Assembly: GCA_036783095.1 (NCBI GenBank)
Contig: DAIPXV010000001.1
Span: forward strand, 4,043 to 68,042
DNA: 64,000 nt
Source of the DNA: Candidatus Bipolaricaulota bacterium
GTDB lineage: Bacteria > Bipolaricaulota > Bipolaricaulia > RBG-16-55-9 > DRXL01
Direction of reading: 5' to 3'
In this document: piece by piece, positions 1 to 64,000 of the stretch
Position numbering within the stretch: position 1 is the stretch's first letter
How the letters are laid out: each line of letters begins with the position of its first letter
The notes under the pieces: generated by a model
Databases searched by the model: none
Seen by the model: only the letters and a program-made list of their open reading frames with translations
What the model was told of the DNA's origin: nothing
Made by a program: the position numbers and the translations under genes

Positions 1-224
1 CGCAAGGTTGATGACGGCATCGCAGCCTTCAAAGGCTTGAAGGGGCGGCAGCTCCTGGAGCGGGTTCCACGGGAAAACTTCCTTCAGAGAGGGAACGCGC
101 TGCTTCGCCGCTACAGAATCGCGCGAGAGGGCCCTCACTGTGTGTCCTGCTTGGTGGAGCATCTCACACAGACGACGGCCCACAAATCCAGTGGCTCCTG
201 TTATGAGAATATTCATAGAAGGGG

Positions 225-299
225 TGGTAGGCCGTGCAGGGATCGAACCTGCGACCCCCTGCTTAAAAGGCAGGTGCTCTACCACTGAGCTAACGGCCC
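225..299 (-). tRNA. tRNA-Lys (anticodon UUU), CCA encoded
   Basis: Reverse complement GGGCCGTTAGCTCAGTGGTAGAGCACCTGCCTTTTAAGCAGGGGGTCGCAGGTTCGATCCCTGCACGGCCTACCA folds as a cloverleaf: 7-bp acceptor stem, anticodon loop cuUUUaa, T-loop GGTTCGATCC. Confidence 0.85.
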
Positions 300-347
300 G
301 AAGAGATTTTACCCAGCGGACTTGGCTCTGTCAAACTGAACAATAGG

Positions 348-412
348 CCCTCACCCCGGCTTCGCCACCCCTCTCCCGTAGCTCACCTACGGGAGAGGGG
401 CATGGGGTGAGG
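348..412. repeat. Nested palindromic repeat element, copy A (ccctcacccc...cccctctcccgt..acgggagagggg..ggggtgagg)
   Basis: Outer inverted repeat CCCTCACCCC/GGGGTGAGG and inner inverted repeat CCCCTCTCCCGT/ACGGGAGAGGGG. A near-identical copy lies at 58958-59024. Confidence 0.8.
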
Positions 413-430
413 CCCCTTCCTGCTTCGAGT

Positions 431-459
431 TTGTACTAATCTCATGAAAATGATAGAAT
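431..459 (+). promoter_or_regulatory. Candidate sigma70-type promoter for the M16 peptidase gene (TTTGTA, 17-18 nt spacer, TGaTAGAAT extended -10)
   Basis: A TGn-TAGAAT box sits ~20 nt upstream of the RBS AAGGAGG and the ATG at 479. Confidence 0.35.
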
Positions 460-478
460 GCTGTCAAAGGAGGTTGAC

Positions 479-3028
479 ATGAAGCGCTTTGTTCTGGTGG
501 GAGCGCTCTTAATAGCGTTTGCCCTGTGGCCATCGCTGAGCTCTGCTCAGCCGGACGTTCATGCTTTCACGCTCGAAAACGGCTTAACAGTCCTGCTCGT
601 CCCCAAGCCCGGCACCGGCATCACTGCTGTAGACATCTGGGTCAACGTAGGGAGCCTCAACGAAACGCGAGAGATCTCAGGCATCTCGCATTTTTTTGAG
701 CATATGCTCTTCAAGGGCACTGAAAAGCGCCCCGGCGGCATTGACAAAGAGGTCGAAGCCCTCGGCGGGCGCACCAACGCCGCTACATCTTATGACTTCA
801 CTCATTACTATATTATTTTGCCCAGCGAGCACGCCGAGCTCGCTCTCGATATCATCGCGGACATTACTCAGAACGCGAGCTTCCCTGAAGAGGAGATCGC
901 GCGCGAGAAGGAGGTCGTCCTGCGCGAGCAGCAGCAACGATCCGATGATCCCACCTCGTTTGCGTTCTTCACCATGCGCCAAGATTTCTACACTGTGCAC
1001 CCGTATAAGCTGCCCATCATCGGGTTTGCTGATAGCTTAGAGAAACTCACTCGCGAGGACTTCCTCAATTGGATGAAGACATACTATGTCCCCAACAATA
1101 TGACGCTTGTCGTCGCTGGGGATATCGAGAGAGAAAAGACGCTTCAGATCGTCAAAGAGAAGTTTGGGGCGATGCCGCGCAAGGAGATCCCCGCTCAGAC
1201 CTATCCCAAGGAGCCCGCTCGCGCCCAAAAGACTGTCAAAGAGATCCGACGCGACGTCAGCCAAGGATATCTCATCTTCGCCTGGCCCGGCCCATCCATC
1301 AAAGAACCCCAAGACGTCTACGCTATGGACGTCTTGATCACGGCGCTCTCTGAGGGCCGCAGCTCGCGATTCTACAAGAAACTCAAGAAAGAGCGCGGCT
1401 TAGTGACAACGATAGACGCGAGCTACTTCACCCAGAAGGAGCCAGGGATTTTCAATATTTATGCTGAATTCCCCTATGAGAACCGGGTGGCCGTCGAGCA
1501 AGCGATTCTGTCCGAGCTCAAAGAGATTCTCGATGGCAAGCTGAGTGCTGAAGAGATCGAGCGCGCCAAGAGGGTCCTGCTCGCTCGCGAAGCCCTGCAG
1601 GCTGAGACCGCCGCGGGGTTCGCCGGGACGCTAGGTTTCTATTCGGTTGTCGCTGGGGACTATCAGTTTGCGCTGACGTATCCCCAAAAGATTCGGGCGG
1701 TCACTGTCGAAGATGTCTTAGCCGTCGCACGAAAATATATCAATCTTGATCTGTACTATGAGCTGGTGCTCATCCCCGAGAGCGCGCCAGAGCAGCCAAC
1801 GGCTGAGGAACTGATCACGCTGCCCAACGGGCTAAAGCTCATCTTGCGAGAGGATCCTAAAGCGGAGACGGTCGCATTGCAGGCGTTTGTGGGGACGGGA
1901 GCGCGCGCGGAGCCCCCGGACTTAGCAGGGATCGCCGAGCTGACTTCGCGATTGCTCCTGCGCGGCACGACCACGCGCTCCGAAGAAGAGATCTTCACGG
2001 AGCTCGAAGATCTCGGGGCCCAGCTCAGCCAAGATATCTTAGCGGACATGGCCTACGTGACCCTCGTCACGCCCAAAGAGACGTGGGAGCGCGCCCTGCC
2101 CATCTATCTTGATGTGCTGCTCAATCCCGCGTTCGCTCCCGACGAAGTCGAGCGCGCCAAGACCGAATTTATTAGAGAGATTCGCGCCCAGGCCGATCAG
2201 AATTTTTCGATCATCTACGAGAACTTTCAAAAAGCCCTCTATGGGGATCACCCCTACGGGCACTTTCCCATCCCAGAGAGCGTCGCGCGCATCTCGCGCG
2301 AGGATATCGTGCAGTTCTACAAAAAATACTACGTGCCCAACAATATGACTCTCGTGGCGGTGGGGGCGTTTGATCGAGCGCTCGTGGAAGCGCTGCTGCG
2401 CGCCAAGCTCCAAGATCTGCCCAAGGGCGGGGAGGATCTGCCCCTTAAGCCACAACCAATCGCGCTCAAGCTCACAGAGCCCAAGCGTGTAGAAGCGACT
2501 AAGCGCTCGAACTTGACGTGGCTGATCGTGGGGTACGCGGCTCCGCCTGTAGCTAGTCCAGACTACCCGGCTATGAAAGTACTGAACGCGATCTTGGGCG
2601 GCGGGATGAGCTCGCGCTTGTTTAGTGAGCTGCGCGACAAGCGCGGGTTAGCGTACTCCACGGGCTCGTTCTACCCCTCGCGCGCTGAGGAGAGCCATCT
2701 CGTCACGTATATCATCGCGCTCCCGGACAACGCGGAGACAGCTCGCCAAGGGATTTTAGATATTATCAAAGAGATCCAAGAGCGCGGTGTTCCCCAAGAG
2801 GAGCTCGAACGCGCTCAAAGCTACGTCATTGGCAACTATCGCATCGAGCACGAGACGACGGAACGCCGTGCTTGGTATCTGGGCTGGTACGAGACGCTCG
2901 GCGTGGGCTACCAGATGGACGCGCGCTACCCTGAGCTCATTCAAACTGTGACCGTTGAAGATATTCAGCGCGTCGCTCAAAAATATCTGCAATACTTTGT
3001 GCTCTCGGTGTTGGGGCCAGGGTCTTAA
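479..3028 (+). CDS. Secreted tandem M16-family zinc metallopeptidase (pitrilysin/insulinase-like; two M16 units in one chain)
   Basis: HFFEHMLFKG (HxxEH zinc motif) with a downstream E-rich region in the N-terminal unit. N-terminal signal peptide. Second M16-like unit lacks HxxEH. RBS AAGGAGG 5 nt before the ATG at 479 (the track's alternative start is 458). Confidence 0.8.
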   Translation: MKRFVLVGALLIAFALWPSLSSAQPDVHAFTLENGLTVLLVPKPGTGITAVDIWVNVGSLNETREISGISHFFEHMLFKGTEKRPGGIDKEVEALGGRTNAATSYDFTHYYIILPSEHAELALDIIADITQNASFPEEEIAREKEVVLREQQQRSDDPTSFAFFTMRQDFYTVHPYKLPIIGFADSLEKLTREDFLNWMKTYYVPNNMTLVVAGDIEREKTLQIVKEKFGAMPRKEIPAQTYPKEPARAQKTVKEIRRDVSQGYLIFAWPGPSIKEPQDVYAMDVLITALSEGRSSRFYKKLKKERGLVTTIDASYFTQKEPGIFNIYAEFPYENRVAVEQAILSELKEILDGKLSAEEIERAKRVLLAREALQAETAAGFAGTLGFYSVVAGDYQFALTYPQKIRAVTVEDVLAVARKYINLDLYYELVLIPESAPEQPTAEELITLPNGLKLILREDPKAETVALQAFVGTGARAEPPDLAGIAELTSRLLLRGTTTRSEEEIFTELEDLGAQLSQDILADMAYVTLVTPKETWERALPIYLDVLLNPAFAPDEVERAKTEFIREIRAQADQNFSIIYENFQKALYGDHPYGHFPIPESVARISREDIVQFYKKYYVPNNMTLVAVGAFDRALVEALLRAKLQDLPKGGEDLPLKPQPIALKLTEPKRVEATKRSNLTWLIVGYAAPPVASPDYPAMKVLNAILGGGMSSRLFSELRDKRGLAYSTGSFYPSRAEESHLVTYIIALPDNAETARQGILDIIKEIQERGVPQEELERAQSYVIGNYRIEHETTERRAWYLGWYETLGVGYQMDARYPELIQTVTVEDIQRVAQKYLQYFVLSVLGPGS

Positions 3029-3444
3029 GGACGATAGACCTTGAGCTTCAGGCCTCTAATAGCGCGGTAGTGGCGTTCGTTAGCGGTGGCAAGCTGGAAA
3101 CCGCGCACTAACGCTGTAGCAGCGATGAGGGCATCCGCGAGTCGCAAGCCTTCTGTAAGAGCATGACGTTCCACAAGACGGATCGCTTGATGGGTGATCT
3201 CTTCTGTCAATGGGACGACTTCGGAGAAATTTTTCTTGATGTACCGGCGGATTGTGTGTAGCTCTCTGTTGTTAGCAGCTCCTTGCAGGAGTTCCATGTA
3301 AGCAATAGCAGAAACTTTCCTTAGGATCAGAGGGCATGAGCGAATAAATCTCTCAGCTTGTTCACTTCCGTGAAAACGCTCTATCAGGACGTCCGAGTCG
3401 AAGAGGACTGCTTGTAGCGGGGCTGGCGAATTCTGTCGAGCCAT
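3025..3444 (-). CDS. vapC: PIN-domain toxin VapC (start uncertain; overlaps upstream antitoxin)
   Basis: LFDSDVLIE near the N-terminus and LADALIAATAL..TANERHY, the acidic PIN residues. Follows an antitoxin gene. Confidence 0.7.
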   Translation of the reverse strand: MARQNSPAPLQAVLFDSDVLIERFHGSEQAERFIRSCPLILRKVSAIAYMELLQGAANNRELHTIRRYIKKNFSEVVPLTEEITHQAIRLVERHALTEGLRLADALIAATALVRGFQLATANERHYRAIRGLKLKVYRP

Positions 3445-3647
3445 GCCTGCACATCCTTCATATCTTTGCGGTCCCTCCACATGCCAAAACCAATAGGGTC
3501 ATAATCGCAAGGAACACTCTCTATGGGTAGAATGATGGCTACGGCCCTGCCACGCAGCGTTACTGTGACATGCTCGCCGGCACTCACGCGCTTAAGGATG
3601 CGCCCCATCTCAGAGCGCAGCTGCTTTGTTGTCACTGTGATGGCCAT
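3384..3647 (-). CDS. Phd/YefM-family antitoxin
   Basis: MAITVTTKQLRSEMGRILKRVSAGEHVTVTLRGRAVAIILP resembles the Phd/YefM N-terminal fold. Small protein immediately upstream of the PIN toxin. Confidence 0.65.
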   Translation of the reverse strand: MAITVTTKQLRSEMGRILKRVSAGEHVTVTLRGRAVAIILPIESVPCDYDPIGFGMWRDRKDMKDVQAWLDRIRQPRYKQSSSTRTS

Positions 3648-3716
3648 AGGCTTCTTACCCTAAATGAGTACTAAGTCAGTATACAAGAGGAGGGAAACAC
3701 TGTCAATGAGGGCTCT

Positions 3717-4280
3717 CTACGGATTTCTCGGCGTGAGCGCCGGCTCCAGCCAGCTGATCTTCTTCAGCTCAGTTTCAATCTGGAGCACGCGCTCGCGATG
3801 GGCTAAGATCCGTTGGAGCACACCGCGCAGCAAGGGCTGCACTGTCTCTTTTGGGCTATGCTGAAGCAACCCTAGGGCCTGGGCAGCCTTTGTCTTGATG
3901 CCTCGAACTTCTTTGAAGAGGGCGTCCAAGAGTTGGCAGAGCTGCTCGTGATCTGCCCTATCAGCTTCGCTGGGTTTGAGCCGCCGACAGATCCGTCCCC
4001 AGTAGTCCCCGAGGAGATTTTCATATTGCTCTGTGATGTCATAGACGTACGAAAAATTCTCCCCGCGGGTGCAGAGCTCTTCGTCGCGGCAATCGAGGTC
4101 CGCTCGTAGCCCGCGCAGTATAAACCCTAGACCCGGATCGAGCCCGCCGCGCCCACGCAAGATCTCTAAAACTTTTGCTCGATAGGCTTCCGACGAGGGC
4201 GCTTGTGCCTGCCACGCCCACCACCCCACAACCCCAGCTATTATTACTACACCAAGCACTACCCAGACCCACGTTCTCAT
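3717..4280 (-). CDS. Hypothetical N-terminally membrane-anchored protein
   Basis: MRTWVWVVLGVVIIAGVVGWWAW is a TM helix followed by a ~160-aa soluble domain without a recognisable motif. Sits between two TA pairs. Confidence 0.5.
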   Translation of the reverse strand: MRTWVWVVLGVVIIAGVVGWWAWQAQAPSSEAYRAKVLEILRGRGGLDPGLGFILRGLRADLDCRDEELCTRGENFSYVYDITEQYENLLGDYWGRICRRLKPSEADRADHEQLCQLLDALFKEVRGIKTKAAQALGLLQHSPKETVQPLLRGVLQRILAHRERVLQIETELKKISWLEPALTPRNP

Positions 4281-4359
4281 AATATTAGTTTGCCTAAAGC
4301 AGTTGGACAAGTCAAGCCGGTCCCTGCTCGCTCCAAGAGGTCGCTCCCAGGAGGAAGTG

Positions 4360-4617
4360 CTAGATTAGCTTTAATCTCTTAAGGTCTTCTTTGGTCCAAC
4401 CTATGGCTTTCAGGACACTCGTGAGGGTGCCAGGAGGTAAGGTGTCGCTGCCTCGATGATAGTGAATCACTACTATTCGGCCATCGGGGTGAGCATAGAT
4501 ATGGCTTCTTCTCTGGGTTCTGCGCTTCAAGACAAACCCTTCCCGTTCGAGGGCCTTGATGAATTCTCGAACGGGAGTGTTACGCAATAAGTGGATCAGG
4601 GACCCCTCTTGGCTCAT
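4360..4617 (-). CDS. hicA: HicA-family mRNA interferase toxin
   Basis: REFIKALEREGFVLKRRTQRRSHIYAHPDGRIVVIHYHRGSDTLPPGTLTSVLKAIG is the HicA/YcfA signature. Confidence 0.75.
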   Translation of the reverse strand: MSQEGSLIHLLRNTPVREFIKALEREGFVLKRRTQRRSHIYAHPDGRIVVIHYHRGSDTLPPGTLTSVLKAIGWTKEDLKRLKLI

Positions 4618-4850
4618 ATGCTGACGGCAATGGCGTGTTCAGGAATGATAAGCACCTTCTTTTCAAGAGGGGCGACCTTCCCTTGTTCTGCAAGCACTTC
4701 GAGGTAGGCTTTCGCTGCCTCTTTGAGGCTCTCTAAAGCCTCTTCTTTGGTGTAGCCCCAGGTAGCACATCCCGGCAAGACGGGGATACTAGCCGACCAG
4801 CGGCCGTCTTCTTCCTGCTTCATGTCTACCTTGAACACGTAGGTCTTCAT
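4614..4850 (-). CDS. hicB: HicB-family antitoxin
   Basis: MKTYVFKVDMKQEEDGRWSASIPVLPGCATWGYTKEEALESLKEAAKAYLE resembles the HicB/UPF0150 N-domain. 4-nt ATGA overlap with hicA. Confidence 0.7.
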   Translation of the reverse strand: MKTYVFKVDMKQEEDGRWSASIPVLPGCATWGYTKEEALESLKEAAKAYLEVLAEQGKVAPLEKKVLIIPEHAIAVSI

Positions 4851-4944
4851 GACTCGATTCAGTATAGCGTACCTGGAAATGAGCTGTCAACTGATTGGGG
4901 TCCTCGCTCCAGACTCCTACGGAGCCGTTACGATCCCCCAGGGC

Positions 4945-4982
4945 TTGACAACTCCCGCCCATCGGGTGTAATATATATTACA
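4945..4982 (+). promoter_or_regulatory. sigma70-like promoter TTGACA, 18 nt spacer, TAATAT, overlapped by a perfect 16-bp palindrome TGTAATATATATTACA (candidate operator)
   Basis: Consensus -35 at 4945-4950, -10 at 4969-4974, palindrome at 4967-4982. Lies ~130 nt upstream of the ABC substrate-binding gene at 5110. Confidence 0.5.
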
Positions 4983-5109
4983 TCCAAAAAGTCAGCGTTC
5001 GGGGTAGCTCACGCGCTGAGCTGATAAGGAGGTGGTCGCCGAGCCTTGGTCAACACAGCACCTCTGTCCCAAAGCATCCCAAAACTCTCTCTTATAAGGA
5101 GGTAGCAGC

Positions 5110-6948
5110 ATGAAAGCAGTGTGGCGATGGGGAGCTTTAGCAGCAGTCTTGTTGCTGGTCTTCGGCGTAACGAGCGGGTTGGCCCAGATTAAGAATCCAG
5201 ACACGTATATTTACGGTTCCATCGGTGACTTGGAGACCCTCGACCCGGCATGGCACTATGACACTTCCTCCGCCACGGCGATCTTCAATATGTACGACTC
5301 GCTCATCTTCTACAAGCGCGAGAAGATTGACGAGTTCGAGCCGGCCCTCGCTGAGTCCTGGACTGTCTCTCCCGATGGCAAGACGTATACTTTCAAGATC
5401 CGCAAGGGTGTCAAGTTCCACGAGGGTGGCGACCTCTCTCCTGATGATGTTGCCTACAGCTTGCAGCGTGGCTTACTACAAGATCGCTCCGGCGGCCCTC
5501 AGTGGATGTTGCTTGACCCCATCATGGGCGTCAGCTCCATTGACGAGCTGGCCAAGTCTGTCGGTGATGTCAAGGCCTGCGAGATGGTCAAGGAGGCCAT
5601 CTCCGTCCAAGGGGATAGCGTTGTTATCAAGCTAAAGATCCCCTTCTCGCCCTTACTCCAGATCCTCGCCGGCAGCTGGGGCGCGGTACTGGACAAGGAA
5701 TGGATGATCGCCAATGGCGACTGGGACGGTAAGTGCGACACCTGGCGCAAGTGGTGGGATCCTGCTGCCGAGAAGTCCACGATCTTCAACAAGGCCAATG
5801 GCACTGGCCCCTACAAGCTGGAGAAGTGGACTCCTGGCGAAGAGATCCGCTACACCCGCTTTGATGGGCACTGGCGCGGCAAGGCTCCGTTGGCTAAGGT
5901 CGTTTACAAAGTGATCCCGGAGTGGGGCACGCGCTTGGCCGCCTTCCAAGCGGGCGACTTGGACAGCATGGACGTGCCGCGGGCGTTCGTGGCCCAGATG
6001 GACCCATTGGTGCAGCAGGGCAAGGCCGTGATGTACAAGGACCTGCCCACCAATACGGCTCAGGACGCGTTCTTTAACTTCAAGGTTGCGGCGGAGAGCC
6101 CGTTCATCCCGCTGCTGGGCCGCGATAGGAAGCCCGAGCTCTTTAGCGACATCCACATGCGCAAGGCGTTCAACTACTGCTTCGACACCGACACTTACAT
6201 TAAAGAGGCGTGGTTGGGCGAGGCCAAGAAGCGCCGCGGGCCGATCCCCTCGGGCTTGCTGGGCTACAACCCCGAGCAGCCAGTCTACGAGTTCAGCCTG
6301 GAGAAGTGCGAGGCTGAGCTGAAGCTCGCTTGGGGCGGAACGGCGGACAAGCCTGGCCCAGTGTGGGAGCAGGGCTTCCAGGTGACGCTCACGTATAACA
6401 CGGGCAACGCGCAGCGCAAGATCGCTGCAGAGTTGCTGGAGAAGAACCTCGAATCGTTCAACGCCAAGCGCGGCCGCGCGCCCTCGATCAACGTCAACGT
6501 GCTCGATATGCCCTGGCCCTCTTACTTGAAGGCCATGGATGCCGAGCAGTTGGCGGTCTGGTGGATCGGCTGGCTGGAGGACTACCATCATCCTCATGAC
6601 TGGGTCCAGCCGTACTTACACAGCCGCGGAGCGTTCGGTGGCTTCCAGCAGTTCGAGGTCATCAAGGATGTGGACTTCAAGCCCACCTACGCGACCTTCT
6701 TGCCGGCGAAGAAGTACCCCAATCTCCAAGAGCTTTTCGACGACCTGATCGAGAAGGCTCTGCTGGAGACAAACGTCAAGAACCAGGAGAAGATTTACTT
6801 CGACATCCAGAAGCTCGCTATGGACTGGGCAGTGGACATCTTCCAAGCGGAGCTTCTGGGGCGGCGCTACTTCCAGCCCTGGGTCAAGGGATGGTATCAC
6901 AACCCGGCGTATCCTGGGGACTGGTGGTTCGTGCTGTCCAAAGGGTGA
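5110..6948 (+). CDS. ABC transporter substrate-binding protein, family 5 (oligopeptide/dipeptide/nickel type)
   Basis: Signal peptide, size (612 aa) and overall SBP_bac_5-like sequence. Followed by two family-5 permease genes. Confidence 0.8.
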   Translation: MKAVWRWGALAAVLLLVFGVTSGLAQIKNPDTYIYGSIGDLETLDPAWHYDTSSATAIFNMYDSLIFYKREKIDEFEPALAESWTVSPDGKTYTFKIRKGVKFHEGGDLSPDDVAYSLQRGLLQDRSGGPQWMLLDPIMGVSSIDELAKSVGDVKACEMVKEAISVQGDSVVIKLKIPFSPLLQILAGSWGAVLDKEWMIANGDWDGKCDTWRKWWDPAAEKSTIFNKANGTGPYKLEKWTPGEEIRYTRFDGHWRGKAPLAKVVYKVIPEWGTRLAAFQAGDLDSMDVPRAFVAQMDPLVQQGKAVMYKDLPTNTAQDAFFNFKVAAESPFIPLLGRDRKPELFSDIHMRKAFNYCFDTDTYIKEAWLGEAKKRRGPIPSGLLGYNPEQPVYEFSLEKCEAELKLAWGGTADKPGPVWEQGFQVTLTYNTGNAQRKIAAELLEKNLESFNAKRGRAPSINVNVLDMPWPSYLKAMDAEQLAVWWIGWLEDYHHPHDWVQPYLHSRGAFGGFQQFEVIKDVDFKPTYATFLPAKKYPNLQELFDDLIEKALLETNVKNQEKIYFDIQKLAMDWAVDIFQAELLGRRYFQPWVKGWYHNPAYPGDWWFVLSKG

Positions 6949-6968
6949 TCGGACAGTGCAACTCCTTC

Positions 6969-7016
6969 GGCAAGGGCTGGGGGGGACCCCAGCCCTTGCT
7001 ATCCTTCTTTTTTTAC
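6969..7016 (+). terminator. Intrinsic terminator/attenuator between the SBP and permease genes
   Basis: Hairpin GGCAAGGGCTGGGG/CCCCAGCCCTTGC followed by CTTCTTTTTTTAC. Confidence 0.6.
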
Positions 7017-7035
7017 GTTATTATAATAGAGCTGC

Positions 7036-8100
7036 ATGATTGCTTATATTGTGCGCAGACTGATGCTCCTGCCCGTGCTCGCCTTTGGAGTTACGCTCTT
7101 TGTCTTCAGTATGTATGCGATGCTTGGCCCCGTAGAGCGCGCGAGCCTCTACGTGCGAGACATCCCCAAGACAAAGGATGCCCTGGATCGCATCATCAAA
7201 AAATACTGCCTCGATTGCCCCATCTATGTGCAATACTGGAATTGGCTTGTCGGGGTACGCAATCCTGACACCGGCGAGCTTGAGGGCGGAGTGCTACGCG
7301 GCCAGTTAGGCTGGTCGAAGACCGCTCAGCGCCCTGTCCTGGATGCCTTGCTCTATTATCTGCCCGCAACCGCCGAGCTCGTCCTGTGGTGCGCTATTCC
7401 CGTGCTGCTGATCGGCATCTGGCTTGGGGTCAAAGCCGCTGTCTATCAGAACACGTTTATTGACCATGTGGCGCGCGTCTTTGCCATCGTCGGCTGGTCC
7501 TTCCCTACGTTTGTCTTCGGCTTGCTCGCATTGATGATCTTCTATGCGAAGCTCCCCTGGCTGCCTGCCGGGCGCCTCTCCGAATGGGCCATCCAAGAGA
7601 TCATCTCTGGGAATATCGTTCAGTATACACGAATGAATACGATCGATGGGTTGCTCAACGGCCGGCTCGATTTCTTCTGGGATGCTTTACGACACTTGAT
7701 TCTCCCAGTGATCACGCTCTCGTATCTGAGCTGGGCCTTAATTTTGAGGGTGATGCGCTCCAGCATGCTGGAGACGCTCCGGCAGGAGTACGTCACCGTC
7801 GCGCGCGCCAAGGGGCTCCCGGAGAAAGAAGTCATCAACAAGCACGCCAAGCGCAATGCCCTCATCCCCGTTGCAACCATCGGCGGTTTGACGATCATTG
7901 GCTTCCTTAACGGCGTTGTCATCACTGAGACGGTCTTTAACTACCGTGGCCTTGGATATTGGACGGCCGATGCTGCCCTGCATTTGGACATCATTACAGT
8001 GCTGGGGCTCTCGCTCTTCCACGGGGTTCTCTTAATTATTGGGAACTTGATCGTGGACTTAATCTATGTGGCAATTGACCCGCGGGTGAGGCTAGAATGA
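7036..8100 (+). CDS. ABC permease (DppB/OppB-like)
   Basis: Six-TM permease with the EAA-like region MRSSMLETLRQEYVTVARAKGL. Confidence 0.8.
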   Translation: MIAYIVRRLMLLPVLAFGVTLFVFSMYAMLGPVERASLYVRDIPKTKDALDRIIKKYCLDCPIYVQYWNWLVGVRNPDTGELEGGVLRGQLGWSKTAQRPVLDALLYYLPATAELVLWCAIPVLLIGIWLGVKAAVYQNTFIDHVARVFAIVGWSFPTFVFGLLALMIFYAKLPWLPAGRLSEWAIQEIISGNIVQYTRMNTIDGLLNGRLDFFWDALRHLILPVITLSYLSWALILRVMRSSMLETLRQEYVTVARAKGLPEKEVINKHAKRNALIPVATIGGLTIIGFLNGVVITETVFNYRGLGYWTADAALHLDIITVLGLSLFHGVLLIIGNLIVDLIYVAIDPRVRLE

Positions 8101-9047
8101 AGACCCTGCAAAAGCTCTTTAGGAATCCTTTGTCGCTGACGGGCATCGTTCTTGTAGCATTCTTTGCGCTTGTTGCTATCTTCGCACCGTGGTTGGCTCC
8201 TCCAGATCCGCCCGCAGCACGCCCTGACGATCCTTATCGCATCGCTCAGTGTGGCTATCTGCCAACCCCTCGACCGCCAACCAATGCTAATCCTTTAGAA
8301 GATATAATAAAAATTGTGACCCGCCAGGCGAAGATCTGCGAGGTCAACCCCTTTGGAACCACAGAAAACCAGTATGATATCTACTATGGAGTGGTCTGGG
8401 GCACGCGCATCGCTTTCTTTGTCGGGCTGGTCATCACCGCGGCGAACGTCTTAATCGGGTTGTTCATTGGGTCGCTGAGCGCGTACTACGGGAAATGGTT
8501 TGACGAACTGATGATGCGCATCACCGACGTGTTTTTGGCATTCCCGTTCTTGGTTGCGGCCGTGACGATGGCCGCGGTGCTGCGGGCCAAGTTCGGCTCC
8601 AGCGGGGGATTAATGATCGGGGTGATCGCGCTGATCGTCTTTGGCTGGATGGGCTATGCCCGGCTCATCCGTGGGGATATCCTCTCGATCCGCGAGCGCG
8701 AGTACGTGCTCGCCGCTCGAGCCATCGGAGCGAGGGACGGGCGCATCCTGCTCAAACACATCTTGCCCAATGCGATCTTTCCCACGTTAGTTGTCGCTTC
8801 CATGGACATTGGATCATATGTGCTCAGCTTCGCGGCGTTGAGCTTTCTAGGATTAGGAGCGGAGATTGGTTTTGCTGACTGGGGCCAGATGATCTCCTTC
8901 GCCCGCAATTGGATCATCAACCTCGATCAGTATTGGTACATCGTCTTCTGGCCGGGCATGGCCATTCTGTTCTTCGTGCTGGGCTGGAACTTGATCGGCG
9001 ACGCCTTCAGAGATATCCTCGATCCGCGCTTGAGAGGCCGCGTCTGA
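8097..9047 (+). CDS. ABC permease (DppC/OppC-like)
   Basis: Permease with SIREREYVLAARAIGA (EAA loop). 4-nt overlap with the previous permease. No ATPase genes follow. Confidence 0.8.
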   Translation: MKTLQKLFRNPLSLTGIVLVAFFALVAIFAPWLAPPDPPAARPDDPYRIAQCGYLPTPRPPTNANPLEDIIKIVTRQAKICEVNPFGTTENQYDIYYGVVWGTRIAFFVGLVITAANVLIGLFIGSLSAYYGKWFDELMMRITDVFLAFPFLVAAVTMAAVLRAKFGSSGGLMIGVIALIVFGWMGYARLIRGDILSIREREYVLAARAIGARDGRILLKHILPNAIFPTLVVASMDIGSYVLSFAALSFLGLGAEIGFADWGQMISFARNWIINLDQYWYIVFWPGMAILFFVLGWNLIGDAFRDILDPRLRGRV

Positions 9048-9048
9048 T

Positions 9049-9246
9049 CTATTCTTTCTCTTCCTCGAGAGCGATGATCTCCATCCCCTTGTAATACCCA
9101 CAATTGAGACAAACGCGATGGGGAAGCTTAGGCTCATGACAGCGCGGGCATTCGTTGATCGTGACCGGAGTAAATCTATAGCTTGCTGCCCGATGCATCC
9201 GTTTCTGCGAACTTGATCGCCTGTACTTTGGTTGTCCCTGACCCAT
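9049..9246 (-). CDS. rpmF: 50S ribosomal protein L32 (zinc-ribbon form)
   Basis: KYRRSSSQKRMHRAA...CPRCHEPKLPHRVCLNCGYYKG. Confidence 0.8.
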   Translation of the reverse strand: MGQGQPKYRRSSSQKRMHRAASYRFTPVTINECPRCHEPKLPHRVCLNCGYYKGMEIIALEEEKE

Positions 9247-9261
9247 AATCACAACTCCTAA

Positions 9262-9394
9262 AATGTAGAATCACGGAAAGCACAGAGAAGAACTGAAAGC
9301 GCGGGAAACAACTCTTCTTCGGTTTCCGTGTGCTCCGTGAGATTTCCGTGCCTTCCGTGATCCAAATTCTATCAGATTGGGCTTGTCTTTGCAA
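9262..9394 (-). promoter_or_regulatory. rpmF promoter (TTGCAA, 17 nt spacer, TAGAAT) plus leader carrying four tandem CACGGAR repeats
   Basis: The minus strand reads TTGCAA-agacaagcccaatctga-TAGAAT, then ttggat CACGGAAgg CACGGAAat ct CACGGAGca CACGGAAacc. The plus strand carries the inverted copy TAGAATCACGGAAAG at 9266-9280. Confidence 0.5.
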
Positions 9395-9836
9395 CCGGCG
9401 GGCTCTCAATAATAAAAGTCACGGGGCCATCGTTGACGAGCGAGACTTTCATCCGTGCCCCAAAGACCCCAGACTCGACCTTGAGGCCGCTACGGCGCAG
9501 CTCCTGCAAGAAGAGCTCATAGAGCACACGAGCTTGGTCCGGGGGGGCAGCAGCGTCGAAGCTAGGACGCCGCCCCTTGAGCGTATTCCCGTAGAGCGTA
9601 AACTGCGAGATCACTAAAATCTCGCCCTGCACGTCCTTGACGGAAAGATTCATCTTGCCTGCAGAATCCTCAAAGATTCGCAGTCCCAACACTCGATCAG
9701 CTAGGAAGATCGCATCGTGCTCGGAATCGCCCTTGCCCACCCCTAAGAACACCAAGAGCCCTGGGCCAATCTGCCCCACACTCTTGCCTTCAATCTCGAC
9801 GGACGCTTCTCTGACGCGCTGCAGCACAACTCGCAT
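9372..9836 (-). CDS. dtd: D-aminoacyl-tRNA deacylase
   Basis: MRVVLQRV...GLLVFLGV...GKMNLSV...ISQFTLYG are Dtd signatures. Confidence 0.85.
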
Positions 9837-9910
9837 GATGCGCTATTGTAATCTCTCAGTTGGGCGTGAGCAAGCTTGCAGACACTCGCTCACAGACTCT
9901 ATAATGAGTT

Positions 9911-11434
9911 ATGTCCAAGCGCCCCTATGTGCTCATCGTCCTAGACGGCTGGGGAATGCGCCAGGAGACCCAATGGAACGCGATTGCATGCGCCAAGACC
10001 CCCAATTTTGACCGCTATTGGAAAAACTATCCCCACACGCTCGTGCGCACCGATGGGCGCGCCGTGGGGCTACCTGAGGGACAGTTTGGCAACTCCGAGG
10101 TCGGCCATCAGAACCTCGGCGCGGGGCGCGTCGTCGTGCAGACCTCGACCCGGATATCTGACGCTATTGCTGACGGAAGTTTTTTTGCGAATAGAGCGCT
10201 CTTGCGCGCCACGACGCGCGCGCAAAACAGCCGACTCCATCTCATAGGGCTTGTGAGCGACGGCGGCGTGCACAGTTTGCTAGAACATCTCTTTGCGCTA
10301 ATCGAGCTTGCGCGCCGCGAACACGTCTATAATCTCTATATTCACGCGTTTTTAGATGGCCGCGATACCCCGCCGACCTCTGGAGCGAGTTACGTCAAGC
10401 GCGTGCGCGAGCTTTGTGAAGACGTGGGCTTTGGTCAGATCGCCACGATCATGGGGCGCTACTGGGCCATGGATCGCGATAATCGTTGGGAGCGCACAGA
10501 GAGAGCCTATCGCGCTTTGCGGTTTGCTGAGGGTCTCAGAGATGATGGCCCTGCGGAAGCTGCCGTCGCGCGCGCCTACCAGCGCGGCGAAACCGATGAA
10601 TTTATCCAGCCCATCGTGCTTGACCCTGAAGGAGCTGTTCAGGACGGCGACGCTGTGATCTTCTTTAACTTTCGCCCCGATCGGGCGCGACAGCTCACGC
10701 GCGCGTTCACAGAAAAAGACTTTGTGCACTTCGATCGTGGGCCACGCCCACAGATCGAGTTCGTCACCCTCACTCAGTACGATCAACGCTTTACGGTCCC
10801 TGCGGCCTTCCCCAGCGAAGATTCTTTGTCCCACATCTTCGGCGAGGTCCTAAGCACTTCGGGACTGACGCAGTTCCGCATCGCGGAGACGGAAAAGTAC
10901 GCGCACGTCACGTACTTCTTCAACAACGGCCGCGAGATTCCCTTCCCCGGAGAAGAGAGAAAACTCATCCCCTCGCCCAAGGTCGCGACATACGATCTCA
11001 AGCCAGAGATGTCGGCCTACGAAGTCACCGACGAAGCCGTGAAGCAGATCACGAGTCGTCGCTACGACTTCGTTCTGATAAACTATGCGAATCCCGATAT
11101 GGTGGGGCACACGGGCGTCTTTGAAGCTGCGGTCAGAGCTGTAGAAGCTGTTGATGAGTGTCTGGGTCGGGTGGTGGAAGCGGCACTCTCAGTGAACGGA
11201 GAAGTTTTAGTCACGGCGGATCACGGCAATGCAGATATTATGAAGGACGAGCAAGGCCGACCGCACACGGCCCACACCCACAGCCCCGGCCCGCTCATCT
11301 ATATCGGGCCTAGGGCTATACAACTCTCTGGGGGCGGGGCACTCTGCGACATCGCGCCCACGCTCTTGGAGCTTATGGGGCTCAAACAGCCGAAAGAGAT
11401 GACGGGGCGGAGTTTAGTCCTATGGCAGAACTGA
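9911..11434 (+). CDS. gpmI: 2,3-bisphosphoglycerate-independent phosphoglycerate mutase
   Basis: VLIVLDGWG...GNSEVGHQNLGAGRVV...ADHGNAD are iPGM motifs. Confidence 0.85.
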   Translation: MSKRPYVLIVLDGWGMRQETQWNAIACAKTPNFDRYWKNYPHTLVRTDGRAVGLPEGQFGNSEVGHQNLGAGRVVVQTSTRISDAIADGSFFANRALLRATTRAQNSRLHLIGLVSDGGVHSLLEHLFALIELARREHVYNLYIHAFLDGRDTPPTSGASYVKRVRELCEDVGFGQIATIMGRYWAMDRDNRWERTERAYRALRFAEGLRDDGPAEAAVARAYQRGETDEFIQPIVLDPEGAVQDGDAVIFFNFRPDRARQLTRAFTEKDFVHFDRGPRPQIEFVTLTQYDQRFTVPAAFPSEDSLSHIFGEVLSTSGLTQFRIAETEKYAHVTYFFNNGREIPFPGEERKLIPSPKVATYDLKPEMSAYEVTDEAVKQITSRRYDFVLINYANPDMVGHTGVFEAAVRAVEAVDECLGRVVEAALSVNGEVLVTADHGNADIMKDEQGRPHTAHTHSPGPLIYIGPRAIQLSGGGALCDIAPTLLELMGLKQPKEMTGRSLVLWQN

Positions 11435-11781
11435 GAAAGATCAGCAGCGACTTGGGGGATATCTACATCTCCGAGCGAGCGATCGCCCAGATCTGTGCCA
11501 AAGTAATCAGTGAACAAGAAGGATTACGCACGCCGCGCCAGGCCCGCGAGAGTGCTGGGCTCTTGAGCACCATCACCCAAGCGGTCAAGGGCGACGGCAT
11601 CGAGGTCCTCAAAGAGAAAGATCGCTTGATCGTGAAGATGACGCTCTTCGCTGTGTACGGCACGCGCATCCAAGAATCTGCCCAGAAAGCTATTAGAGAA
11701 GTGAAGGCCCGGGTGCGCGAGCTGGCCGGGCTCGAGATTGACGACGTCATCATCGAGATCACCGGCATCGCCAAAGAGTGA
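11422..11781 (+). CDS. Asp23/Gls24-family stress protein
   Basis: ISERAIAQICAKVISEQEGL and the size (119 aa) are typical of Asp23/DUF322. Confidence 0.6.
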   Translation: MAELRKISSDLGDIYISERAIAQICAKVISEQEGLRTPRQARESAGLLSTITQAVKGDGIEVLKEKDRLIVKMTLFAVYGTRIQESAQKAIREVKARVRELAGLEIDDVIIEITGIAKE

Positions 11782-11784
11782 ACG

Positions 11785-12486
11785 ATGCGCCCTCACGAAA
11801 TCGCCCAGATGTTCTCCCAGATCGCCCATCGCTACGACAGGGCTAATCACATTCTTAGTCTCAATCGCGACCGGGCATGGCGTAAAATATTAGTCCAGCA
11901 CGCTGCTCCCAAGGCTGGGGAACGACTTCTCGATCTCTGTACGGGCACCGGTGATGTCGCCATCGAGTTTGCCAAGACCTGCCCAGAGCTGGAGATCGTG
12001 GGGCTGGATCTTTCCGAAGAGATGCTTCACGTCGCTTATGAGAAGCTCGCTCAGTTGAGCTTAGATCATCGGGTGCAGCTTGTTGTGGGGAATGCGCTCG
12101 AGCTCCCATTTGCTGAAAACTCTTTTGAGATTGTGACTATAGCGTTTGGGTTGCGCAATCTTCCCGACCGTCTTCGGGGACTGAGGGAGATCTATCGTGT
12201 GCTCTCCCCCGGTGGCCAGGCGTTCATCGTGGAGTTTTCCATCCCGCAAAACTTTTGGGCACGCTTGGTCTATCTCCCATATTTACGATATATTGTGCCC
12301 ATCGTTGGGGGGATAGTGTCAGGGTCGCGGAGGCCCTATGAGTATCTACGCGACTCGATTGAGAGCTTTCCTGACCGCGCCCAAATCCTTGAAGAGCTCT
12401 ATGAGGTGGGCTTTCGCCCCGTGGGGTATCGCGATCTCACGCTAGGGATCGCCACGCTCTACTGGGGCGGGAAAGCCAACTGCTGA
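11785..12486 (+). CDS. ubiE: UbiE/MenG-family SAM-dependent (demethylmenaquinone/ubiquinone) methyltransferase
   Basis: FSQIAHRYDRANHILSL...LDLCTGTGDVA (SAM motif I)...VTIAFGLRNLPD. Confidence 0.65.
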   Translation: MRPHEIAQMFSQIAHRYDRANHILSLNRDRAWRKILVQHAAPKAGERLLDLCTGTGDVAIEFAKTCPELEIVGLDLSEEMLHVAYEKLAQLSLDHRVQLVVGNALELPFAENSFEIVTIAFGLRNLPDRLRGLREIYRVLSPGGQAFIVEFSIPQNFWARLVYLPYLRYIVPIVGGIVSGSRRPYEYLRDSIESFPDRAQILEELYEVGFRPVGYRDLTLGIATLYWGGKANC

Positions 12487-14036
12487 GCCAGGGTATGCAG
12501 CGCACGGCGAATGAGCCAGACGATCACAATCACAGCGATCAAGAGCGCGATCGCTAATTGCCACAGCGAGAGAGTCGGGCGTGCGTTGACGGCCCTGACA
12601 TCCGCCTCGATCCCAGAGAGCTGGGTCTTCATGGCGCTCATATCTGCCATCAGGGTGCCGATCTGTTGCGCCAGATCAGATAATTTTTGATGGGTCTGGT
12701 CGTTCATCTCTACGCTCTGCGTCTGCGCGGCGTCGAGCTTGCGGGAGAGCTCAGCCATCGTCTCCCCTAGAATTTGGAGCTGACGTTCCACACCCTCTAG
12801 AGCTTGCTGCGTCGCCGTGAGTTCTTCTCGATAGCGCTTGTTATCGCGAATAAGCTGCACAACAGGGCGTTGCACGCCCAAGAGCACAGTGAGATTGTGC
12901 TCCTCACCCGTGCCCAGCTCTCTTATCCAGACTTCACCCTTGGGGACGCCAGGCTCCGTTGCGCGGAGGTAGCCCACGCGCTCCGGCGATATCCAAAACC
13001 CAAAGCCCGAGAGCCCATCGTCCGTGAGCTTACGAGCGGGTCTTGCGGAAGTGAGATCGAGCAGATAGAGATCGGCTTGAGGGGTCTCCTCAGGGACGAT
13101 GACCGTAAAGAGCAGGCGCTCCCCATCGGGCGAGAGCGTCGGGGCGACCACAATGCCTCCACTATCATAGAGCGTCGCTTGCTCCCCGGTCTCTCGGGTG
13201 ACTTCATAGAGATTCACACGCTCCTGGGCGCTCACGGAGAACGTCCGATCGTAGCCGTTGAAATATAATTTTGTGCCATCGAGCGAAGCTATCAGAGAGA
13301 AGGGCACAGGCAAGAGCGGGAAGAATCCTTGCAACACTCTCTGCTCGCACCCACACGCTAGGCTCACCAGAGCAATATGCCCTTCCACGATCCGCACCGT
13401 CTCCGAATCTTCTGGGAGAATTCGCTCGACGCCCAAGACGAAGATCCCCTGCCCGTCCGGCGCCCACAGAGGCCCTGGCGCATAGGGCACAGAGAAGATT
13501 CTCTCGCGATCGCGCATGAGCTTGAGCTGGCGCTCCTCGCGGGTTTCACGGTCGAAGATAGAAAGCCCCAGATTCTCTCCGTCGCTGCGATAGTACGCAA
13601 TCTTCCTCCCATCTGGAGAGAACGTCGGCGCCCAGAGAGAACCACGATCCCCGCGCAAGAGCTCTGTATATGTCTCTGCTTGACGCTGAAAGAGCATCAA
13701 CCGCCACGGCTGGGAGGGTGCCGCGCTGAGAATCCCTTGGGGTTCGAGAGGCGGACCATCAACATAGAGCAGTTCTTGCCCATCAGGAGAGAACGTAGCC
13801 CACGAGAGGTTCTCCCCTTCGGTGAGCACGGTCTGCACGCGTCCCGTCAGAGCATCTATCAGCCAGATATGACCAAAGCGCGGGAAAGCTTCATAGAGTC
13901 CGACGGTCTCATCGGGCATCGTCAGGGCGATCACGCCGTCAGGGCTGACGCTGATTCTATTGGGTACAGGCCAGCAGCCTGCCAACATCACTGATAACAA
14001 AAACACGAAAAGACACGTAAACCAGCGATAGCTCAT
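12459..14036 (-). CDS. TolB-like beta-propeller lipoprotein with C-terminal coiled coil and C-terminal TM anchor
   Basis: Lipobox LLSVMLAGC. Repeated SPDG/TFSPDG/APDGQ propeller blades. C-terminal heptad-rich region, then LWQLAIALLIAVIVIVWLI. Confidence 0.55.
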   Translation of the reverse strand: MSYRWFTCLFVFLLSVMLAGCWPVPNRISVSPDGVIALTMPDETVGLYEAFPRFGHIWLIDALTGRVQTVLTEGENLSWATFSPDGQELLYVDGPPLEPQGILSAAPSQPWRLMLFQRQAETYTELLRGDRGSLWAPTFSPDGRKIAYYRSDGENLGLSIFDRETREERQLKLMRDRERIFSVPYAPGPLWAPDGQGIFVLGVERILPEDSETVRIVEGHIALVSLACGCEQRVLQGFFPLLPVPFSLIASLDGTKLYFNGYDRTFSVSAQERVNLYEVTRETGEQATLYDSGGIVVAPTLSPDGERLLFTVIVPEETPQADLYLLDLTSARPARKLTDDGLSGFGFWISPERVGYLRATEPGVPKGEVWIRELGTGEEHNLTVLLGVQRPVVQLIRDNKRYREELTATQQALEGVERQLQILGETMAELSRKLDAAQTQSVEMNDQTHQKLSDLAQQIGTLMADMSAMKTQLSGIEADVRAVNARPTLSLWQLAIALLIAVIVIVWLIRRALHTLAQQLAFPPQ

Positions 14037-14075
14037 ATCAGTCCCCCTTGACCAAGCATCACGCTTTCGTGATGC

Positions 14076-14606
14076 TCACTTCTCTCTTTGAGATTCTTCG
14101 TAGAGCCGATTTACAAACTCCAGCACGCGTCTCTGGTCCAGCTCATCCAAGAGTTCAACTTTTCTGCGGATGCGCTCAGGAAGCCCTGCTTCGGCTTCTT
14201 TGGCGACTTTCTCTAAGAGTGCTTTCTGAGCGAGCCGGTGCGCCTTCCAGTTGGCGTCGCGCTCCACGTAGTTCACTTGCCAGTTAGGGAGCTTCGCGAG
14301 CAATTCTTGGACTTGGCGATTGAGCGGCTCGAGGTGCGGCCGACGAATGCGATAGAGCCCGTTGACTTGATTTGCTAAAAGCTGGCTATCAGTGAAGAAG
14401 ATGACACGTTTGGGCGCGAGCGGGATAACAGCTTTAATCGCCTCAATGAGCGCGCGATATTCTGCGACGTTATTCGTCGTGCGCCCGATGTGCTCCGAGA
14501 TCTCTTGGATGACGTTCCCCTCAGCATCGGCGATGACGATTCCAATAGCGGCTTCGCCAGGGTTCCCCTGAGAGGCGCCGTCTACGTTCACAAAAAGTTT
14601 CCCCAT
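14076..14606 (-). CDS. rnhA: Ribonuclease HI-like (type-1 RNase H fold with C-terminal extension)
   Basis: MGKLFVNVDGASQGNPGEAAIG (DGAS.GNPG)...NNVAEYRALI...FFTDSQLL...ERDANWKAHRLA. The longer track ORF overlaps the tRNA and is an artefact. Confidence 0.7.
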   Translation of the reverse strand: MGKLFVNVDGASQGNPGEAAIGIVIADAEGNVIQEISEHIGRTTNNVAEYRALIEAIKAVIPLAPKRVIFFTDSQLLANQVNGLYRIRRPHLEPLNRQVQELLAKLPNWQVNYVERDANWKAHRLAQKALLEKVAKEAEAGLPERIRRKVELLDELDQRRVLEFVNRLYEESQREK

Positions 14607-14647
14607 AAACTGAAAACTCAGAACTGTGAACTCTCTAACTGTCTTTG

Positions 14648-14720
14648 TGGGCCCGGCAGGATTCGAACCTGCGACCAACCGGTTATGAGCCGGCCGCTCT
14701 GACCCCTGAGCTACGGGCCC
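14648..14720 (-). tRNA. tRNA with anticodon CAU (elongator Met or Ile-lysidine type), CCA not encoded
   Basis: Reverse complement GGGCCCGTAGCTCAGGGGTCAGAGCGGCCGGCTCATAACCGGTTGGTCGCAGGTTCGAATCCTGCCGGGCCCA. Anticodon loop cuCAUaa. Anticodon stem is not the GGG/CCC initiator type. Confidence 0.8.
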
Positions 14721-14771
14721 TACTCTTTATTACTATACTCAACAGAATCGAGGATCGTCAACTTGGGGGGG

Positions 14772-14812
14772 TATAAAAGAGAAGCGGCCCCGGAGCCCCC
14801 GAGGCCGCTCCA
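14772..14812 (-). terminator. Intrinsic terminator downstream of the YVTN propeller gene
   Basis: Minus-strand hairpin GGAGCGGCC..GGCCGCTTC followed by TCTTTTATAC. Confidence 0.45.
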
Positions 14813-14824
14813 CACTCTCTCTAT

Positions 14825-16057
14825 TTATGGGCAAGTCTTCACTTGATCGGGGACGGAATAGATGAGAAGCTCGCCGCGGGCGCTGATGTTTAGCACCCAA
14901 GCGAACTTGGCATCGGCTGTCGTGAGAACTTGTATCTGCGTAGGGGTGATTGGGTCCCCCTCGACCATGGGCACAACAGGCACCGTCAAAACCTGCTCCA
15001 GACCCTCGTGGATGAAGGTGAGGCTTGCTCCTGCTCCTTCAACGTTATCTACATTCGTATTAGTCACAGCGAGCCAGCACTTGCCGTCGGTGGCGATCCC
15101 ACGGGGTGCGTCCCCAACGGGGATTTCGACGGGTTGGTCATCTTTCTTGACAGGCCCCAAGGGATCCAGCAGCAAGGGGCTGACGCTATCCCCTGAACTG
15201 TTCACAACATAAGCTTTGTTTCCGAGCACGGCTATAGCGCGTGGATACGCCCCGGTGTCGACGCAGGCGCCCAGTTCGATCTTTTCTTCGCCCTTCTTCA
15301 CTTTCTCGCTGTCGGCGTTCACGTTCTTGATCTCGCAGACCTTCCACGTGTCGGTGTTGACGACGTACGCTCTATCACCATAGAGCAAGATGTCGGCTGG
15401 GCTAGGATAGGTAGGGTTCTCTTCATCGGGATCGAGCTTAACTGTCGCGATTACTTCGCCCTTATCTGGAGCATCGTTCTTGTACAGGATGTCCACAACG
15501 CTGATGGTATGCTCTCGCTCGTTCACCGTGAACGCGCGAGTGCCATCAGTGTTAACGGCGACCGCCCGAGGGCCCGCTCCCACAGCAACCTTCTTAGCGG
15601 CTTTGGCTTCTGTGGGATTCCCATCTTTGTCGAAGACGACTTGTGACACGTAGAGCGTGTCGTCGTCATAGCCCGGCACGAACAGTACTTTCTTCGCCTC
15701 GTTATACGCTAAATCTTGGGGGTTGATATTCCCGCGGATCTGAGCGAGACAGATCTCTCCTGGGATGGGGCAGCCACGGATCTTCTTACCGTAAAACTTT
15801 TGGGTATCCGCCGTGCTGGCAGCTACAACGAAGACCGAGCTTTCACGTCCGACGCTCACAGCGGCAAAGACGAATTTCCCGTCTGCCGTAAAGAGGAAGC
15901 CGTTGACCTTTGACCCTCCCAAATCGAGCTTAGCGGATGGGGCCAGCTTCCCCTGTTCCTGCGCGCGTATCTCCGTGAATGTGCCATTGGAGAATGACAC
16001 GATCCCAAGCAAGACGACAAGGCCCACTACTGCCAAAACTTTATATCTAGAGAACAT
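14825..16057 (-). CDS. Secreted YVTN-type beta-propeller repeat protein
   Basis: Signal peptide. Repeated ~40-aa units with AVAVNTDGTRAFTVN / AYVVNTDT / AYVVNSSGDSVS patterns. Confidence 0.6.
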   Translation of the reverse strand: MFSRYKVLAVVGLVVLLGIVSFSNGTFTEIRAQEQGKLAPSAKLDLGGSKVNGFLFTADGKFVFAAVSVGRESSVFVVAASTADTQKFYGKKIRGCPIPGEICLAQIRGNINPQDLAYNEAKKVLFVPGYDDDTLYVSQVVFDKDGNPTEAKAAKKVAVGAGPRAVAVNTDGTRAFTVNEREHTISVVDILYKNDAPDKGEVIATVKLDPDEENPTYPSPADILLYGDRAYVVNTDTWKVCEIKNVNADSEKVKKGEEKIELGACVDTGAYPRAIAVLGNKAYVVNSSGDSVSPLLLDPLGPVKKDDQPVEIPVGDAPRGIATDGKCWLAVTNTNVDNVEGAGASLTFIHEGLEQVLTVPVVPMVEGDPITPTQIQVLTTADAKFAWVLNISARGELLIYSVPDQVKTCP

Positions 16058-16288
16058 CGTCGTGCAACCTCCTTTGAGATGTGTATATGCAAACCATGCT
16101 ATCGTCCCCTACCACTATCTCCTCAACAGAGCAGCGCTCATCTCTCCCCGTCATCACCTCCTCACCAAGAGCTGATTAAGGTGAGAGCACCTCTCTTTAT
16201 TGTTTATTGCTTCTAAAGATTAGCACGAACGGGTGACATTTGTCAAGCAGACCCCCTGATCAGCATCATTGGAAATCTCTTCGGAGAG

Positions 16289-17548
16289 ATGATACAATTT
16301 TTAATAATTATGCGGAGCGATACACGAGCGCCGAAATTCGTACTATGTTGTGTCTTGCTCTTGAGCGTTATAGCTTGGGGCAATCCCGTTGTGAAATTCC
16401 AACCAGCGCAACGTATACAGACTGGGTCTGGAACAACAACTGTTGCTCTGGGGGACCTCAATCACGATGGCCTCTTAGATATCGTTACGGCGATTATTAT
16501 CGTCACTTATGAAGAGAAAGATCGTAAGACCCTGAACTTGGCTGCCGTTTGGGGAGGCCCAGGGGGGCAATTTCTCGCGCCGCAGCTCATTGAATTCAAT
16601 TCTATAAAACTAGACGATGATGTCAAGATCCCGCGCGGCAAGGTGCTTGCGATGGGCGACCTCAACGGCGATGGTCTCTTCGACGCTGTGCTGGCCTATC
16701 CCACAGGAGGGAACTTCTGGGTCTTTTGGGGGGACAGAGCTTCAGCGTTCCGCCCCGCCTCCAATCGCGATCTCCCTCGCAGCCTGCGCGACGTCAGCGC
16801 CGTCGCTGTCGCTGATTTTACTCATGATGGCCGCCCCGATATCGTCTGTACGAATCTTCAAGGGAATGTCTACGTCTTCGTCAATAATGGGACGGAGCAA
16901 GTAGATCGTTGGGCGATGCGCGAGACGTTTGTCGGCGGGAGCTTGCAATCCCTTGCTGTCAACGATCTCAATCGGGACGGCAAGGCCGATATAGTAGTGA
17001 GCAGCATCGGTCGAGCCGCCGTGCTGCTTGGCGATGGCACAGGGAGCTTTCGCATCGCGCAGCGCTTGTCCGCCGGGCTCTATTCAGGGGATTCGCCAGC
17101 GTGGATCGAGATTGCTGATATCAACAACGATACTTTTGGCGACTTAGTGACGGCCAACCCGGAGAGCGATCGTCTGCTTGTCTTTGTCGGAGATGGCGCA
17201 GGGCAACTTGAGGAGCCACGCGCCTGGGCTACGGGGTTCTTAGACCCGCGAGCCGTGGCTGTTGCTGACTTCAATGGGGACGGATGGCTTGATCTCGCAG
17301 CAGGGAACTCGTCGAGCAATCTCGTCACCGTCCATCTGAACGATGGCTCTGGGGGCTTCGGCTCAATAGTATTAAGTGACCCCCCGCGGGGGAAAGCTAT
17401 ACAGCCTAATAGAGCGATTACTGTCGCGGTGGGCTCACTGCCCGTTGCGCTCGCTGCTGGGGATCTCGACAGCGACAGCGATCTCGATCTCGTCGTCGCG
17501 AATCAGGGGGATGGTTCTGTCTCGGTCTTGATCAACGAACGCCGCTAG
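16289..17548 (+). CDS. Secreted FG-GAP/VCBS repeat (integrin-alpha-like propeller) protein
   Basis: Seven repeats of the D-x-N-x-DG-x-x-D type (GDLNHDGLLDIV, GDLNGDGLFDAV, ADFTHDGRPDIV, NDLNRDGKADIV, ADFNGDGWLDLA, GDLDSDSDLDLV). Confidence 0.7.
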   Translation: MIQFLIIMRSDTRAPKFVLCCVLLLSVIAWGNPVVKFQPAQRIQTGSGTTTVALGDLNHDGLLDIVTAIIIVTYEEKDRKTLNLAAVWGGPGGQFLAPQLIEFNSIKLDDDVKIPRGKVLAMGDLNGDGLFDAVLAYPTGGNFWVFWGDRASAFRPASNRDLPRSLRDVSAVAVADFTHDGRPDIVCTNLQGNVYVFVNNGTEQVDRWAMRETFVGGSLQSLAVNDLNRDGKADIVVSSIGRAAVLLGDGTGSFRIAQRLSAGLYSGDSPAWIEIADINNDTFGDLVTANPESDRLLVFVGDGAGQLEEPRAWATGFLDPRAVAVADFNGDGWLDLAAGNSSSNLVTVHLNDGSGGFGSIVLSDPPRGKAIQPNRAITVAVGSLPVALAAGDLDSDSDLDLVVANQGDGSVSVLINERR

Positions 17549-17651
17549 GGAATGGGGAAAAGACGAGTCAAGGCCATAAAAATCCTTATAGAATAAGAAC
17601 TTTCGCGCGCGGACAGCCTTGAGCTGTCAGGGAGCTTCAGAGGGAGATATA

Positions 17652-18110
17652 ATGGAAATCCGGATTGAGTTGGCGCGCCTCGCATACGCTGAAAATATCT
17701 TGCGGTGCACCAACGAGCCTCCGGAGATGGTGGAAGATTTGCTCTCATTAGATGGCGAGCTGGAGAAGGCGCGTCGCTGGTTTGTCTTTGCCGAAGCCAA
17801 GCGACGCTTTGACCCCAATATCGTCCGCGGGCTATTGGTCTATCTCTTCAGTCACTACGCGAGCACGGAGTTCGACCCGCGCAAGCGAGAGCAGCTGGTG
17901 CGCGAGATCATGGAGGGGCGCGTGCGCATGCGCGATCTCTCTATAGAGCGCTTGGCTGGAACCCGCTTGAGTTGGGAGCATATCTTTCGATTAGTCGGGC
18001 GTCAATTCAATCCCACCCGCGAGAAAGAGAAGATTAAAGAGCTGTATGCGCAGCTCTACTCGTCGGCTTCTGCCCCTTCTATCTCCCCGGAGGTGTCATA
18101 TGGACACTAA
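17652..18110 (+). CDS. Hypothetical helical protein (not sigma-70-like) translationally coupled to an anti-sigma-like gene
   Basis: No sigma region 2/4 motifs were seen. 11-nt overlap with the next gene. Confidence 0.45.
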   Translation: MEIRIELARLAYAENILRCTNEPPEMVEDLLSLDGELEKARRWFVFAEAKRRFDPNIVRGLLVYLFSHYASTEFDPRKREQLVREIMEGRVRMRDLSIERLAGTRLSWEHIFRLVGRQFNPTREKEKIKELYAQLYSSASAPSISPEVSYGH

Positions 18111-18621
18111 CTATCCCCCTCAGCAGCCGGAACCAGACCACGAGCAGCTTGCGGAATTTGCTGAGCTCTTTGCGGGATTGAAACAATTAGAGTATTCAAA
18201 TCATCCCAGCGACGAGGTCCTTCGGGCTTATATAGACAATAGACTCTTAGACGGCTCTGGGGCGGGGCGCGTGGGGGCGACCTTCCGCGATGAGCGAGCA
18301 TTTCAGAGATTTGTGCAAGGGCAGCTCACCCGCTGGACGCGCTCCGACGTCTCCATGCACGTGCTCACCTGCGTTGTGTGTCAACATCGAGTTGCGCAGT
18401 TACGAGCAAGCCGCTGGCAGTGGCTCGGCTTGGCCCGTCAGCGCCCCAGAGAGGAGCCGAGTTGGCCGCGGCGCCTTGCGCTTGGAGCTCTGGCGAGCGC
18501 GGCCGCCGCCGCGATCATTGCGGCTATTTGGCTATGGCCTGTCGGCCCGCCAACACCACCCTACGACTCTCCCACGATAGGCAGCATCATGATGGTGTAT
18601 CGCGGATCAGGGAGATTCTAA
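18100..18621 (+). CDS. Putative zf-HC2 anti-sigma factor-like membrane protein
   Basis: VLRAYIDNRLLDG...MHVLTCVVCQHRVAQL (H-x3-C-x2-C zinc motif). TM helix LALGALASAAAAAIIAAIWLW. RBS GGAGGTG before the ATG. Confidence 0.55.
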   Translation: MDTNYPPQQPEPDHEQLAEFAELFAGLKQLEYSNHPSDEVLRAYIDNRLLDGSGAGRVGATFRDERAFQRFVQGQLTRWTRSDVSMHVLTCVVCQHRVAQLRASRWQWLGLARQRPREEPSWPRRLALGALASAAAAAIIAAIWLWPVGPPTPPYDSPTIGSIMMVYRGSGRF

Positions 18622-18712
18622 AGGAGGTGATGAGCATTCATGGGGGATAGCGTGTGAATATTCTCTGCAGAGCAAACCAAGACAGACCTAACACAGAGAA
18701 GGAGGTTGTGAA

Positions 18713-20710
18713 ATGTTTAAATACATTAAATTCATCGCCGTAGTAGCCTTGCTCACGCTCTTCATCGGGGCTGTGCTCTCGAGCCAGTCCAACTCGGTCG
18801 TGCAAGCCCAAGCTCAGAAGATCTACAAGCTCGCGATCTTCGAGGACCTAACGAGCTTGAATACGTTAGCCATTTTGGGCCCCAAGGCGACAGTGTGGAA
18901 CTTCTACGTCCGCCTGAACGGCTGGGGGCCCTCGCTCTTTGGGTTCTCGGACAAGTTCGATGACTACATCCCGGGGATTGCCGATGCCAGCACCGAGGAA
19001 GAAGCCAACAAGATGAAGACCATCGGCCCGGACAAGACCGCGACCATTAAGATCAAGAAGGGCATCAAGTGGTTCGACCCCAAGACGGGCAAGGAGATCG
19101 GCGAGCTGACCGCTGAAGACGTAGCGTTCAGCTTCAACGCGATCATGGGGAAGAACGTCAAGGGCGAGGATGCGTACAAGGGCATTACCCCTGTGAAGAT
19201 GGGCGGCAACTGGCCGGGCATTATTAACCCCGACTTCTTCGATCACGCCGAGGTCGTAGATAAATACACGGTGAAGTTCTATCTAAAGGCGCAGTGCAGC
19301 TACGACGGCTGGGATGAGGGCTTGCTCTTTGCGCCCATCTTCAGCAAGGCGTACTGGGAGCCCAAGTTCGAAGCTGCGGCCAAGGCTCAAGACCCCATCA
19401 AGGCTCTCTATGAGCACAAGGGCGACGACGAGCCCGTGGCGGGTGGCTGGCTCTTCCAGAAGTGGGAGCCCGGGGCCTTCGCTGAGTCTACAGCTAATAA
19501 GAATCACTATTTCTACGGAGTTAAGAGCGTCCGGCCCTACTCCGGTGGCTACACCGAAGAGAAGCCTGGCGTCTATAAGTACACCCACACCACCAAGGTC
19601 GGGTTTGCCTACGACGGCGATCAAGGCTCGGCTATTCTCGATAAAGATAAGCCCACAGTGAGATTAGAGCTGACCACCGGCCCGTTCGTGGATGCGACGC
19701 AGTGGCGCATCTACGGCGACCAAGCCACAGCCGTCGCCGCGCTCATCAAGGGTGATGTGCACTTCATGCTCAACCCCTTGGGCGTGCAAGCGGGCTTCCG
19801 CAAGCAGCTCAAGGAAGCCAAGGGCGTGGGCATCGCGGAGAACGCCGGCAACGGCTTGTACTATATGAGCTTTAACCTGCGCCGCGAGCCCTTCAACGTC
19901 AAGGAGTTCCGCCAAGCGGTTTCCATTATGATCGACCGCGAGTTCGTCACGCAGCAGCTCTTGGCAGGCTTGGCCATCCCCACGTACTCCATCGTGCCGC
20001 TGGCCAACACTGGCTGGTATAACCCCAACGTCAAGACCTACGGCAAGGGCCTCAAAGAAGCTGAGAAGGCCGATCTGGCGATCAAGCTCCTCAAGCAAGC
20101 TGGCTTCAGCTGGGACACTGAGCCCAAGGTTGATATCCCCAACAACAAGGTCACGCCGGGGCGCGGGCTCAAGTACAAGGGCAAGCCTGTCCAGCCCTTC
20201 GAGTTGCTCGCGCCGCACCAGGGCTATGACCCCTTGCGTGCCACGTTCGCCCTGCACATCGAGGAGCGCCTCAACAAGATCGGCATCCCTGTCAAGGTCA
20301 ATTTGACAGGGTTTAACACGATTGCCAGCCGCGTCTTCGATGAGCAGAAGTTCGACGCGTGGATCTTGGGATGGGGCCTGGGCGGCAAGTTCCCCAGCTA
20401 CCTCGTGAGCTTCTTCCACAGCGAGAACTCCGGCTTAGGTGGCCAGAACCCGCAAGGGTACAACAACCCGGAGTTCGACAAGATCGCCGATGAGTTCCGC
20501 GCGGCCTGCGAGCAGGCTAAGCTCAAGGAGCTGGCGTTCAAGATGCAGGAGATCCTCTCCGAAGAGCTGCCCTACGTGCCGCTCTTCAACGCCCCGCTCT
20601 TTGAGGCGTTCCGCGCCGATGCCTTCGTCGGTGACCATATGCCCTACGAGAAGGTCTTCGACGGCATCCAGGGCACGAACGGCTTGATGAGCTATGTCCA
20701 GCTCAAGTAA
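18713..20710 (+). CDS. ABC transporter substrate-binding protein, family 5
   Basis: Signal peptide and the size/sequence style of SBP_bac_5. RBS GAAGGAGG. Heads a complete B-C-D-F cluster. Confidence 0.8.
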   Translation: MFKYIKFIAVVALLTLFIGAVLSSQSNSVVQAQAQKIYKLAIFEDLTSLNTLAILGPKATVWNFYVRLNGWGPSLFGFSDKFDDYIPGIADASTEEEANKMKTIGPDKTATIKIKKGIKWFDPKTGKEIGELTAEDVAFSFNAIMGKNVKGEDAYKGITPVKMGGNWPGIINPDFFDHAEVVDKYTVKFYLKAQCSYDGWDEGLLFAPIFSKAYWEPKFEAAAKAQDPIKALYEHKGDDEPVAGGWLFQKWEPGAFAESTANKNHYFYGVKSVRPYSGGYTEEKPGVYKYTHTTKVGFAYDGDQGSAILDKDKPTVRLELTTGPFVDATQWRIYGDQATAVAALIKGDVHFMLNPLGVQAGFRKQLKEAKGVGIAENAGNGLYYMSFNLRREPFNVKEFRQAVSIMIDREFVTQQLLAGLAIPTYSIVPLANTGWYNPNVKTYGKGLKEAEKADLAIKLLKQAGFSWDTEPKVDIPNNKVTPGRGLKYKGKPVQPFELLAPHQGYDPLRATFALHIEERLNKIGIPVKVNLTGFNTIASRVFDEQKFDAWILGWGLGGKFPSYLVSFFHSENSGLGGQNPQGYNNPEFDKIADEFRAACEQAKLKELAFKMQEILSEELPYVPLFNAPLFEAFRADAFVGDHMPYEKVFDGIQGTNGLMSYVQLK

Positions 20711-20717
20711 ATAAGAG

Positions 20718-20765
20718 CCCCTCTGGGGGGTGAGGGCTTCTCACCCCCCAGAGTCCCCTCTTTCA
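20718..20765 (+). terminator. Hairpin attenuator/terminator after the SBP gene
   Basis: CTCTGGGGGGTGAG ggcttc CTCACCCCCCAGAG, then a weak T tract. Confidence 0.45.
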
Positions 20766-20792
20766 CTGATTGACAAAAGGGGCAAGAACGCT

Positions 20793-22139
20793 ATGAATCG
20801 CATATGGCAGTTCCTAACCAGCGGCATGAGCAAATTCATCATCGTGCGCCTCCTCCAGATTATTCTTGTGCTCTATCTCTACATAACGCTGGTCTTTATT
20901 ATCTTGGAAGCCCAGCCGGGAGATATCACAGATATCTATGTGGGAAACCCCAAGATTACCCCAGAGGCGCGTGAGGCCATCGTCAAGCAGCTCGGCTTGG
21001 ATAAGCCAATATACGAACGATATTTTGAGTATCTGAAGAACTTCGTGACGGGGCATCTTGGGTGTTCTTTCAAATGGGGCAAAATCAGCCCTACCCCCGA
21101 TCCGGTCTGCCGCGAGCAGCGCCCCACGTGGGATCTCATCAAGGAGCGCCTGCCTCGGACCTTGGTGCTCTTTTTGACGTATACGATCGTATCGTTCTAT
21201 ATCGGGTTCTTTTTGGGGAAGCTGATCGCCTGGCGGCGCGGTGCGGTCATTGAATATCTCTCGACGGTCGTGGGCGTCGTGCTCTTTACCGTCTTCACGC
21301 CGTGGTTTGCGCTGCTGCTCGTCTGGCTCTTCGCGGTGAATTTTGGCGTCGTCCCTATCGGCGGGTTTATCAACCCCGATAGCTGGACCAATATTCGCCA
21401 GGTCGGGTCGGTTGACTGCAGCATTGGGATTAGCTGCTCGAATGTCGTCTTCAATCATCTGTTGTTATGGCTTGGGGGACTGACGTTCTTCTGGGGGATT
21501 GTCTATCTGTGGAGCCGGCGATTGCCCTATGCGTGGCAGAAGAACGTTGTGCGCTGGGGGGCTGTAGCGCTCGGTTTGGTCTTAGCCGGGCTTTTCTTTG
21601 GCGGCGGCTGGCCCGGGGAAGTAGATCGCGTGGTGTTAGCGCGCGCGACGAAATTCCAGTTCTTCGTCTGGCACTTTGAATTTCCCGCGGGCACGATCCC
21701 GCTCTTCCCTTTGGCGCTCGACTTTGTGCAGCATATGGTGCTGCCCATCTTGACGCTCACGCTCATATCTTTTGCGGGCACGATGCTGTTGATGAGAAAT
21801 ACGATGTTGGAGACAATGCGCGAAGACTACGTGATGGCTGCTAAAGCCAAAGGCTTGCCCGATGACGTCGTCCGTGACAAGCACGCCGCGCGCAATGCCT
21901 TGCTCCCTGTCGTCACCAGCTTGATCTTCGCCATCGCGTTCTCTGTGGACGGGGGCGTCTTCACCGAAACGATCTTCTCTTGGCCGGGGATGGGGCAGCT
22001 CTTGCTATTGAGCGCGCTTGAGCAAGACTACCCCGTGGCCATCGGGGCGCTCGTCTTTACGGGGATCTTTGCCCTTGTCGCTCACGTTGTCGCTGATATC
22101 CTCTATGCGTTCTTGGATCCGCGCATCAGATATGACTAA
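20793..22139 (+). CDS. ABC permease (OppB/DppB-like) with a large extracytoplasmic insertion
   Basis: C-terminal EAA-like region MRNTMLETMREDYVMAAKAKGL. ~449 aa, longer than typical because of extra loop and TM segments. Confidence 0.75.
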   Translation: MNRIWQFLTSGMSKFIIVRLLQIILVLYLYITLVFIILEAQPGDITDIYVGNPKITPEAREAIVKQLGLDKPIYERYFEYLKNFVTGHLGCSFKWGKISPTPDPVCREQRPTWDLIKERLPRTLVLFLTYTIVSFYIGFFLGKLIAWRRGAVIEYLSTVVGVVLFTVFTPWFALLLVWLFAVNFGVVPIGGFINPDSWTNIRQVGSVDCSIGISCSNVVFNHLLLWLGGLTFFWGIVYLWSRRLPYAWQKNVVRWGAVALGLVLAGLFFGGGWPGEVDRVVLARATKFQFFVWHFEFPAGTIPLFPLALDFVQHMVLPILTLTLISFAGTMLLMRNTMLETMREDYVMAAKAKGLPDDVVRDKHAARNALLPVVTSLIFAIAFSVDGGVFTETIFSWPGMGQLLLLSALEQDYPVAIGALVFTGIFALVAHVVADILYAFLDPRIRYD

Positions 22140-22159
22140 AGGGTAGGAAGGGAGAATCT

Positions 22160-23188
22160 ATGCAAGCTGTTCCAGCATTTAAGCCTGCGGAACCGATCTG
22201 GCGGGTGCGCCTCCAGCTCTTGGGGAGGGGGCTCAAGGGCAGTTGGGCTATGTTTGCCGAGAGCAAGATCGGGCTGACGGGCTTAGGGATTATTATATTC
22301 TTTGCGCTCTTTGGGGCGCTGTGGCCTATCTATCCCTGGTTAATGGAGCATATAGCGTGGACGCCGGAGGAGCTCGAAGCGGCGCGCAACGCCCCCTATG
22401 GCGCTATCAGCAGTATCTATCAAGTCTATGATCCCGTGGTGGGCTATGATCCGCTCATCCCGGGGCTCGAGAACCCCAGCCCGCCCTCGCGCCGCCACCC
22501 TCTAGGGACGAATCAGTTTGGGCGCGACATCCTCGCCCAACTGATGGCAAGCACCGGCTCAGAGTTTATGCTGGGGGTCTTGGCCGCGGTTATCACCGTC
22601 GTGATCGGCACGCTCATCGGTGCGATCACGGCGTACTATGGGGGCTTCGTTGATACGTTCTTCATGCGATTGGCTGACGTCTTCATTCTCTTCCCGTTGG
22701 TCTCGTTCTTGATTGTATTGGGCTCAATGATCGAGCTGACGCTCATCAAGCTCGCGTTCGTCTTGGGAATTCTCTACGGCTTTGGACAGATCACAGTGAT
22801 CTTAAAATCCCAAGCATTGGCCGTGAAAGTGAAGCCCTATATCGAAGCAGCTAAGGTTGCCGGCGGCGGGCACTTCCACGTGATCTTCCGCCATATCATC
22901 CCCAATCTGTTGCCCCTCTCGTTCCTCTATATGATGTTCAACGTCACTGGAGCGATCTTCTCCGAAGCGGCTCTGTCGTTCTTTGGGCTGCTGCCTGGGA
23001 TCAAAGTCAGTTGGGGCATTATGATCGACTCCGCCCACAGCGGTGGCTATATCTTAGGGGGACGATCCTTCCAAAACTGGTGGCTGTGGATGCCCCCCGG
23101 TGTAGCGATCACGCTGCTCTGCTCGGCGTTCTATCTTGTAGGCCGCGGCTTGGACGAAGTAGTCAACCCGCGCCTGCGCAAGAGGTGA
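22160..23188 (+). CDS. ABC permease (OppC/DppC-like)
   Basis: Permease fold. RBS GGAAGGGAGA. Confidence 0.75.
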   Translation: MQAVPAFKPAEPIWRVRLQLLGRGLKGSWAMFAESKIGLTGLGIIIFFALFGALWPIYPWLMEHIAWTPEELEAARNAPYGAISSIYQVYDPVVGYDPLIPGLENPSPPSRRHPLGTNQFGRDILAQLMASTGSEFMLGVLAAVITVVIGTLIGAITAYYGGFVDTFFMRLADVFILFPLVSFLIVLGSMIELTLIKLAFVLGILYGFGQITVILKSQALAVKVKPYIEAAKVAGGGHFHVIFRHIIPNLLPLSFLYMMFNVTGAIFSEAALSFFGLLPGIKVSWGIMIDSAHSGGYILGGRSFQNWWLWMPPGVAITLLCSAFYLVGRGLDEVVNPRLRKR

Positions 23189-23192
23189 GACC

Positions 23193-24350
23193 GTGACCAC
23201 CCTGACGACCTATCCCGTCCTCCAAGTCGAGAACTTAACAATGCACTATACCACCCGCAAGGGGGCGGTCAAAGCCGTCGAGAACGTGAGCTTCTCCCTC
23301 GATAAGGGCGAAGCTTTGGGGCTTGTAGGCGAGTCCGGCTGCGGCAAGACCTCCGTGGCGTTGACGCTCTTGCGCTTGCTCCCGGAGAATGCGCAGTTCT
23401 TGGGAGGGCACGTCTATTTCTTCCGGGATGGCTCTGACGAAGCCCACGCGCGCCGCGCCGTGGGAAAGCCCGTAAAAATCTTAGTGGACGGGCAAAGGCA
23501 CCAAGGGCGCCTGCTGGAACTTGGGCGATCGGAGATCGTGCTCGAGGCCCACACTAACGGACGGACTCAGCAAGTGCGCCTCGGTCGGGATCAGATCGCG
23601 CGCCTCGGTGTTGATCTCACAGCGCTCAGCGACGAAGAGATGCGCCCCATCCGATGGAAGGGCATCTCCATGATCTTCCAAGCGGCGATGAACTCCCTCA
23701 ATCCCGTTTACAAAGTCGGGGATCAGATCATCGAGGCGATGCAGACCCATATGCCCATCTCTGTCCCGGAGGCGCGGGAGCGCATCGCGCAGCTCTTTCA
23801 GCTCGTGGGCCTGGACCGCCAACTGATGGACCGTTACCCCCATGAATACTCTGGAGGCATGAAGCAGCGCGCGGTGATCGCGATGGCGCTTGCGTGCGAT
23901 CCCGATATTATTATCGCGGACGAGCCGACGACGGCTCTCGATGTCATCGTCCAAGATAAGATCTTGCGCGAGATGCGCCAGATTCAGAAGAAGCTCAATA
24001 TGAGCATGATCTATATTTCGCACGACATTGCCGTCATTGCCGAGGTCGCCGATAAAGTCGGGGTAATGTATGCAGGGGGCCTGGTCGAGTTTGGACCTTC
24101 AGAGGCGATCTTCAAGAGCCCCATCCACCCCTATACCAAAGCGCTCATGTCAGCGTTCCCCTCTATTAAAGGGGAAAAGGTGAAACTTGCGGCGCTGCCT
24201 GGGGAACCCCCGGACTTAATTAAGCCCCCTTCTGGCTGTCGGTTCCACCCCAGGTGCCCCTACGCAACGGAGATCTGCGAGCGCGAGGTGCCACAGTTTG
24301 TCGAACACAAGCCCAAGCAGTATGCGGCTTGCTGGAATCCCTTAATTTAA
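23193..24350 (+). CDS. ABC ATPase (OppD/DppD-like) with a ~50-aa insertion after Walker A
   Basis: GESGCGKTS (Walker A), LSGGMKQR (signature), IIIADEPTTALD (Walker B), C-terminal CRFHPRCPY oligopeptide-type tail. Confidence 0.85.
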   Translation: MTTLTTYPVLQVENLTMHYTTRKGAVKAVENVSFSLDKGEALGLVGESGCGKTSVALTLLRLLPENAQFLGGHVYFFRDGSDEAHARRAVGKPVKILVDGQRHQGRLLELGRSEIVLEAHTNGRTQQVRLGRDQIARLGVDLTALSDEEMRPIRWKGISMIFQAAMNSLNPVYKVGDQIIEAMQTHMPISVPEARERIAQLFQLVGLDRQLMDRYPHEYSGGMKQRAVIAMALACDPDIIIADEPTTALDVIVQDKILREMRQIQKKLNMSMIYISHDIAVIAEVADKVGVMYAGGLVEFGPSEAIFKSPIHPYTKALMSAFPSIKGEKVKLAALPGEPPDLIKPPSGCRFHPRCPYATEICEREVPQFVEHKPKQYAACWNPLI

Positions 24351-24365
24351 CTAGAATTAGAGTAG

Positions 24366-25409
24366 GTGATCACGGTGGCATTACAAGTACAGACCAAGAC
24401 GGAAACCTTGGTACGCGTGGAGAACTTGCGCAAGTTCTACCCTGTATCTACCGGGGTCTTTGCGCGAGCGCGGAGCTTCATCCACGCCGTGGACGATGTG
24501 AGCTTTGATATTAACCGTGGGGAGATCTTTGGGCTCATTGGGGAGTCCGGGTGCGGCAAGACCACCACGGGGAAGCTCCTTGTGCGACTCATTGATCCCA
24601 CAGCTGGGCATATCTATATGCGTGTCTTCAGCGATCCCACCACGGATTCCCAAGGGGAGAAGTTTGTAGACATCGCGACTTTAGAAGGACGAGCGCTCAA
24701 GGAGTTTCGGCGCAACGCCCAGATGATCTTCCAAGATCCTTACGAATCGCTCAATCCCCGCATGACGATCTTCGATATCGTCTCCGAGCCGTTGGGCATC
24801 CATGGGATCGGCAACATCTACGAGCGGGAGGAGCGCGTGGCGGAACTGTTGAGCTTGGTGGGCTTGACACCCCCGGAGAGCTTTCTCTTTCGCTATCCCC
24901 ATGAGCTGTCGGGTGGCCAGCGCCAGCGCGTCGCCATCGCCCGCGCTATGATTCTCAACCCCAGCTTCATTGTGGCCGACGAGCCCACGTCAATGCTCGA
25001 TGTCTCCATCCGCACCGGTGTCATGAACTTGATGCTCGATCTCCGTGAAGAGTTTGGGATCAGCTATCTCTATATTACCCACGATCTTGCGGTCGCGCGC
25101 TACATGTGCGATCGCATCGCCGTGATGTATCTGGGCAAGATCGTCGAGCTCGGGCCTACTGAAGAAGTCATCCAAAACCCGCTCCATCCCTACACCCGCG
25201 CCTTGATCTCAGCCGTGCCTATCCCCGATCCCACGGTCGAGCGCCAGCCCATTGAGATCAAGGGCGGGGTGAGCAAGCCCATCGATCCCGCGCCGCGCTG
25301 CCGGTTCTACGAACGCTGCCCCATCGCTACAGAACGCTGCGCGCGCGAGGACCATCCCCCCTTGGAAGATAAGGGCAATGGCCATCTCGTCGCATGCTAT
25401 GAGATCTGA
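24366..25409 (+). CDS. ABC ATPase (OppF/DppF-like)
   Basis: GESGCGKTT, LSGGQRQR, FIVADEPTSMLD, C-terminal CRFYERCP. Confidence 0.85.
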   Translation: MITVALQVQTKTETLVRVENLRKFYPVSTGVFARARSFIHAVDDVSFDINRGEIFGLIGESGCGKTTTGKLLVRLIDPTAGHIYMRVFSDPTTDSQGEKFVDIATLEGRALKEFRRNAQMIFQDPYESLNPRMTIFDIVSEPLGIHGIGNIYEREERVAELLSLVGLTPPESFLFRYPHELSGGQRQRVAIARAMILNPSFIVADEPTSMLDVSIRTGVMNLMLDLREEFGISYLYITHDLAVARYMCDRIAVMYLGKIVELGPTEEVIQNPLHPYTRALISAVPIPDPTVERQPIEIKGGVSKPIDPAPRCRFYERCPIATERCAREDHPPLEDKGNGHLVACYEI

Positions 25410-25923
25410 AAGACGATCGTGGCAAGAAATAGTTGGGATCAGCCTCCTTGGGGGGCTGCTCATCATTTCGTTAGTGTTGCTCTTTTTAACTGAGCAAAGC
25501 TATGCGGCCTTCCGTCAGACGCTCCAGGGGATTCGGTTTGCTGTCGAGCTCACAGATGTTGAGCAGGTCGCTCCACAGCAGGCCCACTTGCGCTGGATCG
25601 TCACCGTGACGATCCCCAATCCCAAGACCCCTGCATCGTTGGAGCTGTTAGATTGGCACCTGCGCAGTGCTGATGGGAGCATGCATCTGGGCTACTACAC
25701 AACCGGGGAGATTCAGGTCGCGTTGGCGTCCATTACCGAGGTCCCCGCAGAAGCCCTGATCGAGGGGCCGAACTTTGAGAAGTTGCAGCGGATTCAAGAA
25801 GCATCTGAAAGAGCACTGCTCTTTCAAGGGATGGCACGGCTGCGGTTTCGGTTGCCTCGAGGGGAAGAGAGCAAGATAATCCCCGTTGAGGGGATCTTCA
25901 CGCTTCCTGAGGGTGAGGAATGA
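25378..25923 (+). CDS. Hypothetical single-pass membrane protein (start 25378 or 25399)
   Basis: TM IVGISLLGGLLIISLVLLFL followed by a ~140-aa domain. Overlaps the end of the ATPase gene. Confidence 0.45.
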   Translation: MAISSHAMRSERRSWQEIVGISLLGGLLIISLVLLFLTEQSYAAFRQTLQGIRFAVELTDVEQVAPQQAHLRWIVTVTIPNPKTPASLELLDWHLRSADGSMHLGYYTTGEIQVALASITEVPAEALIEGPNFEKLQRIQEASERALLFQGMARLRFRLPRGEESKIIPVEGIFTLPEGEE

Positions 25924-26288
25924 AGCTTCTTCGATGGCTCGTGCTTGCCCTTACGGCTGGGGTGGCGGCAGGGGCGAGTTCTGCTCTGCAGGCAGGGGAG
26001 TTCCTCAAGTTCTCCCCTGTTTCGAATAACATCTCGTATGCGCTCGTTGCTCTCGTGGGGTTGAGCATAGGCTTGCTGGTCAGAGAGGTCCAAGAGGGCC
26101 TCATTATGGCGCTCTCTATCACTCTTGTAGGCGCCATCACGATCTTTCTCGCGCTCTATCTGCCCAACGTAGAGGTTGTCGCGACGGCTCCAGAACTGAT
26201 CTTGCGCTCGGTCTGGTGGGGGGCCCTCTCGACGTTCTTCTTAACGATTATCGGCATGGTCGTGGGGCGGATTCTCTCTGGAGAATAA
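25920..26288 (+). CDS. Hypothetical polytopic small membrane protein
   Basis: Three to four hydrophobic helices. ATGA overlap with the preceding ORF. Confidence 0.45.
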   Translation: MKLLRWLVLALTAGVAAGASSALQAGEFLKFSPVSNNISYALVALVGLSIGLLVREVQEGLIMALSITLVGAITIFLALYLPNVEVVATAPELILRSVWWGALSTFFLTIIGMVVGRILSGE

Positions 26289-26780
26289 CCGCAAGAGTAA
26301 ACGCTCCAGAGGGCGCCTCAGCTTGGCCCAAAACGAGTCTGATGGCGGGCTGACCGGAGCGACCAAGATCGCATAGAGCCCCGTGCGCTTCGCTCCCCAA
26401 ATATCCGTAAAGAGCTGATCCCCGATCATTACTGTCTGGGAAGGGGAACTGCGTAAGAGCGCGATGAGGCGCTCATAGCCGTGAGTTCTAGGCTTGCCCG
26501 CGCGCCACACTACCGGCCACGCCTCCAGCTGTGTTTTTAACAGCGAGCGATCTTCTCCGCTGTCGTTGCTGAGAAATCCTACGGCAAAGCCCAAAGCAAC
26601 TACGCGCTGTAGGAGCGCCTGAACGTCCTCCGGGATCAGAGGACATCCCCACTCCCCCAGGGTGTTATCTATATCAAAGACGAGCGCCCGATATCCCGCG
26701 CGGCGCAAGCGCTCATAGTCGATCTCATGTACCGAAGAACAGATCTCATCGGGGCGGAGGGCACTGAGCAGACGCTTCAC
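26241..26780 (-). CDS. yqeG: YqeG-family HAD-IIIA phosphatase
   Basis: LVFDIDNTL (HAD motif I), FLSNDSG, MIGDQLFTDIWGA (motif III/IV). Confidence 0.7.
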   Translation of the reverse strand: MKRLLSALRPDEICSSVHEIDYERLRRAGYRALVFDIDNTLGEWGCPLIPEDVQALLQRVVALGFAVGFLSNDSGEDRSLLKTQLEAWPVVWRAGKPRTHGYERLIALLRSSPSQTVMIGDQLFTDIWGAKRTGLYAILVAPVSPPSDSFWAKLRRPLERLLLRLFSRENPPHDHADNR

Positions 26781-27040
26781 GACTCGATCACAATCTCTCC
26801 CATGGAGACGTACTGGCGGAGCGTTTCCAAGAGACTCTCAACCTCCGGCCAAAAGTCCGGAGCGACATAGTTTTTATAGTAGAGCTTCCCACGGATGAGC
26901 TTCACGTCTCGGCGAGGATTGACCTTGTGATCGAAAGCCTTGAGGGCGCTATCGAAGAAATGCACGTCTTCCTCGGGAAGTTCTACATAGACGAGTAGAG
27001 CTTCTTGAGGAGGTGGAGGCAGATCACTCAGGTCGAGCAT
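26777..27040 (-). CDS. Hypothetical small protein in the mazG-yqeG operon
   Basis: 87-aa ORF overlapping both neighbours by 4-17 nt. Confidence 0.4.
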   Translation of the reverse strand: MLDLSDLPPPPQEALLVYVELPEEDVHFFDSALKAFDHKVNPRRDVKLIRGKLYYKNYVAPDFWPEVESLLETLRQYVSMGEIVIES

Positions 27041-27671
27041 GGCCGTCAGAGATTCTCTTCTCGATCTCTTGAGCGAACTGAGCGTTGACGCGCTTGAGGG
27101 CCAGCTCCGGGTCGAGCTGGAGCTCCCGCGCGCGCGCCACAATCTCAAAGAGCAGAGCCCCAAGACGGCGCTCATCGGGTTCGGCAAGCAGCGCCGTAAT
27201 AGCCGGCGAAGGCCGAACAGAAAATTCTTTATTAGATTGTGCCGCGCGCTCTTGTAATTTTCGGGCTTCGATCAAGGCCGGAAGAGCAGTTGTAACCGAC
27301 AAGCGTTTCCCTTCCTGACGCTTGATCTCCTCCCAGCGCCCTTTGATCTGCTCGACGTCTTTTGGAGATTCTGTGCCGAAGACGTGCGGATGCCGCCGCA
27401 CCACCTTCTCATAAATGCCCCGAAGCACATCGTGCAAGGTGAACTCTTTCTGCTCTTGGGCGATCTGCACATGGAAGGCTATGTGTAATAGGAGATCGCC
27501 TAGCTCGTCTCGAAGGGCTTGGCTCTCCCCAGATTCGATGGCCGCGACGGTCTCATACGCTTCCTCAATCAGTAGGCTTTTAAGCGACTCATGGGTCTGG
27601 GCGCGATCCCAAGGACACCCGCGCTCCGAGCGCAGGTGCGCCACCAATTCGACTAACGAACGCAGCTCCAT
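27024..27671 (-). CDS. mazG: MazG-family nucleoside triphosphate pyrophosphohydrolase
   Basis: LRSERGCPWDRAQTHESLKSLLIEEAYETVAAIE...ELGDLLLHIAFHVQIA. Confidence 0.8.
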   Translation of the reverse strand: MELRSLVELVAHLRSERGCPWDRAQTHESLKSLLIEEAYETVAAIESGESQALRDELGDLLLHIAFHVQIAQEQKEFTLHDVLRGIYEKVVRRHPHVFGTESPKDVEQIKGRWEEIKRQEGKRLSVTTALPALIEARKLQERAAQSNKEFSVRPSPAITALLAEPDERRLGALLFEIVARARELQLDPELALKRVNAQFAQEIEKRISDGHARPE

Positions 27672-27678
27672 ACTTTAA

Positions 27679-30600
27679 TTATTGTTGACAGGGGATCTGC
27701 GCCGGGCCCTTATTGATCCATTCGTTGATGAAGCCCTCAATGCGACTCTCGTCATAGAACGAGAGCTTATCTATTCGTCCCCAGGCCGTGAGCGCGATCT
27801 GTTTGGGCTCGAGCTTCCCGTACGGCGCGATGATCAACCGACAGTACTTTTCGGCGTGCTCGTTCTGCAAGCGCTTAAGAAGATTCTCTAATTGGGTCAG
27901 GGTCGTGTTATCGGTCTCTGGGCCGTACTGGATGAGCACGGCGCCGCCGCGCAACGCCCACACTTGGAGCTCTTCGGCGATCGGCTCTTTGTGCACGCCG
28001 AAGGCGATCTCGCCCTCTCGATACGGCCCTGAAGTGGGCGGCGTCGAAGTGTACGGCTCATGCTCTTGCTCTGGAGAGATCGCACGCGATTCTTGGAGAG
28101 CTACGGGCATTCCGGGCTTGTCGTCGCTCCACTTGCCCGTCACTTCGTAGAGCATCTGAGCGACTTCTGAGGCTCGATAGTTGGGGTTTTCGGCCTTGAG
28201 CTTTTCAAGCTGCTCGCGCATATCGGCGAGCTTTTGCTGCTCTTTGGCAATAAGAGCCAATTGATAGAGCGCCTCCAGGCCATCGTCGCCGAGTTTGCCC
28301 GTCGAGCCCACCAACGAGCGCTCGGCTTCTAAGATCTTCTCATAGAGATTCTTCTTTTGGTCTGGGGTTGTAGCCACAGCCAAGCCGGACTTATAGTGAT
28401 TCTTGGCTTGCTCGTACTCCGATCGGCCCGCAGCGACATCCCCAAGCCCAATATACGCATTGAGGGCTTGCTCTGGGGTCGGACCTTGCTCCAGGATCGC
28501 CGTGTAATGGCGCACGGCAGACTCGAAGATATGTTCTTTCTGATACTGTTTTGCGAGTTGGAAGCGCGTATCGAAGTCCTTGGGGTCAAGCTCGACGATG
28601 CGCTCGCCCAGCTGCTCGCGCAACTCGGCTGCCGCCGTGCGCTTGAACCCCTCTCGATAGTTCTTCAGGGCTTCGTCAGTCTGTCCCTGCTGGCGCCGGA
28701 CATCCCCAAGCGCTAAATAAGCTTCAGCTAGGTACGGCGAATCCTTGATCACTTGGCTGTACTGCTTCAGCGCTTCATCTAGATTGTTAAGCGCTTCGTA
28801 AGCCCGCCCCAGCTTCAACCGCACATTGGGGTTATTCTGGAGCTTGAGCGACTCTTTGTAGAGCTCGACAGCACGTTGAGGATCTCCCTTCTTCAGGGCG
28901 ATATCGGCGAGAGCCGTCACAAGTCGAGGATCGTCATAGCCCGTGCGGGCTTTCTCCTGCTCGCGCAGCTCCGTGTAGAGCGCTTCGGCTTTGTCCCACT
29001 CCTCTAGGCCCAAATACGCCTCGGCCATCTTCTGCTTCACGACGCGAATGGCGTCTTTATCTTTCGCGGGATCGAGATGCTCGAGGGCTTTCTGATAGTA
29101 TTCCAAGGCCAGCGCGTAGTTCTTGAGGGACATCATCAAGTGCCCATAGAGCCGGAGCGGGCCCGGATCAGCCGGAGCAAGCTCGGTGGCTCTCTTGGTC
29201 ATCTTGATGGAGTCTTGGATGCTCTGCTGGTCGCCCTCGGTGAAGAGGAAGAGCCCGTACTGATAGTACGCTTGGGGATTATCGGGATCGAGCGCAATCA
29301 GTTGATCATAGAAGCTGCGATCCCCTCCCGCGCCCTTAGCGGTCTCCAATAAGTGTTGCACGGCCTTCTGACGGTATTCTTTGATCTTCTGTTCAAGCTC
29401 TTTGAGCTTCGCTTCTTTGTTCTCGACGTTCTCTTGCTTTTCGAGCTCGGCCTTCTCTTGTTCAGCTTGGCGCAGCTTCACTTGATAGAGCCGGGCAATA
29501 TAGTAATCGAGATATTTGCCCAGCTCGTCGTCGGTGGGCAGCGAGCCCTCTTGCAAAAGCTTCTCGTACGCTGCAATAGCCTCGTCAATCTTTTCTTGTT
29601 GTTCGAGCTGATACGCGGCGATGAGGGGCAGCCGCAGCTCGATCTGGGCTGAGGCTTTGGCTTGCTTGAGCCAAGCGTCGAATCGCTCGACGCGCTGGCG
29701 CACCTTATAATCGCTCGCGATGGATTCCCTTACGGTGCTGAAGCTCTTGCGATCCTCAAGACGAACGAGCCAGAGCCCTTGGGCTGTCTGGATGAGATCG
29801 CTGATCTGCCCGACTTGGAGCTGGGCTAGGGCATCCTGAAGCTCCTTGGGCAGGTCCGTCAGGGTGAGATAGCCCATATCGCCGTTACGATCTTTGAACT
29901 CTGGATCTTGAGAATATTCCCTGACGATATCGGCGAAGTTTGCGCCTTCGGCTCTGAGTTTATCTTTGGCTTCCTGGAGGCGCTTGCGAGCCGCGATGAG
30001 CTCGTCTTCCGGGGCGTCGGGCGCAATGGGGATAAATATTCTGCTTAAGCGAACTCTTTCTAAGAAATTCCCTTGCTTGGCCGCTTCGAGCCATTGGGTC
30101 ATAAGGGCGTCTTCGCGTTCGCGCACCCAGTCGCGGCGTACGTCTGCTTGTGCTTGCTCAAACGTGCGCACGCGCTTGTCTTCGACTTTGATGAGATGGA
30201 ACCCGTAACGAGTGCGCACTGGCTTGCTCACCTTCCCAATATCCAGAGCGAACGCCGCATCCTCGAACTCCTTCACCATGACGCCCTTGCCAAACCATCC
30301 CAGATCGCCACCGTTCTCGGCGTTGCTCTTATCGTCAGAATATTTTTTCGCAAGCTCCGCGAAGTCCGCTCCCGAATCTAATTGCTTTTTAATCTCTTCG
30401 ATCTTCTTCTTGGCTTCGGCGACTTGCTCTTCGGGGGCGTTCTCGTCCACTTTGATTAAGATATGCCGCGCCTTGACTTCAGGGGTCGCGTATTTGTCTC
30501 GATTATTCTCAAAGTATGCTTGCAGCTCGGCGGTCGAAGGTTGCAGATACCCTAAGAGATCATTGACATAGCGCGTCTTGTTCTGCTCGATGAATTCTAT

Positions 30601-31197
30601 GAGCGCTTGATCAGTAACTTCGATGGGCCCCACAACGGCTTCCTCGAGAGCTTCTTCTTTGAGCTGCGCGGCCACTTGATCGCGGATCTGTCGCTGATAA
30701 GCGGGCAGAGAGCTGCCGCGCTCCTTGAGAATGCGCGCAAGCTCTTTTTCGTCAATGCCGTAGCGCTGGCGCAGCATCAGCAAGAAATTCTCATACTCTT
30801 GCTTGTAGCGCTCATCGAGTTTTTTCGCTGGGACGCTGATGCCGCGCCTACGGCTCTCTTGCTCTTTGATAGTCTTTTCGATGAGACGCTCGATCGCTTG
30901 GGCGCGCCATTGCAGCTGCCGATATGCCCCATCGGGTCCCTCGAGGGCCTTCTCGATCTCGGGGTTAAACTGACGCTGTTCGTTGAGAATCTCTTGATAG
31001 GCTTGCTCGTACTCGACCTTGCCGATCTTCTCCCCGTTGACGACGAGGACAACGTCTTCTTCTTTGGGGACATTACGCGCACCGGGGTTGAGCGCCACTG
31101 GCGAGAAGATCACCAGTGCCCCTAACACGAAGCTGATGACTACGGCCCAGATTACGTACTTTCCGTATTTCTCAACGAGCTTGCGGATCGTGTGCAT
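27679..31197 (-). CDS. Giant periplasmic chaperone: N-terminal TM anchor, PpiD/SurA-like, parvulin PPIase, then ~450 aa of TPR repeats and a C-terminal domain of unknown function
   Basis: TM VIWAVVISFVLGALVIF. Parvulin motif KARHILIKV...GGDLGWFGKGVMVKEFEDAAF...YGFHLIKVEDKR. Many TPR-like AxxYxxALxxxP units, then a unique ~170-aa tail. Confidence 0.7.
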   Translation of the reverse strand: MHTIRKLVEKYGKYVIWAVVISFVLGALVIFSPVALNPGARNVPKEEDVVLVVNGEKIGKVEYEQAYQEILNEQRQFNPEIEKALEGPDGAYRQLQWRAQAIERLIEKTIKEQESRRRGISVPAKKLDERYKQEYENFLLMLRQRYGIDEKELARILKERGSSLPAYQRQIRDQVAAQLKEEALEEAVVGPIEVTDQALIEFIEQNKTRYVNDLLGYLQPSTAELQAYFENNRDKYATPEVKARHILIKVDENAPEEQVAEAKKKIEEIKKQLDSGADFAELAKKYSDDKSNAENGGDLGWFGKGVMVKEFEDAAFALDIGKVSKPVRTRYGFHLIKVEDKRVRTFEQAQADVRRDWVREREDALMTQWLEAAKQGNFLERVRLSRIFIPIAPDAPEDELIAARKRLQEAKDKLRAEGANFADIVREYSQDPEFKDRNGDMGYLTLTDLPKELQDALAQLQVGQISDLIQTAQGLWLVRLEDRKSFSTVRESIASDYKVRQRVERFDAWLKQAKASAQIELRLPLIAAYQLEQQEKIDEAIAAYEKLLQEGSLPTDDELGKYLDYYIARLYQVKLRQAEQEKAELEKQENVENKEAKLKELEQKIKEYRQKAVQHLLETAKGAGGDRSFYDQLIALDPDNPQAYYQYGLFLFTEGDQQSIQDSIKMTKRATELAPADPGPLRLYGHLMMSLKNYALALEYYQKALEHLDPAKDKDAIRVVKQKMAEAYLGLEEWDKAEALYTELREQEKARTGYDDPRLVTALADIALKKGDPQRAVELYKESLKLQNNPNVRLKLGRAYEALNNLDEALKQYSQVIKDSPYLAEAYLALGDVRRQQGQTDEALKNYREGFKRTAAAELREQLGERIVELDPKDFDTRFQLAKQYQKEHIFESAVRHYTAILEQGPTPEQALNAYIGLGDVAAGRSEYEQAKNHYKSGLAVATTPDQKKNLYEKILEAERSLVGSTGKLGDDGLEALYQLALIAKEQQKLADMREQLEKLKAENPNYRASEVAQMLYEVTGKWSDDKPGMPVALQESRAISPEQEHEPYTSTPPTSGPYREGEIAFGVHKEPIAEELQVWALRGGAVLIQYGPETDNTTLTQLENLLKRLQNEHAEKYCRLIIAPYGKLEPKQIALTAWGRIDKLSFYDESRIEGFINEWINKGPAQIPCQQ

Positions 31198-31275
31198 CTC
31201 TGTTCACCTCAAAATAAAGAGAGATCTACTGATTTCCTCCAGCCCTCGGTATCACTGTATAATAAACCTTGAGGG

Positions 31276-31893
31276 GTGATCTGTCAAGCGATGCGCGCGA
31301 TTGCTTGTGGGCTTCTGATAGTGAGTCTCTTGAATGCTTGGGGCATCAGCCAGCCCAGAACTATAGTCGCCATAGACGCCGGACACGGCGGCAACGATAC
31401 CGGCGGCATCGGCGTAGACAATCTCTGTGAAAAAGAGATCGTGCTGAAGATCGCGCATCTGATCGCCCTGGAAGCCGTAAGCTTTCCTCATTTGAAAGTG
31501 ATCTTGACGCGCAGCGACGATCGCTCTCTGTCCCCTGCCGAGCGCATTGCTGCCGCCCAAGGGGCTCATTTCTATATCAGCCTCCATCTGGGTTTCTCCT
31601 ACGATCCGCGCGCACGGGGCATCACAGCGCTTGTGCCTACAAATGCCAAGAGCTCCTCGATAGCTCTCGCGGAAGCGCTTCGCGTCAGACTGATCGCGGT
31701 AACTCGCACACTCGATAGGGGCACGCACCAAGCTCCCTTGTGGCTGCGCCGGCTCCCCATCCCCGCTGTTCAACTCAACTTAGGCTTTCTCACCAACCCC
31801 GAAGAAGCGCGAAAGCTCGCGCAGTTAGCGTATCAGAGGCGCGTAGCGCGAGCGATCCTCGAGGGCATCAACGACTTCATTCGCTCGAAGTGA
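31276..31893 (+). CDS. N-acetylmuramoyl-L-alanine amidase (Amidase_3 / CwlD-AmiC type)
   Basis: VAIDAGHGGNDTGGIG...EKEIVLKIA...LTRSDDRSLSPAERIAAAQGAHFYISLHL. Confidence 0.7.
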   Translation: MICQAMRAIACGLLIVSLLNAWGISQPRTIVAIDAGHGGNDTGGIGVDNLCEKEIVLKIAHLIALEAVSFPHLKVILTRSDDRSLSPAERIAAAQGAHFYISLHLGFSYDPRARGITALVPTNAKSSSIALAEALRVRLIAVTRTLDRGTHQAPLWLRRLPIPAVQLNLGFLTNPEEARKLAQLAYQRRVARAILEGINDFIRSK

Positions 31894-32239
31894 CCCACAT
31901 CAGCCGTGCTAAATCCGCGCCATCGCCCTGACGCGGAGGCAGCTTTAACACTCGTGTGTAGCCCCCATCTCTTCCAGCAAACTTCGGCGCCACTTCCGCA
32001 AAGAGCTTATCTGTGAGATCAGGATCTTGGAGCACAGCAAATGCTAAGCGCCGCGCTTGTAAATCATTCCGCTTGGCCCAGGTGATCAGGCGCTCGGCCA
32101 AGCGCGCACTCTCCTTGGCACGCGCCACGGTCGTGTCTACTTTGCCGTGCTCGATGAGCTCCTTCACAATATTAGCTAAGAGTGCCTTCCGATGGGCAGG
32201 CGCTCGATTGAGCTTCCGAAATTTCTTGCGATGCCACAT
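31877..32239 (-). CDS. rplQ: 50S ribosomal protein L17
   Basis: MWHRKKFRKLNRAPAHRKALLANI...RRLAFAVLQD...GGYTRVLKL. Confidence 0.9.
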   Translation of the reverse strand: MWHRKKFRKLNRAPAHRKALLANIVKELIEHGKVDTTVARAKESARLAERLITWAKRNDLQARRLAFAVLQDPDLTDKLFAEVAPKFAGRDGGYTRVLKLPPRQGDGADLARLMWVTSSE

Positions 32240-32245
32240 ACGCCA

Positions 32246-33172
32246 TCAGCTCCGTTTCACAGATTCCTTCAGATGATACCCGAGTTCCTCCACACGCTCG
32301 ATGACCTTCTGGAGGGTTTTTTCGCCAAAGCCGTGGATATCCCTAAGCTCCTCTTTAGATTTCTGCAGCAGGTCTTTCAGCGTGATGACCCCTTTGGTCT
32401 CGAGGAGGTTGCAGGCGCGCTTGTCGAATTGCAGCTCTTCTAAGCGTTTAGAGAGCACCTCCGGTTCGACGGGCACCGGCTCAGCTGCCCCAAGCGACAC
32501 GGTGAAGAGCTCAAAATGACTGATGAGAATCTGAGAAGCTTGCTGCACGGCTTCATCGGGGCGGACGCCCCCGTTGGTCTCGACCTCCAAGAGCAGCCGA
32601 TCGTAGTCGGTGCGCTCCCCTACGCGCGTCGGCTCCACTTTGAAATTGACGCGCTTGACCGGGGAGAAGTCCGAGTCCACCGCGATGATCCCCAGGGGCA
32701 TATCCCCTCGCTTGTTGCGCTCCGCCGGACGATACCCCACCCCAGGCTCCACCTCCATGTCCACAGCTAACCGCCCATGAGCAGCGACCGTCGCGATCAC
32801 ATGGTCAGGGTTCATCACTTCTAATCCCTTAGGAAGCTCTAAATCCCCAGCGCGCACTACCCCAGCACCCTCATGCTGAATATAGACGTGTTTAGGCACT
32901 CCATCTGTTAGGCGAAACGCGATCTCCTTGAGATTGAGGATGATCTCCAAGACGCTCTCTTTGACGCCCTCGATCGTGTCGTATTCGTGATATTTGCCTT
33001 CAAAGCGCACTCGTGTGACTGCTGCCCCGGGAATAGAAGAGAGCAGAACTCGCCGCAACGCGTTCCCTATCGTCATGCCGTAGCCGCGCTCTAGCGGCTC
33101 AACCACAAAAAGACCCCGATAGGGGGTTAAGCTCTCAACTTTAATCTTCGGCTTCACTAGCTCTGCTCGCAT
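32246..33172 (-). CDS. rpoA: DNA-directed RNA polymerase alpha subunit
   Basis: VEPLERGYGMTIGNALRRVLLSSIPGAAVT and the C-terminal domain LLQKSKEELRDIHGFGEKTLQKV. Confidence 0.9.
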   Translation of the reverse strand: MRAELVKPKIKVESLTPYRGLFVVEPLERGYGMTIGNALRRVLLSSIPGAAVTRVRFEGKYHEYDTIEGVKESVLEIILNLKEIAFRLTDGVPKHVYIQHEGAGVVRAGDLELPKGLEVMNPDHVIATVAAHGRLAVDMEVEPGVGYRPAERNKRGDMPLGIIAVDSDFSPVKRVNFKVEPTRVGERTDYDRLLLEVETNGGVRPDEAVQQASQILISHFELFTVSLGAAEPVPVEPEVLSKRLEELQFDKRACNLLETKGVITLKDLLQKSKEELRDIHGFGEKTLQKVIERVEELGYHLKESVKRS

Positions 33173-33190
33173 AGTCCCCTTTCTCAGCGC

Positions 33191-33811
33191 TTACCGTGAG
33201 TAGAACTCGACAATGAGCTGCATCTGCAGCTTGTGCTCCAGCTGATCGACCTTGGGGCGATCAGTGATTTGAATGCGCCCGTCAGTTCGAGCGATCCACG
33301 CCGGAATAGTTCCGCGTCCTTTCGCCTCTACGAGGGCCTTGATCCCAGGCTTCTGGGCGGAATTGGGCTTGAGAGCAATAATATCCCCCGGACGAACCAA
33401 GAACGACGGGATATTGACGCTGCGATCGTTGACGAGAAAGTGTCCGTGAGTGACCAATTGTCTGGCTTGATCCCGTGAGGTTGCCAAGCCCGCTCGATAG
33501 ATCACATTATCCAAGCGTCTCTCTAGCAATTCGAGCAAGAAGTCCCCGGTGACGCCCTTGACGCGCTTCGCCCGCTCGACGTAGCGCCTGAACTGCTCCT
33601 CGCGCAGCCCGTAGATTCTCTTAGCTTTCTGCTTCTCGCGCAAGCGAATCCCGTATTGGCTGAGCTTGCCAAACTTGCGCTGATGCATTCCCGGCGCGTA
33701 GGGCCGCCGCTCCACTGGGCACTTCTCCGTGTAACACTTCTCGCCCTTGAGGAAGAGCTTCTCCCCTTCACGTCGGCATAAGCGACACTTCGGTCCTGTG
33801 TAGCGTCCCAT
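33191..33811 (-). CDS. rpsD: 30S ribosomal protein S4
   Basis: [26 protein letters not shown]. Confidence 0.9.
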
Positions 33812-33816
33812 AGAGT

Positions 33817-34158
33817 TCACCGCTTCCGTTCTGAGCTATGTGATACTGGGGTCACGTTCTTGACGTCTTCTACGCGGATGCCCGAGCCCTTGAGCGTGTT
33901 CACGACAGAATTGCGCCCCTGGCCTGTGCCATTGATCGTCACGATCACGCTTCTTATGCCGAGCTCGCGCATCTTTGCCAAGAGGGACTCGCACGCGAGC
34001 TGAGCAGCATATGGGGTGCCCTTCTTGCTTCCCTTGAAGCCGCGCGTGCCCGGGCTGGCCCACGCCAAGACGTGCCCATCTAAATCGGTCAATGTCAAGA
34101 TCGTATTATTGAACGTCGAGTGCACATGGAGTCGTGCGCGATCTACTTTGCGAGCCAC
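33817..34158 (-). CDS. rpsK: 30S ribosomal protein S11
   Basis: [45 protein letters not shown]. Confidence 0.9.
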
Positions 34159-34167
34159 GCTCTCACC

Positions 34168-34536
34168 TCACTTGCGCTTGCCGGCCTTGGCCGGGCGCGG
34201 ACCCTTCCAGGTGCGGGCGTTGCTGCGCGTCTTCTGACCGCGCACCGGCAATCCCACCGTATGCCGCACGCCTCGATAACATTTGATCATCTTCAACCGC
34301 GCGATATCGTTCTGGACCTTGCGGCGCAGATCGCCCTCGACTTGATATTTCGTTTCGATCTCCTTGCGCAAGGCGGTGATCTCCTGCTCTGTGAGATCCC
34401 GGACTTTCTTGCCCAGATCAATCCGAGTCTCGTTTAAGATCCGCTGCGCCAACGGACGCCCAATCCCGTAAATATACGTGAGCGCAATATCAATGCGCTT
34501 GTTGCTTGGTAGATCCACTCCGGCGATTCTCGCCAT
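34168..34536 (-). CDS. rpsM: 30S ribosomal protein S13
   Basis: [26 protein letters not shown]. Confidence 0.9.
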
Positions 34537-34551
34537 CCGAATGTCCCTCCT

Positions 34552-34668
34552 TTAGCATCCCTGCCGCTGCTTGTGCTTAGGGTTCTTACAGATCACCATC
34601 ACGCGCCCGCGGCGCCGAATAATCTTGCACGAATCGCAAATCTTCCTCACGGAGCTCCGCACTTTCAT
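34552..34668 (-). CDS. rpmJ: 50S ribosomal protein L36
   Basis: Hand-translated: [38 protein letters not shown]. Below the 60-aa cutoff of the ORF track. Confidence 0.85.
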
Positions 34669-34678
34669 AACGATCCTC

Positions 34679-34894
34679 CTACTCTCGATAGATAATCCTT
34701 CCGTGGCTGAGGTCGTAAGGCGAAAATTCCACGTGCACTTTGTCCCCAGGGAGGATCTTTATATAATTCTTTCGGATCCTCCCGGAGATATGGCAGAATG
34801 CTTCCGTGCCGTCTTCAAACCGCACACGGAACATCGAACCGGGGTATGCCTCGATCACCTCACCACGACGCTTGATAAACTCTCCTTTGCCAAT
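34679..34894 (-). CDS. infA: Translation initiation factor IF-1, with an apparent non-ATG (ATT) start
   Basis: Hand-translated: (M)[70 protein letters not shown]. The only in-frame candidate start after the SD GAGGTGAGGGA is ATT at 34892-34894. A TTG in the +1 frame would give MAKE but is out of frame. Confidence 0.7.
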
Positions 34895-34901
34895 AAGTCC
34901 C

Positions 34902-35708
34902 TCACCTCGATGACACCCGCTCGAAGACCCCTATGCCAAGGAGCTCCGGCTCTGCTCCCCAGCGAATCCGGACCATCGCTTCAAAGTGAGCTGCGGCCGT
35001 CGCTCCTGGGGCCACCGCGGTCCAACGATCCTCTTGGACTTCTATCTCAATGAGATCCTTCCCACTGTTGGCTACCATGGGCTCGATGCAAATGACTAAA
35101 CCATCGCGGAGCAGAGGCCCCTGCCCCGGCGTCCCATAATTGGGCACCTGGGGCTCCTCATGCATCTGGCGGCCGATCCCATGGCCCACGAAATTCGTCA
35201 CGATCGACAGCCCGCGACTATTCACATAGTGCTGAATAGCATGGGCGATATCGCCCACGCGGGCACCCCCACGCGCAGCACGGATGCCCTCAAAGAGGGC
35301 CTCCTGGGCCGTCTGCACCACAAAGAAGTCCTCAGAGCTGCGTGGGGCGTCCTCTATTATAACAGTTGTTGCCAGGTCTGCACAAAACCCCCGCCGCACC
35401 ATGCCGATGTCAATGGAGAGCACATCCCCTGGCTGAAGAACTCGATCTTCCCGAGGGATGCCGTGGACGACTTCGGCGTTGAGCGACGTGCAGATATTCG
35501 CCGGATAGATATCTCTGCCCACCCGATAGCCCTTGAACGCCGGGCGACCCCCGACTGCTGTGATCAGCCGTTCTGCAAGAGCATCTAAATACAGAGTGGG
35601 AACCCCCGCGCGCGCCTCCTCGACCAGGCGCTGCAAGATATCTTGGAGGAGCTGAGCGTTCTCGCGCAAGATCTCGATCTCTGCAGGGCTCTTGAGCTTT
35701 ATAGCCAT
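34902..35708 (-). CDS. map: Methionine aminopeptidase type I
   Basis: Pita-bread fold motifs HGIPRED..., DIGMVRRGFCADLA, FVGHGIG, EPMV. Confidence 0.85.
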   Translation of the reverse strand: MAIKLKSPAEIEILRENAQLLQDILQRLVEEARAGVPTLYLDALAERLITAVGGRPAFKGYRVGRDIYPANICTSLNAEVVHGIPREDRVLQPGDVLSIDIGMVRRGFCADLATTVIIEDAPRSSEDFFVVQTAQEALFEGIRAARGGARVGDIAHAIQHYVNSRGLSIVTNFVGHGIGRQMHEEPQVPNYGTPGQGPLLRDGLVICIEPMVANSGKDLIEIEVQEDRWTAVAPGATAAAHFEAMVRIRWGAEPELLGIGVFERVSSR

Positions 35709-35713
35709 ATGGA

Positions 35714-36343
35714 TCACTCGAGCGCCTGTTGGGCCGCGCGATAGACCGACTCAATATCGCCGCTGGCGTCAATCTCCCGAAGCACATTACGCTTTTTATA
35801 GAATTCGAGCATGGGGCCGATCTCGTGAGCATATTGAACATCAATGCGCCTTTGGATCACTTCGGGAGTATCATCGGAGCGTTGTACTAGGGCGACCCCG
35901 CAGATATCGCACAGGGTATCGGTTTGGGGCGGGCTTGAGAGGAGATTATACACGCGCCCACAGCGAGGGCAGACGCGGCGCGCGCTCAACCGCCGAATGA
36001 TCTCCTCCCGATCGAGCCGAAAGTGCAGGGCGCGCTCGACTGTGGTCACGCTCTCTAAGATCTCTGCTTGGGCGAGATTGCGAGGGAAGCCATCGAGCAC
36101 AAAGCCTGGGGCCCCCTGCACTCTCTTGCGGATCATCTCCGCGACCAACTGATCTGGGACAAGCTCGCCCCGGTCCATAAATCGCTGGGCTTGCATGCCC
36201 AACTCCGTGCGATTCTGGACCTCGCTGCGCAAGAGATCCCCTGTGGAGATATGCGGGACGCCAAGCCACGCAGCCAAGCGTGTGGCTTGAGTTCCCTTGC
36301 CCGATCCTGGAGGCCCTAACAGCACAATCCGTCGCGCAGTCAT
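35714..36343 (-). CDS. adk: Adenylate kinase (zinc-binding lid)
   Basis: LLGPPGSGKGTQA, CPRCGRVYN...CDICG. Confidence 0.9.
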   Translation of the reverse strand: MTARRIVLLGPPGSGKGTQATRLAAWLGVPHISTGDLLRSEVQNRTELGMQAQRFMDRGELVPDQLVAEMIRKRVQGAPGFVLDGFPRNLAQAEILESVTTVERALHFRLDREEIIRRLSARRVCPRCGRVYNLLSSPPQTDTLCDICGVALVQRSDDTPEVIQRRIDVQYAHEIGPMLEFYKKRNVLREIDASGDIESVYRAAQQALE

Positions 36344-36346
36344 AGC

Positions 36347-38026
36347 TTATATACGCCGCCCTAGGCCCCCCTTGGCGATCAAGCTCTCATAGCGCCGCTC
36401 GACCAAGTGCGCCTCGATCTGCTTGATCGTATCTACACCTACGCCCACCACAATGAGCAGCGACGTGCCCCCTAAGAAGAAGGTCGTCAGCCCACTGATA
36501 TTCGTTATGATCATAGGGAGCAGGGCAATGATGATCAAAAAGAGGGCGCCGATGAAGAGCAATCTGCTCTGGACGGACTCAATGAAATCAGCGGTAGGCT
36601 TGCCGGGGCGAATCCCGGGCACAAACCCTCCCCACTTGCGCAAATTCTCCGCCAAGTCCTTGGGATTAAAGACGATCGCGCTGTAGAAATACGTGAAGAA
36701 GAAGATCAAGATTGCAACTAAGATCATATAGAGCGTATGCCCGCGTGACAGATCGATCGCTAGCCAGTTCAAGAAATCCCCCATGACGTTCATCCAATCG
36801 CGAGCGGAGGCCCGGACAAACGTGATGCCGCGTACTACCGCTGTTTGGCCTACCCCGTTCAACGCGATCAAGTTGTCGGGAGTCTCCCCAATAGAGATCT
36901 TCTTGGGATTTTCAGGAGCTCTATCGGGTTCGACAGGGATGATGAGATGGCTGCTTTGGGTCTGGGCCGAGCCAGGCTTCTGGCGATTGAGCGCTTCCGC
37001 GATAGCTTGAGCGACCTGCTCGCTCGTCTGTTTTGGTGCCAGGGAGATCTGCACGAGCTGGCCATCTACTCTCACGAAGAGATCTCCTTCCTGGCTCTCC
37101 CCGGAGATCTCAAGGGCGATGCGACGCTCCGCGACCATATTAGCAATGACGTTGTTGTTCTCTAGGAATTGAAAGATGGTTTGCGGGATAGCCAGCAGGG
37201 CTATGGCAAAGATAATGGGGATGACGCCTCCCTGATTGACTTGCAAGGGCAGGAACGTGCTGTGCCCGCCATAGACGCGCCCCTTGACCATACGTTTGGC
37301 GTACTGAATATCAATGCGCCGCGCCCCAAGCTGGACCATGACCACGCCCGCCGTGACCAGAACGTATATAGCTAAGAGCAACGGCAACCACAGGGCATTC
37401 ATGGGGTTGGGATTGCTGGTCACTTCGCCCCAGATCGTCGCAAAGTATCTGGGATAGTCTGCCAAGATTCCGATCATGATCAGCATGGAGATCCCGCGGC
37501 CGATCCCGTTCTCCGTGAGGCGCTCGCCCAACCACATCAAGAACATCGTTCCCGTGGTGAGCGCCACGATGGAGATGAACATAAATCCCGGCAAACTCTG
37601 ATTGGGGAGGACAAGATTCTGATTATAGATAAGATAGCTTGTGCCGGCGGCTTGGATGAACGCCAGCCCTACGGTCGCATAGCGCGTGATCTTATTAATC
37701 ACGCGCCGCCCTTCTTCCCCTTGCTCTTGAAGCTCTTTGAGTTTCGGGATAACAGCGACGAGCAAGCTCAAGATAATCGAAGCGTTGATATACGGGATGA
37801 CGCCCAGGGCGAAGATCGAGAAGCGCTCGAGCGCCCCTCCTGTAAAGGCGCTCAAGAACTGCCCGAGCTGACCGAGTTGCTCAAGGAAGAGCTTAATCTG
37901 CTCGGGGTTGACCCCTGGCACAGGGATCCATGCCCCCAACCGAAAGACAATGATCACTCCAAGGGTGAAGAGAATCCGCTTGCGGACCTCGGGGATGCGA
38001 AATGCCTCAAATAAGCCTTCAGTCAT
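36347..38026 (-). CDS. secY: Preprotein translocase SecY, with a ~115-aa insertion in the periplasmic loop between TM7 and TM8
   Basis: Canonical SecY blocks LGVIPYINASIILSLL, GGVIPIIFAIALLAIPQTIFQFL and NPKDLAENLRKWGGFVPGIRPGKPTADFI. The extra segment NMVAERRIALEISGES...DLSRGHT has no E. coli SecY counterpart (559 aa vs ~440). Confidence 0.85.
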   Translation of the reverse strand: MTEGLFEAFRIPEVRKRILFTLGVIIVFRLGAWIPVPGVNPEQIKLFLEQLGQLGQFLSAFTGGALERFSIFALGVIPYINASIILSLLVAVIPKLKELQEQGEEGRRVINKITRYATVGLAFIQAAGTSYLIYNQNLVLPNQSLPGFMFISIVALTTGTMFLMWLGERLTENGIGRGISMLIMIGILADYPRYFATIWGEVTSNPNPMNALWLPLLLAIYVLVTAGVVMVQLGARRIDIQYAKRMVKGRVYGGHSTFLPLQVNQGGVIPIIFAIALLAIPQTIFQFLENNNVIANMVAERRIALEISGESQEGDLFVRVDGQLVQISLAPKQTSEQVAQAIAEALNRQKPGSAQTQSSHLIIPVEPDRAPENPKKISIGETPDNLIALNGVGQTAVVRGITFVRASARDWMNVMGDFLNWLAIDLSRGHTLYMILVAILIFFFTYFYSAIVFNPKDLAENLRKWGGFVPGIRPGKPTADFIESVQSRLLFIGALFLIIIALLPMIITNISGLTTFFLGGTSLLIVVGVGVDTIKQIEAHLVERRYESLIAKGGLGRRI

Positions 38027-38029
38027 AGC

Positions 38030-38539
38030 TCACTTCCCTGACGCCTTCGGCGCTTTCTTGGCTTTCTCTTCGGGTTGAGGCTGCTCCGGCTCGGGGAGTA
38101 AGGCGATTGCTTGCCCTCCCGCGGCGAGGATCTTCTCCTTGGCGCTCTCACTAAACTTATGCGCCTTCACAATGAATTTCTTTGAGAGCGGGCCGTCACC
38201 GAGGATCTTCACGCCGTTGCGGTATTTCTTAATGAGCCCATGCTCCTTGAGGGCCTTGGGGGTGATCTCTGCCCCGTCGGGGAAGACCTCGTTGAGCTGG
38301 CCGACGTTCACGAACGCGTAACTCTTTCGCAAGGGGTTTTTAAATCCGCGCTTGGGCACGCGCTTCCATAGCGGAGTCTGACCACCCTCGAAGGCTGGGG
38401 GCATCCGATATCCTGAGCGTGCCGTCTGCCCCTTCCCTCCGCGGGTCGAGTACGTCCCATGCCCTGAGGCGTTGCCCCGCCCGACGCGCTTGAGCTTCTT
38501 GACACTCCCTGGGGTGGGCCGCAGATCACTGAGCTTCAT
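38030..38539 (-). CDS. rplO: 50S ribosomal protein L15 (K/P/E-rich C-terminal extension)
   Basis: [37 protein letters not shown]. Confidence 0.9.
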
Positions 38540-39045
38540 TGCAAGACCTCCTCGGGCTTCTTGTCGCGGAGCCGCGCGACTTCTTCAAGAGTCCGCAGCC
38601 GCCTCAGCCCATCCAGAGTCGCCTTTGCTAACGTCAATGGATTCGTCGATCCTTGGGCTTTCGTCAGAATATCTTTGATGCCCGCAAGGCGACAGATCGC
38701 TCCCACTGTGCCCCCCGCGATGACCCCTGTGCCAGGAAATGCTGGCTTGAGCAGCACGCGCGACGCCTTAAACTCCCCCCAGATCTCATGGGGGATCGTC
38801 CGGTCCTCCACTAGAGGTACTTGAATAATATTGCGCTTGGCATCACGGATTGCTTGCTGGATCGCTGAAGGGACCTCGCGGGTGTTCCCCTTGCCCAGCC
38901 CGATCCGCCCCTTGCCATCACCGATGACGACCACGGCACGGAAACTGAGATTCTTTCCGCCCTTAGTTACCTTGGCCACGCGTCGCAGATCGATGACTTC
39001 GTTCTCGAACTCGTCACGGCGCTCGCCGCCACGTGGTCGTGCCAT
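38536..39045 (-). CDS. rpsE: 30S ribosomal protein S5
   Basis: [32 protein letters not shown]. Directly abuts rplO, so no rpmD lies between them. Confidence 0.9.
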
Positions 39046-39057
39046 GCTCTTCCTCCC

Positions 39058-39429
39058 TTAAAATTTCAGTCCGGCTTTGCGACTCGCTTCCGCAAATGCC
39101 TTGATTACCCCATGGTAGGGGTAGCCGGCTCTGTCGAAGACTACAGTAGTAATGCCCTTGGCCAAAGCACGCTCAGCTAATACTTTCCCCAGGGCCTCAG
39201 CGGACTTGACCGTCCCGCCTTTTAGCTGAAGCTCTCTCTCGACTGTGCTTGCGGCCACTAACGTCCGCCCCACAGTGTCGTCGATGATCTGGGCATGCAG
39301 ATGCTTCAAGCTCTTGTAGACGCACAGGCGCGGACGCTCCGGCGTCCCAAAGATCTTCTTCCGAATTCGATAATGCCGTCGCTGTCGTCTCTCATTGCGG
39401 CTGACAGAACTGATCATAGAGAAGTTCAC
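39058..39429 (-). CDS. rplR: 50S ribosomal protein L18
   Basis: [33 protein letters not shown]. Confidence 0.85.
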
Positions 39430-39998
39430 CCGGCCTTCGCTCCGCCGGCCGCACCGGCACCACCAGCGAGCTTGCCTTCCTTGCGCCGGATCTGCTCGTC
39501 CTTGTAGCGAATCCCTGTGCCCTTGTAGGGCTCGGGCTTGCGCAGGCTCCGGATCTCCGCAGCCACCTGCCCTACTAACTGTTTATCTGGGCCTGTGAGA
39601 ATGATCTCAGTCTGGTCTTTCACTTCGGCCTTGACGCTCTCCGGGAGCTTATAGACTACTGGGTCGTGAAAGCCGATCTCTAAGATTAAATCTCTCCCCT
39701 GGAGCTTGGCTCGATAGCCCAAGCCCACAAGCTGTAAGATCTTGGAGTAGGGCTGCTGGACCCCCCGGACCATGTTGGCCAGGAGCGCCCGATAGAGCCC
39801 ATGCCGCGCCTTGAATTCTTTCTCATCGCCCTTGCGCGTGACGACGATGGTGCCGTCCCTCATCGTAATGCTCACGTACTCGGGCTCGTAGCGCTGCACG
39901 AGCTTGCCGGCCTTGCCCTCGACAATCACGCGATCGGGCTCGATCGTCACTTTGACGTCTTTGGGGACAGGGATGGGCTGCTTCCCAATTCGTGACAT
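39426..39998 (-). CDS. rplF: 50S ribosomal protein L6
   Basis: [22 protein letters not shown]-rich C-terminal tail. Confidence 0.9.
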
Positions 39999-40000
39999 AG

Positions 40001-40393
40001 CTACCACACCTTGCACAAGAGTTCTCCGCCGACGCGCTTGGCCCGGGCTTGTTTGCCGGTGAGCACTCCCGCGGGAGTGCTCAAGATCGCAACTCCTAAG
40101 CCATTGCGCACGCGCGGGATCTCGTCAACCCCTACATAGACGCGTCGCCCGGGTTTGGAGACGCGCTCGATCCCCTCAATGACGGGATCCTTGCCCCGCT
40201 TCCCTTTGTACTTCATAATAATGACCAAGTCGCGCTTCTTCTCGCCCTCAACGCGATAGTCTTCAATAAAGCCCTCTTCTTTGAGGATCCGGGCGATCTC
40301 CGCCTTAACGTTCGAATGCGGCACGCGCACCTCGCGCAGCGCGCGCATGTTCGCATTCCGGATAGCTGTCAGCATATCGGCAATTGTGTCCAT
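40001..40393 (-). CDS. rpsH: 30S ribosomal protein S8
   Basis: MDTIADMLTAIRNANM...GGELLCKVW. Confidence 0.9.
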   Translation of the reverse strand: MDTIADMLTAIRNANMRALREVRVPHSNVKAEIARILKEEGFIEDYRVEGEKKRDLVIIMKYKGKRGKDPVIEGIERVSKPGRRVYVGVDEIPRVRNGLGVAILSTPAGVLTGKQARAKRVGGELLCKVW

Positions 40394-40402
40394 ACAGCTC
40401 CC

Positions 40403-40588
40403 TCACCACGTAGCCTTGCGCACCCCGGGCAACTCCCCCCGATGCGCCTTGGCGCGAAAGCACAAGCGACAGAGCCCAAAATCCCGAATGAAGCCCCGTC
40501 TCCGCCCACAGATGCTGCACCGATTGTAGCGGCGCGCTGAGAACTTCATGGGCTTGGTTAGCTTCGCTCTCCATGCCGTCTTTCCCAT
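40403..40588 (-). CDS. rpsZ: 30S ribosomal protein S14 type Z (zinc-binding)
   Basis: 61 aa with [20 protein letters not shown]. Confidence 0.9.
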
Positions 40589-40605
40589 CGAATATCCTCC
40601 CTCAG

Positions 40606-41139
40606 TTAATCGCGAAAGGGCATCCCTAATGCCTTCAGCAGATAATACCCTTCCCGATCGGTCTTGGCTGTCGTTACAATACAGATATCCATCCCTTGCA
40701 CCTTGGCGATCTGATCGTATTTGATCTCTGGAAAGACCAACTGATCGCTCAAGCCCAGCGAAAAGTTCCCGCGCCCATCAAATGAATCTGCGCTTACCCC
40801 GCGGAAATCGCGGATCGCCGGGAGCACGACATTCACAAGCTTCTCAAAGAACGCATACGCCCGCTGCCCCCGCAGCGTCACCATGCATCCCACGGGATCC
40901 CCTTTGGTGATCCCAAAGTCCGAGATGCTCTTCTTCGCTCTGGTGACCACAGGGCGCTGCCCAGTAATCATCATCAAATCGCGCACACACCCCTCTAGCT
41001 TCTTGGGGTCGTCTTTGGCCTCTTTAATGCCCATGTTGATCACAATCTTCTCGATCTTGGGCACCTGCAGAATATTCTTATAATTCAATTCTTTCATGAG
41101 CTTGGGCACGATCTCCGTGCGATAGCGTTCATAGAGCAT
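40606..41139 (-). CDS. rplE: 50S ribosomal protein L5
   Basis: [37 protein letters not shown]. Confidence 0.9.
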
Positions 41140-41151
41140 TCTTGGTCACCA

Positions 41152-41466
41152 TCACGTGAAAGTCTTCTTGCACTGCTTGCACTGGCGCAGCTTCTCCCCA
41201 GACTCCGTGATCACAAAGCCGACTCGCGTCGGCCGATCGCATTCGGGACAGATCAATAAGACATTACTGATATCGAATGGGCCCTCTTGTTGCACGATCC
41301 CGCCTTCGCGATGTTTGGCGGAGGGCCGCAGGTGGCGCGTGATCATGCGCACACCCTTGACAATAATTCTACGCTCTTTGGGGAGGACCTGCAAGACTTC
41401 GCCTTCTTTGCCCTTGTCGTTCCCCGCGATCACGCGGACGGTATCGCCCTTGCGAATCTTCTCCAT
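41152..41466 (-). CDS. rplX: 50S ribosomal protein L24 with a C-terminal Zn-ribbon extension
   Basis: KOW motif IRKGDTVRVIAGNDKGKEG, then CPECDRPTRV...CKQCKK (CxxC...CxxC), as in Thermus-type L24. Confidence 0.85.
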   Translation of the reverse strand: MEKIRKGDTVRVIAGNDKGKEGEVLQVLPKERRIIVKGVRMITRHLRPSAKHREGGIVQQEGPFDISNVLLICPECDRPTRVGFVITESGEKLRQCKQCKKTFT

Positions 41467-41834
41467 TAGAGCACCTCCGGTGCGAGGGACACAATCCGCA
41501 CCATGCCCTTGTCGCGCAGCTCGCGGGGCACCGGGCCAAAGATGCGCGTCCCCAACGGCTCCTTCGACGCGTTGATCAAGACTACGGCGTTATCATCGAA
41601 GCGAATATAACTGCCGTCCTTGCGCCGATAGGGCTGGCGCGTGCGCACGATCACGCCCTTGACCACAGCCCCTTTGTCAATCTCGCTTGTGGGGATGCGC
41701 TTCTGCACCGAAGCCACAACGATATCCCCGATCTGTCCCCAAGCCCCGCTGGGCTGCCCCAAGACGTTAATGACTCGGACCTCCTTGACGCCCGAGTTGT
41801 CCGCGACTTTTAAAATACTGCGAACCTGGATCAT
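41466..41834 (-). CDS. rplN: 50S ribosomal protein L14
   Basis: [26 protein letters not shown]. Confidence 0.9.
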
Positions 41835-41849
41835 CGTCCGATCCTCCCG

Positions 41850-42122
41850 TTAGCGTTGGCCAGGACGAGCACGCTCCAACACCTCGACCAAGCGCCATCG
41901 CTTCAGCCGCGATAGCGGCCGCGACTCCACGATCTTCACCAGATCGCCCTCATGAGCTTGTTCGTGCTCATCGTGGGCGTAGAACTTCTTGCGCTTGATA
42001 TAATATTTTTTGTAGAGCGGGTGCCGCTCCAGCGTCTCCACCAGCACCGTGATCGTCTTGGCCATCTTGTCGCTGACGACCCGCCCGATCTTCTCGCGCT
42101 TCGGCATAGTCTCTACCCTCAC
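41850..42122 (-). CDS. rpsQ: 30S ribosomal protein S17
   Basis: [19 protein letters not shown]. Confidence 0.85.
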
Positions 42123-42328
42123 TGTGTTCGCTCTTTCTGGAGTTGTCGCTCCCGTAAGATCGTCTTGACCTGGGCGATCTGGCGCTTGAGTTGCCCGATC
42201 AAAGCCGTGTTGTCTTGTTGCCCCGTGGCCACAGCAAAGCGCGCGTTGAAGAGCTGGCGCTTGAGCTCGCGCTCTTTTTGCTTGAGCTCCTCATCGCTGA
42301 GCTCCCGAAGTTTCTGGGGTTTCTCCAT
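42119..42328 (-). CDS. rpmC: 50S ribosomal protein L29
   Basis: [25 protein letters not shown]. Confidence 0.85.
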
Positions 42329-42331
42329 AGG

Positions 42332-42772
42332 CTATCGCTCACCGCCCAACTTGAGACGCTCCCGCAGACGCGTCTTGATGGGAAGCTTATGGTCCACTAA
42401 TCGCTGAATCTCCTCGGCCTTGGCCCGGTCGACCCCGCTGATCTCAAAGAGGATCCGCCCTGGCTTGACTACAGCGCACCAGCCCACGGGATCCCCCTTC
42501 CCCTTGCCCATGCGCGTCTCTGCAGGCTTCTTGGTGATGGGCTTATCAGGGAAGATTCTTACCCAGATCTTCGAATTTTTGTCGAGCTCGCGCACCATGA
42601 CGGTGCGGCAGGCTTCGATCTGCTGGGCCGTGATCCAGGCGGGCTCAAGTGCTTGAATCCCATAATCCCCAAAGGCGACCTCGGACCCCGCTATGGCCTT
42701 GCCCGTCATCCGGCCCCGATGGTCCTTTCTAAACTTGCGCTGCTTGGGCGCTAGTAACGCCACGAGCCTCAC
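42332..42772 (-). CDS. rplP: 50S ribosomal protein L16 (true start probably a non-ATG codon near [11 protein letters not shown])
   Basis: [18 protein letters not shown]...[14 protein letters not shown]. Confidence 0.85.
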
Positions 42773-43409
42773 CCCCTCGCGCCGGATAGATATCCCCGCG
42801 ATAGAGCCAGACTTTAATCCCGATCATCCCGTACTTGGTGAGCGCCTCGGCGAAGCCGTAATCAATATCCGCGCGAATCGTTTGCAAGGGGACACGGCCG
42901 GCCTTGCTCTCGATCGAGCGAGCGATCTCGGCCCCACCAAGCCGACCCCCGCAGCGAATCTTGACCCCCTTAGCCCCATGCTCCATCACCCGTTGGATGA
43001 CTTCTTTCATGGCGCGGGGCACCGGGATGCGATTCTGGATCCGTGAGGCGACATCCTCAGCGACCAACGTCGCTTCTAAATCGGGATGGTCGACTTCTTT
43101 GATATAAATCTTCACCTTGCGCTTGATGAGCTCTTCGAGCTCTCTTTGGAACTGATCGATCTCCTGCCCCCCCTTGCCGATGATGATGCCGGGCCGGGCG
43201 GTATAGATCACAATAGAGACCCACTCTTCCGTGGGGCGCTCAATGAGCACCCGCGCGATCCCTGCCCCATAATATCGCTGCTTGATCGTCGTTCGGATCG
43301 TATGGTCCTCCCTGACATAGCGGGGGGCGTCCTTCTCGAAGAACCAGTTGGAGAGCCATTTCTTGTTGATCCCCAACCGCAAGCCGTACGGGTGCGTTTT
43401 GTGTCCCAT
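42729..43409 (-). CDS. rpsC: 30S ribosomal protein S3
   Basis: [23 protein letters not shown] with a KH domain. The track's longer N-terminus is an out-of-context extension over rplV. Confidence 0.9.
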
Positions 43410-43411
43410 AG

Positions 43412-43783
43412 TTATCCTTCCTGCCCTTGGGCGATACTGGGCCGCGGGTCGTCGCTGACTACGATCATGATATGGCTCATCCGGCGCTTGCGGATCGAGA
43501 CCTTGCCGCGAGACCCAGGGCGCAGCCGCTTCCAGAAGGGCCCTTTGTCCACACGGATCTCCTTGACCCACAGGGCATCTACGTCCATATTATAGTTGTG
43601 CTCGGCATTGGCGATAGCTGATTCTAAACATTTGCGCACGATAGGAGCGGCCTTCACTTTGGCGAAGCGCGTCAAGCGCAACGCTTCCTCGACCGGCTTG
43701 CCTTGGATCTGGGAGGCCAGCAACCGGGCCTTCACCGGCGATATCCGAATCCATTTCGCGAGAGCTCGTGCTTGCATGATCAT
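43412..43783 (-). CDS. rplV: 50S ribosomal protein L22
   Basis: MIMQARALAKWIRISPVKARLLASQIQGKPVEEAL. Confidence 0.85.
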   Translation of the reverse strand: MIMQARALAKWIRISPVKARLLASQIQGKPVEEALRLTRFAKVKAAPIVRKCLESAIANAEHNYNMDVDALWVKEIRVDKGPFWKRLRPGSRGKVSIRKRRMSHIMIVVSDDPRPSIAQGQEG

Positions 43784-43788
43784 CGCTC

Positions 43789-44073
43789 CTACTTGGGCGT
43801 GGGGACCTTCTTCTTCTTGATGCCCCCGTGCGCCTTGAACGTGCGCGTCAGCGCAAACTCCCCCAGCCGATGCCCTACCATCGTCTCCGTGATAAAGACC
43901 GGCACATGCATCCGCCCGTTGTGCACCTTGATCGTCAGCCCCACCATCTGCGGGGTGATCATGCTCGCGCGGGACCAAGTTTTAATCTCCGAGATCTCTC
44001 CGCGCTTCATCTTCTCGATCTTTTTAAGGAGCTTGGGGTGCACATAGGGCCCCTTCTTCAGCGAGCGCGCCAT
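43789..44073 (-). CDS. rpsS: 30S ribosomal protein S19
   Basis: [19 protein letters not shown]...[29 protein letters not shown]. Confidence 0.9.
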
Positions 44074-44074
44074 A

Positions 44075-44911
44075 TCAGACCGTCCCCCCTTTGCGCCGCG
44101 AGACGATGAACCGATCGCTGGGCTTATTCGGTTTGCGTGTGCGCACGCCCTTAGCGGGTTTTCCTGAGAACGTGCGCGGCGGCCCGCCCACATAGTGCCG
44201 CCCCTCGCCACCCCCGTGTGGATGATCCACGGGGTTCATGGCCGTGCCGCGCACCGTCGGGCGAATCCCCAAGTGTCTCACACGCCCTGCTTTGCCATGG
44301 ACGACGTTCTTGTGATCGATATTTCCCACTTGGCCTATCGTAGCCATGCAGTCTTCAGGGAAGAGCCGGATCTCTCCAGAGGGCAAGCGCAGCCGAGCAA
44401 AGCCCCCCTCGATAGCCATCACTTGGCACGCTGTCCCCGCCGCCCGCGCGACCTTGCCCCCGCTCCCCGGATAGAGCTCCACACAGTGCACCAGCGCCCC
44501 CACAGGGACCCTCTTCAGGGGGAGCGCATTGCCCACCCGAGCCTCTACACTCTCACCCGCTTCGACTACGGTGCCAATCTCCAAGTTCAACGGGGAGAGA
44601 ATATAGCGCTTTTCGCCGTCGGCGTACTGTAAGAGCGTGATCCACGCCGAACGGTTGGGATCGTACTCCTTGGAGACGACCTTGGCGGGCACGCCCCACT
44701 TGTCGCGAGCAAAGTCAATGATTCTGTAGAGTCTCTTATGCCCACCGCCGCGATGGCGCACGGTGATGCGCCCTTGATTGTTCCGCCCGCCGCTCTTGGT
44801 GAGTGGCTCCAGCAAGCTCTTCTCCGGCTCTTTCTTCGTAAGCTCGCTGAAGTCCGGCAGCTCCATGTGCCGGCGGCCGGGCGTGATCGGCTTAAACTTT
44901 CGTGTCGGCAT
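44075..44911 (-). CDS. rplB: 50S ribosomal protein L2
   Basis: [23 protein letters not shown]...[13 protein letters not shown]. Confidence 0.9.
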
Positions 44912-44919
44912 CTCTCATC

Positions 44920-45210
44920 TCACCCTTTACCGTAGACTTCGATCCGTTGCCCTGGCGCAACTTGGACGACCGCCTTCTTCCAGCCGGGGACCTCTCCATG
45001 TTGATAGAACTTCTTCGTCCGGGGCTTGCTGGGCATATTCAGCGTCCAGACCTTGAGAACCTTCACTTTGAAGAGATTCTCCACCGCGCGCTTGATCTGA
45101 TTCTTGTTTGCTTTCGGGTGGACCTCAAAGACGTATTTGTTCTCCTCTTGGAGGCGCCAGCCCTTCTCGCTGATCACGGGCTCGCGCAAGATATCTTCAA
45201 GAAATTCCAT
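44920..45210 (-). CDS. rplW: 50S ribosomal protein L23
   Basis: ILREPVISEKG...YVFEVHPKANKNQIKRAVENLFKVKV. Confidence 0.85.
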   Translation of the reverse strand: MEFLEDILREPVISEKGWRLQEENKYVFEVHPKANKNQIKRAVENLFKVKVLKVWTLNMPSKPRTKKFYQHGEVPGWKKAVVQVAPGQRIEVYGKG

Positions 45211-45211
45211 C

Positions 45212-45925
45212 TCAGTTCACCGCCTTCTCCAGGGCGCAGCGCGCCTCCAGCTCCTTGAGTGCTTGCTGGGTTATCAAGAGATATTCGTGTTTCAGAATGT
45301 CATAGACCGTGAGGCTGTTTGACTCCACGCACCTAGCCCACGGCAGATTCGAGAACGTCTTCTTTACGGGGAGCCCCCACTCGGAGTGCGAGACAACGAC
45401 TAAGAACTGATTCTGCGAGTCTTGAAGATCTCTTGGATCTTTCACCAGCCCGATGCGGGTGAACATCTGCACGCCGTCTTTTGTCTTGGGTCTCTCAAAC
45501 GCGACGCGATCCAAGACTCCCAAGTGAGCCTCTTGGAGCTTGGCGATCAAGGCTGATTGCAGCGCCCTGCGGCGCATCTTCTTGGGGAGTTCATAGTCAT
45601 ACTCTTTGGGCTTTGGGCCAAAGACGACCCCACCCTTGCGCCACAGGGGCGAGCGCCGCATGCCATGACGTGCCCGTCCTGTGTGCTTTTGAGGCCAAGG
45701 CTTCTTGCCTGAGCCCACCACCTCGCCGCGCGTCTTCGTCGAATGCGTCCCCTGCCGCAAGTTCAAGAGATAGACCCGCACGGCCCGATAGAGTAAATCT
45801 CTATTGACTTTATACCCAAAGAGCCCCTCGCTCAGCTCGATCTGCTCGACCGAGCCCCCGTCGAATTTATACAACGGGGCGACTAACCCTTTCTTCTCAA
45901 CCATTGCTTCAGCCATACCATTCAC
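45212..45925 (-). CDS. rplD: 50S ribosomal protein L4
   Basis: GSGKKPWPQKHTGRARHGMRRSPLWRKGGVVFGP. Confidence 0.9.
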   Translation of the reverse strand: MNGMAEAMVEKKGLVAPLYKFDGGSVEQIELSEGLFGYKVNRDLLYRAVRVYLLNLRQGTHSTKTRGEVVGSGKKPWPQKHTGRARHGMRRSPLWRKGGVVFGPKPKEYDYELPKKMRRRALQSALIAKLQEAHLGVLDRVAFERPKTKDGVQMFTRIGLVKDPRDLQDSQNQFLVVVSHSEWGLPVKKTFSNLPWARCVESNSLTVYDILKHEYLLITQQALKELEARCALEKAVN

Positions 45926-46554
45926 CCTTTAGCCGCCTTGCGAATCTCTAAAATACCGCGCCGCGGGCCAGGAACAGCCCCCTGCACGATGATCACATTC
46001 TTTTCGGGATAGACTTTTAAGACTCTCAGATTCTTCACGGTCACGCGCGCATGCCCCATATGCCCGGCCATGCGCCACCCTTTGAATGTCCGTCCAGTGG
46101 CGCGGATGGACCCGATCGAGCCAGGGCGACGGTGCCATTTGCTCATGCCGTGGGAGTCTGGCCCTCCTAAGAAGTCGTGGCGCTTCATCACCCCGGCAAA
46201 TCCCTTGCCCTTGGAGAGCCCGCTTACATGGACTAGCTCCCCCTCCGCAAAGAGCGTCACCCCCAGCTCCTGGCCCACTTGAAATTCTTGAGGATTTTCT
46301 ACTCGAAACTCCCGCAGGATGCGCTTGGGGGCTACCCCGGCTTTGTTGAAGTGCCCCTTCAGGGGCTTGGTGACGTTCTTCTCTTTCACCTTGCCGTAGC
46401 CAAGCTGGATCGCATTATAGCCGTCGGTCTCTAGAGATTTCACTTGGGTAACTACGGATGGCTCGGCATAGAGCACGGTCGCCGCGAGGGCCTTGCCCTC
46501 GGCGTCGAACCACGTGATCATTCCCAATTTCTCACCCAGAATCCCCACAGCCAT
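45922..46554 (-). CDS. rplC: 50S ribosomal protein L3
   Basis: MAVGILGEKLGMITWFD...GKGFAGVMKRHDFLGGPDSHGMSKWHRRPGSIG. Confidence 0.9.
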   Translation of the reverse strand: MAVGILGEKLGMITWFDAEGKALAATVLYAEPSVVTQVKSLETDGYNAIQLGYGKVKEKNVTKPLKGHFNKAGVAPKRILREFRVENPQEFQVGQELGVTLFAEGELVHVSGLSKGKGFAGVMKRHDFLGGPDSHGMSKWHRRPGSIGSIRATGRTFKGWRMAGHMGHARVTVKNLRVLKVYPEKNVIIVQGAVPGPRRGILEIRKAAKG

Positions 46555-46555
46555 A

Positions 46556-46864
46556 TCACAGCTTCACCTCAATGTCAATCCCCGCCGGCAGCTCAATATC
46601 CATGAGCGCGTTGATCGTCTCCGAGGTCGGCTCTTTGATATCTATCAGTCTCTTGTGGACGCGGCGCTCGAAGTGCTCCATTGACTTCTTATTGACGTGA
46701 GGCGAGCGCAGCACCGTATAGCGATGGACCTCCGTGGGCAACGGCACCGGCCCGATGATCTTCGCCCGCGTCTCCAGCGCGGTCTTCACGATCCGTCGGG
46801 TAGCGTCGTCGACCAGTTCGTGATCGTAGCCTTTCAGTCGAATGCGAATCTTCTCGCGAGCCAT
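46556..46864 (-). CDS. rpsJ: 30S ribosomal protein S10
   Basis: [15 protein letters not shown]...[20 protein letters not shown]. Confidence 0.9.
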
Positions 46865-48957
46865 TACCGTCTCCCTTTCAAGACTTCTTCGGCAATAGTA
46901 TTAGGCACAACATCGTAGTGTGAGAACCGTAAGTTATACGTGGCGCGCCCCTGGGAGATCGAGCGCAATTGTGTCGCATACCCGAAGGTCTCCGCCAGGG
47001 GGATGAGCGCCCGAATGATCTGGGCATTATGACGAACCTCCATAGCCGTGATCTGAGCACGGCGCGACTGGAGATCCGTGACGATCTCGCCGACGTAATC
47101 ATCGGGAGTAACGATCTCTGCGATCATAATGGGCTCGAGTAAGAGTGCCTTCGCCTTCTCGAACGCTTGGGTGAGCGCGCGCGCTGCAGCCGTCTTGAAC
47201 GCGATCTCGTTGGAATCAACGGGGTGGAAGGATCCATAGAAGAGCACGGCGCGAATATCGACGATGGGGAAGCCTCCGAGCGGACCACTGGCGAGGGACT
47301 CTTCGAGGCCCTTCTGGACTGCCGGGATGAACTCCCGCGGGATGACGCCGCCCTTGGTCTCGTCCACAAATTCGAAGCCGCTCCCCCGCGGCAGTGGCTC
47401 GAAGCGAATGCAGACGTGGGCGTACTGGCCGCGCCCACCCGTCTGCTTCACAAACTTCTCCTCGACCTCAACGGGCTCCGCCAGGGTCTCGCGATAAGCT
47501 ACCTGCGGGCGCCCCATGTTCGCTTCGACTTTAAATTCTCGCTTCAGTCGGTCAAATAGAATCTCCAGGTGCAGCTCACCCATCCCGGAGATGATCATCT
47601 GATTGGTCTCTGGGTCAACTCTGTACCGGAAGGTGGGGTCTTCTTGGGCGAGCTTATAGAGGGCTTCGCTGAGCTTGTTCTCTTCGGCATCGGTCTTGGG
47701 CTCAACGGCAGCAGTGACGACGGGCTCAGGGAATTCTATCTTTTCTAAGAGAATGGGGGCATTGGGATCGCAGATCGTGTCCCCAGTGATGAGCTCCTTG
47801 GGGCCGACCACAGCCGCGATATTGCCCGCTAACACTTCGTCTACTTCAGTACGCTTGTTGGCGTGCATGTGGAAGATCCGTGAGATTCTTTCGGTCTTGC
47901 CCGTCGTGCTGTTGAGCACATAGGAGCCCTTGACGAGCTTGCCCGAATAGACGCGGACGTAGACGAGCCGGCCCGTGTATTCGTCCGTTTGGACTTTGAA
48001 CGCGAGGGCAGCCAGCGGGTCATCGGGGGTGGGGCGTCTTTGGATCTTCGCGCCGTTGGCGCTCGTGCCGTTGACGCTCATGCCCTCAATGACTCCACGA
48101 TCAAGCGGGCTCGGCAGATAATCAACAATGGCATCCAGTAACGGCTGAATCCCAATATTATTCAGAGAAGATCCGAGCAAGACCGGGATGAAGTCGTCCG
48201 AAGAGATGCACGCTTTGCGAATAGCTTTTTTAATCTCTTCTTCGCTGATGGGCTGGCCCTCGAGGAATTTCATCAGGATATTCTCATCGATTTCCGAGAG
48301 CGTCTCGAGAAGCTTTTCGCGATAGTGGGCGACTTTCTCCTTGTATTCTTCTGGGATATCTTTGTATTCGTAGCGCGCCCCTTTGGAGTCTGGGTCCCAT
48401 ACGATGAGCTTCTGTTTGATGAGATCTATCACGCCGGCGAATTGATCCCCCTGGCCGCAGGGGATCTGCAGGGGCATGGGGACGATCCCGAGCTTCTGCA
48501 CCATAGATTCGACGGCGGCATAGAAATCCGCCCCCATGCGGTCCATCTTATTAATATATGCGATGCGGGGCGTGCGGTATTTGTCGGCTTGACGCCAGAC
48601 TTGTTCCGACTGGGGTTCGACGCCGTCAACAGCGGAGAAGATCGTGACAGCCCCATCCAGCACCCGCAGCGACCGCTCGACTTCCGCGGTGAAGTCCACG
48701 TGGCCGGGGGTGTCAATAATATTGATCTGATGGTCTCTCCAGAAGCACGTCGTTGCCGCCGCCGTAATGGTGATCCCTCGTTCGCGCTCTTGGGGCATCC
48801 AGTCCATCTCGGTATCGCCTTCGTCAACGTCGCCGATGTCGTGAATGCGCCCGGTGTAGAAGAGCAATCGCTCGGTAGTGGTCGTCTTGCCCGCGTCGAT
48901 GTGGGCAATGATCCCGATATTTCTAATCTTCTCAATATCGTAGCCGAGCGATTTCAT
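46864..48957 (-). CDS. fusA: Elongation factor G
   Basis: [32 protein letters not shown], 697 aa. Abuts rpsJ directly, with no tuf between them. Confidence 0.95.
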
Positions 48958-48969
48958 AGGGGATCACGC

Positions 48970-49449
48970 TTACCAGCGGTAGTGGGCGAAGGGGCGATTG
49001 GCCTCGGCCATACGGTGGGCCTCGTTCTTCTTCTCGATGGCCTTGCCCTGGTTCTTGAGGGCGTCAAGGATCTCCGCGGCGAGCCGTTCGGCCATGCTGT
49101 GTTCGCCGCGCTCGCGGGCGGCACTCACGAGCCAGCGCAGCGCCAGCGTCCGCTGACGGTCCTCTTCGACTTCGTAGGGGACTTGATAGGCCGCACCCCC
49201 GACGCGGCGCGAGCGCGTCTCCAGCTTGGGCATGCAGTTAGCCATCGCCTTGAAGAAGACCTCCAAGGGGGGTTCGCCCGTCTTCTCAGCGATGATATCG
49301 AACGCCCGATAGACGATGCGGCGCGCTAGGGATTTCTTGCCCTCGCGCATCACGTAGTTGATGAGCTTTTCCACGATGGGGCTGCCGTAGCGCACATCGG
49401 GCGGGACGGGCCGCCCGGGGATCACGCGATCGATGACGTGCTGGGTCAT
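48970..49449 (-). CDS. rpsG: 30S ribosomal protein S7
   Basis: [24 protein letters not shown]...[10 protein letters not shown]. Confidence 0.9.
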
Positions 49450-49464
49450 AGGGCATCCGCTCCG

Positions 49465-49863
49465 TTAGCTTGCGGGGGCTCCCGCACCTGCCGCGCTCCT
49501 CTTGACGCCATACTTGGAGCGCCCGCGCTTGCGCCCCTCGACGCCGGCGGCGTCCAAGGCCCCGCGAATAATGTGATAGTTGACGCCGGGCAGGTCCTTG
49601 ACGCGACCGCCGCGCACCAGCACCATCGAGTGCTCTTGCAGATTGTGGCCCTCGCCCCCGATGTAGGCGGTGACCATCTGCTTGTTGCTCAGGCGCACGC
49701 GCGCCACTTTGCGCAGGGCGGAGTTGGGCTTCTTGGGCGTCTTGGTGAAGACGCGCACGCAGACCCCGCGCTTCTGCGGGCAGTGCTCCAGCGCCAAGGA
49801 GCGCCGATTGATCTTCTTAATCGGGGTGCGCCCATAGCGCACCAGTTGATTGAGTGTCGGCAT
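49465..49863 (-). CDS. rpsL: 30S ribosomal protein S12
   Basis: [12 protein letters not shown]...[16 protein letters not shown]...[14 protein letters not shown]. Confidence 0.95.
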
Positions 49864-49970
49864 AGTAAACTCCTTACTTCAGACTCCAACGGGACACAAG
49901 CGCCGTGTGCTTGGCAACGTTGGGAGAAGATAACGAACCCCTAGGGCAAACTCCGTCCCTAGTGTGGGCT

Positions 49971-49999
49971 ATTATAAAATATACAGCCCTTCCTGTCAA
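49971..49999 (-). promoter_or_regulatory. sigma70-type promoter for rpsL-rpsG-fusA (TTGACA, 17 nt spacer, TATAAT on minus strand)
   Basis: Reverse complement reads cccTTGACAggaagggctgtatatttTATAATagc ~110 nt upstream of the rpsL ATG. Confidence 0.6.
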
Positions 50000-50004
50000 G
50001 GGCT

Positions 50005-50033
50005 TTGCAATTTGCCCTGTAGTGCGCTATGAT
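50005..50033 (+). promoter_or_regulatory. sigma70-type promoter for rplM (TTGCAA, 17 nt spacer, TATGAT)
   Basis: TTGCAAtttgccctgtagtgcgcTATGAT lies 60 nt upstream of the rplM start. Divergent from the rpsL promoter and sharing the hairpin GCCCTTCCTGTCAAGGGC. Confidence 0.5.
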
Positions 50034-50092
50034 AGCACATTCAGGAGCGCCCTGCAAGGGGCGGGGTAGCCCCAGCTGTGAAGGAGGAACCT

Positions 50093-50536
50093 ATGCAACA
50101 TTCAACGATGATGAAACGAGAAGAGTTGGGCAAGAAGTTTAACCGAAACTGGGTGATCATCGACGCTAAGGGCAAGACGCTCGGGCGCTTGGCGTCGCAG
50201 ATCGCCAAGATCCTGATGGGCAAGCATAAGCCGGAGTACACCCCTCATGTGGACACCGGGGACTATGTCGTCGTCATCAACGCGAAAGAGATCAAGGTGA
50301 CAGGGAAGAAGCGAGAGCAGAAGAAGTACTTTCACTATTCGGGCTATCCCGGCGGGATTCGCGAATGGACCTTTGAGCAATTGCTCGAGAAGCATCCGAC
50401 CAAGCCCATCGAAGAAGCCGTGAAGAATATGCTCCCCAAGACGACGCTGGGGCGGCGGATGTTGAAGAAGTTAAAAGTCTATCCTGGGCCGGAGCACCCC
50501 CATCAAGCCCAGAACCCTCAGCCGATCTCCGTCTAG
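50093..50536 (+). CDS. rplM: 50S ribosomal protein L13 (not followed by rpsI)
   Basis: [58 protein letters not shown] 5 nt before the ATG at 50093 (the track's GTG at 50078 is rejected). Confidence 0.9.
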
Positions 50537-50554
50537 AGAACTTAGAGAGAGGGG

Positions 50555-50579
50555 AAGGGGGCTCTGAGCGAGCCCCCTT
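50555..50579 (+). terminator. GC-rich hairpin after rplM (U-tract weak)
   Basis: AAGGGGGCTC tgagc GAGCCCCCTT. Confidence 0.4.
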
Positions 50580-50695
50580 GATGTATCGGAGTGGGGTGGA
50601 CTTATCTTGAGGTTAGCGTGCCGTTTCTGGAAAATCTATGGCAAGAAGATTCTTTTTTCATGGAAGGCCTCTGTGAAAGTTGATACACTCATATC

Positions 50696-51922
50696 ATGTG
50701 GATCTTCCTCAAGCTGGCCGCGCGCAATCTCTTGCGCAACAAGCGCCGCAGCGCCATCACGTTCATCGCCATCGGGCTGGGGCTCGTACTCGTGCTCTTC
50801 TTCTACGGCTTCATCCAAGGCGTAGACAAACAGTTCACGGATAATTTTATCAAAGCTCAGACGGGACACATCCAGATGCACGCGCGCGGCTACCAGGAGA
50901 AAGCCCGGCTCATGCCCGTAGATATCGCTATCAAAGACTATCAGAGCGTCGTCCGAAAGCTCGCAGAATTCCCCAGCGTGAAGGGCATCTACCCAAGATT
51001 GCGCTTTCCCGTCATTATCAGCACCGGTAGCGAGAGTTTAGGAGTGCTTGGGCTGGGCTTTGATCCGCAAGCTGAGCGCGACGGCGTCATCGCCACAAAG
51101 ATCGTCCAGGGGGAGTATCTCTCAGAGAAGCCCGGCTACGCCCTCATCGGAGTGCAGCTTGCGAAAGACTTAAAAGTCGGCGTCGGCGATCTCTTGACGC
51201 TCGTAGCTACGACTCCCAAGGGCGCATTGAACTCTATTGACGTCGAGATCAAGGGCATCTTTGCGACGGGGTACAGCCAGATAGATAACTCTGTTTTGGC
51301 GTTGGCCTTGCCTGATGCTCAGAAGCTCCTGCGCATGGCAGGGCAAGTCACCGAAATTACCCTGATGCTCAACGACGCCGATCAAGCCGACTCTGTTGCC
51401 CAGATCATCCGAGAGAGATTCAGCGACGATGGCTTGGAAGTCCAGACATGGAAAGAGCTTGGCGCAGCGATCTTCGAATTGCTAAACGCACGGCGGCAAC
51501 TCATCGCGATCATCTCGCTTGTTGTGATCTTGATCGCGACCCTAGGGATCGTGAACACGATGCTGATGTCGGTCTTTGAGCGGGTGCGGGAGATCGGGAC
51601 CCTGATGGCTTTGGGGATGACGCCGGGGGAGATTCGGCTGCTCTTTCTGCTAGAAAGCGCGATCTTGGGGGCAGCAGGCGGATTGATGGGAGTGGGAATC
51701 GGCGGCGCTCTGTTAAAATACTTTTCGGTCGCAGGGATCACGATCACTCAAGCATCGCAGTTCGTCAATGTCCCGATAGGGACGACGTTCTATGCTGAGT
51801 TCTCTTGGAAGACATTAGGGATGTTCTTTGTGTTAGCGCAAGCTGTAGCCGTGCTCGCGGCGCTCTACCCTGCATATATTGCGTCCAAACAAGAGCCGGT
51901 GCAGGCGCTGCGCCATGTGTAG
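50696..51922 (+). CDS. FtsX/MacB/LolE-family ABC permease with a large periplasmic domain
   Basis: N-terminal LKLAARNLLRNKRRSAITFIAIGLGL. Periplasmic domain between TM1 and TM2. Three C-terminal TMs (the FtsX-like arrangement). Confidence 0.75.
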   Translation: MWIFLKLAARNLLRNKRRSAITFIAIGLGLVLVLFFYGFIQGVDKQFTDNFIKAQTGHIQMHARGYQEKARLMPVDIAIKDYQSVVRKLAEFPSVKGIYPRLRFPVIISTGSESLGVLGLGFDPQAERDGVIATKIVQGEYLSEKPGYALIGVQLAKDLKVGVGDLLTLVATTPKGALNSIDVEIKGIFATGYSQIDNSVLALALPDAQKLLRMAGQVTEITLMLNDADQADSVAQIIRERFSDDGLEVQTWKELGAAIFELLNARRQLIAIISLVVILIATLGIVNTMLMSVFERVREIGTLMALGMTPGEIRLLFLLESAILGAAGGLMGVGIGGALLKYFSVAGITITQASQFVNVPIGTTFYAEFSWKTLGMFFVLAQAVAVLAALYPAYIASKQEPVQALRHV

Positions 51923-51963
51923 AATCACGGAACGCGCAGAAATGGGCACGGAAGACACGGAGA
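51920..51963 (+). promoter_or_regulatory. TAGAAT box followed by three CACGGAR repeats in the leader of the LolA-like gene
   Basis: TAGAAT CACGGAAcgcgcagaaatggg CACGGAAga CACGGAGag, then the RBS AAAGGAGG. Same architecture as the rpmF leader. Confidence 0.45.
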
Positions 51964-51991
51964 GTGGTAAGTAAGACAAAGGAGGCGTTCT

Positions 51992-52747
51992 ATGAACGCG
52001 ATGCGCATCGTTGGGATCGTTCTCATAGTGGGTCTTATGGTCGTCGGTCTGGGGTGGGCACAGCAGCCCGCTGCTGAAGAGATTCTCAAAAAATCCGTCG
52101 AGTCGAGCTACCCGGAGCAGTTCGTCTCGCTCAATAAATTGGAGAACTTCGAGAAGGGCCAACTGAGCAGCGCGTATGAGCTGCGCGTCTTCAAGAAGGG
52201 CAGCGACAAAGCCCTTTTAGAAGTGCTCGCGCCTGAGGACGCCAAGGGGCAGAAGATCCTGAGGGTCGGCGATGAAGTCGTCATTCTCTTCCCGGAAAAC
52301 TGTCGAATCGTCCCGCTGAGCGCGCGGCAGAACGTCCTCGGCACTAGCTTCACCATCGCGGATGTCTTGAGAGTGGACTTGGTGAAAGATTATAACGCCA
52401 AGCTCTTGGGCGCGGAAAGAGTCCAAGACCGTCCAGCGTACAAGCTCGAGCTGACGGCAAAAGATGAGACCGTGCCCTTCGCGCGGATTCTCTACTGGGC
52501 AGACGCAGAGAACTTTTTGCCCCTGCAGAGCGAATTCTACACCGAGACGGGAAAGCTCTTGCGGCGCGCCCTCTACGAAGAGCGCAAGCAGCTCGCCGGC
52601 GCGCTGCGCCCCAGTAAGATCACTATCGAAAACGCGCTCGAGGCCGGCACCAAGACCGTCATGACCATCCTCGAGATGGAGAGCAAAGATCTTCCAGACT
52701 CGATGTTCACCAAAGAAGCTCTTTTAGAGTCATGCAAGAAGCCGTGA
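51992..52747 (+). CDS. LolA-like / outer-membrane lipoprotein-sorting-family periplasmic protein
   Basis: Signal peptide. ~250-aa beta-rich protein between the FtsX-like permease and the ABC ATPase. Context-based call, weak motif support. Confidence 0.45.
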   Translation: MNAMRIVGIVLIVGLMVVGLGWAQQPAAEEILKKSVESSYPEQFVSLNKLENFEKGQLSSAYELRVFKKGSDKALLEVLAPEDAKGQKILRVGDEVVILFPENCRIVPLSARQNVLGTSFTIADVLRVDLVKDYNAKLLGAERVQDRPAYKLELTAKDETVPFARILYWADAENFLPLQSEFYTETGKLLRRALYEERKQLAGALRPSKITIENALEAGTKTVMTILEMESKDLPDSMFTKEALLESCKKP

Positions 52748-53424
52748 GCGAGATCGTCGTCCGCGTTGAGAACATCACGAAAGAGTACGCGATGGGGCGC
52801 ACGGTCGTCAAGGCCCTGCGCGGCGTTTCGTTGGAGATTGCTCGTGGAGAGTTCTTGTGCATTGCCGGCCCGTCGGGATCGGGCAAGACAACACTGTTAA
52901 ATCTCATCGGGTGTCTGGACAAGCCCACATCGGGACGCATTCTCATCGAAGGGCAAGATGTCTCCACGCTTTCGCCCAAGGAGCTGGCGTGGGTGCGGCG
53001 GCGACGCTTGGGATTTGTCTTCCAGACGTTCAATCTCGTGCCGGTGCTCACGGCGTATGAGAATATTGAGCTGCCGTTGCTTTTATTGGGCGTAGGGGCA
53101 GCGGAGCGCCGCCGGCGCGTCTATGCGCTTTTAGAAGCTTTAGGGATCAGCGAGCTAGCCCATCATCGCCCCGACGAGATGTCTGGAGGACAGCAGCAGA
53201 GAGTCTCGATCGCGCGGGCGCTCATCACCGAGCCTGCTTTAGTCTTGGCCGACGAGCCCACGGCCAACTTGGACTCGGAGACGGGCAGAGCGATCATCGA
53301 GCTGATGCACGAGCTCAACAGAAAGCGCGGGACGACCTTCGTCTTTTCGACTCACGACCCCAAAGTCATGGAGCGCGCGTCGCGGTTAATACATATTCGC
53401 GACGGGCAGATTGATAACGTCTGA
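52732..53424 (+). CDS. ABC ATPase (LolD/MacB-type)
   Basis: GPSGSGKTTLLN (Walker A), Q-loop, MSGGQQQRVSIARAL, LVLADEPTANLD, FSTHD (H-loop). Confidence 0.85.
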   Translation: MQEAVSEIVVRVENITKEYAMGRTVVKALRGVSLEIARGEFLCIAGPSGSGKTTLLNLIGCLDKPTSGRILIEGQDVSTLSPKELAWVRRRRLGFVFQTFNLVPVLTAYENIELPLLLLGVGAAERRRRVYALLEALGISELAHHRPDEMSGGQQQRVSIARALITEPALVLADEPTANLDSETGRAIIELMHELNRKRGTTFVFSTHDPKVMERASRLIHIRDGQIDNV

Positions 53425-53554
53425 TAATCTGTGATCTTTGCTTGGTTTTTTTATGACCAATGTCATTGTCGAGCGCCCGCCCTCGCCGTAAGTTTTTGCT
53501 ATACCCCCTGCCGCGTGCTTCACTGGCGTGGCTGGAGAGAGAGGAGGTAAAGTC

Positions 53555-54973
53555 ATGTCGCGATTTTTACTCTGCGTAGTCATCGCAGCTTTGATCGCTC
53601 TTGGGAGCCATACGAATGTTAGTCTCGCCGGTCCATATTGGGAGAGGCTACCCACCGATAGCGAAATCCAACAAGCCGTAAATCAGTTCACAGTGCCCAA
53701 CAGATCCATTGTGGACCTACGGGTCTTCAAATATCACGACCCAACAGAATCAGATTATCCTATCACGGCGAATGGCGTTGGATTGGTCTACAGGGTGCCC
53801 AACCCAGATTATGACCCTGCTAATCCGGGTCCAGATCTTGAATGTGGTCAAGCGACTCTGTATTGGTGGCCTGACCGCGGCGGTTGGGTTTTTGTCGATA
53901 CTAGTGGCGGCCGTCGGCTGTGCTTTTCTTCCACTGATACGCTCGATGTTCTTGTGAACCGGTATCTTGGCACGCGCTTGCGTCTTGGTTGGATCGGTGA
54001 ATCACCGCCTGGTGAGAACCGGCCCCCGACAGTATCCTTGAGTTACTCGCCTCAAAACCCGACCCCAAACGATACGATCTATTTCACGGCCGTGGCTTCC
54101 GACCCAGATGGGGATGACCTCACCTACAGATGGTTTCTCAATGGTGTAGAGCAACCCGCCACCGCGCCGCATGTGCAGTTGGCCAATCCGCCTGAGGGTA
54201 CCTACACTATAAGAGTGGTCGTCTCCGACGGCAAGGGCGGCATGGCCGAAGACAGCCTCGAGTTCACCGTACAAGCCGCACGCCCACGCTATGTCATTAT
54301 GAAAGGGACAGGAGAATTCCAAGGGGAGGAGCCGCTCGCCTTTGTCGAAAAGATTGAAGTGGATGGCAAGATCACTGAGAGCAGAACTCCTCTCTATAAG
54401 GATGCCTACGTCAAGACCGGCCCTGGGGTGGAGATCGTCATTAGGTTCGCCAGCGGCGTGGTGGTAAGAGTGAAAGAGAACACTCATTATGAGGTCGAAG
54501 GGGTGAAGTTTTCGGGAACCCCCCAGGCTGTGATTTACACGAGACTCATAGAGGGTCTCATGAACTTTTGGTTTAAAGGGCGGGAGCTAGAGCAGAAGTT
54601 CGAGGTCGAGGCCAACAGGATAGTCGTTGGCATCAAAGGGACGGAAGGGACTATAAAGCTAATCTCAGGCATCACGACCGTCACAGTGACCGAGGGCGAA
54701 GTCGAGGTGAAGGATAAGGTAACGGGTGCCGTTTCAACTGTTCGTGCCGGAGAGACAGCTACTTTTGGCGGAACACCCCCGCCGAGCGGCGAGAAGACCA
54801 TCGAGCAAGCAATTGATGCCGACGGGGACGGGATCATTAACGATCTCGAAATGCTCCAGGCGCTCCAATATTGGATCAAACAACAGATCGTCCCCGGCAC
54901 CAACAAGACGATTGACGATCTGACGATGCTTTCGCTCCTGCAAAAATGGATCAAAGGGATGCCAGTGCGATAG
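53555..54973 (+). CDS. Secreted protein with a PKD domain and a C-terminal dockerin/EF-hand-like Ca-binding repeat pair
   Basis: Signal peptide MSRFLLCVVIAALIALG. PKD signature IYFTAVASDPDGDDLTYRWFLNG. Canonical 12-residue Ca loop DADGDGIINDLE plus a degenerate second repeat TIDDLTMLSLLQKWI. RBS GAGAGGAGG. Confidence 0.65.
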   Translation: MSRFLLCVVIAALIALGSHTNVSLAGPYWERLPTDSEIQQAVNQFTVPNRSIVDLRVFKYHDPTESDYPITANGVGLVYRVPNPDYDPANPGPDLECGQATLYWWPDRGGWVFVDTSGGRRLCFSSTDTLDVLVNRYLGTRLRLGWIGESPPGENRPPTVSLSYSPQNPTPNDTIYFTAVASDPDGDDLTYRWFLNGVEQPATAPHVQLANPPEGTYTIRVVVSDGKGGMAEDSLEFTVQAARPRYVIMKGTGEFQGEEPLAFVEKIEVDGKITESRTPLYKDAYVKTGPGVEIVIRFASGVVVRVKENTHYEVEGVKFSGTPQAVIYTRLIEGLMNFWFKGRELEQKFEVEANRIVVGIKGTEGTIKLISGITTVTVTEGEVEVKDKVTGAVSTVRAGETATFGGTPPPSGEKTIEQAIDADGDGIINDLEMLQALQYWIKQQIVPGTNKTIDDLTMLSLLQKWIKGMPVR

Positions 54974-55015
54974 ACGAGCGTCTTGGCGTGCCACGCTTAA
55001 ACTGAGAGAATCGCC

Positions 55016-55372
55016 CTAGCGTTCTCTGGGCGGATAGACCCAGACGATCTCTTTGTGCAGTCGGGTGCGGAGGGGATGCTGCTCCCATTCTGCGAGAGTA
55101 TAAATCAATAAATCAGCGGGGACGGGCAGCTCCAGCGTATCCCAGCGAGCTGCCCGTCTCTCAAAAGATTCTGATGAATGCTCTACAATCACGATGATGT
55201 CGAGATCGCTCCCCACGCCCCAGTCCCCACGGGCGTAGGAGCCAAAGTAGCCGATCCGTCTCACTTCGGGAAACTCTTGTGCTCGCTTCTCTGCCCAGCG
55301 GCGCACAGCTTGGTCAACAGCGCGGGCATGAGGCCAGGTGAGCACGGACGAATTCAAGGATCTCACGGGCAT
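55016..55372 (-). CDS. Minimal nucleotidyltransferase (MNT-type; start uncertain)
   Basis: GSYARGDWGVGSDLDIIVIV is the G[SG]x9-13Dx[DE] NTase motif. Confidence 0.7.
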   Translation of the reverse strand: MPVRSLNSSVLTWPHARAVDQAVRRWAEKRAQEFPEVRRIGYFGSYARGDWGVGSDLDIIVIVEHSSESFERRAARWDTLELPVPADLLIYTLAEWEQHPLRTRLHKEIVWVYPPRER

Positions 55373-55712
55373 AGCGAATTGCCTCCTCACTCTGGAGAGG
55401 CCCATAGTGCTCAAAAGGAGCCCCTGCGGGATGGCTGTTGGGGTAACGCGGCGGAATGTAAAACGTGTCCAGGACTCGAGCTTTCTCAATCAGCGAGTCG
55501 GGCACACTGAGGGGCAACTCCCCGAGCAAGCGCGCCACGACATGGCCCCAGGCCTCTTGGCCTAAACGCAGATGTAAGGCTTTGACAGCCTTCTCCGCAG
55601 CTTGTTGGGCAATAAAACAAGCCCACTCGTGCCATCCCCCCTGACGAGAATCTTCTGCCTGGAGAAGGTCACGCTCGGCCTGCTTGAACCAATCCTGGGC
55701 GCGGTTCGGCAT
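55314..55712 (-). CDS. HEPN-domain protein
   Basis: The all-helical stretch WHEWACFIAQQAAEKAVKALHLRL is HEPN-like. Adjacent to and overlapping the MNT gene. Confidence 0.6.
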   Translation of the reverse strand: MPNRAQDWFKQAERDLLQAEDSRQGGWHEWACFIAQQAAEKAVKALHLRLGQEAWGHVVARLLGELPLSVPDSLIEKARVLDTFYIPPRYPNSHPAGAPFEHYGPLQSEEAIRYAREILEFVRAHLASCPRC

Positions 55713-55787
55713 AGCACCAACAATTATACCCCAAATTGCAGTCGGCGCGAATTTCGGATATGATCGCTCCAGCGTGGAGGGATGATT

Positions 55788-56105
55788 ATGATCGTTGTCG
55801 CCAATCGCATTCCTGTGGCCAAGGGCTACGAAAAACAGTTCGAAGAGCGTTTTAAGAACCGCCAACGCCTGGTTGAGCAGATGCCCGGCTTTATAAAGTT
55901 TCAGTTGCTCAAGCCCATCCAGGGAGAGTACTATATCTCAATGACATACTGGGAGAGCTACGAAGCATTCGAGAACTGGACAAAAAGCCCAGAGTTTGAG
56001 AAGGCCCACTCGGCCAACCCACCCCCGCCCAAAGAGATGTTCACAGGGAAGAACATCTTAGAGATTCATGAAGTGATCCTAAGCTCGGACCTCAAGGCTC
56101 CTTAG
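55788..56105 (+). CDS. ABM-domain (antibiotic-biosynthesis-monooxygenase-like) protein
   Basis: ~105 aa, VVANRIPVAKGYEKQFEERF...YISMTYWESYEAFENWTKSPEF. Confidence 0.55.
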   Translation: MIVVANRIPVAKGYEKQFEERFKNRQRLVEQMPGFIKFQLLKPIQGEYYISMTYWESYEAFENWTKSPEFEKAHSANPPPPKEMFTGKNILEIHEVILSSDLKAP

Positions 56106-57257
56106 AGCCGCTAAGCCCTCACGGAAGCGCTTCAAGCCTTCGCGCAGCTGCTCCAGCGAGGTCGCATAGGAGATTCTCACGTGACTGTCTGCCCCGAAGG
56201 CCGCGCCGGGAACGACTGCGACGTGCGCCTCTTCGAGTAAATGGCGCGCCAAGTCCACGGAATTTTTCACGTTCCCATCGAAAAAGTTTGACACATCGGG
56301 GAAGACATAAAACGCCCCTTGGGGTATCGCAAAATCGAGCCCTTCGATCTTCCCCAGCTCGCTCAACACGAACTCTCGCCGCTTGCGGTACTCCGAGAGC
56401 ATCCTCTCAACGCACGATTGATCCCCCGTCAGAGCTGCCAGCGCTGCCTTCTGCGAGATCGAGGTCGGGTGGGATGTCAAATGGCTTTGGATGGCGGCCA
56501 TCGCCTGGGTGAGCTCCTTGGGCGCTACAGACCAGCCCAGCCGCCAGCCCGTCATCGCATACGTCTTGGACGCCGAATTGACAGCGATCACATAGTTGCT
56601 GTCGAACTCCACGGCGCTGACGTGCTCGCCCTCGTAGAGAAATTTTTCGTAGCATTCGTCGTAGATCACAAAGAGCTGATGGCGCTGAGCAAGCTCGATG
56701 ATCTCTTGCAGGTCTTTTCGGCCCAGCACAGTGCCAGCAGGGTTGTTAGGCGAATTGAGGATGATGGCTCGCGTGCGCGACGTAATATGCTCTTTGACAA
56801 GCTCCGCGCTCAGCTGGAAGTCTTTGGCTGTGTGAATGAAGATCGGCCTGGCCCCAACAAGCTTGATCTGCTCTGGAAAGCTCACCCAGTACGGCACGGG
56901 GATAAGCACTTCATCGCTGGGCTCAAAGAGCGCCGCAGCGATGTTGTAGAGGGCTTGCTTGGCCCCACTCGTGACGAGCACGTTTTCGGCCGTGTAGTGC
57001 GTTCCGTAGTCTCTATTATATTTTTGGGCGATGGCGTCGCGCAGCTCCCAGATGCCGGTCTCAGCCGTGTATTTTGTAAAATTTTGGGCGAGGGCCTCTT
57101 CGGCCGCGCGCTTGATGTGCTCTGGCGTGGGAAAATCGGGCTCGCCCGGCCCCAAGTCAATAACGCCAACCCCTCGACGCTTGAGCTCATCCGCCGCACG
57201 CTTGACGGCCATGGTCGCTGACGGTGTGATCTGCGTTACTCTCTGAGCGAGCTTCAT
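56079..57257 (-). CDS. Class I/II PLP-dependent (aspartate/aromatic) aminotransferase
   Basis: Lys-containing NSASKTYAMTGWRLGW and N-terminal GEPDFPTP. Confidence 0.8.
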   Translation of the reverse strand: MKLAQRVTQITPSATMAVKRAADELKRRGVGVIDLGPGEPDFPTPEHIKRAAEEALAQNFTKYTAETGIWELRDAIAQKYNRDYGTHYTAENVLVTSGAKQALYNIAAALFEPSDEVLIPVPYWVSFPEQIKLVGARPIFIHTAKDFQLSAELVKEHITSRTRAIILNSPNNPAGTVLGRKDLQEIIELAQRHQLFVIYDECYEKFLYEGEHVSAVEFDSNYVIAVNSASKTYAMTGWRLGWSVAPKELTQAMAAIQSHLTSHPTSISQKAALAALTGDQSCVERMLSEYRKRREFVLSELGKIEGLDFAIPQGAFYVFPDVSNFFDGNVKNSVDLARHLLEEAHVAVVPGAAFGADSHVRISYATSLEQLREGLKRFREGLAALRSLEVRA

Positions 57258-57392
57258 GGAACTCCCTCTCTGTCTGTACATTGACCCTTATTGTATGCCA
57301 AGAGCAACCGCTCAGCAACCCTCTTCGTAACGCCTATGACTGACAATCCCAGATGTCCCGGTTATCGTGGATAATTGACGAAGGAGGTCACT

Positions 57393-58172
57393 ATGAGGAA
57401 GTTTCTCGCTGTATGTATCGCGCTCGCTATGAGTGTAACTGCTGCGGCGCAGACGGTGGACGTGACGGTCTCGCTGAGTTTGCCCATGACACTTTCAGGA
57501 GCGGCGCTCGATCAGATGCTCTGCTCTGTGAGCGTGACTACCGTGATCGAGGGCTGGCAGATGGGCGCCCAGGCCGACATGACTCTGATGCCCTTCAGCC
57601 CCAAGCAATTACTCTTGACGGCTCGCGGCGCGATAGGAGACTTCACTATATATGACCAAGCCGTGATAGACTTCCAAAATCCCATTCAAGAGCAAGTGAC
57701 GGTGAGCACCAAGTACGCAGAGCTCGATTGGAAACTCACGTTCGCCTACAGCTACACCTTCTTGCCAGAGTTCGCGTTCACGTTTGGGAGCGCCACGCTG
57801 GGCGTCTCTACTCGTACTTCAGAGGGCGTGCAGCTTGCCAGCGCCACGACCATGACCCTCCAGGGCTTTGCCAAGCAAGCCTTCACGATGGGCTTCTCTG
57901 TACAGGGGGTCGCGATTACGCGCACAACCGTGCTCACGATGTCCGGGCTCTCTCAAGAGATCTGGGCAATCTCTTTGAGCGTTCACGAGTGGGCCCTCGC
58001 GCGCACGACAGTCTACACGACTGAGGGCTTTGCCTCGGATACTCTCAGCCTAAGCAAGCAGTTTGGAGACTATCTCTTCGTGGGCACATCAGTCTTCAGC
58101 AAAGCCGGCTGGTCCAAGACTCTGACGGTGAGCCGAGTATTTTCGGGGCTCTTGCTCGGCCGAGCGCCGTAA
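57393..58172 (+). CDS. Hypothetical secreted beta-rich protein (possible outer-membrane beta-barrel)
   Basis: Signal peptide MRKFLAVCIALAMSVTAAAQ. Alternating hydrophobic pattern of S/T/V-rich strands. RBS GAAGGAGG. Confidence 0.45.
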   Translation: MRKFLAVCIALAMSVTAAAQTVDVTVSLSLPMTLSGAALDQMLCSVSVTTVIEGWQMGAQADMTLMPFSPKQLLLTARGAIGDFTIYDQAVIDFQNPIQEQVTVSTKYAELDWKLTFAYSYTFLPEFAFTFGSATLGVSTRTSEGVQLASATTMTLQGFAKQAFTMGFSVQGVAITRTTVLTMSGLSQEIWAISLSVHEWALARTTVYTTEGFASDTLSLSKQFGDYLFVGTSVFSKAGWSKTLTVSRVFSGLLLGRAP

Positions 58173-58262
58173 GCTGCGCGCTGGGTATCTTCGGGCCCAG
58201 TCGGGATCCTCGGCTGGGCCCACTCTTTGCCCACTCTCTTTCGTCGGGCTTGCGCTATGAGA

Positions 58263-60032
58263 TCACCGTCGCCCGAATTTTTTCTCTAACTCTTCGAGTG
58301 AGTACGCTAAGACTATCGGCCGCCCGTGCGGGCAACTGTAGGGGTTCTGGGTCTGCTTGAGTTGTCTGATAAGCTCCGTCATCTCTTCGGGGCGCAAGGG
58401 TTTGTTCTTGACGACGGCGGCTTCGCAAGCGACCCGCGCAGCCAGCGTCTTGGCAAGCTCTTCAAGCGTCGGTTCAGCCTCGTGCTCTAGCACCGCCAGC
58501 ACGCGCTCGATCGTCGCAACAAACTCGCTCTTGCTCCAATCGCTCGTCAGCACTTGAGGCCAATCTCGCAGCACGAACGTCCCGCCACCAAAGTGCTCGA
58601 TCCCGATCCCTAAGCGCTCATCAAAATCTCTAAGATGCGCAGCGAGAAGCTCAGCTTTGTCTGGAGGCATCTCGATCGTCACGGGGATCAGCAACCTCTG
58701 CCGAAGGACTTTTTGCTCTCTCAGCTGTGCGAGGAATCTTTCGTACAGAATGCGCTCATGAGCCACATGCTGGTCAATGATCTCCAGCCCAGACTCTGTC
58801 TGCACTAAGATATACGTCCCGTGGAGCTGGCCCAGCACGCGAAAGCTTGGCAGAGCTTCAGCGGGCGCAGGGGAGGGAATGGGCTTCTCGCGCAGCACTT
58901 CGATCTCTCTTCGGAGATCGAGCTGGGATGCTCGGGGCTGGATGACTTCTCCCTTAGCCCTCACCCCGCCCTGCGGGCACCCCTCTCCCGTGGGTACCCA
59001 CGGGAGAGGGGATGGGGGTGAGGGTCTCTCCCATCGCGGCATGGCATGAGCTGACGTTAACGCTTTGGTGATCGCTTGCTTCACCAACGCTTGGACTTTG
59101 ACGGGCTCGGCGAAGCGCACCTCGGCCTTCTGCGGATGGACGTTGACGTCTACAGCGCGCGGATCGATCTCGATGAATAGAAAGATATAGGGGTGCTGGT
59201 CGCCCTTGAGCGCGCTCTCATACGCTTGAGAGATCGCGTAATTTATTTGAGAATCTCTCACAAAGCGCCCGTTGACAAAGAGAAATTGTTCTGAGCGGTC
59301 GGGGCGCACCAGCTGCGCGGGGCTCACCAGGCCGCGCACGGTCAGCCCAGGGATCGTCGCGTGCACGTCAAGCAGAGCGCGGGCAAGCTCAGGCGTATAA
59401 AGCTGCGCTATGGTCTGGCGGAGATCGCTCGTGGGGGGCAAGTCGAGCACGAGTTTGCCGTCGTGTTCCAGACGAAAGTGCACCCTGGGGTATGCGAGCG
59501 CGAAGCGCTTCACCGTGCGCACGGTATGAAAGAATTCGGTCTTTAGGGATTTCAAGAACTTTCTTCGTGCGGGGACGTTGAAGAAGAGCTCGCGGACGTC
59601 TACAGTTGTCCCGCGTGCACGCCCCGTGGCTTTCACTGTTAAGACGCGCCCGCCCTCGATCTCCACGCGAACGCCCTCGGGAGAGTCGTCGCTTTTTGTA
59701 GTAATCACCGTCTTAGAGACCTCAACGATACTCGCAAGGGCTTCGCCGCGGAAGCCCAGGGTGCGAATTTGAAAGAGATCTTCTTCGGAAGAGATCTTGC
59801 TTGTCGTGTGGCGTTGGATAGCGAGCAAGAGATCTTCTTGGGTCATGCCCGACCCGTCGTCAGCCACACAGAGGCGACGCTCGCCGCCACCCTCGACGGC
59901 TATTTCGATCTTCGTGGCTTCCGCGTCGAGGGAATTTTCAATCAGCTCTTTGGCGACCGAGGCCGGGCGCTCGATGACCTCCCCAGCGGCGATCTTGTTG
60001 ACGATATGAGGATCTAAGACCTTGACTTTCAT
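58263..60032 (-). CDS. mutL: DNA mismatch repair protein MutL, with a repeat element embedded in-frame in the linker
   Basis: N-terminal GHKL ATPase motifs NKIAAGEVIERPASVAKELIENSLDA, DDGSGM. Intact 589-aa frame. Confidence 0.9.
   Translation of the reverse strand: MKVKVLDPHIVNKIAAGEVIERPASVAKELIENSLDAEATKIEIAVEGGGERRLCVADDGSGMTQEDLLLAIQRHTTSKISSEEDLFQIRTLGFRGEALASIVEVSKTVITTKSDDSPEGVRVEIEGGRVLTVKATGRARGTTVDVRELFFNVPARRKFLKSLKTEFFHTVRTVKRFALAYPRVHFRLEHDGKLVLDLPPTSDLRQTIAQLYTPELARALLDVHATIPGLTVRGLVSPAQLVRPDRSEQFLFVNGRFVRDSQINYAISQAYESALKGDQHPYIFLFIEIDPRAVDVNVHPQKAEVRFAEPVKVQALVKQAITKALTSAHAMPRWERPSPPSPLPWVPTGEGCPQGGVRAKGEVIQPRASQLDLRREIEVLREKPIPSPAPAEALPSFRVLGQLHGTYILVQTESGLEIIDQHVAHERILYERFLAQLREQKVLRQRLLIPVTIEMPPDKAELLAAHLRDFDERLGIGIEHFGGGTFVLRDWPQVLTSDWSKSEFVATIERVLAVLEHEAEPTLEELAKTLAARVACEAAVVKNKPLRPEEMTELIRQLKQTQNPYSCPHGRPIVLAYSLEELEKKFGRR
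58958..59024. repeat. Nested palindromic repeat element, copy B (inside mutL, in-frame)
   Basis: ccctcaccccgccctgcgggcacccctctcccgtgggtacccacgggagaggggatgggggtgaggg, ~85% identical to copy A at 348-412. Encodes ERPSPPSPLPWVPTGEGCPQGGV of the MutL linker. Confidence 0.8.
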
Positions 60033-60082
60033 GGGCGCTCCTTGTCACAATAACAAAAGAGAAAGGGGCTGACAAATCGCTC

Positions 60083-60601
60083 ATGAGATACAGTGTGATA
60101 CTCGGACTTTTGCTAGTGGGTGCAGAAGCTCTGGCCCAGGAGCGCGCGCCCAGTGTGGGGCTATCTCTCAGTTGGATGGAGCTTAGGAACTTTCAGCCGG
60201 CGCTGCCCACGTTTGTGCTCTCTCAGAAAGTTTTGCTCTTCTCGGTGCGCGGGGAGACACAGATCGAGTTTGGGGTGGGGCTGCGCTTGGCCGGGGGCTG
60301 GGGCTTTGCGTTTGAGGGCAGCTCTCTTGGGATCGCCCACTATGAGACAGCGCTCGCCTTGAGCTTCCCCTTCGGGCGGGCGAGCGCTTCTATTGAACTT
60401 GGCTCAGGGATCTTGCATCTTGTGCAAGGCGCGGAGCAAGCATGGCGCTGGACCGGCTGGGTCGGGGCTGGCGGGCGATTTGCGATCTTCCCACACATAT
60501 CAGTCTTCTTCGACGTGGTTCCCTTAGTGTTGCTCGACTTCAGTCAAAGGACTTTGCCGTGGGCGTGGAGCTATCGCGGCGGTGTGCTCTGGCGGTTCTA
60601 G
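60083..60601 (+). CDS. Putative small outer-membrane beta-barrel protein
   Basis: Signal peptide. G/A/F/W-rich alternating strands. C-terminal ...GGVLWRF (terminal aromatic). Confidence 0.45.
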   Translation: MRYSVILGLLLVGAEALAQERAPSVGLSLSWMELRNFQPALPTFVLSQKVLLFSVRGETQIEFGVGLRLAGGWGFAFEGSSLGIAHYETALALSFPFGRASASIELGSGILHLVQGAEQAWRWTGWVGAGGRFAIFPHISVFFDVVPLVLLDFSQRTLPWAWSYRGGVLWRF

Positions 60602-62436
60602 CTCGCTCGGCGCACGCGGATCGTCCCGCCTGATCTGTGGGCTTCGTAGATCCTCTCCGCTGGCTCACTCCCGCGGACTAATTTAATACTTCCCGTGCGC
60701 GAGACCGAGCCGATGAACACCGGCTCTCCGTCCACTAAGATCTCAATATTGCGCCCGCGGAGGCTCGGGTCTAAGTCCAAAATCACGTGTCGATCGCTCA
60801 CTTCGATATCGACGTCTTGATGGAGTGTCGTCTCCATCTCGTCGTATGAGCGCACGTCTAACCCGATCCCCAGCTCAGCTTCGAGCTCGCGGATGCGGCT
60901 GCCCCCACGCCCTAGAATGATGGGGATCTGATCTTCATCCACATAGATCGTTGCTTGGTTATCTGAACGGATCTCCACGGTGAACGGCCCACGGATCACG
61001 CGCCGCAGCTCGTATTCGAGGGCCTGGGTCGCCAACCGCCAGACCGGCTTCTCGCTGATGACCTCCTTCACCGGCATGACGACCACTTGCTCCCCGAAGC
61101 TGTAGATCTCATAGACTAATGCTTTAGACTCAAACTCGCGGATCTCGATGACCGGGCGGGCCAAGTCCGTGTCGCCCATGCCGCTGGGGACCTTGACCGT
61201 GAATTCGACTTCATAGATCTCCTTGACGTCGCCCGCTTCAATGAAGACGACCGTGTCCACCACTTGAGGGATCATCCCCAGATCGACGCGCCCAATCAGT
61301 CTCTGCACGGCATCGATGCCCCGCGTGGCGTGCACGACCCCGATCATCCCCACCCCTGCCAAGCGCATGTCCGCAAAGACTTTGAAGTCTTCATCCACGC
61401 GCATCTCGTCGAAGATCGTATAGTCGGGGCGCACTAAGAGCAGCACGTCCGCCGTCTTTTTCATTTCGCCGCCCAAAGCTGTATACTGCGTGATCTCATC
61501 GGAGAGCTCGAGATCTCTGGGCTTCTCCATAGTCTTGAGGATCCAGCCTGACTCTTGTAAGTACTCTGCGATCCCCTGGACGAATGTGGACTTCCCCGCA
61601 CCCGGTGCTCCGGAGACGAGCACGCCGCGGGAGCGCTCCCGCAGGCGCTCTTTGAGGAGATCTGCATAGCGATACTCATCGAGCTTCTTGCGCACGATGG
61701 GGCGGACGATCGTGATCTCGAGCGCGTCGCTGAAGGGCGGTCGCGCGATAGCGATCCGCAAATTCTTTAGTTGAATGACGGTGCTCCCACCCATGTCCAT
61801 CTCGATGAACCCTTCGGGATGGCCCTTGGCCACCTCGACGATCTCGCGCGCGATGCGCTCTAACTCTTTTTCGGTCATGGGCTCCTCGCGCAACGGTACG
61901 ACCTTCATGTGCCCAGGGGTACCGCGCTTGGCCTTGGGACGCGCCTTGGCGCGCAAGTGCACCGACATCGTTTGCTCATCGAAGAACTTCATAATACTGA
62001 GCTGGTCGAGTGCGCGAGCCCCAGCCGCTGCCCCCAGAAACTGCATGGGCAGTCCTTGGGCTTCACTGACGATCGCTTGGCTGCGACTGCTCGTAAGCAA
62101 AATCGCGTTCTCTTCCTGGGCCACGGCGCGGACCATCGCGTGGATTTCGCCGGTCTCCGCCAACCGCAACGGATCGAGGCGTGGCCGCTCCCCCTTGAAG
62201 ACGAGCTCGATCTTCCCTTCCCACGCCAACTGTTGCAGTTGTTTGAGCTCGTTGAGCCCCGCATACCCCGTCTCTTGGCCGCGCACCGCTTGCGCCTCCA
62301 AAAGTGCTAAGACGGCGTTGGGCACGATGAAGACCGCGTTGGGGAATTTGTTGTTGCGGATCCCCTCGGTGATCCGCCCGTCTACAATGACGCTCGTATC
62401 GAGCACGTAGCGCTCGGCCTTATTCTCGCTTGACAT
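60598..62436 (-). CDS. PIN-domain plus P-loop ATPase plus KH-domain protein (COG1855-like, PhoH/PilT-related)
   Basis: N-terminal YVLDTSVIVDGR (PIN), Walker A GAPGAGKST, C-terminal KH-like GxxG segment IILGRGGSRIRELE. Confidence 0.7.
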   Translation of the reverse strand: MSSENKAERYVLDTSVIVDGRITEGIRNNKFPNAVFIVPNAVLALLEAQAVRGQETGYAGLNELKQLQQLAWEGKIELVFKGERPRLDPLRLAETGEIHAMVRAVAQEENAILLTSSRSQAIVSEAQGLPMQFLGAAAGARALDQLSIMKFFDEQTMSVHLRAKARPKAKRGTPGHMKVVPLREEPMTEKELERIAREIVEVAKGHPEGFIEMDMGGSTVIQLKNLRIAIARPPFSDALEITIVRPIVRKKLDEYRYADLLKERLRERSRGVLVSGAPGAGKSTFVQGIAEYLQESGWILKTMEKPRDLELSDEITQYTALGGEMKKTADVLLLVRPDYTIFDEMRVDEDFKVFADMRLAGVGMIGVVHATRGIDAVQRLIGRVDLGMIPQVVDTVVFIEAGDVKEIYEVEFTVKVPSGMGDTDLARPVIEIREFESKALVYEIYSFGEQVVVMPVKEVISEKPVWRLATQALEYELRRVIRGPFTVEIRSDNQATIYVDEDQIPIILGRGGSRIRELEAELGIGLDVRSYDEMETTLHQDVDIEVSDRHVILDLDPSLRGRNIEILVDGEPVFIGSVSRTGSIKLVRGSEPAERIYEAHRSGGTIRVRRAS

Positions 62437-62875
62437 ATATCTCTCCTAGTAGAGCAGCGACTTGCTCCAAAAATTCTCTGTCTTTTTCGGTGAACGCGTA
62501 GAGCATATCGCTGTCAATATCAATCTCTCCGATGACTTGCGAATCTTTGAAGATGGGCACGACGATCTCCGAGTGTGTAGAGGGGAAGCACGCCAAATAT
62601 CTAGGATCGGCGTTGACGTCGCCGACGATGACGGTGCGCCTCTCTCTGGCAGCGAGGCCGCAAATGCCTTGGCCGATGGGGATGCGCACGTGCTGGGTCG
62701 CTTGGGGACCATCCCACGCCTTGAGCACCAATTCATCGTCCTCAAGCATATAGACGCCGACCCAATTATATCGGATGACGTTCTTTCGCAAGAACGAAAC
62801 AGTCCTTTGTAAAGCTTGCGCAAAATCCAATGCCGCGATCTCGCGACGGAGAGCACTCAGTAAGTCCATAGCCAC
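62420..62875 (-). CDS. GAF-domain protein
   Basis: NWVGVYMLEDDELVLKAWDGPQ...GQGICGLAARERRTVIVGDV. 17-nt overlap with the downstream PIN-ATPase gene. Confidence 0.65.
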   Translation of the reverse strand: MAMDLLSALRREIAALDFAQALQRTVSFLRKNVIRYNWVGVYMLEDDELVLKAWDGPQATQHVRIPIGQGICGLAARERRTVIVGDVNADPRYLACFPSTHSEIVVPIFKDSQVIGEIDIDSDMLYAFTEKDREFLEQVAALLGEIYVKRE

Positions 62876-62995
62876 TCAAGCATATCACCAAACCCCACAG
62901 AGATGCAAGCGATGGAACTCGCTTGACGTCCTGCACAAGGTGCAGTATCATTCCCCCGGTGTAAATTTAATTATAATTGGGAGGTGGCCTGCGCT

Positions 62996-64000
62996 ATGCC
63001 CACATATGCGAAGTTACCGGACACACTAGCGCTTGAATCCGAGATCTTGCGGTTTTGGGAGCAGGCCGCCATTGCCGACAAAGTCCTCAGCCGCAACGAA
63101 CAGAACAGAGCTCACAAGCGCTTCGTCTTTTACGAAGGGCCACCCACGGCCAACGATAAGCCTCACTTTGGGCATCTCATCCCGCGGGTCTATAAAGATC
63201 TCTTCCCAAGATATAAATTGATGCAGGGGTATCATGTCATCAAGAAGGGGGGATGGGATACCCACGGCCTCCCTGTGGAGCTGAAAGTCGAGAAGGAGCT
63301 TGGGCTCAACAGCAAGCGTGAGATCGAGGCCTTCGGGGTCGAAAACTTCGTCAAGAAATGCAAGGAGAACGTCTGGAAGTTTAAGGGCGAATGGGAGCAG
63401 TTCGACCCCAGGATGGCCTTCTGGTACGACCAGCGGAACGCGTATATCACGTATACGAACGACTATATCGAGTCCGTCTGGTGGGCTCTGAAGAAGATTT
63501 GGGAGAAGGGGTTGCTCTACAAAGGGCACAAGGTGCTGCCCTACTGCCCTCGCTGCGGCACCCCCTTGAGCTCTCACGAGGTCGCCCAAGGCTACGAGAC
63601 CGTGAAAGATCCATCTATCTTCTTCAAGCTTCGCTTGACGTATGGCGTGCCGCGGAGCGGCACGATGAAGGTCAAGCGAAGCTTGCCAGACGAAGCCTGG
63701 TTCCTCGTCTGGACGACGACGCCGTGGACGGTGCCCAGCAATGTTGCTCTCGCAGTCCATCCCGACTATAGGTACGCCCTCGTTGAGGTCGGCCATGATA
63801 TCTTCATTCTTGCCGAGAGGTTGGTCGAGCCCGTCCTGGGGGAGCATCACCCTCAGATTCTAGATACTCTCCGCGGGACCGAGCTTGTCGGCTGGCGCTA
63901 CGAGCCCGCGTATAGGCTGAGCAACGATCCGAACGCCTACCGTGTTGTTGCGGCGGAGTTCGTCTCCCTTGAGGAAGGCACCGGGATCGTGCATATCGCT
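62996..64000 (+). CDS. ileS: Isoleucyl-tRNA synthetase (type 2-like), 5' fragment continuing beyond the window
   Basis: Hand-translated: FVFYEGPPTANDKPHFGHL (HIGH region), GWDTHGLPVE, YCPRCGTPLS. RBS GGGAGGTGG 8 nt before the ATG. The open frame runs to the window end. Confidence 0.8.
   Translation, partial: MPTYAKLPDTLALESEILRFWEQAAIADKVLSRNEQNRAHKRFVFYEGPPTANDKPHFGHLIPRVYKDLFPRYKLMQGYHVIKKGGWDTHGLPVELKVEKELGLNSKREIEAFGVENFVKKCKENVWKFKGEWEQFDPRMAFWYDQRNAYITYTNDYIESVWWALKKIWEKGLLYKGHKVLPYCPRCGTPLSSHEVAQGYETVKDPSIFFKLRLTYGVPRSGTMKVKRSLPDEAWFLVWTTTPWTVPSNVALAVHPDYRYALVEVGHDIFILAERLVEPVLGEHHPQILDTLRGTELVGWRYEPAYRLSNDPNAYRVVAAEFVSLEEGTGIVHIA

Follow-up and report, generated by a model that had tools for sequence, protein, structure and literature searches.

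Genes and promoter at the rpmF locus

The minus strand of the window (the whole 64-kb stretch of DNA that was analysed) carries dtd, which encodes D-aminoacyl-tRNA deacylase (9372-9836; Pfam Tyr_Deacylase), followed by rpmF, which encodes the 65-aa ribosomal protein L32 (9049-9246, with its ATG at 9246-9244; Pfam Ribosomal_L32p). A promoter scan and alignment with relatives place a sigma-70-type promoter at the end of dtd, with the -35 hexamer TTGCAA (9389-9394) inside the dtd 3′ end, a 17-nt spacer, and the extended -10 element TG-a-TAGAAT (9366-9374; TG at 9374-9373, TAGAAT at 9371-9366), all on the minus strand. This is the sole promoter-like site that the scan found in 8800-10100, and the dtd stop codon (TGA, 9374-9372) doubles as part of its extended -10. 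A preliminary description of the locus had proposed this promoter, and we found that it is borne out in relatives, where the -35, the 17-nt spacer, the TG and the -10 all align (TTGCAC/TAAGAT in locus L242; TTGCGA/TAATAT or TAAGAT in L243-L245). The Shine-Dalgarno sequence of rpmF (AGGAG, 9255-9259, minus strand) is conserved in the same loci, L242-L245. No terminator was found between the two genes at the dtd/rpmF junction, so that rpmF may also receive read-through transcription from dtd.

In the window the gene that follows rpmF is a convergent oligopeptide permease gene. In two relatives a conserved ORF of 106-108 aa with no Pfam match stands after rpmF (L242, 3245-3571; L243, 3218-3538).

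A heptamer-array hairpin in the rpmF leader

The region between the -10 and the Shine-Dalgarno sequence is occupied by an ORF-less hairpin element of ~100 bp (9266-9365, minus strand) that is built from heptamer arrays and consists, in order, of TTGGAT, a forward arm, 16 central nt (9323-9308), a decayed reverse arm and ATTCTA. The forward arm (9324-9359, minus strand; nhmmer E = 2.8e-12) reads CACGGAA gg CACGGAA atct CACGGAG ca CACGGAA, that is, four perfect heptamers in two pairs. The four CACGGAR units that had been reported at 9-11 nt spacing ahead of rpmF are indeed there, at 9359-9353, 9350-9344, 9339-9333 and 9330-9324 on the minus strand, with start-to-start distances of 9, 11 and 9 nt, and the first of them begins six bases past the TAGAAT of the -10. 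The reverse arm (9272-9307, plus strand; nhmmer E = 3e-4 for 9264-9288) reads CACGGAA ag CACAGAG aag AACTGAA ag CGCGGGAA on the plus strand and is decayed in every unit beyond its CACGGAA. The element thus has terminal inverted repeats (9359-9324 / 9272-9307), a small size and no coding capacity.

The same region had been described as an imperfect palindrome of ~105 bp. The inverted sequence on which this was based, TAGAATCACGGAAAG on the plus strand at 9266-9280, is present and forms the inverted end of the decayed reverse arm, but the best inverted pair is just 17 nt long (9270-9286 with 9345-9361, 88% complementarity) and outside this pair the reverse arm is decayed. In the predicted fold its two outer units pair with forward units 1 and 2. 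The TAGAAT on the plus strand was considered as a second promoter and rejected, as no -35 was found for it and it is the terminus of the reverse arm.

Folding of the RNA of 9240-9375 gave -43.6 kcal/mol (z = -2.8), and folding from the transcription start predicted from the -10 gave -40.2 kcal/mol (z = -1.8). The Shine-Dalgarno sequence lies outside the element hairpin; in the minimum-energy fold it takes part only in a weak 5-bp local hairpin, which the centroid lacks. Rfam 15 returned no meaningful match for the rpmF region (9000-9600) even at E up to 10, nothing above the gathering thresholds in the whole window except two tRNAs (228-299 and 14648-14720, both on the minus strand), and weak miRNA-hairpin look-alikes only for 15 element-rich loci.

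Next, we compared the number of heptamers with chance expectation. The window contains 31 CACGGAR, compared to 17.1 +/- 4.0 in shuffles, and two clusters of at least three units within 40 nt, compared to none in 300 first-order Markov simulations, indicating that the clustering is beyond chance.

A second copy upstream of a LolA-like gene

With an nhmmer model built on A-type arms, exactly three arms were found in the 64-kb window, two at rpmF and one at 51920. The latter is a solo forward arm on the plus strand (51920-51962), written TAGAAT CACGGAAcg CGCAGAAatggg CACGGAAga CACGGAG, with units CACGGAA, CGCAGAA, CACGGAA and CACGGAG separated by cg, atggg and ga (spacing 9/12/9). It has an FtsX/MacB-type permease gene on one side and a LolA-like gene (ATG at 51992) on the other, and the TAG of its TAGAAT is the permease stop codon; there is no -35 at 51920. 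The arm is kept in four orthologues, among them L051 (a Candidatus Fraserbacteria MAG), L211 and L225, in which units 1, 3 and 4 are preserved, and only unit 2 and the spacers are variable. In L296, whose LolA-like protein is 82% identical, TAGAAT runs directly into TGATGAAG...AGGAGG and the arm is absent. The TAGAAT at this locus is thus part of the flank, and the second locus is polymorphic for presence and absence, like the rpmF locus described next.

The array is dispensable at rpmF

L32 homologues were used to retrieve syntenic loci with the gene order ubiE, asp23, gpmI and then dtd-rpmF. The element is present in L242 (L32 89% identical), where TTGCAC, 17 nt, TGcTAAGAT and gtgaat are followed by CACGGAAggCACAGAAattccCACGGAGaaCACAGGAG ... 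TTCCGTGctttcagttctcCTCCGTGctTTCCGTGattc, and where two of the four forward units are mutated. In L243-L247 (L32 84% identical, same dtd-rpmF synteny), the array is absent and the spacer is 47 nt; the promoter (TTGCGA and 17 nt, with TGaTAATAT or TGaTAAGAT as the -10 in L243-L245) and the Shine-Dalgarno sequence are kept. The array is also absent in the more distant L248. Because promoter and Shine-Dalgarno sequence are kept without the array in L243-L247, the array is evidently dispensable, and the conserved parts at rpmF are, on this comparison, the promoter and the Shine-Dalgarno sequence. By its own account the preliminary description would be refuted if the motif did not recur elsewhere and the repeats were not conserved upstream of rpmF in relatives; just one half of this applies, as the motif does recur and the repeats are not conserved there in L243-L247.

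The empty GGATTC and the occupied GGAT[element]ATTC are compatible with an insertion that duplicated 2 bp (AT). However, GAAT/ATTC recurs at A-type termini, and could be an inverted terminus rather than a duplication. Furthermore, the L243 spacer matches the right end of the element at 11 of 15 positions (115 of 20000 shuffles), so that the polymorphism may be a deletion that left a remnant in the L243 lineage rather than an insertion in the lineage of the window. The element and dtd show the same DNA identity (79%) when the window is compared with L242. Different units have decayed in the window and in L242, and the array is lost in L243, which argues that no strong function holds the array at rpmF. 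The intact forward arm at rpmF, together with the kept units 1, 3 and 4 of the solo arm, could nevertheless reflect selection (exaptation) rather than youth.

Dispersal of the arms across phyla

The module of TAGAAT and four units recurs outside rpmF in the window, and arms of like build are found in other phyla. An exact-match contig scan with GTAGAATCACGGAA was dominated by chance 14-mer matches (4 relevant loci among the 120 listed). The gapped four-unit pattern, which carries ~44 bits and for which we estimate <0.1 chance matches per 10^12 bases, was found in at least 120 metagenome contigs. Among the matches listed, 113 of 138 arms start with CACGGAG and 25 with CACGGAA, an inverse arm follows 7-218 nt downstream in 75 of the 138, the units are most often 9 nt apart and the mid-spacer measures 3-6 nt, the spacers are rich in purines but show no other constraint, and several contigs hold 3-7 arms each. 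An arm generally consists of purine-rich CRCRGAR heptamers, as a rule in two pairs, with a distance of 9 nt within a pair and 10-13 nt from one pair to the next, and the layout proposed for the family (CRCRGAR, two pairs, 2-nt spacers, 3-6 nt between pairs, and an inverse arm) is that of the rpmF element.

An 8-kb locus of Candidatus Acetothermia (L010) contains at least six arms, which separate small toxin-antitoxin, Uma2 and HicAB genes; one pair forms a compact 85-bp hairpin in which gaatCACGGAAggCACGGAAacaccCACGGAAggCACGGAA is followed by 9 nt and its inverse. Arms are also found in a second Acetothermia MAG (L099), in Fraserbacteria (L051) and in Parabeggiatoa (L052). On the megaplasmids 1 and 2 of the cultured Gemmatirosa kalamazoonensis, 28 and 25 places, respectively, are similar to one element, and Bacteroides finegoldii and B. 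ovatus also contain matches to the element. The heptamer arms belong to a family of small repeat elements with high abundance in metagenomes from soil, sediment, gut and hot springs as well as in cultured Gemmatimonadota and Bacteroidota.

In L010 (4500-7750) and in L185, which is the same region from a metagenome, cassettes with a Uma2 nuclease, HicA/HicB, a PIN protein with its antitoxin and a small membrane protein are split by arm elements, and three of the arms adjoin a common GC-rich hairpin gccaagcgtcgcacgcggcgcgtgggcttc, in a layout that resembles a cassette array. We considered integron attC sites for these arms, given the RYYYAAC/GTTRRRY-like flanks of some copies and the toxin-antitoxin cassette array of L010, and set them aside, as attC sites are not known to be made of four direct heptamers and we saw no integrase. 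Other candidates, namely DnaA boxes, parS, Chi and V(D)J-like CAC heptamers, fit poorly in sequence or in architecture.

Next, we examined whether the arms bear traces of selection on an RNA stem. Complementarity between the spacers of facing arms is 44-63%, compared to 31-38% in controls, and this modest excess argues that the heptamers are kept rather than the pairing, although the search pattern itself accounts for part of this. Arm mismatches show no G-U strand bias (32 versus 40, with 47 transversions). Neither the spacers nor the mismatches give a sign of selection on an RNA stem at this level of comparison. How the arms are oriented with respect to flanking genes was assessed by a crude test based on long ORFs, which gave no information, since the GC-rich contigs have spurious ORFs on both strands. 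Clustering of 1671 neighbouring ORFs revealed no transposase or RAYT-type (Y1/HUH) ORF that recurs near the arms, and no other recurrent neighbour.

A scan of viral contigs returned a mixed set, in which many matches are 9-nt coding tandem repeats of giant viruses and few are real hairpin elements. Five viral contigs (L250, L255, L259, L267 and L268) carry 4-5 copies of the 20-nt unit CACGGAGgtccaCACGGAAga upstream of a conserved sequence, with an iteron-like look. In L184 (532-700), at least eight CACGGAA/CGCAGAA units lie directly upstream of a perfect TTGACA-17-TATAAT, that is, in an upstream and not in a leader position.

We found no paper that gives the literal repeat sequences as a described element, although one Bacteroides fragilis PCR primer lies in such an arm, and no paper on repeats around GxxExxY genes, which are treated below. 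With no Rfam family and no paper found, the dispersed heptamer-arm element appears to be previously undescribed.

Taking the anatomy, the dispersal and the presence/absence differences into account, we think it likely, with a probability of roughly 0.75, that the rpmF repeats are a partly decayed copy of a dispersed, ORF-less inverted-repeat element of ~100 bp that sits between promoter and Shine-Dalgarno sequence, and not an operator specific to rpmF. Against this reading counts that the window has only two loci (three arms) in 64 kb, compared to at least six arms in the 8 kb of L010 and at least 25 places on each Gemmatirosa plasmid. A tempting regulatory story is thereby removed from the rpmF locus, where promoter and Shine-Dalgarno sequence are conserved and the repeats are a passenger.

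Regulatory readings of the array

The preliminary description had offered two mechanisms for the repeats, a transcription factor that binds direct repeats and a leader bound by CsrA/RsmA. Both an operator and a CsrA leader would be expected in orthologous leaders and not as scattered inverted arms; the array is not kept in the orthologous rpmF leaders, and inverted arms are scattered over unrelated intergenic regions in other phyla, so that both mechanisms are unsupported in the form in which they were put forward.

What survives best among the regulatory readings, and which we still regard as improbable, is an element exapted as a protein-binding RNA leader, in which CsrA/RsmA, another RNA-binding protein or units acting as Shine-Dalgarno-like decoys for 30S would control translation or stability of the rpmF and LolA-like gene transcripts. 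As in CsrA/RsmA leaders and CsrB-type sponge RNAs, multiple ANGGA units stand in a 5′ leader, and by inspection they fit ANGGA/CANGGA. Dual-site binding by a CsrA dimer prefers a spacing of ~20 nt, and sites 1 and 3, as well as sites 2 and 4, are ~20 nt apart. Such a reading would also accommodate the intact forward arm next to a decayed reverse arm, the sense orientation of both window copies in a 5′ UTR, and the solo arm in four orthologues with units 1, 3 and 4 kept and unit 2 and the spacers variable. However, unlike in CsrA leaders, no site lies over the Shine-Dalgarno sequence (there are four ACGGA cores, and the heptamers never overlap the AGGAG, at least 60 nt downstream), the GGA would be in a stem and not in loops, and the copies are dispersed and inverted and are not conserved in orthologues: the array is missing at rpmF of L243-L247 and at the second locus of L296, and L242 has two of its four forward units mutated. 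The same heptamers also make up inverted arms, where base pairing would engage them, and they are found on either strand with respect to genes; the arm mismatches lack the G-U strand bias. The preliminary description had also advised a check for csrA, and phmmer with the CsrA of E. coli and B. subtilis found no csrA-like ORF in 1.95 Mb comprising the window and the collected loci, which is weak evidence because this is a partial genome sample.

We give considerably less weight to a direct-repeat operator, at which a DNA-binding factor, e.g. a response regulator of the OmpR/PhoB type, would repress rpmF just past the -10. The periodicity of 9-11 bp, with 20-21 bp from pair to pair, would put the sites on one helix face, and the array stands directly after the -10 sequence at both window loci; at 51920, however, a -35 is lacking and TAGAAT begins with a stop codon (TAG), orthologous promoters that keep -35, -10 and Shine-Dalgarno sequence lack the array, and hundreds of copies, of which most have an inverse arm, are spread over unrelated phyla and intergenic contexts. 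A structured RNA leader specific to rpmF, e.g. an autoregulatory mimic of the rRNA binding site of L32, is hardly credible, as the hairpin-forming 5′ UTR of a ribosomal protein gene that might suggest it has no Rfam match even with E allowed up to 10, is missing from close relatives, recurs in sequence upstream of an unrelated gene and folds from the predicted start with a z-score of just -1.8.

The arms are associated with GxxExxY genes

In three loci that had been ascertained by their arms (L121, L207 and L226), a gene of the GxxExxY family (PF13366 PDDEXK_3, TIGR04256) occupies precisely the interval from a forward arm to an inverse arm. The encoded PD-(D/E)XK protein has 125-140 aa and is the sole recurrent ORF between arms. 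No GxxExxY gene was found elsewhere among the arm-ascertained and comparison loci, including the Bipolaricaulota and Fraserbacteria loci, which cover a small fraction of the genomes. PF13366 is listed as of unknown function, and its phylogeny has multiple transfers between divisions (PMC3424549).

We therefore reversed the ascertainment and collected GxxExxY loci by protein similarity alone, namely loci L276-L282 and L288-L295 from metagenomes and MAGs, together with plasmid records from Gemmatirosa, Sphingomonas, Bernardetia, Bacteroides finegoldii and Treponema. When a strict rule is applied, a CRCRRAR array is found within 150 nt of the gene in 8 of 14 such loci, and arrays on both sides in inverted orientation in 4 of the 14. 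In 826 kb of unrelated loci, the background rate of arrays per 150-nt window is 0.2%, which gives a binomial tail of 5e-19. By eye, with variants allowed (CACAGAG, CACGAAG, CGCGAAG and wider spacing), the count rises to ~10 of 14. In B. finegoldii, for example, the arrangement is cacCACAGAGgaCGCAGAGgaCACGGAG...ATG...TAA...CTCTGTGacCTCTGTGtcCTCTGTGgtg. Only two GxxExxY loci were found in the viral contigs. Heptamer arms are thus associated with GxxExxY genes across the family, and a repeat family made of a single conserved heptamer has a statistical link to the GxxExxY/PF13366 nucleases.

The predicted structure of the GxxExxY protein (pLDDT 96) is nearest to Cas4 SSO0001 and to nucleases of the RecB/lambda-exonuclease type, with the Uma2/DUF820 fold lower in the list of structure matches; a sequence search of the PDB found no GxxExxY relative. 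In the window, the arm CACGGAAggCACGGAAatctCACGGAGcaCACGGAA with its decayed inverse arm has the layout of the GxxExxY-bearing loci L121, L279 and L295, and by this analogy the CACGGAA-type arms of the window lineage would be tied to the nuclease by shared architecture only.

Several GxxExxY loci have arrangements of their own. In L284 (a Sphingomonas parapaucimobilis plasmid), L285 and L286, the gene stands in the same orientation between housekeeping genes (fabD-fabG, ade-manC-like, and radA and a FAD protein) with spacers of 30-60 nt, and is evidently tolerated inside operons. L282 (2040-3480) has three tandem GxxExxY genes, each with CACGAAG-type units before it and CTTCGTG-type units after it, a variant heptamer. 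In L294 (5400-5480), five copies of GCCTTTCTC follow the gene instead of CTCCGTG-type units, so that some cassettes use a different repeat. In L241 (2900-3100) and L283 (Gemmatirosa plasmid 1), an inner CACGGAG/CTCCGTG hairpin is nested in CGCAGAGggc / CTCTGCG arrays with a 10-nt period, and in this set a CGCAGAG-type hairpin is directly downstream of a GxxExxY gene.

The ORF-less hairpins and solo arms appear to be non-coding relatives of GxxExxY cassettes, as MITEs are to insertion sequences. A more far-reaching possibility, which we put forward tentatively and consider somewhat doubtful, is that the arms are the recognition or homology ends of an undescribed selfish cassette, spread across phyla, whose active gene is that of the GxxExxY nuclease, and that the ORF-less hairpins have arisen from it as non-autonomous derivatives or are landing sites that it has left empty. 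Like a homing endonuclease, the nuclease would make cuts at the arms or between them, with repair or recombination then spreading its gene. The conservation of one heptamer from Bipolaricaulota to Bacteroidota, alongside drifting spacers, would thereby be accounted for. If nuclease and arms do form a mobile unit, an orphan protein family would gain a testable function, and genome annotation would have to add a further class of repeats, one that lies within operons and 5′ UTRs.

Comparison with known repeat families

Like MITEs, the elements are small (85-250 bp) and non-coding, have inverted arms, occur as many intergenic copies in some genomes, differ in presence and absence between relatives with a possible 2-bp duplication at rpmF, and have longer relatives with an ORF between the same arms. 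However, no transposase-encoding parent was found, and the ORF in question encodes a GxxExxY PD-(D/E)XK protein; the arms are arrays of one heptamer with drifting spacers and not a single unique terminal inverted repeat; the heptamer is common to several phyla; and solo arms are common.

The elements also resemble REP/REPIN sequences and their RAYT genes, being intergenic inverted doublets that form a long hairpin in tens to hundreds of copies, with one small nuclease-type gene flanked by repeats and a possible role as mRNA stabilisers. However, REP is a palindrome with a GTAG head, whereas the heptamer arms are direct repeats without self-complementarity, and GTAG precedes some arm copies only. 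RAYTs are HUH/Y1 enzymes, in contrast to the PD-(D/E)XK protein here, and REP sequences are species-specific.

Correia elements of Neisseria and the enterobacterial ERIC/IRU sequences are likewise small inverted-repeat insertions in 5′ UTRs or between cistrons that are co-transcribed as hairpins, and they are reported to alter mRNA processing and stability and sometimes to supply promoter hexamers. They differ in having no sequence relation to the element and no heptamer arrays, and each is confined to one genus or family. The heptamer element thus behaves in a MITE- or REPIN-like manner, and in a Correia- or ERIC-like manner when transcribed, but the features that define MITEs and REPINs, a transposase parent and a palindromic GTAG REP unit, are missing from it.

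The nearest published analogue in form is the TAACTGA heptamer, which occurs as intergenic direct repeats of 2-6 or more copies in Beggiatoaceae, Cyanobacteria and Bacteroidetes, frequently a short way ahead of a start codon, ribosomal protein genes included (PMC4679880). Its distribution is similarly patchy across phyla with no known transfer mechanism, and S1, Csp or CsrA-like binders have been proposed (PMC4679880). However, the heptamer is another one, TAACTGA repeats hardly ever occur in any but the direct orientation (the 170 sets of BOGUAY include a single indirect repeat) whereas CACGGAR arms as a rule have an inverse arm, and no link to a nuclease has been reported for them (PMC4679880).

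Expected consequences for the rpmF transcript

Transcription is predicted from the -10 to start ~7 nt downstream, at about the first heptamer (near 9359), so that the rpmF mRNA would carry the element as a 5′-terminal imperfect hairpin that leaves out the Shine-Dalgarno sequence, and a dtd-rpmF read-through transcript would carry it as an intercistronic hairpin. Units 1 and 2 could pair with the last two reverse units in a 16-bp stem at the mRNA 5′ end. Hairpins at the 5′ terminus can slow 5′-end-dependent decay, and the 5′ stem of the rpmF mRNA could act in this way. The effect of the element on rpmF is probably either neutral or a modest change in mRNA stability.

What the first reader, a model, noticed from the sequence alone, without database searches (positions are those of the whole stretch)
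17652..18621. Anti-sigma-like zinc-finger membrane protein coupled to a non-sigma partner
The downstream gene has the zf-HC2 anti-sigma signature (LRAYIDNRLLDG...H-x3-C-x2-C, then one TM) and overlaps its upstream partner by 11 nt. The partner (about 150 aa, helical) lacks sigma-70 regions 2 and 4. This could be a novel pairing in which the anti-sigma-like protein regulates something other than an ECF sigma, or a highly divergent sigma.
Basis: inference. Interest (0 to 1): 0.5.

Follow-up and report, generated by a model that had tools for sequence, protein, structure and literature searches.

The report
Anti-sigma-like protein with non-sigma partner
Two overlapping genes in an uncultured Bipolaricaulota bacterium encode a zinc-binding, membrane-anchored anti-sigma-type protein and a conserved helical partner that is not a recognisable sigma factor but seems to derive from the tail end of a very divergent sigma-like family, so this looks like an unusual variant of a common bacterial signalling switch.

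Summary
Gene A (17652-18110, 152 aa) and gene B (18100-18621, 173 aa) overlap by 11 nt, and B has its own Shine-Dalgarno sequence inside A.

B is a class I zinc-type anti-sigma domain followed by one transmembrane helix:
- H35, H87, C91 and C94 are invariant in 26 diverse relatives.
- They align to the ChrR residues I recall as its zinc ligands.

A is not unrelated to sigma factors, however. It is homologous (hhalign E 1e-15) to the C-terminal 140 residues of a roughly 410-aa family from the same phylum. In that family:
- the N-terminus weakly matches sigma region 2 (P 3e-5);
- the C-terminus weakly matches the region 4.2 helix-turn-helix (P 5e-4);
- the two members checked also precede a ZAS-like membrane protein.

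The A-B pairing is conserved in 31 of 37 genomic loci, as paralogous pairs, and A'-B fusions exist. A promoter-like element, TGTCAG-N17/18-TAnAAT, marks nearly all B-linked A genes.

Best reading: a sigma/anti-sigma-like switch whose output is a sigma-derived, sigma2-less helix-turn-helix protein. This is a new variant of a known kind.

The parts
17567..17594 (+). Upstream promoter-like element GTCAAG-N16-TAGAAT. It is the candidate promoter for the A-B transcript.
   Evidence: It is the only match in the 64-kb window (0.08 expected). GTCAAG and the TAnAAT-like hexamer are conserved in the alignment of 11 orthologous upstream regions. Function is inferred.
17625..17653 (+). Family-specific promoter-like element TGTCAG-N17-TATAAT. 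Its -10-like hexamer overlaps A's ATG.
   Evidence: It is the only match in the window. TGTCAG lies within -130..+10 of 28/42 A-family genes versus 9/270 other ORFs, and of 0/6 A genes without a B partner. The spacing to TAnn[AT]T is 17-18 in nearly all B-linked copies, against 4/102 other TGTCAG sites. Its role here is unresolved, because its position cannot give an mRNA that carries A's ATG.
17652..18110 (+). Gene A. It encodes a 152-aa all-helical protein of an unnamed Bipolaricaulota family, the partner of the anti-sigma-like protein.
   Evidence: ORF and Shine-Dalgarno sequence. 42 homologues, none with a Pfam domain. AF2 model with pLDDT 88.5, pTM 0.81 and eight helices. No similar solved fold. 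Homologous to the C-terminus of the ~410-aa family (probability 98.6%, E 1e-15).
17967..18068 (+). Residues 106-139 of A (LSWEHIFRLVGRQFNPTREKEKIKELYAQL...). This is the most conserved segment and a putative helix-turn-helix resembling sigma region 4.2.
   Evidence: Helices 108-115 and 121-139 are separated by a 5-residue turn. N120, P121 and R123 are invariant. The equivalent segment of the long family aligns to ECF sigma 4.2 with P 4.6e-4. A alone does not (P 0.08-0.25), so this assignment is inferred.
18089..18095 (+). Shine-Dalgarno sequence GGAGGTG for gene B, lying inside the 3' end of gene A.
   Evidence: Read directly from the sequence. It is consistent with translational coupling across the 11-nt overlap.
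18100..18621 (+). Gene B. It encodes a 173-aa protein: a cytoplasmic zinc-type class I anti-sigma domain, one transmembrane helix, and a short external tail of about 27 aa.
18202..18381 (+). Putative zinc site: His35 (18202-18204) plus H87-x3-C91-x2-C94 (18358-18381). A lineage-specific insertion of about 30 residues lies between the two parts.
   Evidence: H35, Y44, H87, C91 and C94 are the only invariant residues in 26 diverse B-like proteins. They align with ChrR H6, H31, C35 and C38. B contains exactly two cysteines. Zinc binding itself was not tested.
18475..18537 (+). Single transmembrane helix of B (about residues 126-146, LALGALASAAAAAIIAAIWLW).
   Evidence: Hydropathy maximum and AF2 helix 122-145. 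Arg-rich residues precede it, which fits an N-terminus-in topology (inference).

Best explanation
A and B form a translationally coupled, Bipolaricaulota-specific regulatory pair that works like an ECF sigma/anti-sigma switch but has an atypical output protein.

B is a single-pass membrane protein. Its cytoplasmic N-terminal domain is a zinc-binding class I anti-sigma domain (ZAS).

A is a compact 152-aa helical protein. It descends from the C-terminal module of a very divergent sigma-70-like family of about 410 aa found in the same phylum. A keeps that module's conserved, region-4.2-like helix-turn-helix but has no sigma2 domain, so it is not a complete sigma factor.

Inferred mechanism:
1. 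In the resting state B's anti-sigma domain holds A at the membrane.
2. A signal releases A. The signal is either thiol oxidation or zinc loss at H35/H87/C91/C94, or proteolysis of B.
3. Free A acts as a DNA-binding or RNAP-associated regulator at promoters that carry TGTCAG(A) about 18 nt upstream of a housekeeping-type TAnAAT -10 element. In most paralogous modules these include the promoter of the module itself.

Shown: the gene pair, its conservation, the ZAS character of B, the absence of detectable sigma2/sigma4 in A, A's homology to the long family, the fusions, and the cis-element association.

Inferred: the physical A-B binding, DNA binding by A, the nature of the signal, and the link between A and the TGTCAG element.
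For: Pairing:
- 11-nt overlap with an internal Shine-Dalgarno sequence.
- 31 of 37 A loci in GTDB genomes carry an overlapping or adjacent HxxxCxxC+TM ORF directly downstream. The pairs fall into several deep paralogue groups, often two pairs per MAG.
- Natural fusions of a truncated A with a B-like ZAS+TM protein occur at a locus that likewise follows an RNase H gene.

B as a ZAS anti-sigma domain:
- Four invariant candidate ligand residues.
- ChrR is the top PDB hit, with those four residues aligned.
- Weak zf-HC2, antisigmaE and ChrR family hits.
- NF038083 (CU044_5270), B's best NCBIfam hit, annotates the gene overlapping an ECF sigma gene in Streptomyces.

A is not a sigma: searches are all negative, despite a model with pLDDT 88.5.

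A is derived from a sigma-like family:
- hhalign of A versus the long-family C-terminus gives probability 98.6%, E 1e-15.
- The long-family N-terminus versus ECF sigma2 gives P 3.1e-5, with regions 2.2-2.4 in register.
- The long-family C-terminus versus sigma 4.2 gives P 4.6e-4.
- Reversed-sequence controls give P 0.37-0.69.
- P0087's five hits in NCBIfam are all sigma families, and it hits Pfam Sigma70_r2 at E 0.01.
- The two long-family genes inspected are each followed by a ZAS-like membrane protein overlapping by 4 nt.

Cis element.
Against: - No direct evidence that A and B bind each other.
- A alone shows no similarity to sigma4 or any helix-turn-helix family by HMM, hhalign or fold search.
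- The sigma link rests on two weak hhalign matches of a related family. After correction for about 14 comparisons these are roughly 4e-4 and 6e-3.
- Only 1 of 22 long-family members hits a sigma model.
- In the window-type orthologues the TGTCAG-N17-TATAAT element overlaps A's start codon, so it cannot be the promoter of A there.
- The fusion proteins lack A's putative recognition helix. That fits poorly with A being a released DNA-binding factor in that lineage.
- Six A genes have no adjacent B.
Confidence: 0.5

Rival explanations
1. A is a complete but extremely divergent, minimal sigma factor. Its N-terminal four helices act as sigma2 and its C-terminal four helices as sigma4, and B is its ordinary anti-sigma factor.
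For: - Gene order, overlap, paralogous pairs per genome and a shared promoter-like motif upstream are all typical of ECF sigma/anti-sigma modules.
- A has 4+4 helices in about 140 residues.
- A's relatives give weak sigma signals.
Against: - In the long family the whole A domain, both halves, lies C-terminal to the sigma2-like region. A's N-terminal half is therefore not the sigma2 equivalent.
- A's N-terminal half versus ECF sigma2 gives P 0.14.
- The associated -10 element is housekeeping-like TAnAAT. From my own knowledge of ECF promoters, this is not what ECF sigma2 domains usually read.
Confidence: 0.12
2. A is not the output. It is a sigma-mimic, decoy or accessory factor that binds B's anti-sigma domain. 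It would be a PhyR-like anti-anti-sigma without a receiver domain, or a stabilising co-factor. B's real target would then be the long sigma-like protein or another sigma encoded elsewhere.
For: - A is homologous to the C-terminal module of the long sigma-like family, the side an ASD would be expected to contact. Class I ASD helix 1 is reported to bind sigma4 (PMC7406223).
- The fusions keep only the middle of A and lose the putative DNA-reading helix, as expected if binding B is what matters.
- The same phylum encodes both long and short forms.
Against: - The two long-family genes inspected have their own dedicated ZAS-like partner.
- The most conserved part of A is the FNPTREKE helix-turn-helix-like segment, which is also conserved in the long family. 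This argues for a shared output function and against a mere binding surface.
- No regulatory domain such as a receiver is attached to A.
- Whether the window's genome has a long-family gene is unknown. None lies in the 64-kb window.
Confidence: 0.15
3. The adjacency is not regulatory. B is a small zinc-binding membrane protein with some other role, and A is an unrelated cytoplasmic helical protein co-transcribed with it.
For: - Pfam does not call zf-HC2 in the window's B.
- A has no assignable function.
Against: - The pairing survives across deep paralogue groups with only 21-38% identity in B.
- The two proteins are fused in one lineage.
- Anti-sigma domains dominate both the sequence-profile and the fold hits for B.
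Confidence: 0.05

Closest known systems
ECF sigma factor with a class I zinc-binding anti-sigma factor (ZAS), e.g. SigE-ChrR, SigL-RslA, SigW-RsiW, SigR-RsrA
   Same: - The upstream regulator gene overlaps the downstream anti-sigma gene.
- B has the H-x(n)-H-x3-C-x2-C pattern, an anti-sigma-domain-like predicted fold and a single transmembrane helix.
- Several paralogous pairs occur per genome.
- A shared promoter-like motif lies upstream of the modules.
   Different: - The upstream protein has no detectable sigma2 or sigma4 domain and a compact single-domain predicted fold with no solved relative.
- The associated -10 element looks housekeeping-like.
- B's domain carries an insertion of about 30 residues between the first His and the HxxxCxxC motif.
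- B has almost no extracytoplasmic domain.
Split or non-canonical sigma factors: B. subtilis SigO-RsoA two-subunit sigma, and SigI-type factors whose C-terminal domain replaces canonical sigma4 (as reviewed in PMC7826278)
   Same: These are precedents for sigma functions divided between polypeptides, and for sigma-family proteins whose C-terminal promoter-reading domain escapes the Pfam sigma4 model. A would correspond to the sigma4-side piece.
   Different: - No sigma2-only partner gene was found in the window or in any of the fetched loci.
- The anti-sigma partner here is a ZAS domain.
- A shows no sequence similarity to SigO or SigI that the available library searches (NCBIfam, Pfam) could detect.
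PhyR-NepR-EcfG partner switching (a sigma-like domain used as an anti-anti-sigma decoy)
   Same: A sigma-derived domain that may exist to bind an anti-sigma protein and not to bind RNAP.
   Different: - A has no receiver domain.
- NepR is not a ZAS protein.
- PhyR's sigma-like domain is clearly recognisable as sigma2+sigma4, whereas A is not.
These three statements about PhyR and NepR come from my own knowledge and were not tested here.
Bipolaricaulota ~410-aa family (e.g. UniRef H5SSP5_ACEAU, listed as uncharacterized) with its ZAS/2TM partner
   Same: - Its C-terminal 140 residues are homologous to A (E 1e-15), including the (F/C)NPTR(E/V)K helix.
- In the two loci inspected it is followed by a ZAS-like membrane protein overlapping by 4 nt.
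- TGTCAGA lies upstream of it.
   Different: - It has about 270 extra N-terminal residues with a weak sigma region 2 signature.
- Its TGTCAGA lies 25 nt, not 17-18 nt, from the TAnAAT hexamer.
- Its partner has a C-terminal 2TM domain.

Membership tests
ECF (group 4) sigma-70 family: gene A | A sigma2 domain (regions 2.1-2.4; Pfam Sigma70_r2 / TIGR02937) | tested here: not met
   No Pfam or NCBIfam hit at E<=10 for A, and none for the 41 family members in Pfam. hhalign of A or its N-terminal half against a 14-sequence ECF sigma2 alignment gives P 0.09-0.14. The upstream ORF space allows at most 20 extra residues.
ECF (group 4) sigma-70 family: gene A | A sigma4 domain (regions 4.1-4.2 helix-turn-helix; Pfam Sigma70_r4/_r4_2) | tested here: inconclusive
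   No HMM hit. hhalign of A against sigma4 gives P 0.15-0.25, and the merged A plus long-family profile gives P 0.079 in the expected register. The long-family C-terminus alone gives P 4.6e-4. Secondary structure is compatible with a helix-turn-helix. No sigma4 appears among the fold hits.
ECF (group 4) sigma-70 family: gene A | Two-domain sigma fold resembling solved sigma factors | tested here: not met
ECF (group 4) sigma-70 family: gene A | Binding to core RNAP and promoter-specific initiation | not testable with these tools
   This needs biochemistry.
Class I anti-sigma domain, zinc-binding subtype (ZAS; Pfam zf-HC2): gene B | H/C-x(n)-H-x3-C-x2-C zinc-ligand motif | tested here: met
   H35, H87, C91 and C94 are invariant in 26 relatives at 21-65% identity. 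They align to ChrR H6, H31, C35 and C38. The spacing between the first His and the HxxxCxxC motif is 51 residues here because of an insertion, and about 25-30 in paralogues.
Class I anti-sigma domain, zinc-binding subtype (ZAS; Pfam zf-HC2): gene B | Match to the Pfam zf-HC2 model at its gathering score (22.2 bits) | tested here: not met
   No hit at E<=10 for the window protein. 9/32 orthologues hit with best E 0.013, and 3/26 diverse relatives with best E 1.2e-4; for the two relatives whose bit scores were shown (about 11 bits) the match is far below the gathering score.
Class I anti-sigma domain, zinc-binding subtype (ZAS; Pfam zf-HC2): gene B | Helical anti-sigma-domain fold | tested here: met
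Class I anti-sigma domain, zinc-binding subtype (ZAS; Pfam zf-HC2): gene B | Encoded next to, and binding, a cognate sigma factor | tested here: inconclusive
   B lies next to a conserved partner in 31/37 loci, but that partner is not a recognisable sigma. Binding was not tested.
Two-subunit sigma (SigO-RsoA type) | A separate small sigma2-like subunit encoded with the sigma4-like subunit | tested here: not met
   HMMs built from ECF sigma2 and from the long-family N-terminus find nothing in the window or in about 400 kb of related loci, apart from the long-family genes themselves. Only the local neighbourhoods were searched, not whole genomes.
PhyR-type sigma mimic | A sigma-like domain fused to a response-regulator receiver domain | tested here: not met
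   A is 152 aa with no receiver domain and no Pfam hit.

The most novel reading that the evidence does not exclude
A is a free-standing surrogate for sigma region 4. When released from the ZAS protein B, it would supply recognition of a TGTCAG(A) -35 element in trans, while the TAnAAT -10 element is read by the sigma2 domain of another sigma, either the housekeeping sigma or the long sigma-like protein. That would be a naturally split or 'appropriated' sigma whose promoter-reading half is the part controlled by an anti-sigma domain.
Probability: 0.15. Interest if true: 0.85.

Novelty: new variant of a known kind. Interest (0 to 1): 0.6.

Why it matters
Class I anti-sigma domains are generally treated as dedicated partners of ECF sigma factors. 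Here a conserved, paralogously expanded ZAS module has a partner with no sigma2 domain and no recognisable sigma4. That partner is still traceable to a very divergent sigma-like family.

This would broaden what anti-sigma domains can control. It would give a natural example of a sigma-derived fragment acting as a regulator. It would also expose regulatory proteins that HMM-based ECF censuses cannot see in an uncultured phylum (Bipolaricaulota/Acetothermia).

The associated TGTCAG-N18-TAnAAT element gives a directly testable target site.

Tried and rejected
- **afdb50 fold library.** Unavailable.
- **A-B complex modelling.** Not possible.
- **Ordinary ECF sigma hypothesis.** Rejected for A (see the membership test).
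- **A canonical ECF sigma or a sigma2-only gene nearby.** None found in the window or in the Bipolaricaulota loci with home-made ECF HMMs.
- **A regulon in the window.** No further TGTCAG-N17/18-TAnnAT site. Relaxed matches fall inside genes.
- **TGTCAG as a general housekeeping -35 element.** Unlikely: 9/270 other ORFs have it upstream, and 4/102 other sites have a -10 hexamer at the right spacing. Two intergenic TTGTCAG copies in the window, at 57345 and 60074, may belong to ordinary promoters.
- **Literature.** Searches found no description of these families.

Full report
**Observation.** The window region 17652-18621 holds two same-strand ORFs.
- Gene A runs from ATG 17652 to TAA 18108-18110 (152 aa).
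- Gene B runs from ATG 18100 to TAA 18619-18621 (173 aa).
- They overlap by 11 nt.
- A is preceded by GAGGGAG (17640-17646). B is preceded by GGAGGTG (18089-18095), inside A's 3' end. This fits translational coupling.

**Origin and conservation.** Both proteins have only unnamed homologues. Where a source names them, they come from Candidatus Bipolaricaulota/Acetothermia MAGs. Orthologous loci keep the order FG-GAP protein, A, B (same 11-nt overlap), then a peptide ABC transporter.

A scan of one genome per GTDB species found 37 A loci, all in Bipolaricaulota-type MAGs. Many MAGs carry two paralogues. In 31 of the 37 loci an ORF with H-x3-C-x2-C and a hydrophobic helix follows A directly. It overlaps A by 4-26 nt in 29 of these and starts about 30 nt downstream in two. 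The other six A genes have no such partner. Five of them are followed by a convergent ksgA gene.

**B is a zinc-type class I anti-sigma domain protein.**
- Pfam does not hit the window protein. NCBIfam gives weak hits to antisigmaE (0.012), ChrR (0.043) and CU044_5270 (2.5e-4).
- CU044_5270 annotates the gene that overlaps an ECF sigma gene on a Streptomyces plasmid.
- zf-HC2 is hit weakly by 9/32 orthologues and by 3/26 diverse relatives, best E 1.2e-4.
- Across 26 B-like proteins at 21-65% identity, the only invariant residues besides Met1 are H35, Y44, H87, C91 and C94.
- The profile of that alignment finds R. sphaeroides ChrR as its best PDB hit (E 0.046). H35, H87, C91 and C94 align to ChrR H6, H31, C35 and C38. 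From my own knowledge these are ChrR's zinc ligands.

Each line is weak alone, but together they are consistent. The window's B differs from paralogues in two ways. It has an insertion of about 30 residues between the first His and the HxxxCxxC motif. Its external tail is very short.

**A is not a recognisable sigma factor.**
- No Pfam or NCBIfam family hits A at E<=10, and none of its 41 family members hits a sigma model in Pfam.
- Profile searches of the PDB are empty.
- The AF2 model is confident (pLDDT 88.5, pTM 0.81): one compact bundle of eight helices.
- I built a 14-sequence ECF sigma alignment from E. coli RpoE and 13 plasmid ECF sigma genes. hhalign of A against it, or against its sigma2 and sigma4 halves, gives P 0.09-0.25.
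- The ORF cannot extend more than 20 codons upstream.

**A is related to a sigma-like family.** An exhaustive profile search gave only 29 hits. Among them are proteins of 400-450 aa that carry the whole A domain at their C-terminus (hhalign probability 98.6%, E 1e-15). This long family is also from Bipolaricaulota/Acetothermia. In the two loci inspected its gene is followed by a ZAS-like membrane protein overlapping by 4 nt.
- Its N-terminal 135 residues align to ECF sigma2, regions 2.2-2.4 in register, with P 3.1e-5 (probability 73%).
- Its C-terminal segment LSWeqIF..FGreCNPtRvK aligns to the sigma 4.2 helix-turn-helix with P 4.6e-4.
- Reversed-sequence controls give P 0.37-0.69.
- A shorter variant, P0087, hits Pfam Sigma70_r2 (E 0.01). 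Its five NCBIfam hits are all sigma families.
- The signal is not robust. Only 1 of 22 full-length members hits a sigma model, and PDB profile searches are empty.

I therefore treat sigma ancestry of the long family as likely but unproven. A is best described as its free-standing C-terminal module. The most conserved part of A, residues 106-139 with N120, P121 and R123 invariant, has helix, 5-residue turn, helix geometry. It is the segment that corresponds to region 4.2.

**Fusions.** Three representative proteins (P0085, P0088, P0091) join the middle of A (helices 4-7, without the FNPTREKE helix) to a B-like ZAS domain and a transmembrane helix. Contigs were fetched for P0085 and P0088. They are genuine single ORFs on several contigs, and like the window's pair they lie downstream of an RNase H gene. 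This supports a functional A-B link. It also shows that in one lineage the putative DNA-reading helix is dispensable.

**Cis element.** Upstream of A-family genes there is a recurrent element, [T/C]GTCA[G/A]-N17/18-TAnn[A/T]T (window 17625-17653).
- TGTCAG occurs within -130..+10 of 28/42 A-family genes, against 9/270 other ORFs.
- None of the six A genes without a B partner has it.
- Nearly all B-linked copies have the -10-like hexamer at 17-18 nt, against 4/102 other TGTCAG sites.
- The hexamer is under-represented in the window: 10 copies against 27.4 +/- 4.6 expected.
- In most paralogue groups the element sits 20-80 nt upstream of the ATG, as a normal promoter would.
- In the window-type orthologues it overlaps the start codon. 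There, a second conserved element, GTCAAG-N16-TAGAAT at 17567-17594, is better placed to give the A-B mRNA.

I interpret the element as a family-specific regulatory site, probably for autoregulation. Its role in this locus is unresolved.

**Mechanism proposed (inferred).**
1. B tethers and inactivates A through its anti-sigma domain.
2. Oxidation or zinc loss at the HHCC site, or proteolysis of B, frees A.
3. A then acts at TGTCAG-type promoters whose -10 element is housekeeping-like.

The model works like an ECF sigma/anti-sigma switch. Membership of A in the ECF family is not supported. Sigma2 was tested and not met, sigma4 was inconclusive, and the fold test was not met.

Rivals, with my confidence:
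- A is a minimal complete sigma (0.12).
- A is a decoy or accessory for B, whose real target lies elsewhere (0.15).
- There is no regulatory link (0.05).

**Known comparisons.** From the literature, class I anti-sigma-domain helix 1 contacts sigma4 and helix 4 contacts sigma2, and the Hx3Cx2C motif marks zinc-binding members (PMC7406223). Split sigma factors (SigO-RsoA) and sigma factors whose sigma2 or sigma4 escapes Pfam are acknowledged gaps in ECF censuses (PMC7826278). No paper found describes these Bipolaricaulota families.

**Verdict.** This is a new variant of the sigma/anti-sigma theme, with a sigma-derived output protein that lacks sigma2. Interest 0.6.

Noticed in passing
window 17625-17653; also L018-L048 upstream of A-family genes: The promoter-like element TGTCAG(A)-N17/18-TAnAAT is strongly associated with A-family genes that have a B partner: TGTCAG lies upstream of 28/42 A-family genes versus 9/270 other ORFs, and of none of the six A genes lacking a B partner. 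In the window-type orthologues its -10-like hexamer overlaps A's ATG, so it cannot be the promoter for A there.
   Followed up: partly
window, whole 64 kb: The hexamer TGTCAG is under-represented: 10 copies versus 27.4 +/- 4.6 in shuffles. All 100 shuffles had at least 10. Several of the 10 copies lie in intergenic regions upstream of genes (57345 and 60074, minus strand).
   Followed up: partly
window 18541-18567 (B residues ~148-156) versus orthologues P0044-P0075: Most orthologues of B have a two-cysteine segment in the external tail (CWIEEQCWQQV). The window's B lacks it through a deletion of about 12 residues, as do a few other members such as P0046. The window protein therefore has no extracytoplasmic cysteines.
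   Followed up: no
L044 5001-6724; L045 5001-6775; proteins P0086, P0092, P0094, P0104-P0122: A ~410-aa Bipolaricaulota family, which includes a UniRef entry listed as uncharacterized (H5SSP5_ACEAU), has a weak sigma region 2 signature at its N-terminus and the A domain at its C-terminus. In the two loci inspected it precedes a ZAS-like protein, which in L044 carries a C-terminal 2TM domain (PF13239). It may be an unrecognised sigma family.
   Followed up: partly
L046 4001-4798; L048 4001-4771 (P0085, P0088, P0091): These are single-ORF fusions of a truncated A (helices 4-7) with a ZAS domain and a transmembrane helix. They lie next to the same RNase H gene that sits upstream of the window's locus.
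   Followed up: partly
L022, L028, L033, L035, L036 (A followed by convergent ksgA); L023: Six A-family genes have no B-like partner, and these same six lack the TGTCAG element. In L004/L032 a paired A-B module sits beside msrB (SelR) and thioredoxin-like genes, which hints at a redox theme.
   Followed up: no
proteins P0090, P0093, P0098, P0103: These distant A-domain relatives (180-196 aa) carry an inserted segment with two nearby cysteines (e.g. CPKCGGEIDY), possibly part of a zinc-binding insert, between helices. Their origin and genomic context are unknown.
   Followed up: no
window 14647-14720 (minus strand): A tRNA-Met (CAT) gene overlaps the 5' end of the mechanically listed RNase H ORF (14076-14678, TTG start). 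That start is therefore probably too far upstream.
   Followed up: partly
L008, L009, L011, L013, L016 and others: MAGs that carry near-identical A genes (88-93% identity) are labelled variously as Bipolaricaulota, Fraserbacteria or 'uncultured Thermotogae' in their records. The taxonomic labels look inconsistent.
   Followed up: no
L055 918-1095 (Streptomyces clavuligerus plasmid): A 'CU044_5270 family protein' gene overlaps the 3' end of an ECF sigma gene by 4 nt. This NCBIfam family therefore behaves like an anti-sigma partner, which helps interpret B's best NCBIfam hit.
   Followed up: no

Follow-up and report, generated by a model that had tools for sequence, protein, structure and literature searches.

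The secY locus and its product

The window, a stretch of 64,000 nucleotides of Bipolaricaulota DNA, contains an operon with the gene order rplO-secY-adk-map, in which the neighbouring products L15, S5, Adk and Map were confirmed. Translation of the open reading frame at 36347..38026 on the minus strand gives a housekeeping SecY of 559 amino acids followed by a stop codon. Relatives keep the same spc-operon gene order around secY. The gene and the features of its product are listed below (aa, residues of SecY).

36347..38026, minus strand: secY coding sequence, between rplO (38030..38539) and adk (35714..36343)
37157..37225, minus strand: TM7, the lateral-gate helix just N-terminal of the insert (aa 268-290; AF2 helix 268-290, hydropathy peak 270-280, alignment with solved SecYs)
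36821..37141, minus strand: segment inserted relative to the nearest insert-less SecYs (aa ~296-402, about 106 aa; alignment)
36803..37126, minus strand: folded domain also present in Bipolaricaulota IPTL-CTERM surface proteins (aa 301-408; profile match E 2e-40)
36902..36940, minus strand: variable Pro-rich surface loop in the domain, PVEPDRAPENPKK (aa 363-375; alignments)
36746..36796, minus strand: ordinary periplasmic helix before TM8, as in canonical SecY (aa 411-427; model helix 411-427)
36671..36736, minus strand: TM8 (aa 431-452; AF2 helix 431-452, hydropathy peak 435-446, alignment with solved SecYs)

Few membrane proteins are as conserved as SecY, whose periplasmic face is typically near-bare. 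The protein encoded here matched the Pfam SecY family (PF00344) with E 3.9e-102 and 342 bits (cutoff 32.2), the match being split into two stretches, and NCBIfam TIGR00967 with 374.7 bits (cutoff 253.6). Ten transmembrane helices, a plug in loop P1 and the cytoplasmic loops C4/C5 were recognized from the AF2 helix pattern and from hydropathy. The full-length AF2 model (mean pLDDT 71.7) was superimposed on Thermus thermophilus SecY (5AWW_Y) with a TM-score of 0.84, normalized to the target. The dN/dS ratio of the SecY core ranged from 0.03 to 0.11 overall and from 0.04 to 0.07 in unsaturated pairs, which argues for a functional SecY. Scores above the curated cutoffs, the agreement with the solved structure and the spc-operon position all bear out the earlier note, which had described a canonical SecY apart from an added segment. 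The protein is the housekeeping, operon-encoded translocon subunit, presumably of single-copy type, of a sub-clade of uncultured Bipolaricaulota (formerly Acetothermia/OP1). An identity as accessory SecY2 was rejected, as the scores for NF009082 (171.7 versus 353) and TIGR02920 (152.5 versus 249.6) were both below the cutoffs.

Position and limits of the insert

An insertion of ~115 residues had previously been proposed for the periplasmic loop between TM7 and TM8, at 36745..37159. These positions correspond to aa 290-428, and the peptide quoted for them was found exactly. Alignment with solved SecYs covers two stretches of the query, aa 5-297 and aa 429-555; residue 298 of the Thermotoga maritima protein (3DIN) pairs with query residue 297 and residue 302 with query residue 429. 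As the alignment stops at 297 and resumes at 429, ~130 query residues are left unmatched. The C-terminal part of this segment is ordinary SecY: DWMNVMGDFLNWLAIDLSRGHT (aa 408-430) lies outside the insert and aligns with the periplasmic stretch that precedes TM8 in every SecY, and the helix at aa 411-427 aligns with all insert-less SecYs and with Geobacillus thermodenitrificans SecY from residue 295 onward. The insert proper comprises about 106-108 aa (aa ~296/301 to 402/408), located in frame between TM7 and the short pre-TM8 helix. Its size depends on the reference, being ~106 aa against the nearest insert-less SecYs (453 aa) and 115-129 aa against typical SecYs of 430-444 aa. The proposed insertion is real, with a length of about 110 residues, but the last ~20 aa of the segment as first delimited are normal SecY. 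Across the relatives compared, the loop segment of the insert-bearing clade has 139-145 residues, compared with 38 for the sister group and 17-30 for the others. Inside the clade, the length of the Pro-rich loop differs among SecY variants of 559, 556 and 554 aa.

Distribution and reality of the insert

Assemblies from JGI, ENA, NCBI and Logan yielded 42 clusters of SecYs with the insert; these proteins have 554-560 aa and are encoded on contigs of up to 1.79 Mb. The nearest relatives of these proteins, with 453 aa, do not contain it. In a neighbour-joining tree built from the core only, 18 of 18 insert-bearing sequences were monophyletic with an insert-less sister group, which indicates that the insert was gained once, in the ancestor of one clade. 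Conservation in the lineage, which the earlier note had left for later checking, holds in part: the insert is kept throughout the clade, whereas the nearest relatives outside this sub-lineage do not have it. With degenerate patterns modelled on the SecY copies, a scan of GTDB genomes for the insert profile yielded four SecY loci and no free copies of the domain. No relevant paper on an insertion in SecY, or on the SecY of Bipolaricaulota, came up in the literature searches.

The unusual length of this SecY alone, 559 versus about 440 aa, might point to a chimeric assembly, to protein splicing or to the insertion of mobile DNA. We regard this possibility as practically negligible. The reading frame is open, and the same insert, in frame and evolving under purifying selection (see below), recurs in all 42 clusters from independent assemblies. 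Tandem repeats and target-site duplications were absent, and flanking or duplicated repeats did not exceed short chance-level matches. The composition is host-like, with a GC content of 0.58 in the insert compared with 0.54 in the rest of secY. An intein, which had already been doubted, was rejected as well. The insert has no Pfam match at E<=10 and thus belongs to no Hint or intein family, and inspection of the junctions (...VIANMVAERR and ...FVRASARDW) revealed no splice residues of the Cys/Ser...His-Asn type.

Fold of and selection on the inserted domain

The AF2 model of the domain body reached pLDDT values of 85-91. It consists of three strands (302-309, 314-320 and 323-329), a helix (335-349) and six further short strands (355-357, 360-364, 377-380, 386-389, 395-398 and 401-408), and the full-length SecY model repeats this secondary structure. 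The lowest 10-residue block averages of pLDDT within the domain body, about 68-73, fall on the Pro-rich loop. Hydropathy analysis revealed no hydrophobic segment in aa 296-410. According to these models, the insert is a hydrophilic, compact module, mostly beta with one helix, which is predicted to fold independently. It had been suspected to be a small soluble alpha/beta domain; it is indeed soluble and folded, but the predicted architecture is mainly beta and not classic alpha/beta.

Searched on its own, the insert matched neither Pfam (E<=10) nor the sequences in the PDB. Its predicted fold appears to resemble the outer domains of flagellin (D2/D3), of FliD (D2-D3) and of several phage proteins, namely those of the tail sheath, baseplate and nozzle, at identities of 10-16% and with large rmsd. 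Kinship with these outer domains is plausible from the models but not established. The Flagellin_IN 'IN' motif domain (PF07196) gave no match to the SecY insert itself, and the free homologues described below scored 9.7-12.7 bits (E 0.15-1.3), far below the gathering threshold of 22.7.

For pairs with dS of 0.35-0.39, the dN/dS ratio of the insert was 0.13-0.16 (0.06-0.52 overall). These ratios argue that the domain is under purifying selection, although it evolves about 2-4 times faster than the SecY core. The polar residues T356, S358, S359, K375 and R405 are invariant in the SecY copies and not in the free copies. Positions conserved between both groups are mostly hydrophobic or glycine, suggesting maintenance of the fold and not a shared binding site.

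Homologues in XrtH-linked surface proteins

An exhaustive profile search through a library of 1.84 billion representative proteins retrieved only 10 matches, the best of which were P0121 (E 1.2e-16), P0122 (1.4e-10) and P0123 (2.2e-10). By BLASTP, the SecY domain and P0123 (163 aa) share 35% identity (E 6e-12). Identities of the free copies to the SecY domain range from 25 to 42%, the alignment spans the whole domain, and both groups share the motifs V.IEISG..Q.G.LF..VD, ALN.QQ.G.A, I.IGE and G(L/I)(T/V)F. A word-indexed search with the family profile returned the free proteins as sole matches.

The free homologues combine a signal peptide with the IPTL-CTERM sorting signal (PF18203/TIGR04174). 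In small members (e.g. P0123; P0131-P0138), the signal peptide is followed by a single or double copy of the domain, after which come the IPTL motif, a membrane helix and an Arg cluster; in other members the domain is embedded in surface proteins of about 950-1150 aa. Many of the genes adjoin the gene for exosortase XrtH, and they do so on independent contigs. The XrtH proteins beside them scored 92-94 bits (cutoff 86). RarA proteins encoded nearby share 87-88% identity with proteins that bear the name Bipolaricaulota or Acetothermia, and we therefore assign the hosts of the free-domain genes to the Bipolaricaulota. Outside SecY, the domain thus appeared in these searches exclusively in Bipolaricaulota proteins with a signal peptide and IPTL-CTERM. 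This defines a hitherto unnamed family of extracytoplasmic domains, which is linked to XrtH and was seen in these searches in Bipolaricaulota-type contigs only. On some contigs, the XrtH-adjacent IPTL proteins have no copy of the domain or match it weakly.

The copy in SecY differs from these proteins in lacking a sorting signal and in being built into a channel subunit. Neither an IPTL motif nor a free copy of the domain was present within the 64-kb window, and tblastx comparison of the free-domain loci with the window revealed no genes in common. That SecY might itself be an IPTL-CTERM/XrtH substrate was considered and dismissed, as the window contains no IPTL-like motif and Pfam recognizes SecY alone in the protein.

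Bipolaricaulota have a diderm envelope (PMC6092417; bioRxiv 10.1101/2025.11.21.689855), and LolA-like and MacB-like genes are present in the window. In a diderm cell, the loop carrying the insert would face the periplasm. The free homologues, all of them exported and sorted proteins, provide independent support for an extracytoplasmic location, as the earlier note had assumed: they occur only in proteins with a signal peptide and a C-terminal IPTL-CTERM signal.

Since the domain otherwise occurs only in sorted surface proteins, SecY shares a surface-protein domain that it most likely captured from this family, the reverse transfer being less likely. A neighbour-joining tree did not decide the direction, as SecY copies and free copies were reciprocally monophyletic; the internal diversity of both groups was similar. 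Insert-bearing SecYs and free-domain genes co-occur at the level of metagenome samples and assemblies. Among the assemblies compared, none was demonstrated to contain both the SecY insert and a free-domain/XrtH locus in the same genome. NCBI assemblies with the free locus (GCA_041641035.1, GCA_023512665.1) and those with the SecY insert (GCA_025060395.1, GCA_037441155.1) do not overlap. One assembly is common to both, GCA_900175155.1 (FWWL01). It is apparently a metagenome assembly and not a single-genome bin, because its sibling FWWM01 has contig numbers >10,000 and two RarA variants.

Comparison with known translocons

The ten-helix core, the plug region, the cytoplasmic loops and the operon position are the same as in canonical bacterial SecY (TIGR00967/PF00344; 3DIN, 5AWW). 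The difference lies at the insertion site, where solved SecYs have only a few residues (residues 298-302 of T. maritima SecY span the gap) and the protein described here has a folded domain of ~108 aa. An enlargement relative to bacteria at the same non-cytoplasmic TM7-TM8 position is found in lumenal loop 7 of eukaryotic Sec61-alpha, which has been implicated in gating and in docking of the lumenal chaperone BiP (PMC3897919, PMC8147068). Loop 7 has been described as an enlarged lumenal loop (PMC3897919), not as an autonomous captured domain. The likeness is one of position only, with no sign of homology.

Modules at the outer exit of the translocon are known from other bacteria. In E. coli, PpiD-YfgM adds a folding or hand-over module at the outer SecYEG exit (PMC9643414), and in Mycoplasma pneumoniae a 'dome' of PrsA-like proteins occupies this position (bioRxiv 10.1101/2025.04.25.650208). 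In these cases the module is made up of subunits of its own, which contain parvulin and TPR domains, whereas the addition described here is a covalent part of SecY and has no chaperone-type fold.

Possible role of the domain

Our reading of the data is as follows. The ancestor of the clade gained an in-frame domain in periplasmic loop P4. This domain, ~108 residues long, links the outer end of TM7 with the pre-TM8 helix, and its source was probably the XrtH-linked surface-protein family. The folded module would sit on the periplasmic face, next to the channel exit and the lateral gate; as the insert contains no membrane segment, the ten-helix core presumably remained intact. The module might then serve, and this part we propose with low confidence, as a platform for protein-protein interactions at the translocon exit. 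Candidate partners are a PpiD/YfgM-type chaperone, SecDF or the exported proteins with paralogous domains. An altered translocation mechanism is a less likely role of the domain than such a platform. The reading as a whole, an acquired P4 domain related to surface proteins, likely captured and likely an interaction platform, has in our judgement a slightly better than even chance of being correct.

Alternatively, the domain may be a tolerated passenger, fixed in a permissive periplasmic loop and doing nothing specific, with selection keeping it foldable in order to spare the essential channel. The 2-4 times faster evolution of the insert agrees with this, as do the structural (hydrophobic or glycine) nature of the positions conserved with the free copies and the variable length of the Pro-rich loop inside the clade. 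A separate, smaller extension of 10-13 aa occupies this site in the sister clade, which shows that changes in loop length are tolerated. Three observations are harder to reconcile with a mere passenger: the dN/dS of 0.13-0.16 holds over divergences at which synonymous sites are saturated; the domain is kept whole in 42 of 42 clusters, save for changes of 3-5 residues in one surface loop; and the five polar residues named above are invariant in SecY only. We consider this alternative rather unlikely.

The other alternatives assign a specific task to the domain. Tethered on one side to the outer end of TM7 and on the other to the pre-TM8 helix, it might alter the dynamics of the lateral gate or plug, for example by stabilizing the closed channel. 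The insertion point immediately after the lateral-gate helix is suggestive, and the equivalent loop 7 of Sec61 affects gating and import (PMC3897919, PMC8147068), but neither structure nor sequence gave a sign of contacts with the plug or TM2b, and the core residues of SecY are the same as in the insert-less relatives. Such a role appears improbable. Slightly less probable again is that the SecY copy binds its emerging free paralogues, or a layer built of them, and so links Sec export to XrtH processing or surface-layer assembly. The sole homologues being XrtH-linked IPTL-CTERM proteins of the same phylum fits this idea, and so do the S-layer protein of Methylomirabilis, which is an IPTL-CTERM protein (PMC8671808), and the S-layer on the toga-like outer membrane of a cultured Bipolaricaulota strain. 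It is weakened by the assemblies compared, in which SecY insert and free domain were not demonstrated in one genome, and by those XrtH-adjacent IPTL proteins in which the domain is missing or matches weakly. If true, a housekeeping SecY would possess a built-in hand-over module on its outer face that is specific for one class of substrates. Finally, the domain might mask the periplasmic face of SecY from toxins or phages that exploit the translocon. CDI toxins do enter E. coli via SecY, involving a TM7 residue, and PpiD/YfgM (PMC7858069). Such a shield is very improbable, as nothing specific to it was seen in the window or the lineage, and selection on the domain is purifying, not diversifying.

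Returning to the inserted domain, its presence shows that the TM7-TM8 site of an essential SecY tolerates a whole domain and suggests that accessory functions of the translocon can arise by domain capture, besides the addition of subunits. The clade, deep-branching and diderm with a toga-like envelope, offers a concrete case for studying the hand-over of exported proteins at the channel exit. Structural studies of SecY could use the domain, on the periplasmic side, as a fiducial or an affinity site.

Genes downstream of secY

Both the window and two insert-bearing relatives have a gene for a PpiD-like protein of 1172 aa about 5.1 kb downstream of secY. An insert-less sister has no PpiD-like gene at the equivalent position. 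This synteny is the sole hint in favour of the docking of a PpiD-like chaperone that the earlier note had suggested. Two further genes were mapped downstream of secY:

31877..32239, minus strand: ribosomal protein L17 (Pfam)
31252..31773, minus strand: open reading frame without a Pfam family (ORF list, Pfam search)

An Amidase_3 gene is encoded on the plus strand between the genes for L17 and the PpiD-like protein.

The SecY insertion and its boundaries

The secY gene of the window was assigned as follows.

36347..38026, - strand: secY, ORF encoding a protein of 559 aa

Pfam SecY matched this protein with an E-value of 3.9e-102, the match being split into two stretches. In NCBIfam it belongs to the SecY equivalog, scoring 374.7 bits (cutoff 253.6); its assignment to the accessory SecY2 was negative. 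The gene lies between rplO/rpsE and adk/map, an order shared by relatives, and is therefore the housekeeping copy. In a full-length AlphaFold2 model the core was superimposed on Thermus thermophilus SecY with a TM-score of 0.84; the SecY channel core is intact.

Solved SecY sequences pair with query residues 5–297 and 429–555. In Thermotoga maritima SecY (3DIN), chain residue 298 corresponds to query residue 297 and residue 302 to query residue 429, leaving about 130 query residues without counterpart. The earlier note had placed an insertion of about 115 residues at 36745..37159; these coordinates correspond to codons 290–428, and the peptide quoted there is present. Compared with the nearest insert-less relatives (proteins P0044–P0049, 453 aa), approximately 106 residues are extra, roughly aa 296–402 (alignment A1, 22 sequences). 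Since the stretch following the insert, DW(M/L)NV..DFLNWLA.DLSRGH, could be aligned in every SecY of A1, about 20 residues of the proposed segment are ordinary SecY; this stretch is the normal periplasmic helix ahead of TM8. The size of about 115 residues holds relative to SecYs of 430–444 aa, because the sister group is already extended by 10–13 aa at the same site.

This extension in P0044–P0049 is the group's own, located at the same P4 site (e.g. TYNENNPA; A1 columns 301–430). Within the insert clade, the 554-, 556- and 559-aa forms differ by 3–5 residues in the length of a Pro-rich loop. Changes in length appear to be frequent at loop P4 of SecY.

The AlphaFold2 model places the TM7 helix at 268–290, the domain at 302–408, the pre-TM8 helix at 411–427 and TM8 at 431–452, and the domain is joined directly to the outer end of the lateral-gate helix TM7. 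It is hydrophilic, and hydropathy revealed no membrane-like segment in aa 296–410. When helices are counted from the cytoplasmic N-terminus, the insert falls in loop P4, which is periplasmic in every SecY. Bipolaricaulota are diderm, with a toga-like envelope and an S-layer (PMC6092417; bioRxiv 10.1101/2025.11.21.689855), and the window contains LolA-like and MacB-like genes; the loop therefore faces a periplasm.

50696..53424, + strand: MacB/FtsX-type permease, LolA-like protein and ABC ATPase in a row

This row resembles a lipoprotein-sorting (Lol-like) set, which fits a diderm envelope.

AlphaFold2 prediction of the segment, based on a 13-sequence alignment, gave pLDDT values of 85–91 through the domain body. 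Three strands are followed by one helix and six short strands, in the same order as in the full-length model, and the domain is predicted to fold autonomously. Foldseek searches with the domain model yielded phage tail sheath proteins (E about 2e-3, TM-score about 0.46–0.51). All structural neighbours come from phage tail or flagellar proteins, where they form surface-exposed domains.

Distribution and selection

An assembly artefact, an intein or mobile DNA was considered as the source of the insert. Against these stand 42 clusters of insert-bearing SecY at 90% identity (554–560 aa) from separate assembly sources (JGI, ENA, NCBI and Logan); the contigs holding them reach 1.79 Mb. The insert region contained no tandem repeats and no flanking repeats, its direct and inverted repeats being short chance-level matches. 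At E ≤ 10 the insert alone had no match in Pfam, and inspection of its junctions found no intein splice residues, in agreement with the earlier description as not intein-like. No PDB sequence matched the insert alone. Its GC content is 0.58, compared with 0.54 for the remainder of secY.

In a neighbour-joining tree of core columns only, with the insert left out, the 18 insert-bearing sequences formed one clade without any insert-less member, and their sister was the insert-less P0044, which indicates that the insert was gained once. As to conservation in the lineage, the insert is thus present throughout one clade and missing from its nearest sister. Source names of the insert-bearing proteins were 'Candidatus Bipolaricaulota bacterium' and 'bacterium HR07'. 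The near-identical insert-bearing secY loci L001–L004 carry the MAG labels 'uncultured Thermotogae', 'Candidatus Fraserbacteria' and 'Candidatus Bipolaricaulota', so submitter taxonomy is inconsistent.

Within the clade, identity to the query is 56–93% for the insert and 85–100% for the core halves. Nei–Gojobori estimates for 11 coding sequences gave an insert dN/dS of 0.13–0.16 in pairs with unsaturated dS (0.35–0.39) and 0.06–0.52 overall, versus 0.03–0.11 for the core; the many pairs with dS > 1 are indicative only. These values indicate purifying selection on the insert domain, approximately two- to fourfold more relaxed than on the channel core.

Searches of open-access papers, on SecY insertions and on SecY in Bipolaricaulota/Acetothermia, gave no description of this feature. 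The insert makes this SecY a new form of a known protein.

Relatives of the insert domain outside SecY

A HMMER search with the insert profile against 1.84 billion representative proteins returned only ten matches, none of them SecY. The best were P0121 (E 1.2e-16), P0122 (1.4e-10) and P0123 (2.2e-10). The IPTL-CTERM motif (PF18203) scored above the Pfam gathering score in seven of the ten; in P0128 and P0130 it was below threshold. The tenth match, the IQ-motif repeat protein P0129, and the lower match P0126 look like low-complexity chance matches. By BLASTP the insert is 35% identical to P0123 (E 6e-12), and the alignment of insert and free copies (A4) spans the domain from first to last strand. 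The only relatives of the insert domain are exported, sorted surface proteins, which occur in three architectures.

Small proteins (about 160 aa): a signal peptide, a single copy of the domain and the IPTL motif, then a membrane helix and an Arg cluster
261 aa (P0121, contig L012): two tandem domain copies
Multidomain surface proteins, about 950–1150 aa: the domain combined with VWA, CARDB or Ig-like domains

Large IPTL-CTERM proteins with the embedded domain are found in L009 (2375–5716), L010 and L011, and include P0122 and P0124. Two more small IPTL-CTERM genes flank the large one in L009; their products have a signal peptide or C-terminal anchor nearly identical to that of the small free-domain proteins.

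On independent contigs, an exosortase gene adjoins the small free-domain genes or lies within 3 kb of them (92–94 bits, XrtH cutoff 86). The neighbourhood, conserved in Bipolaricaulota, consists of RarA, a Crp-type regulator, the small IPTL-CTERM protein and XrtH.

L005, 6001–12373: RarA–Crp–IPTL–XrtH neighbourhood
L013, 4001–5959: the same
L018, 319–1559: the same
L025, 1693–2985: the same

In the IPTL protein of this neighbourhood the SecY-insert domain was clear in L005 and L013, weak in L025 (E 6e-6) and undetectable in L018, L020 and L022. Downstream of XrtH are several small proteins, either unmatched in Pfam or with only a weak match to XrtH_assoc.

RarA of one free-domain contig shares 87–88% identity with proteins labelled Bipolaricaulota or Acetothermia. 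Free-domain genes co-occurred with insert-bearing secY in two of the three JGI samples holding the SecY insert, and the FWWL/FWWM assemblies contain both; co-occurrence was seen in shared metagenome samples or assemblies, and no single genome with both genes was found. Our analysis defines an unnamed domain family that, in the searches made, occurs only on Bipolaricaulota-type contigs.

SecY copies and free copies formed two reciprocally monophyletic groups, a topology that gives no direction of transfer. Median internal identity is 62% in each group and identity between them 25–42%, so the split is old. Because domain architectures outside SecY are varied, capture by SecY from surface proteins is the more economical reading. 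We regard the anatomy of the insert and its evolutionary source as solid.

Possible function and neighbouring genes

The insert module would most likely serve as an interaction surface at the channel exit or lateral gate. Precedents exist by analogy only. One is lumenal loop 7 of Sec61, an enlarged loop that has been linked to gating and to the docking of BiP (PMC3897919, PMC8147068); others are translocon add-ons made of separate subunits, such as PpiD–YfgM (PMC9643414) or the dome of Mycoplasma (bioRxiv 10.1101/2025.04.25.650208). As rival readings, the domain might be a tolerated passenger or a modulator of the gate; it might also couple homotypically to XrtH substrates, or shield the translocon against toxins exploiting it.

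Other genes of the window were located as follows.

14076..14678, - strand: RVT_3/RNase H-like protein
16289..17548, + strand: FG-GAP repeat protein
27679..31197, - strand: membrane-anchored PpiD-like protein, 1172 aa, with SurA_N, two parvulin (rotamase) domains, a long TPR region and C-terminal DUF3105
31276..31893, + strand: N-acetylmuramoyl-L-alanine amidase (Amidase_3, E 4e-35), between rplQ and the PpiD-like gene
31877..32239, - strand: rplQ
53528..54973, + strand: PKD and FecR-domain protein

The RVT_3, FG-GAP and PKD/FecR genes have no link to the SecY insert. A minus-strand ORF of 173 aa without family overlaps the amidase gene and is probably not a gene.

For the proposal that the insert docks chaperones such as the PpiD-like protein, the one support is weak and comes from synteny. 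In the window the PpiD-like gene is some 5.1 kb downstream of secY, and the spacing is equal in L001 and L002, two relatives that bear the insert; in the insert-less sister (L026/L027) other genes follow rplQ and the PpiD-like gene is not at that position. In its domain combination the 1172-aa protein looks like E. coli PpiD and YfgM covalently fused, YfgM being a TPR protein (PMC9643414).
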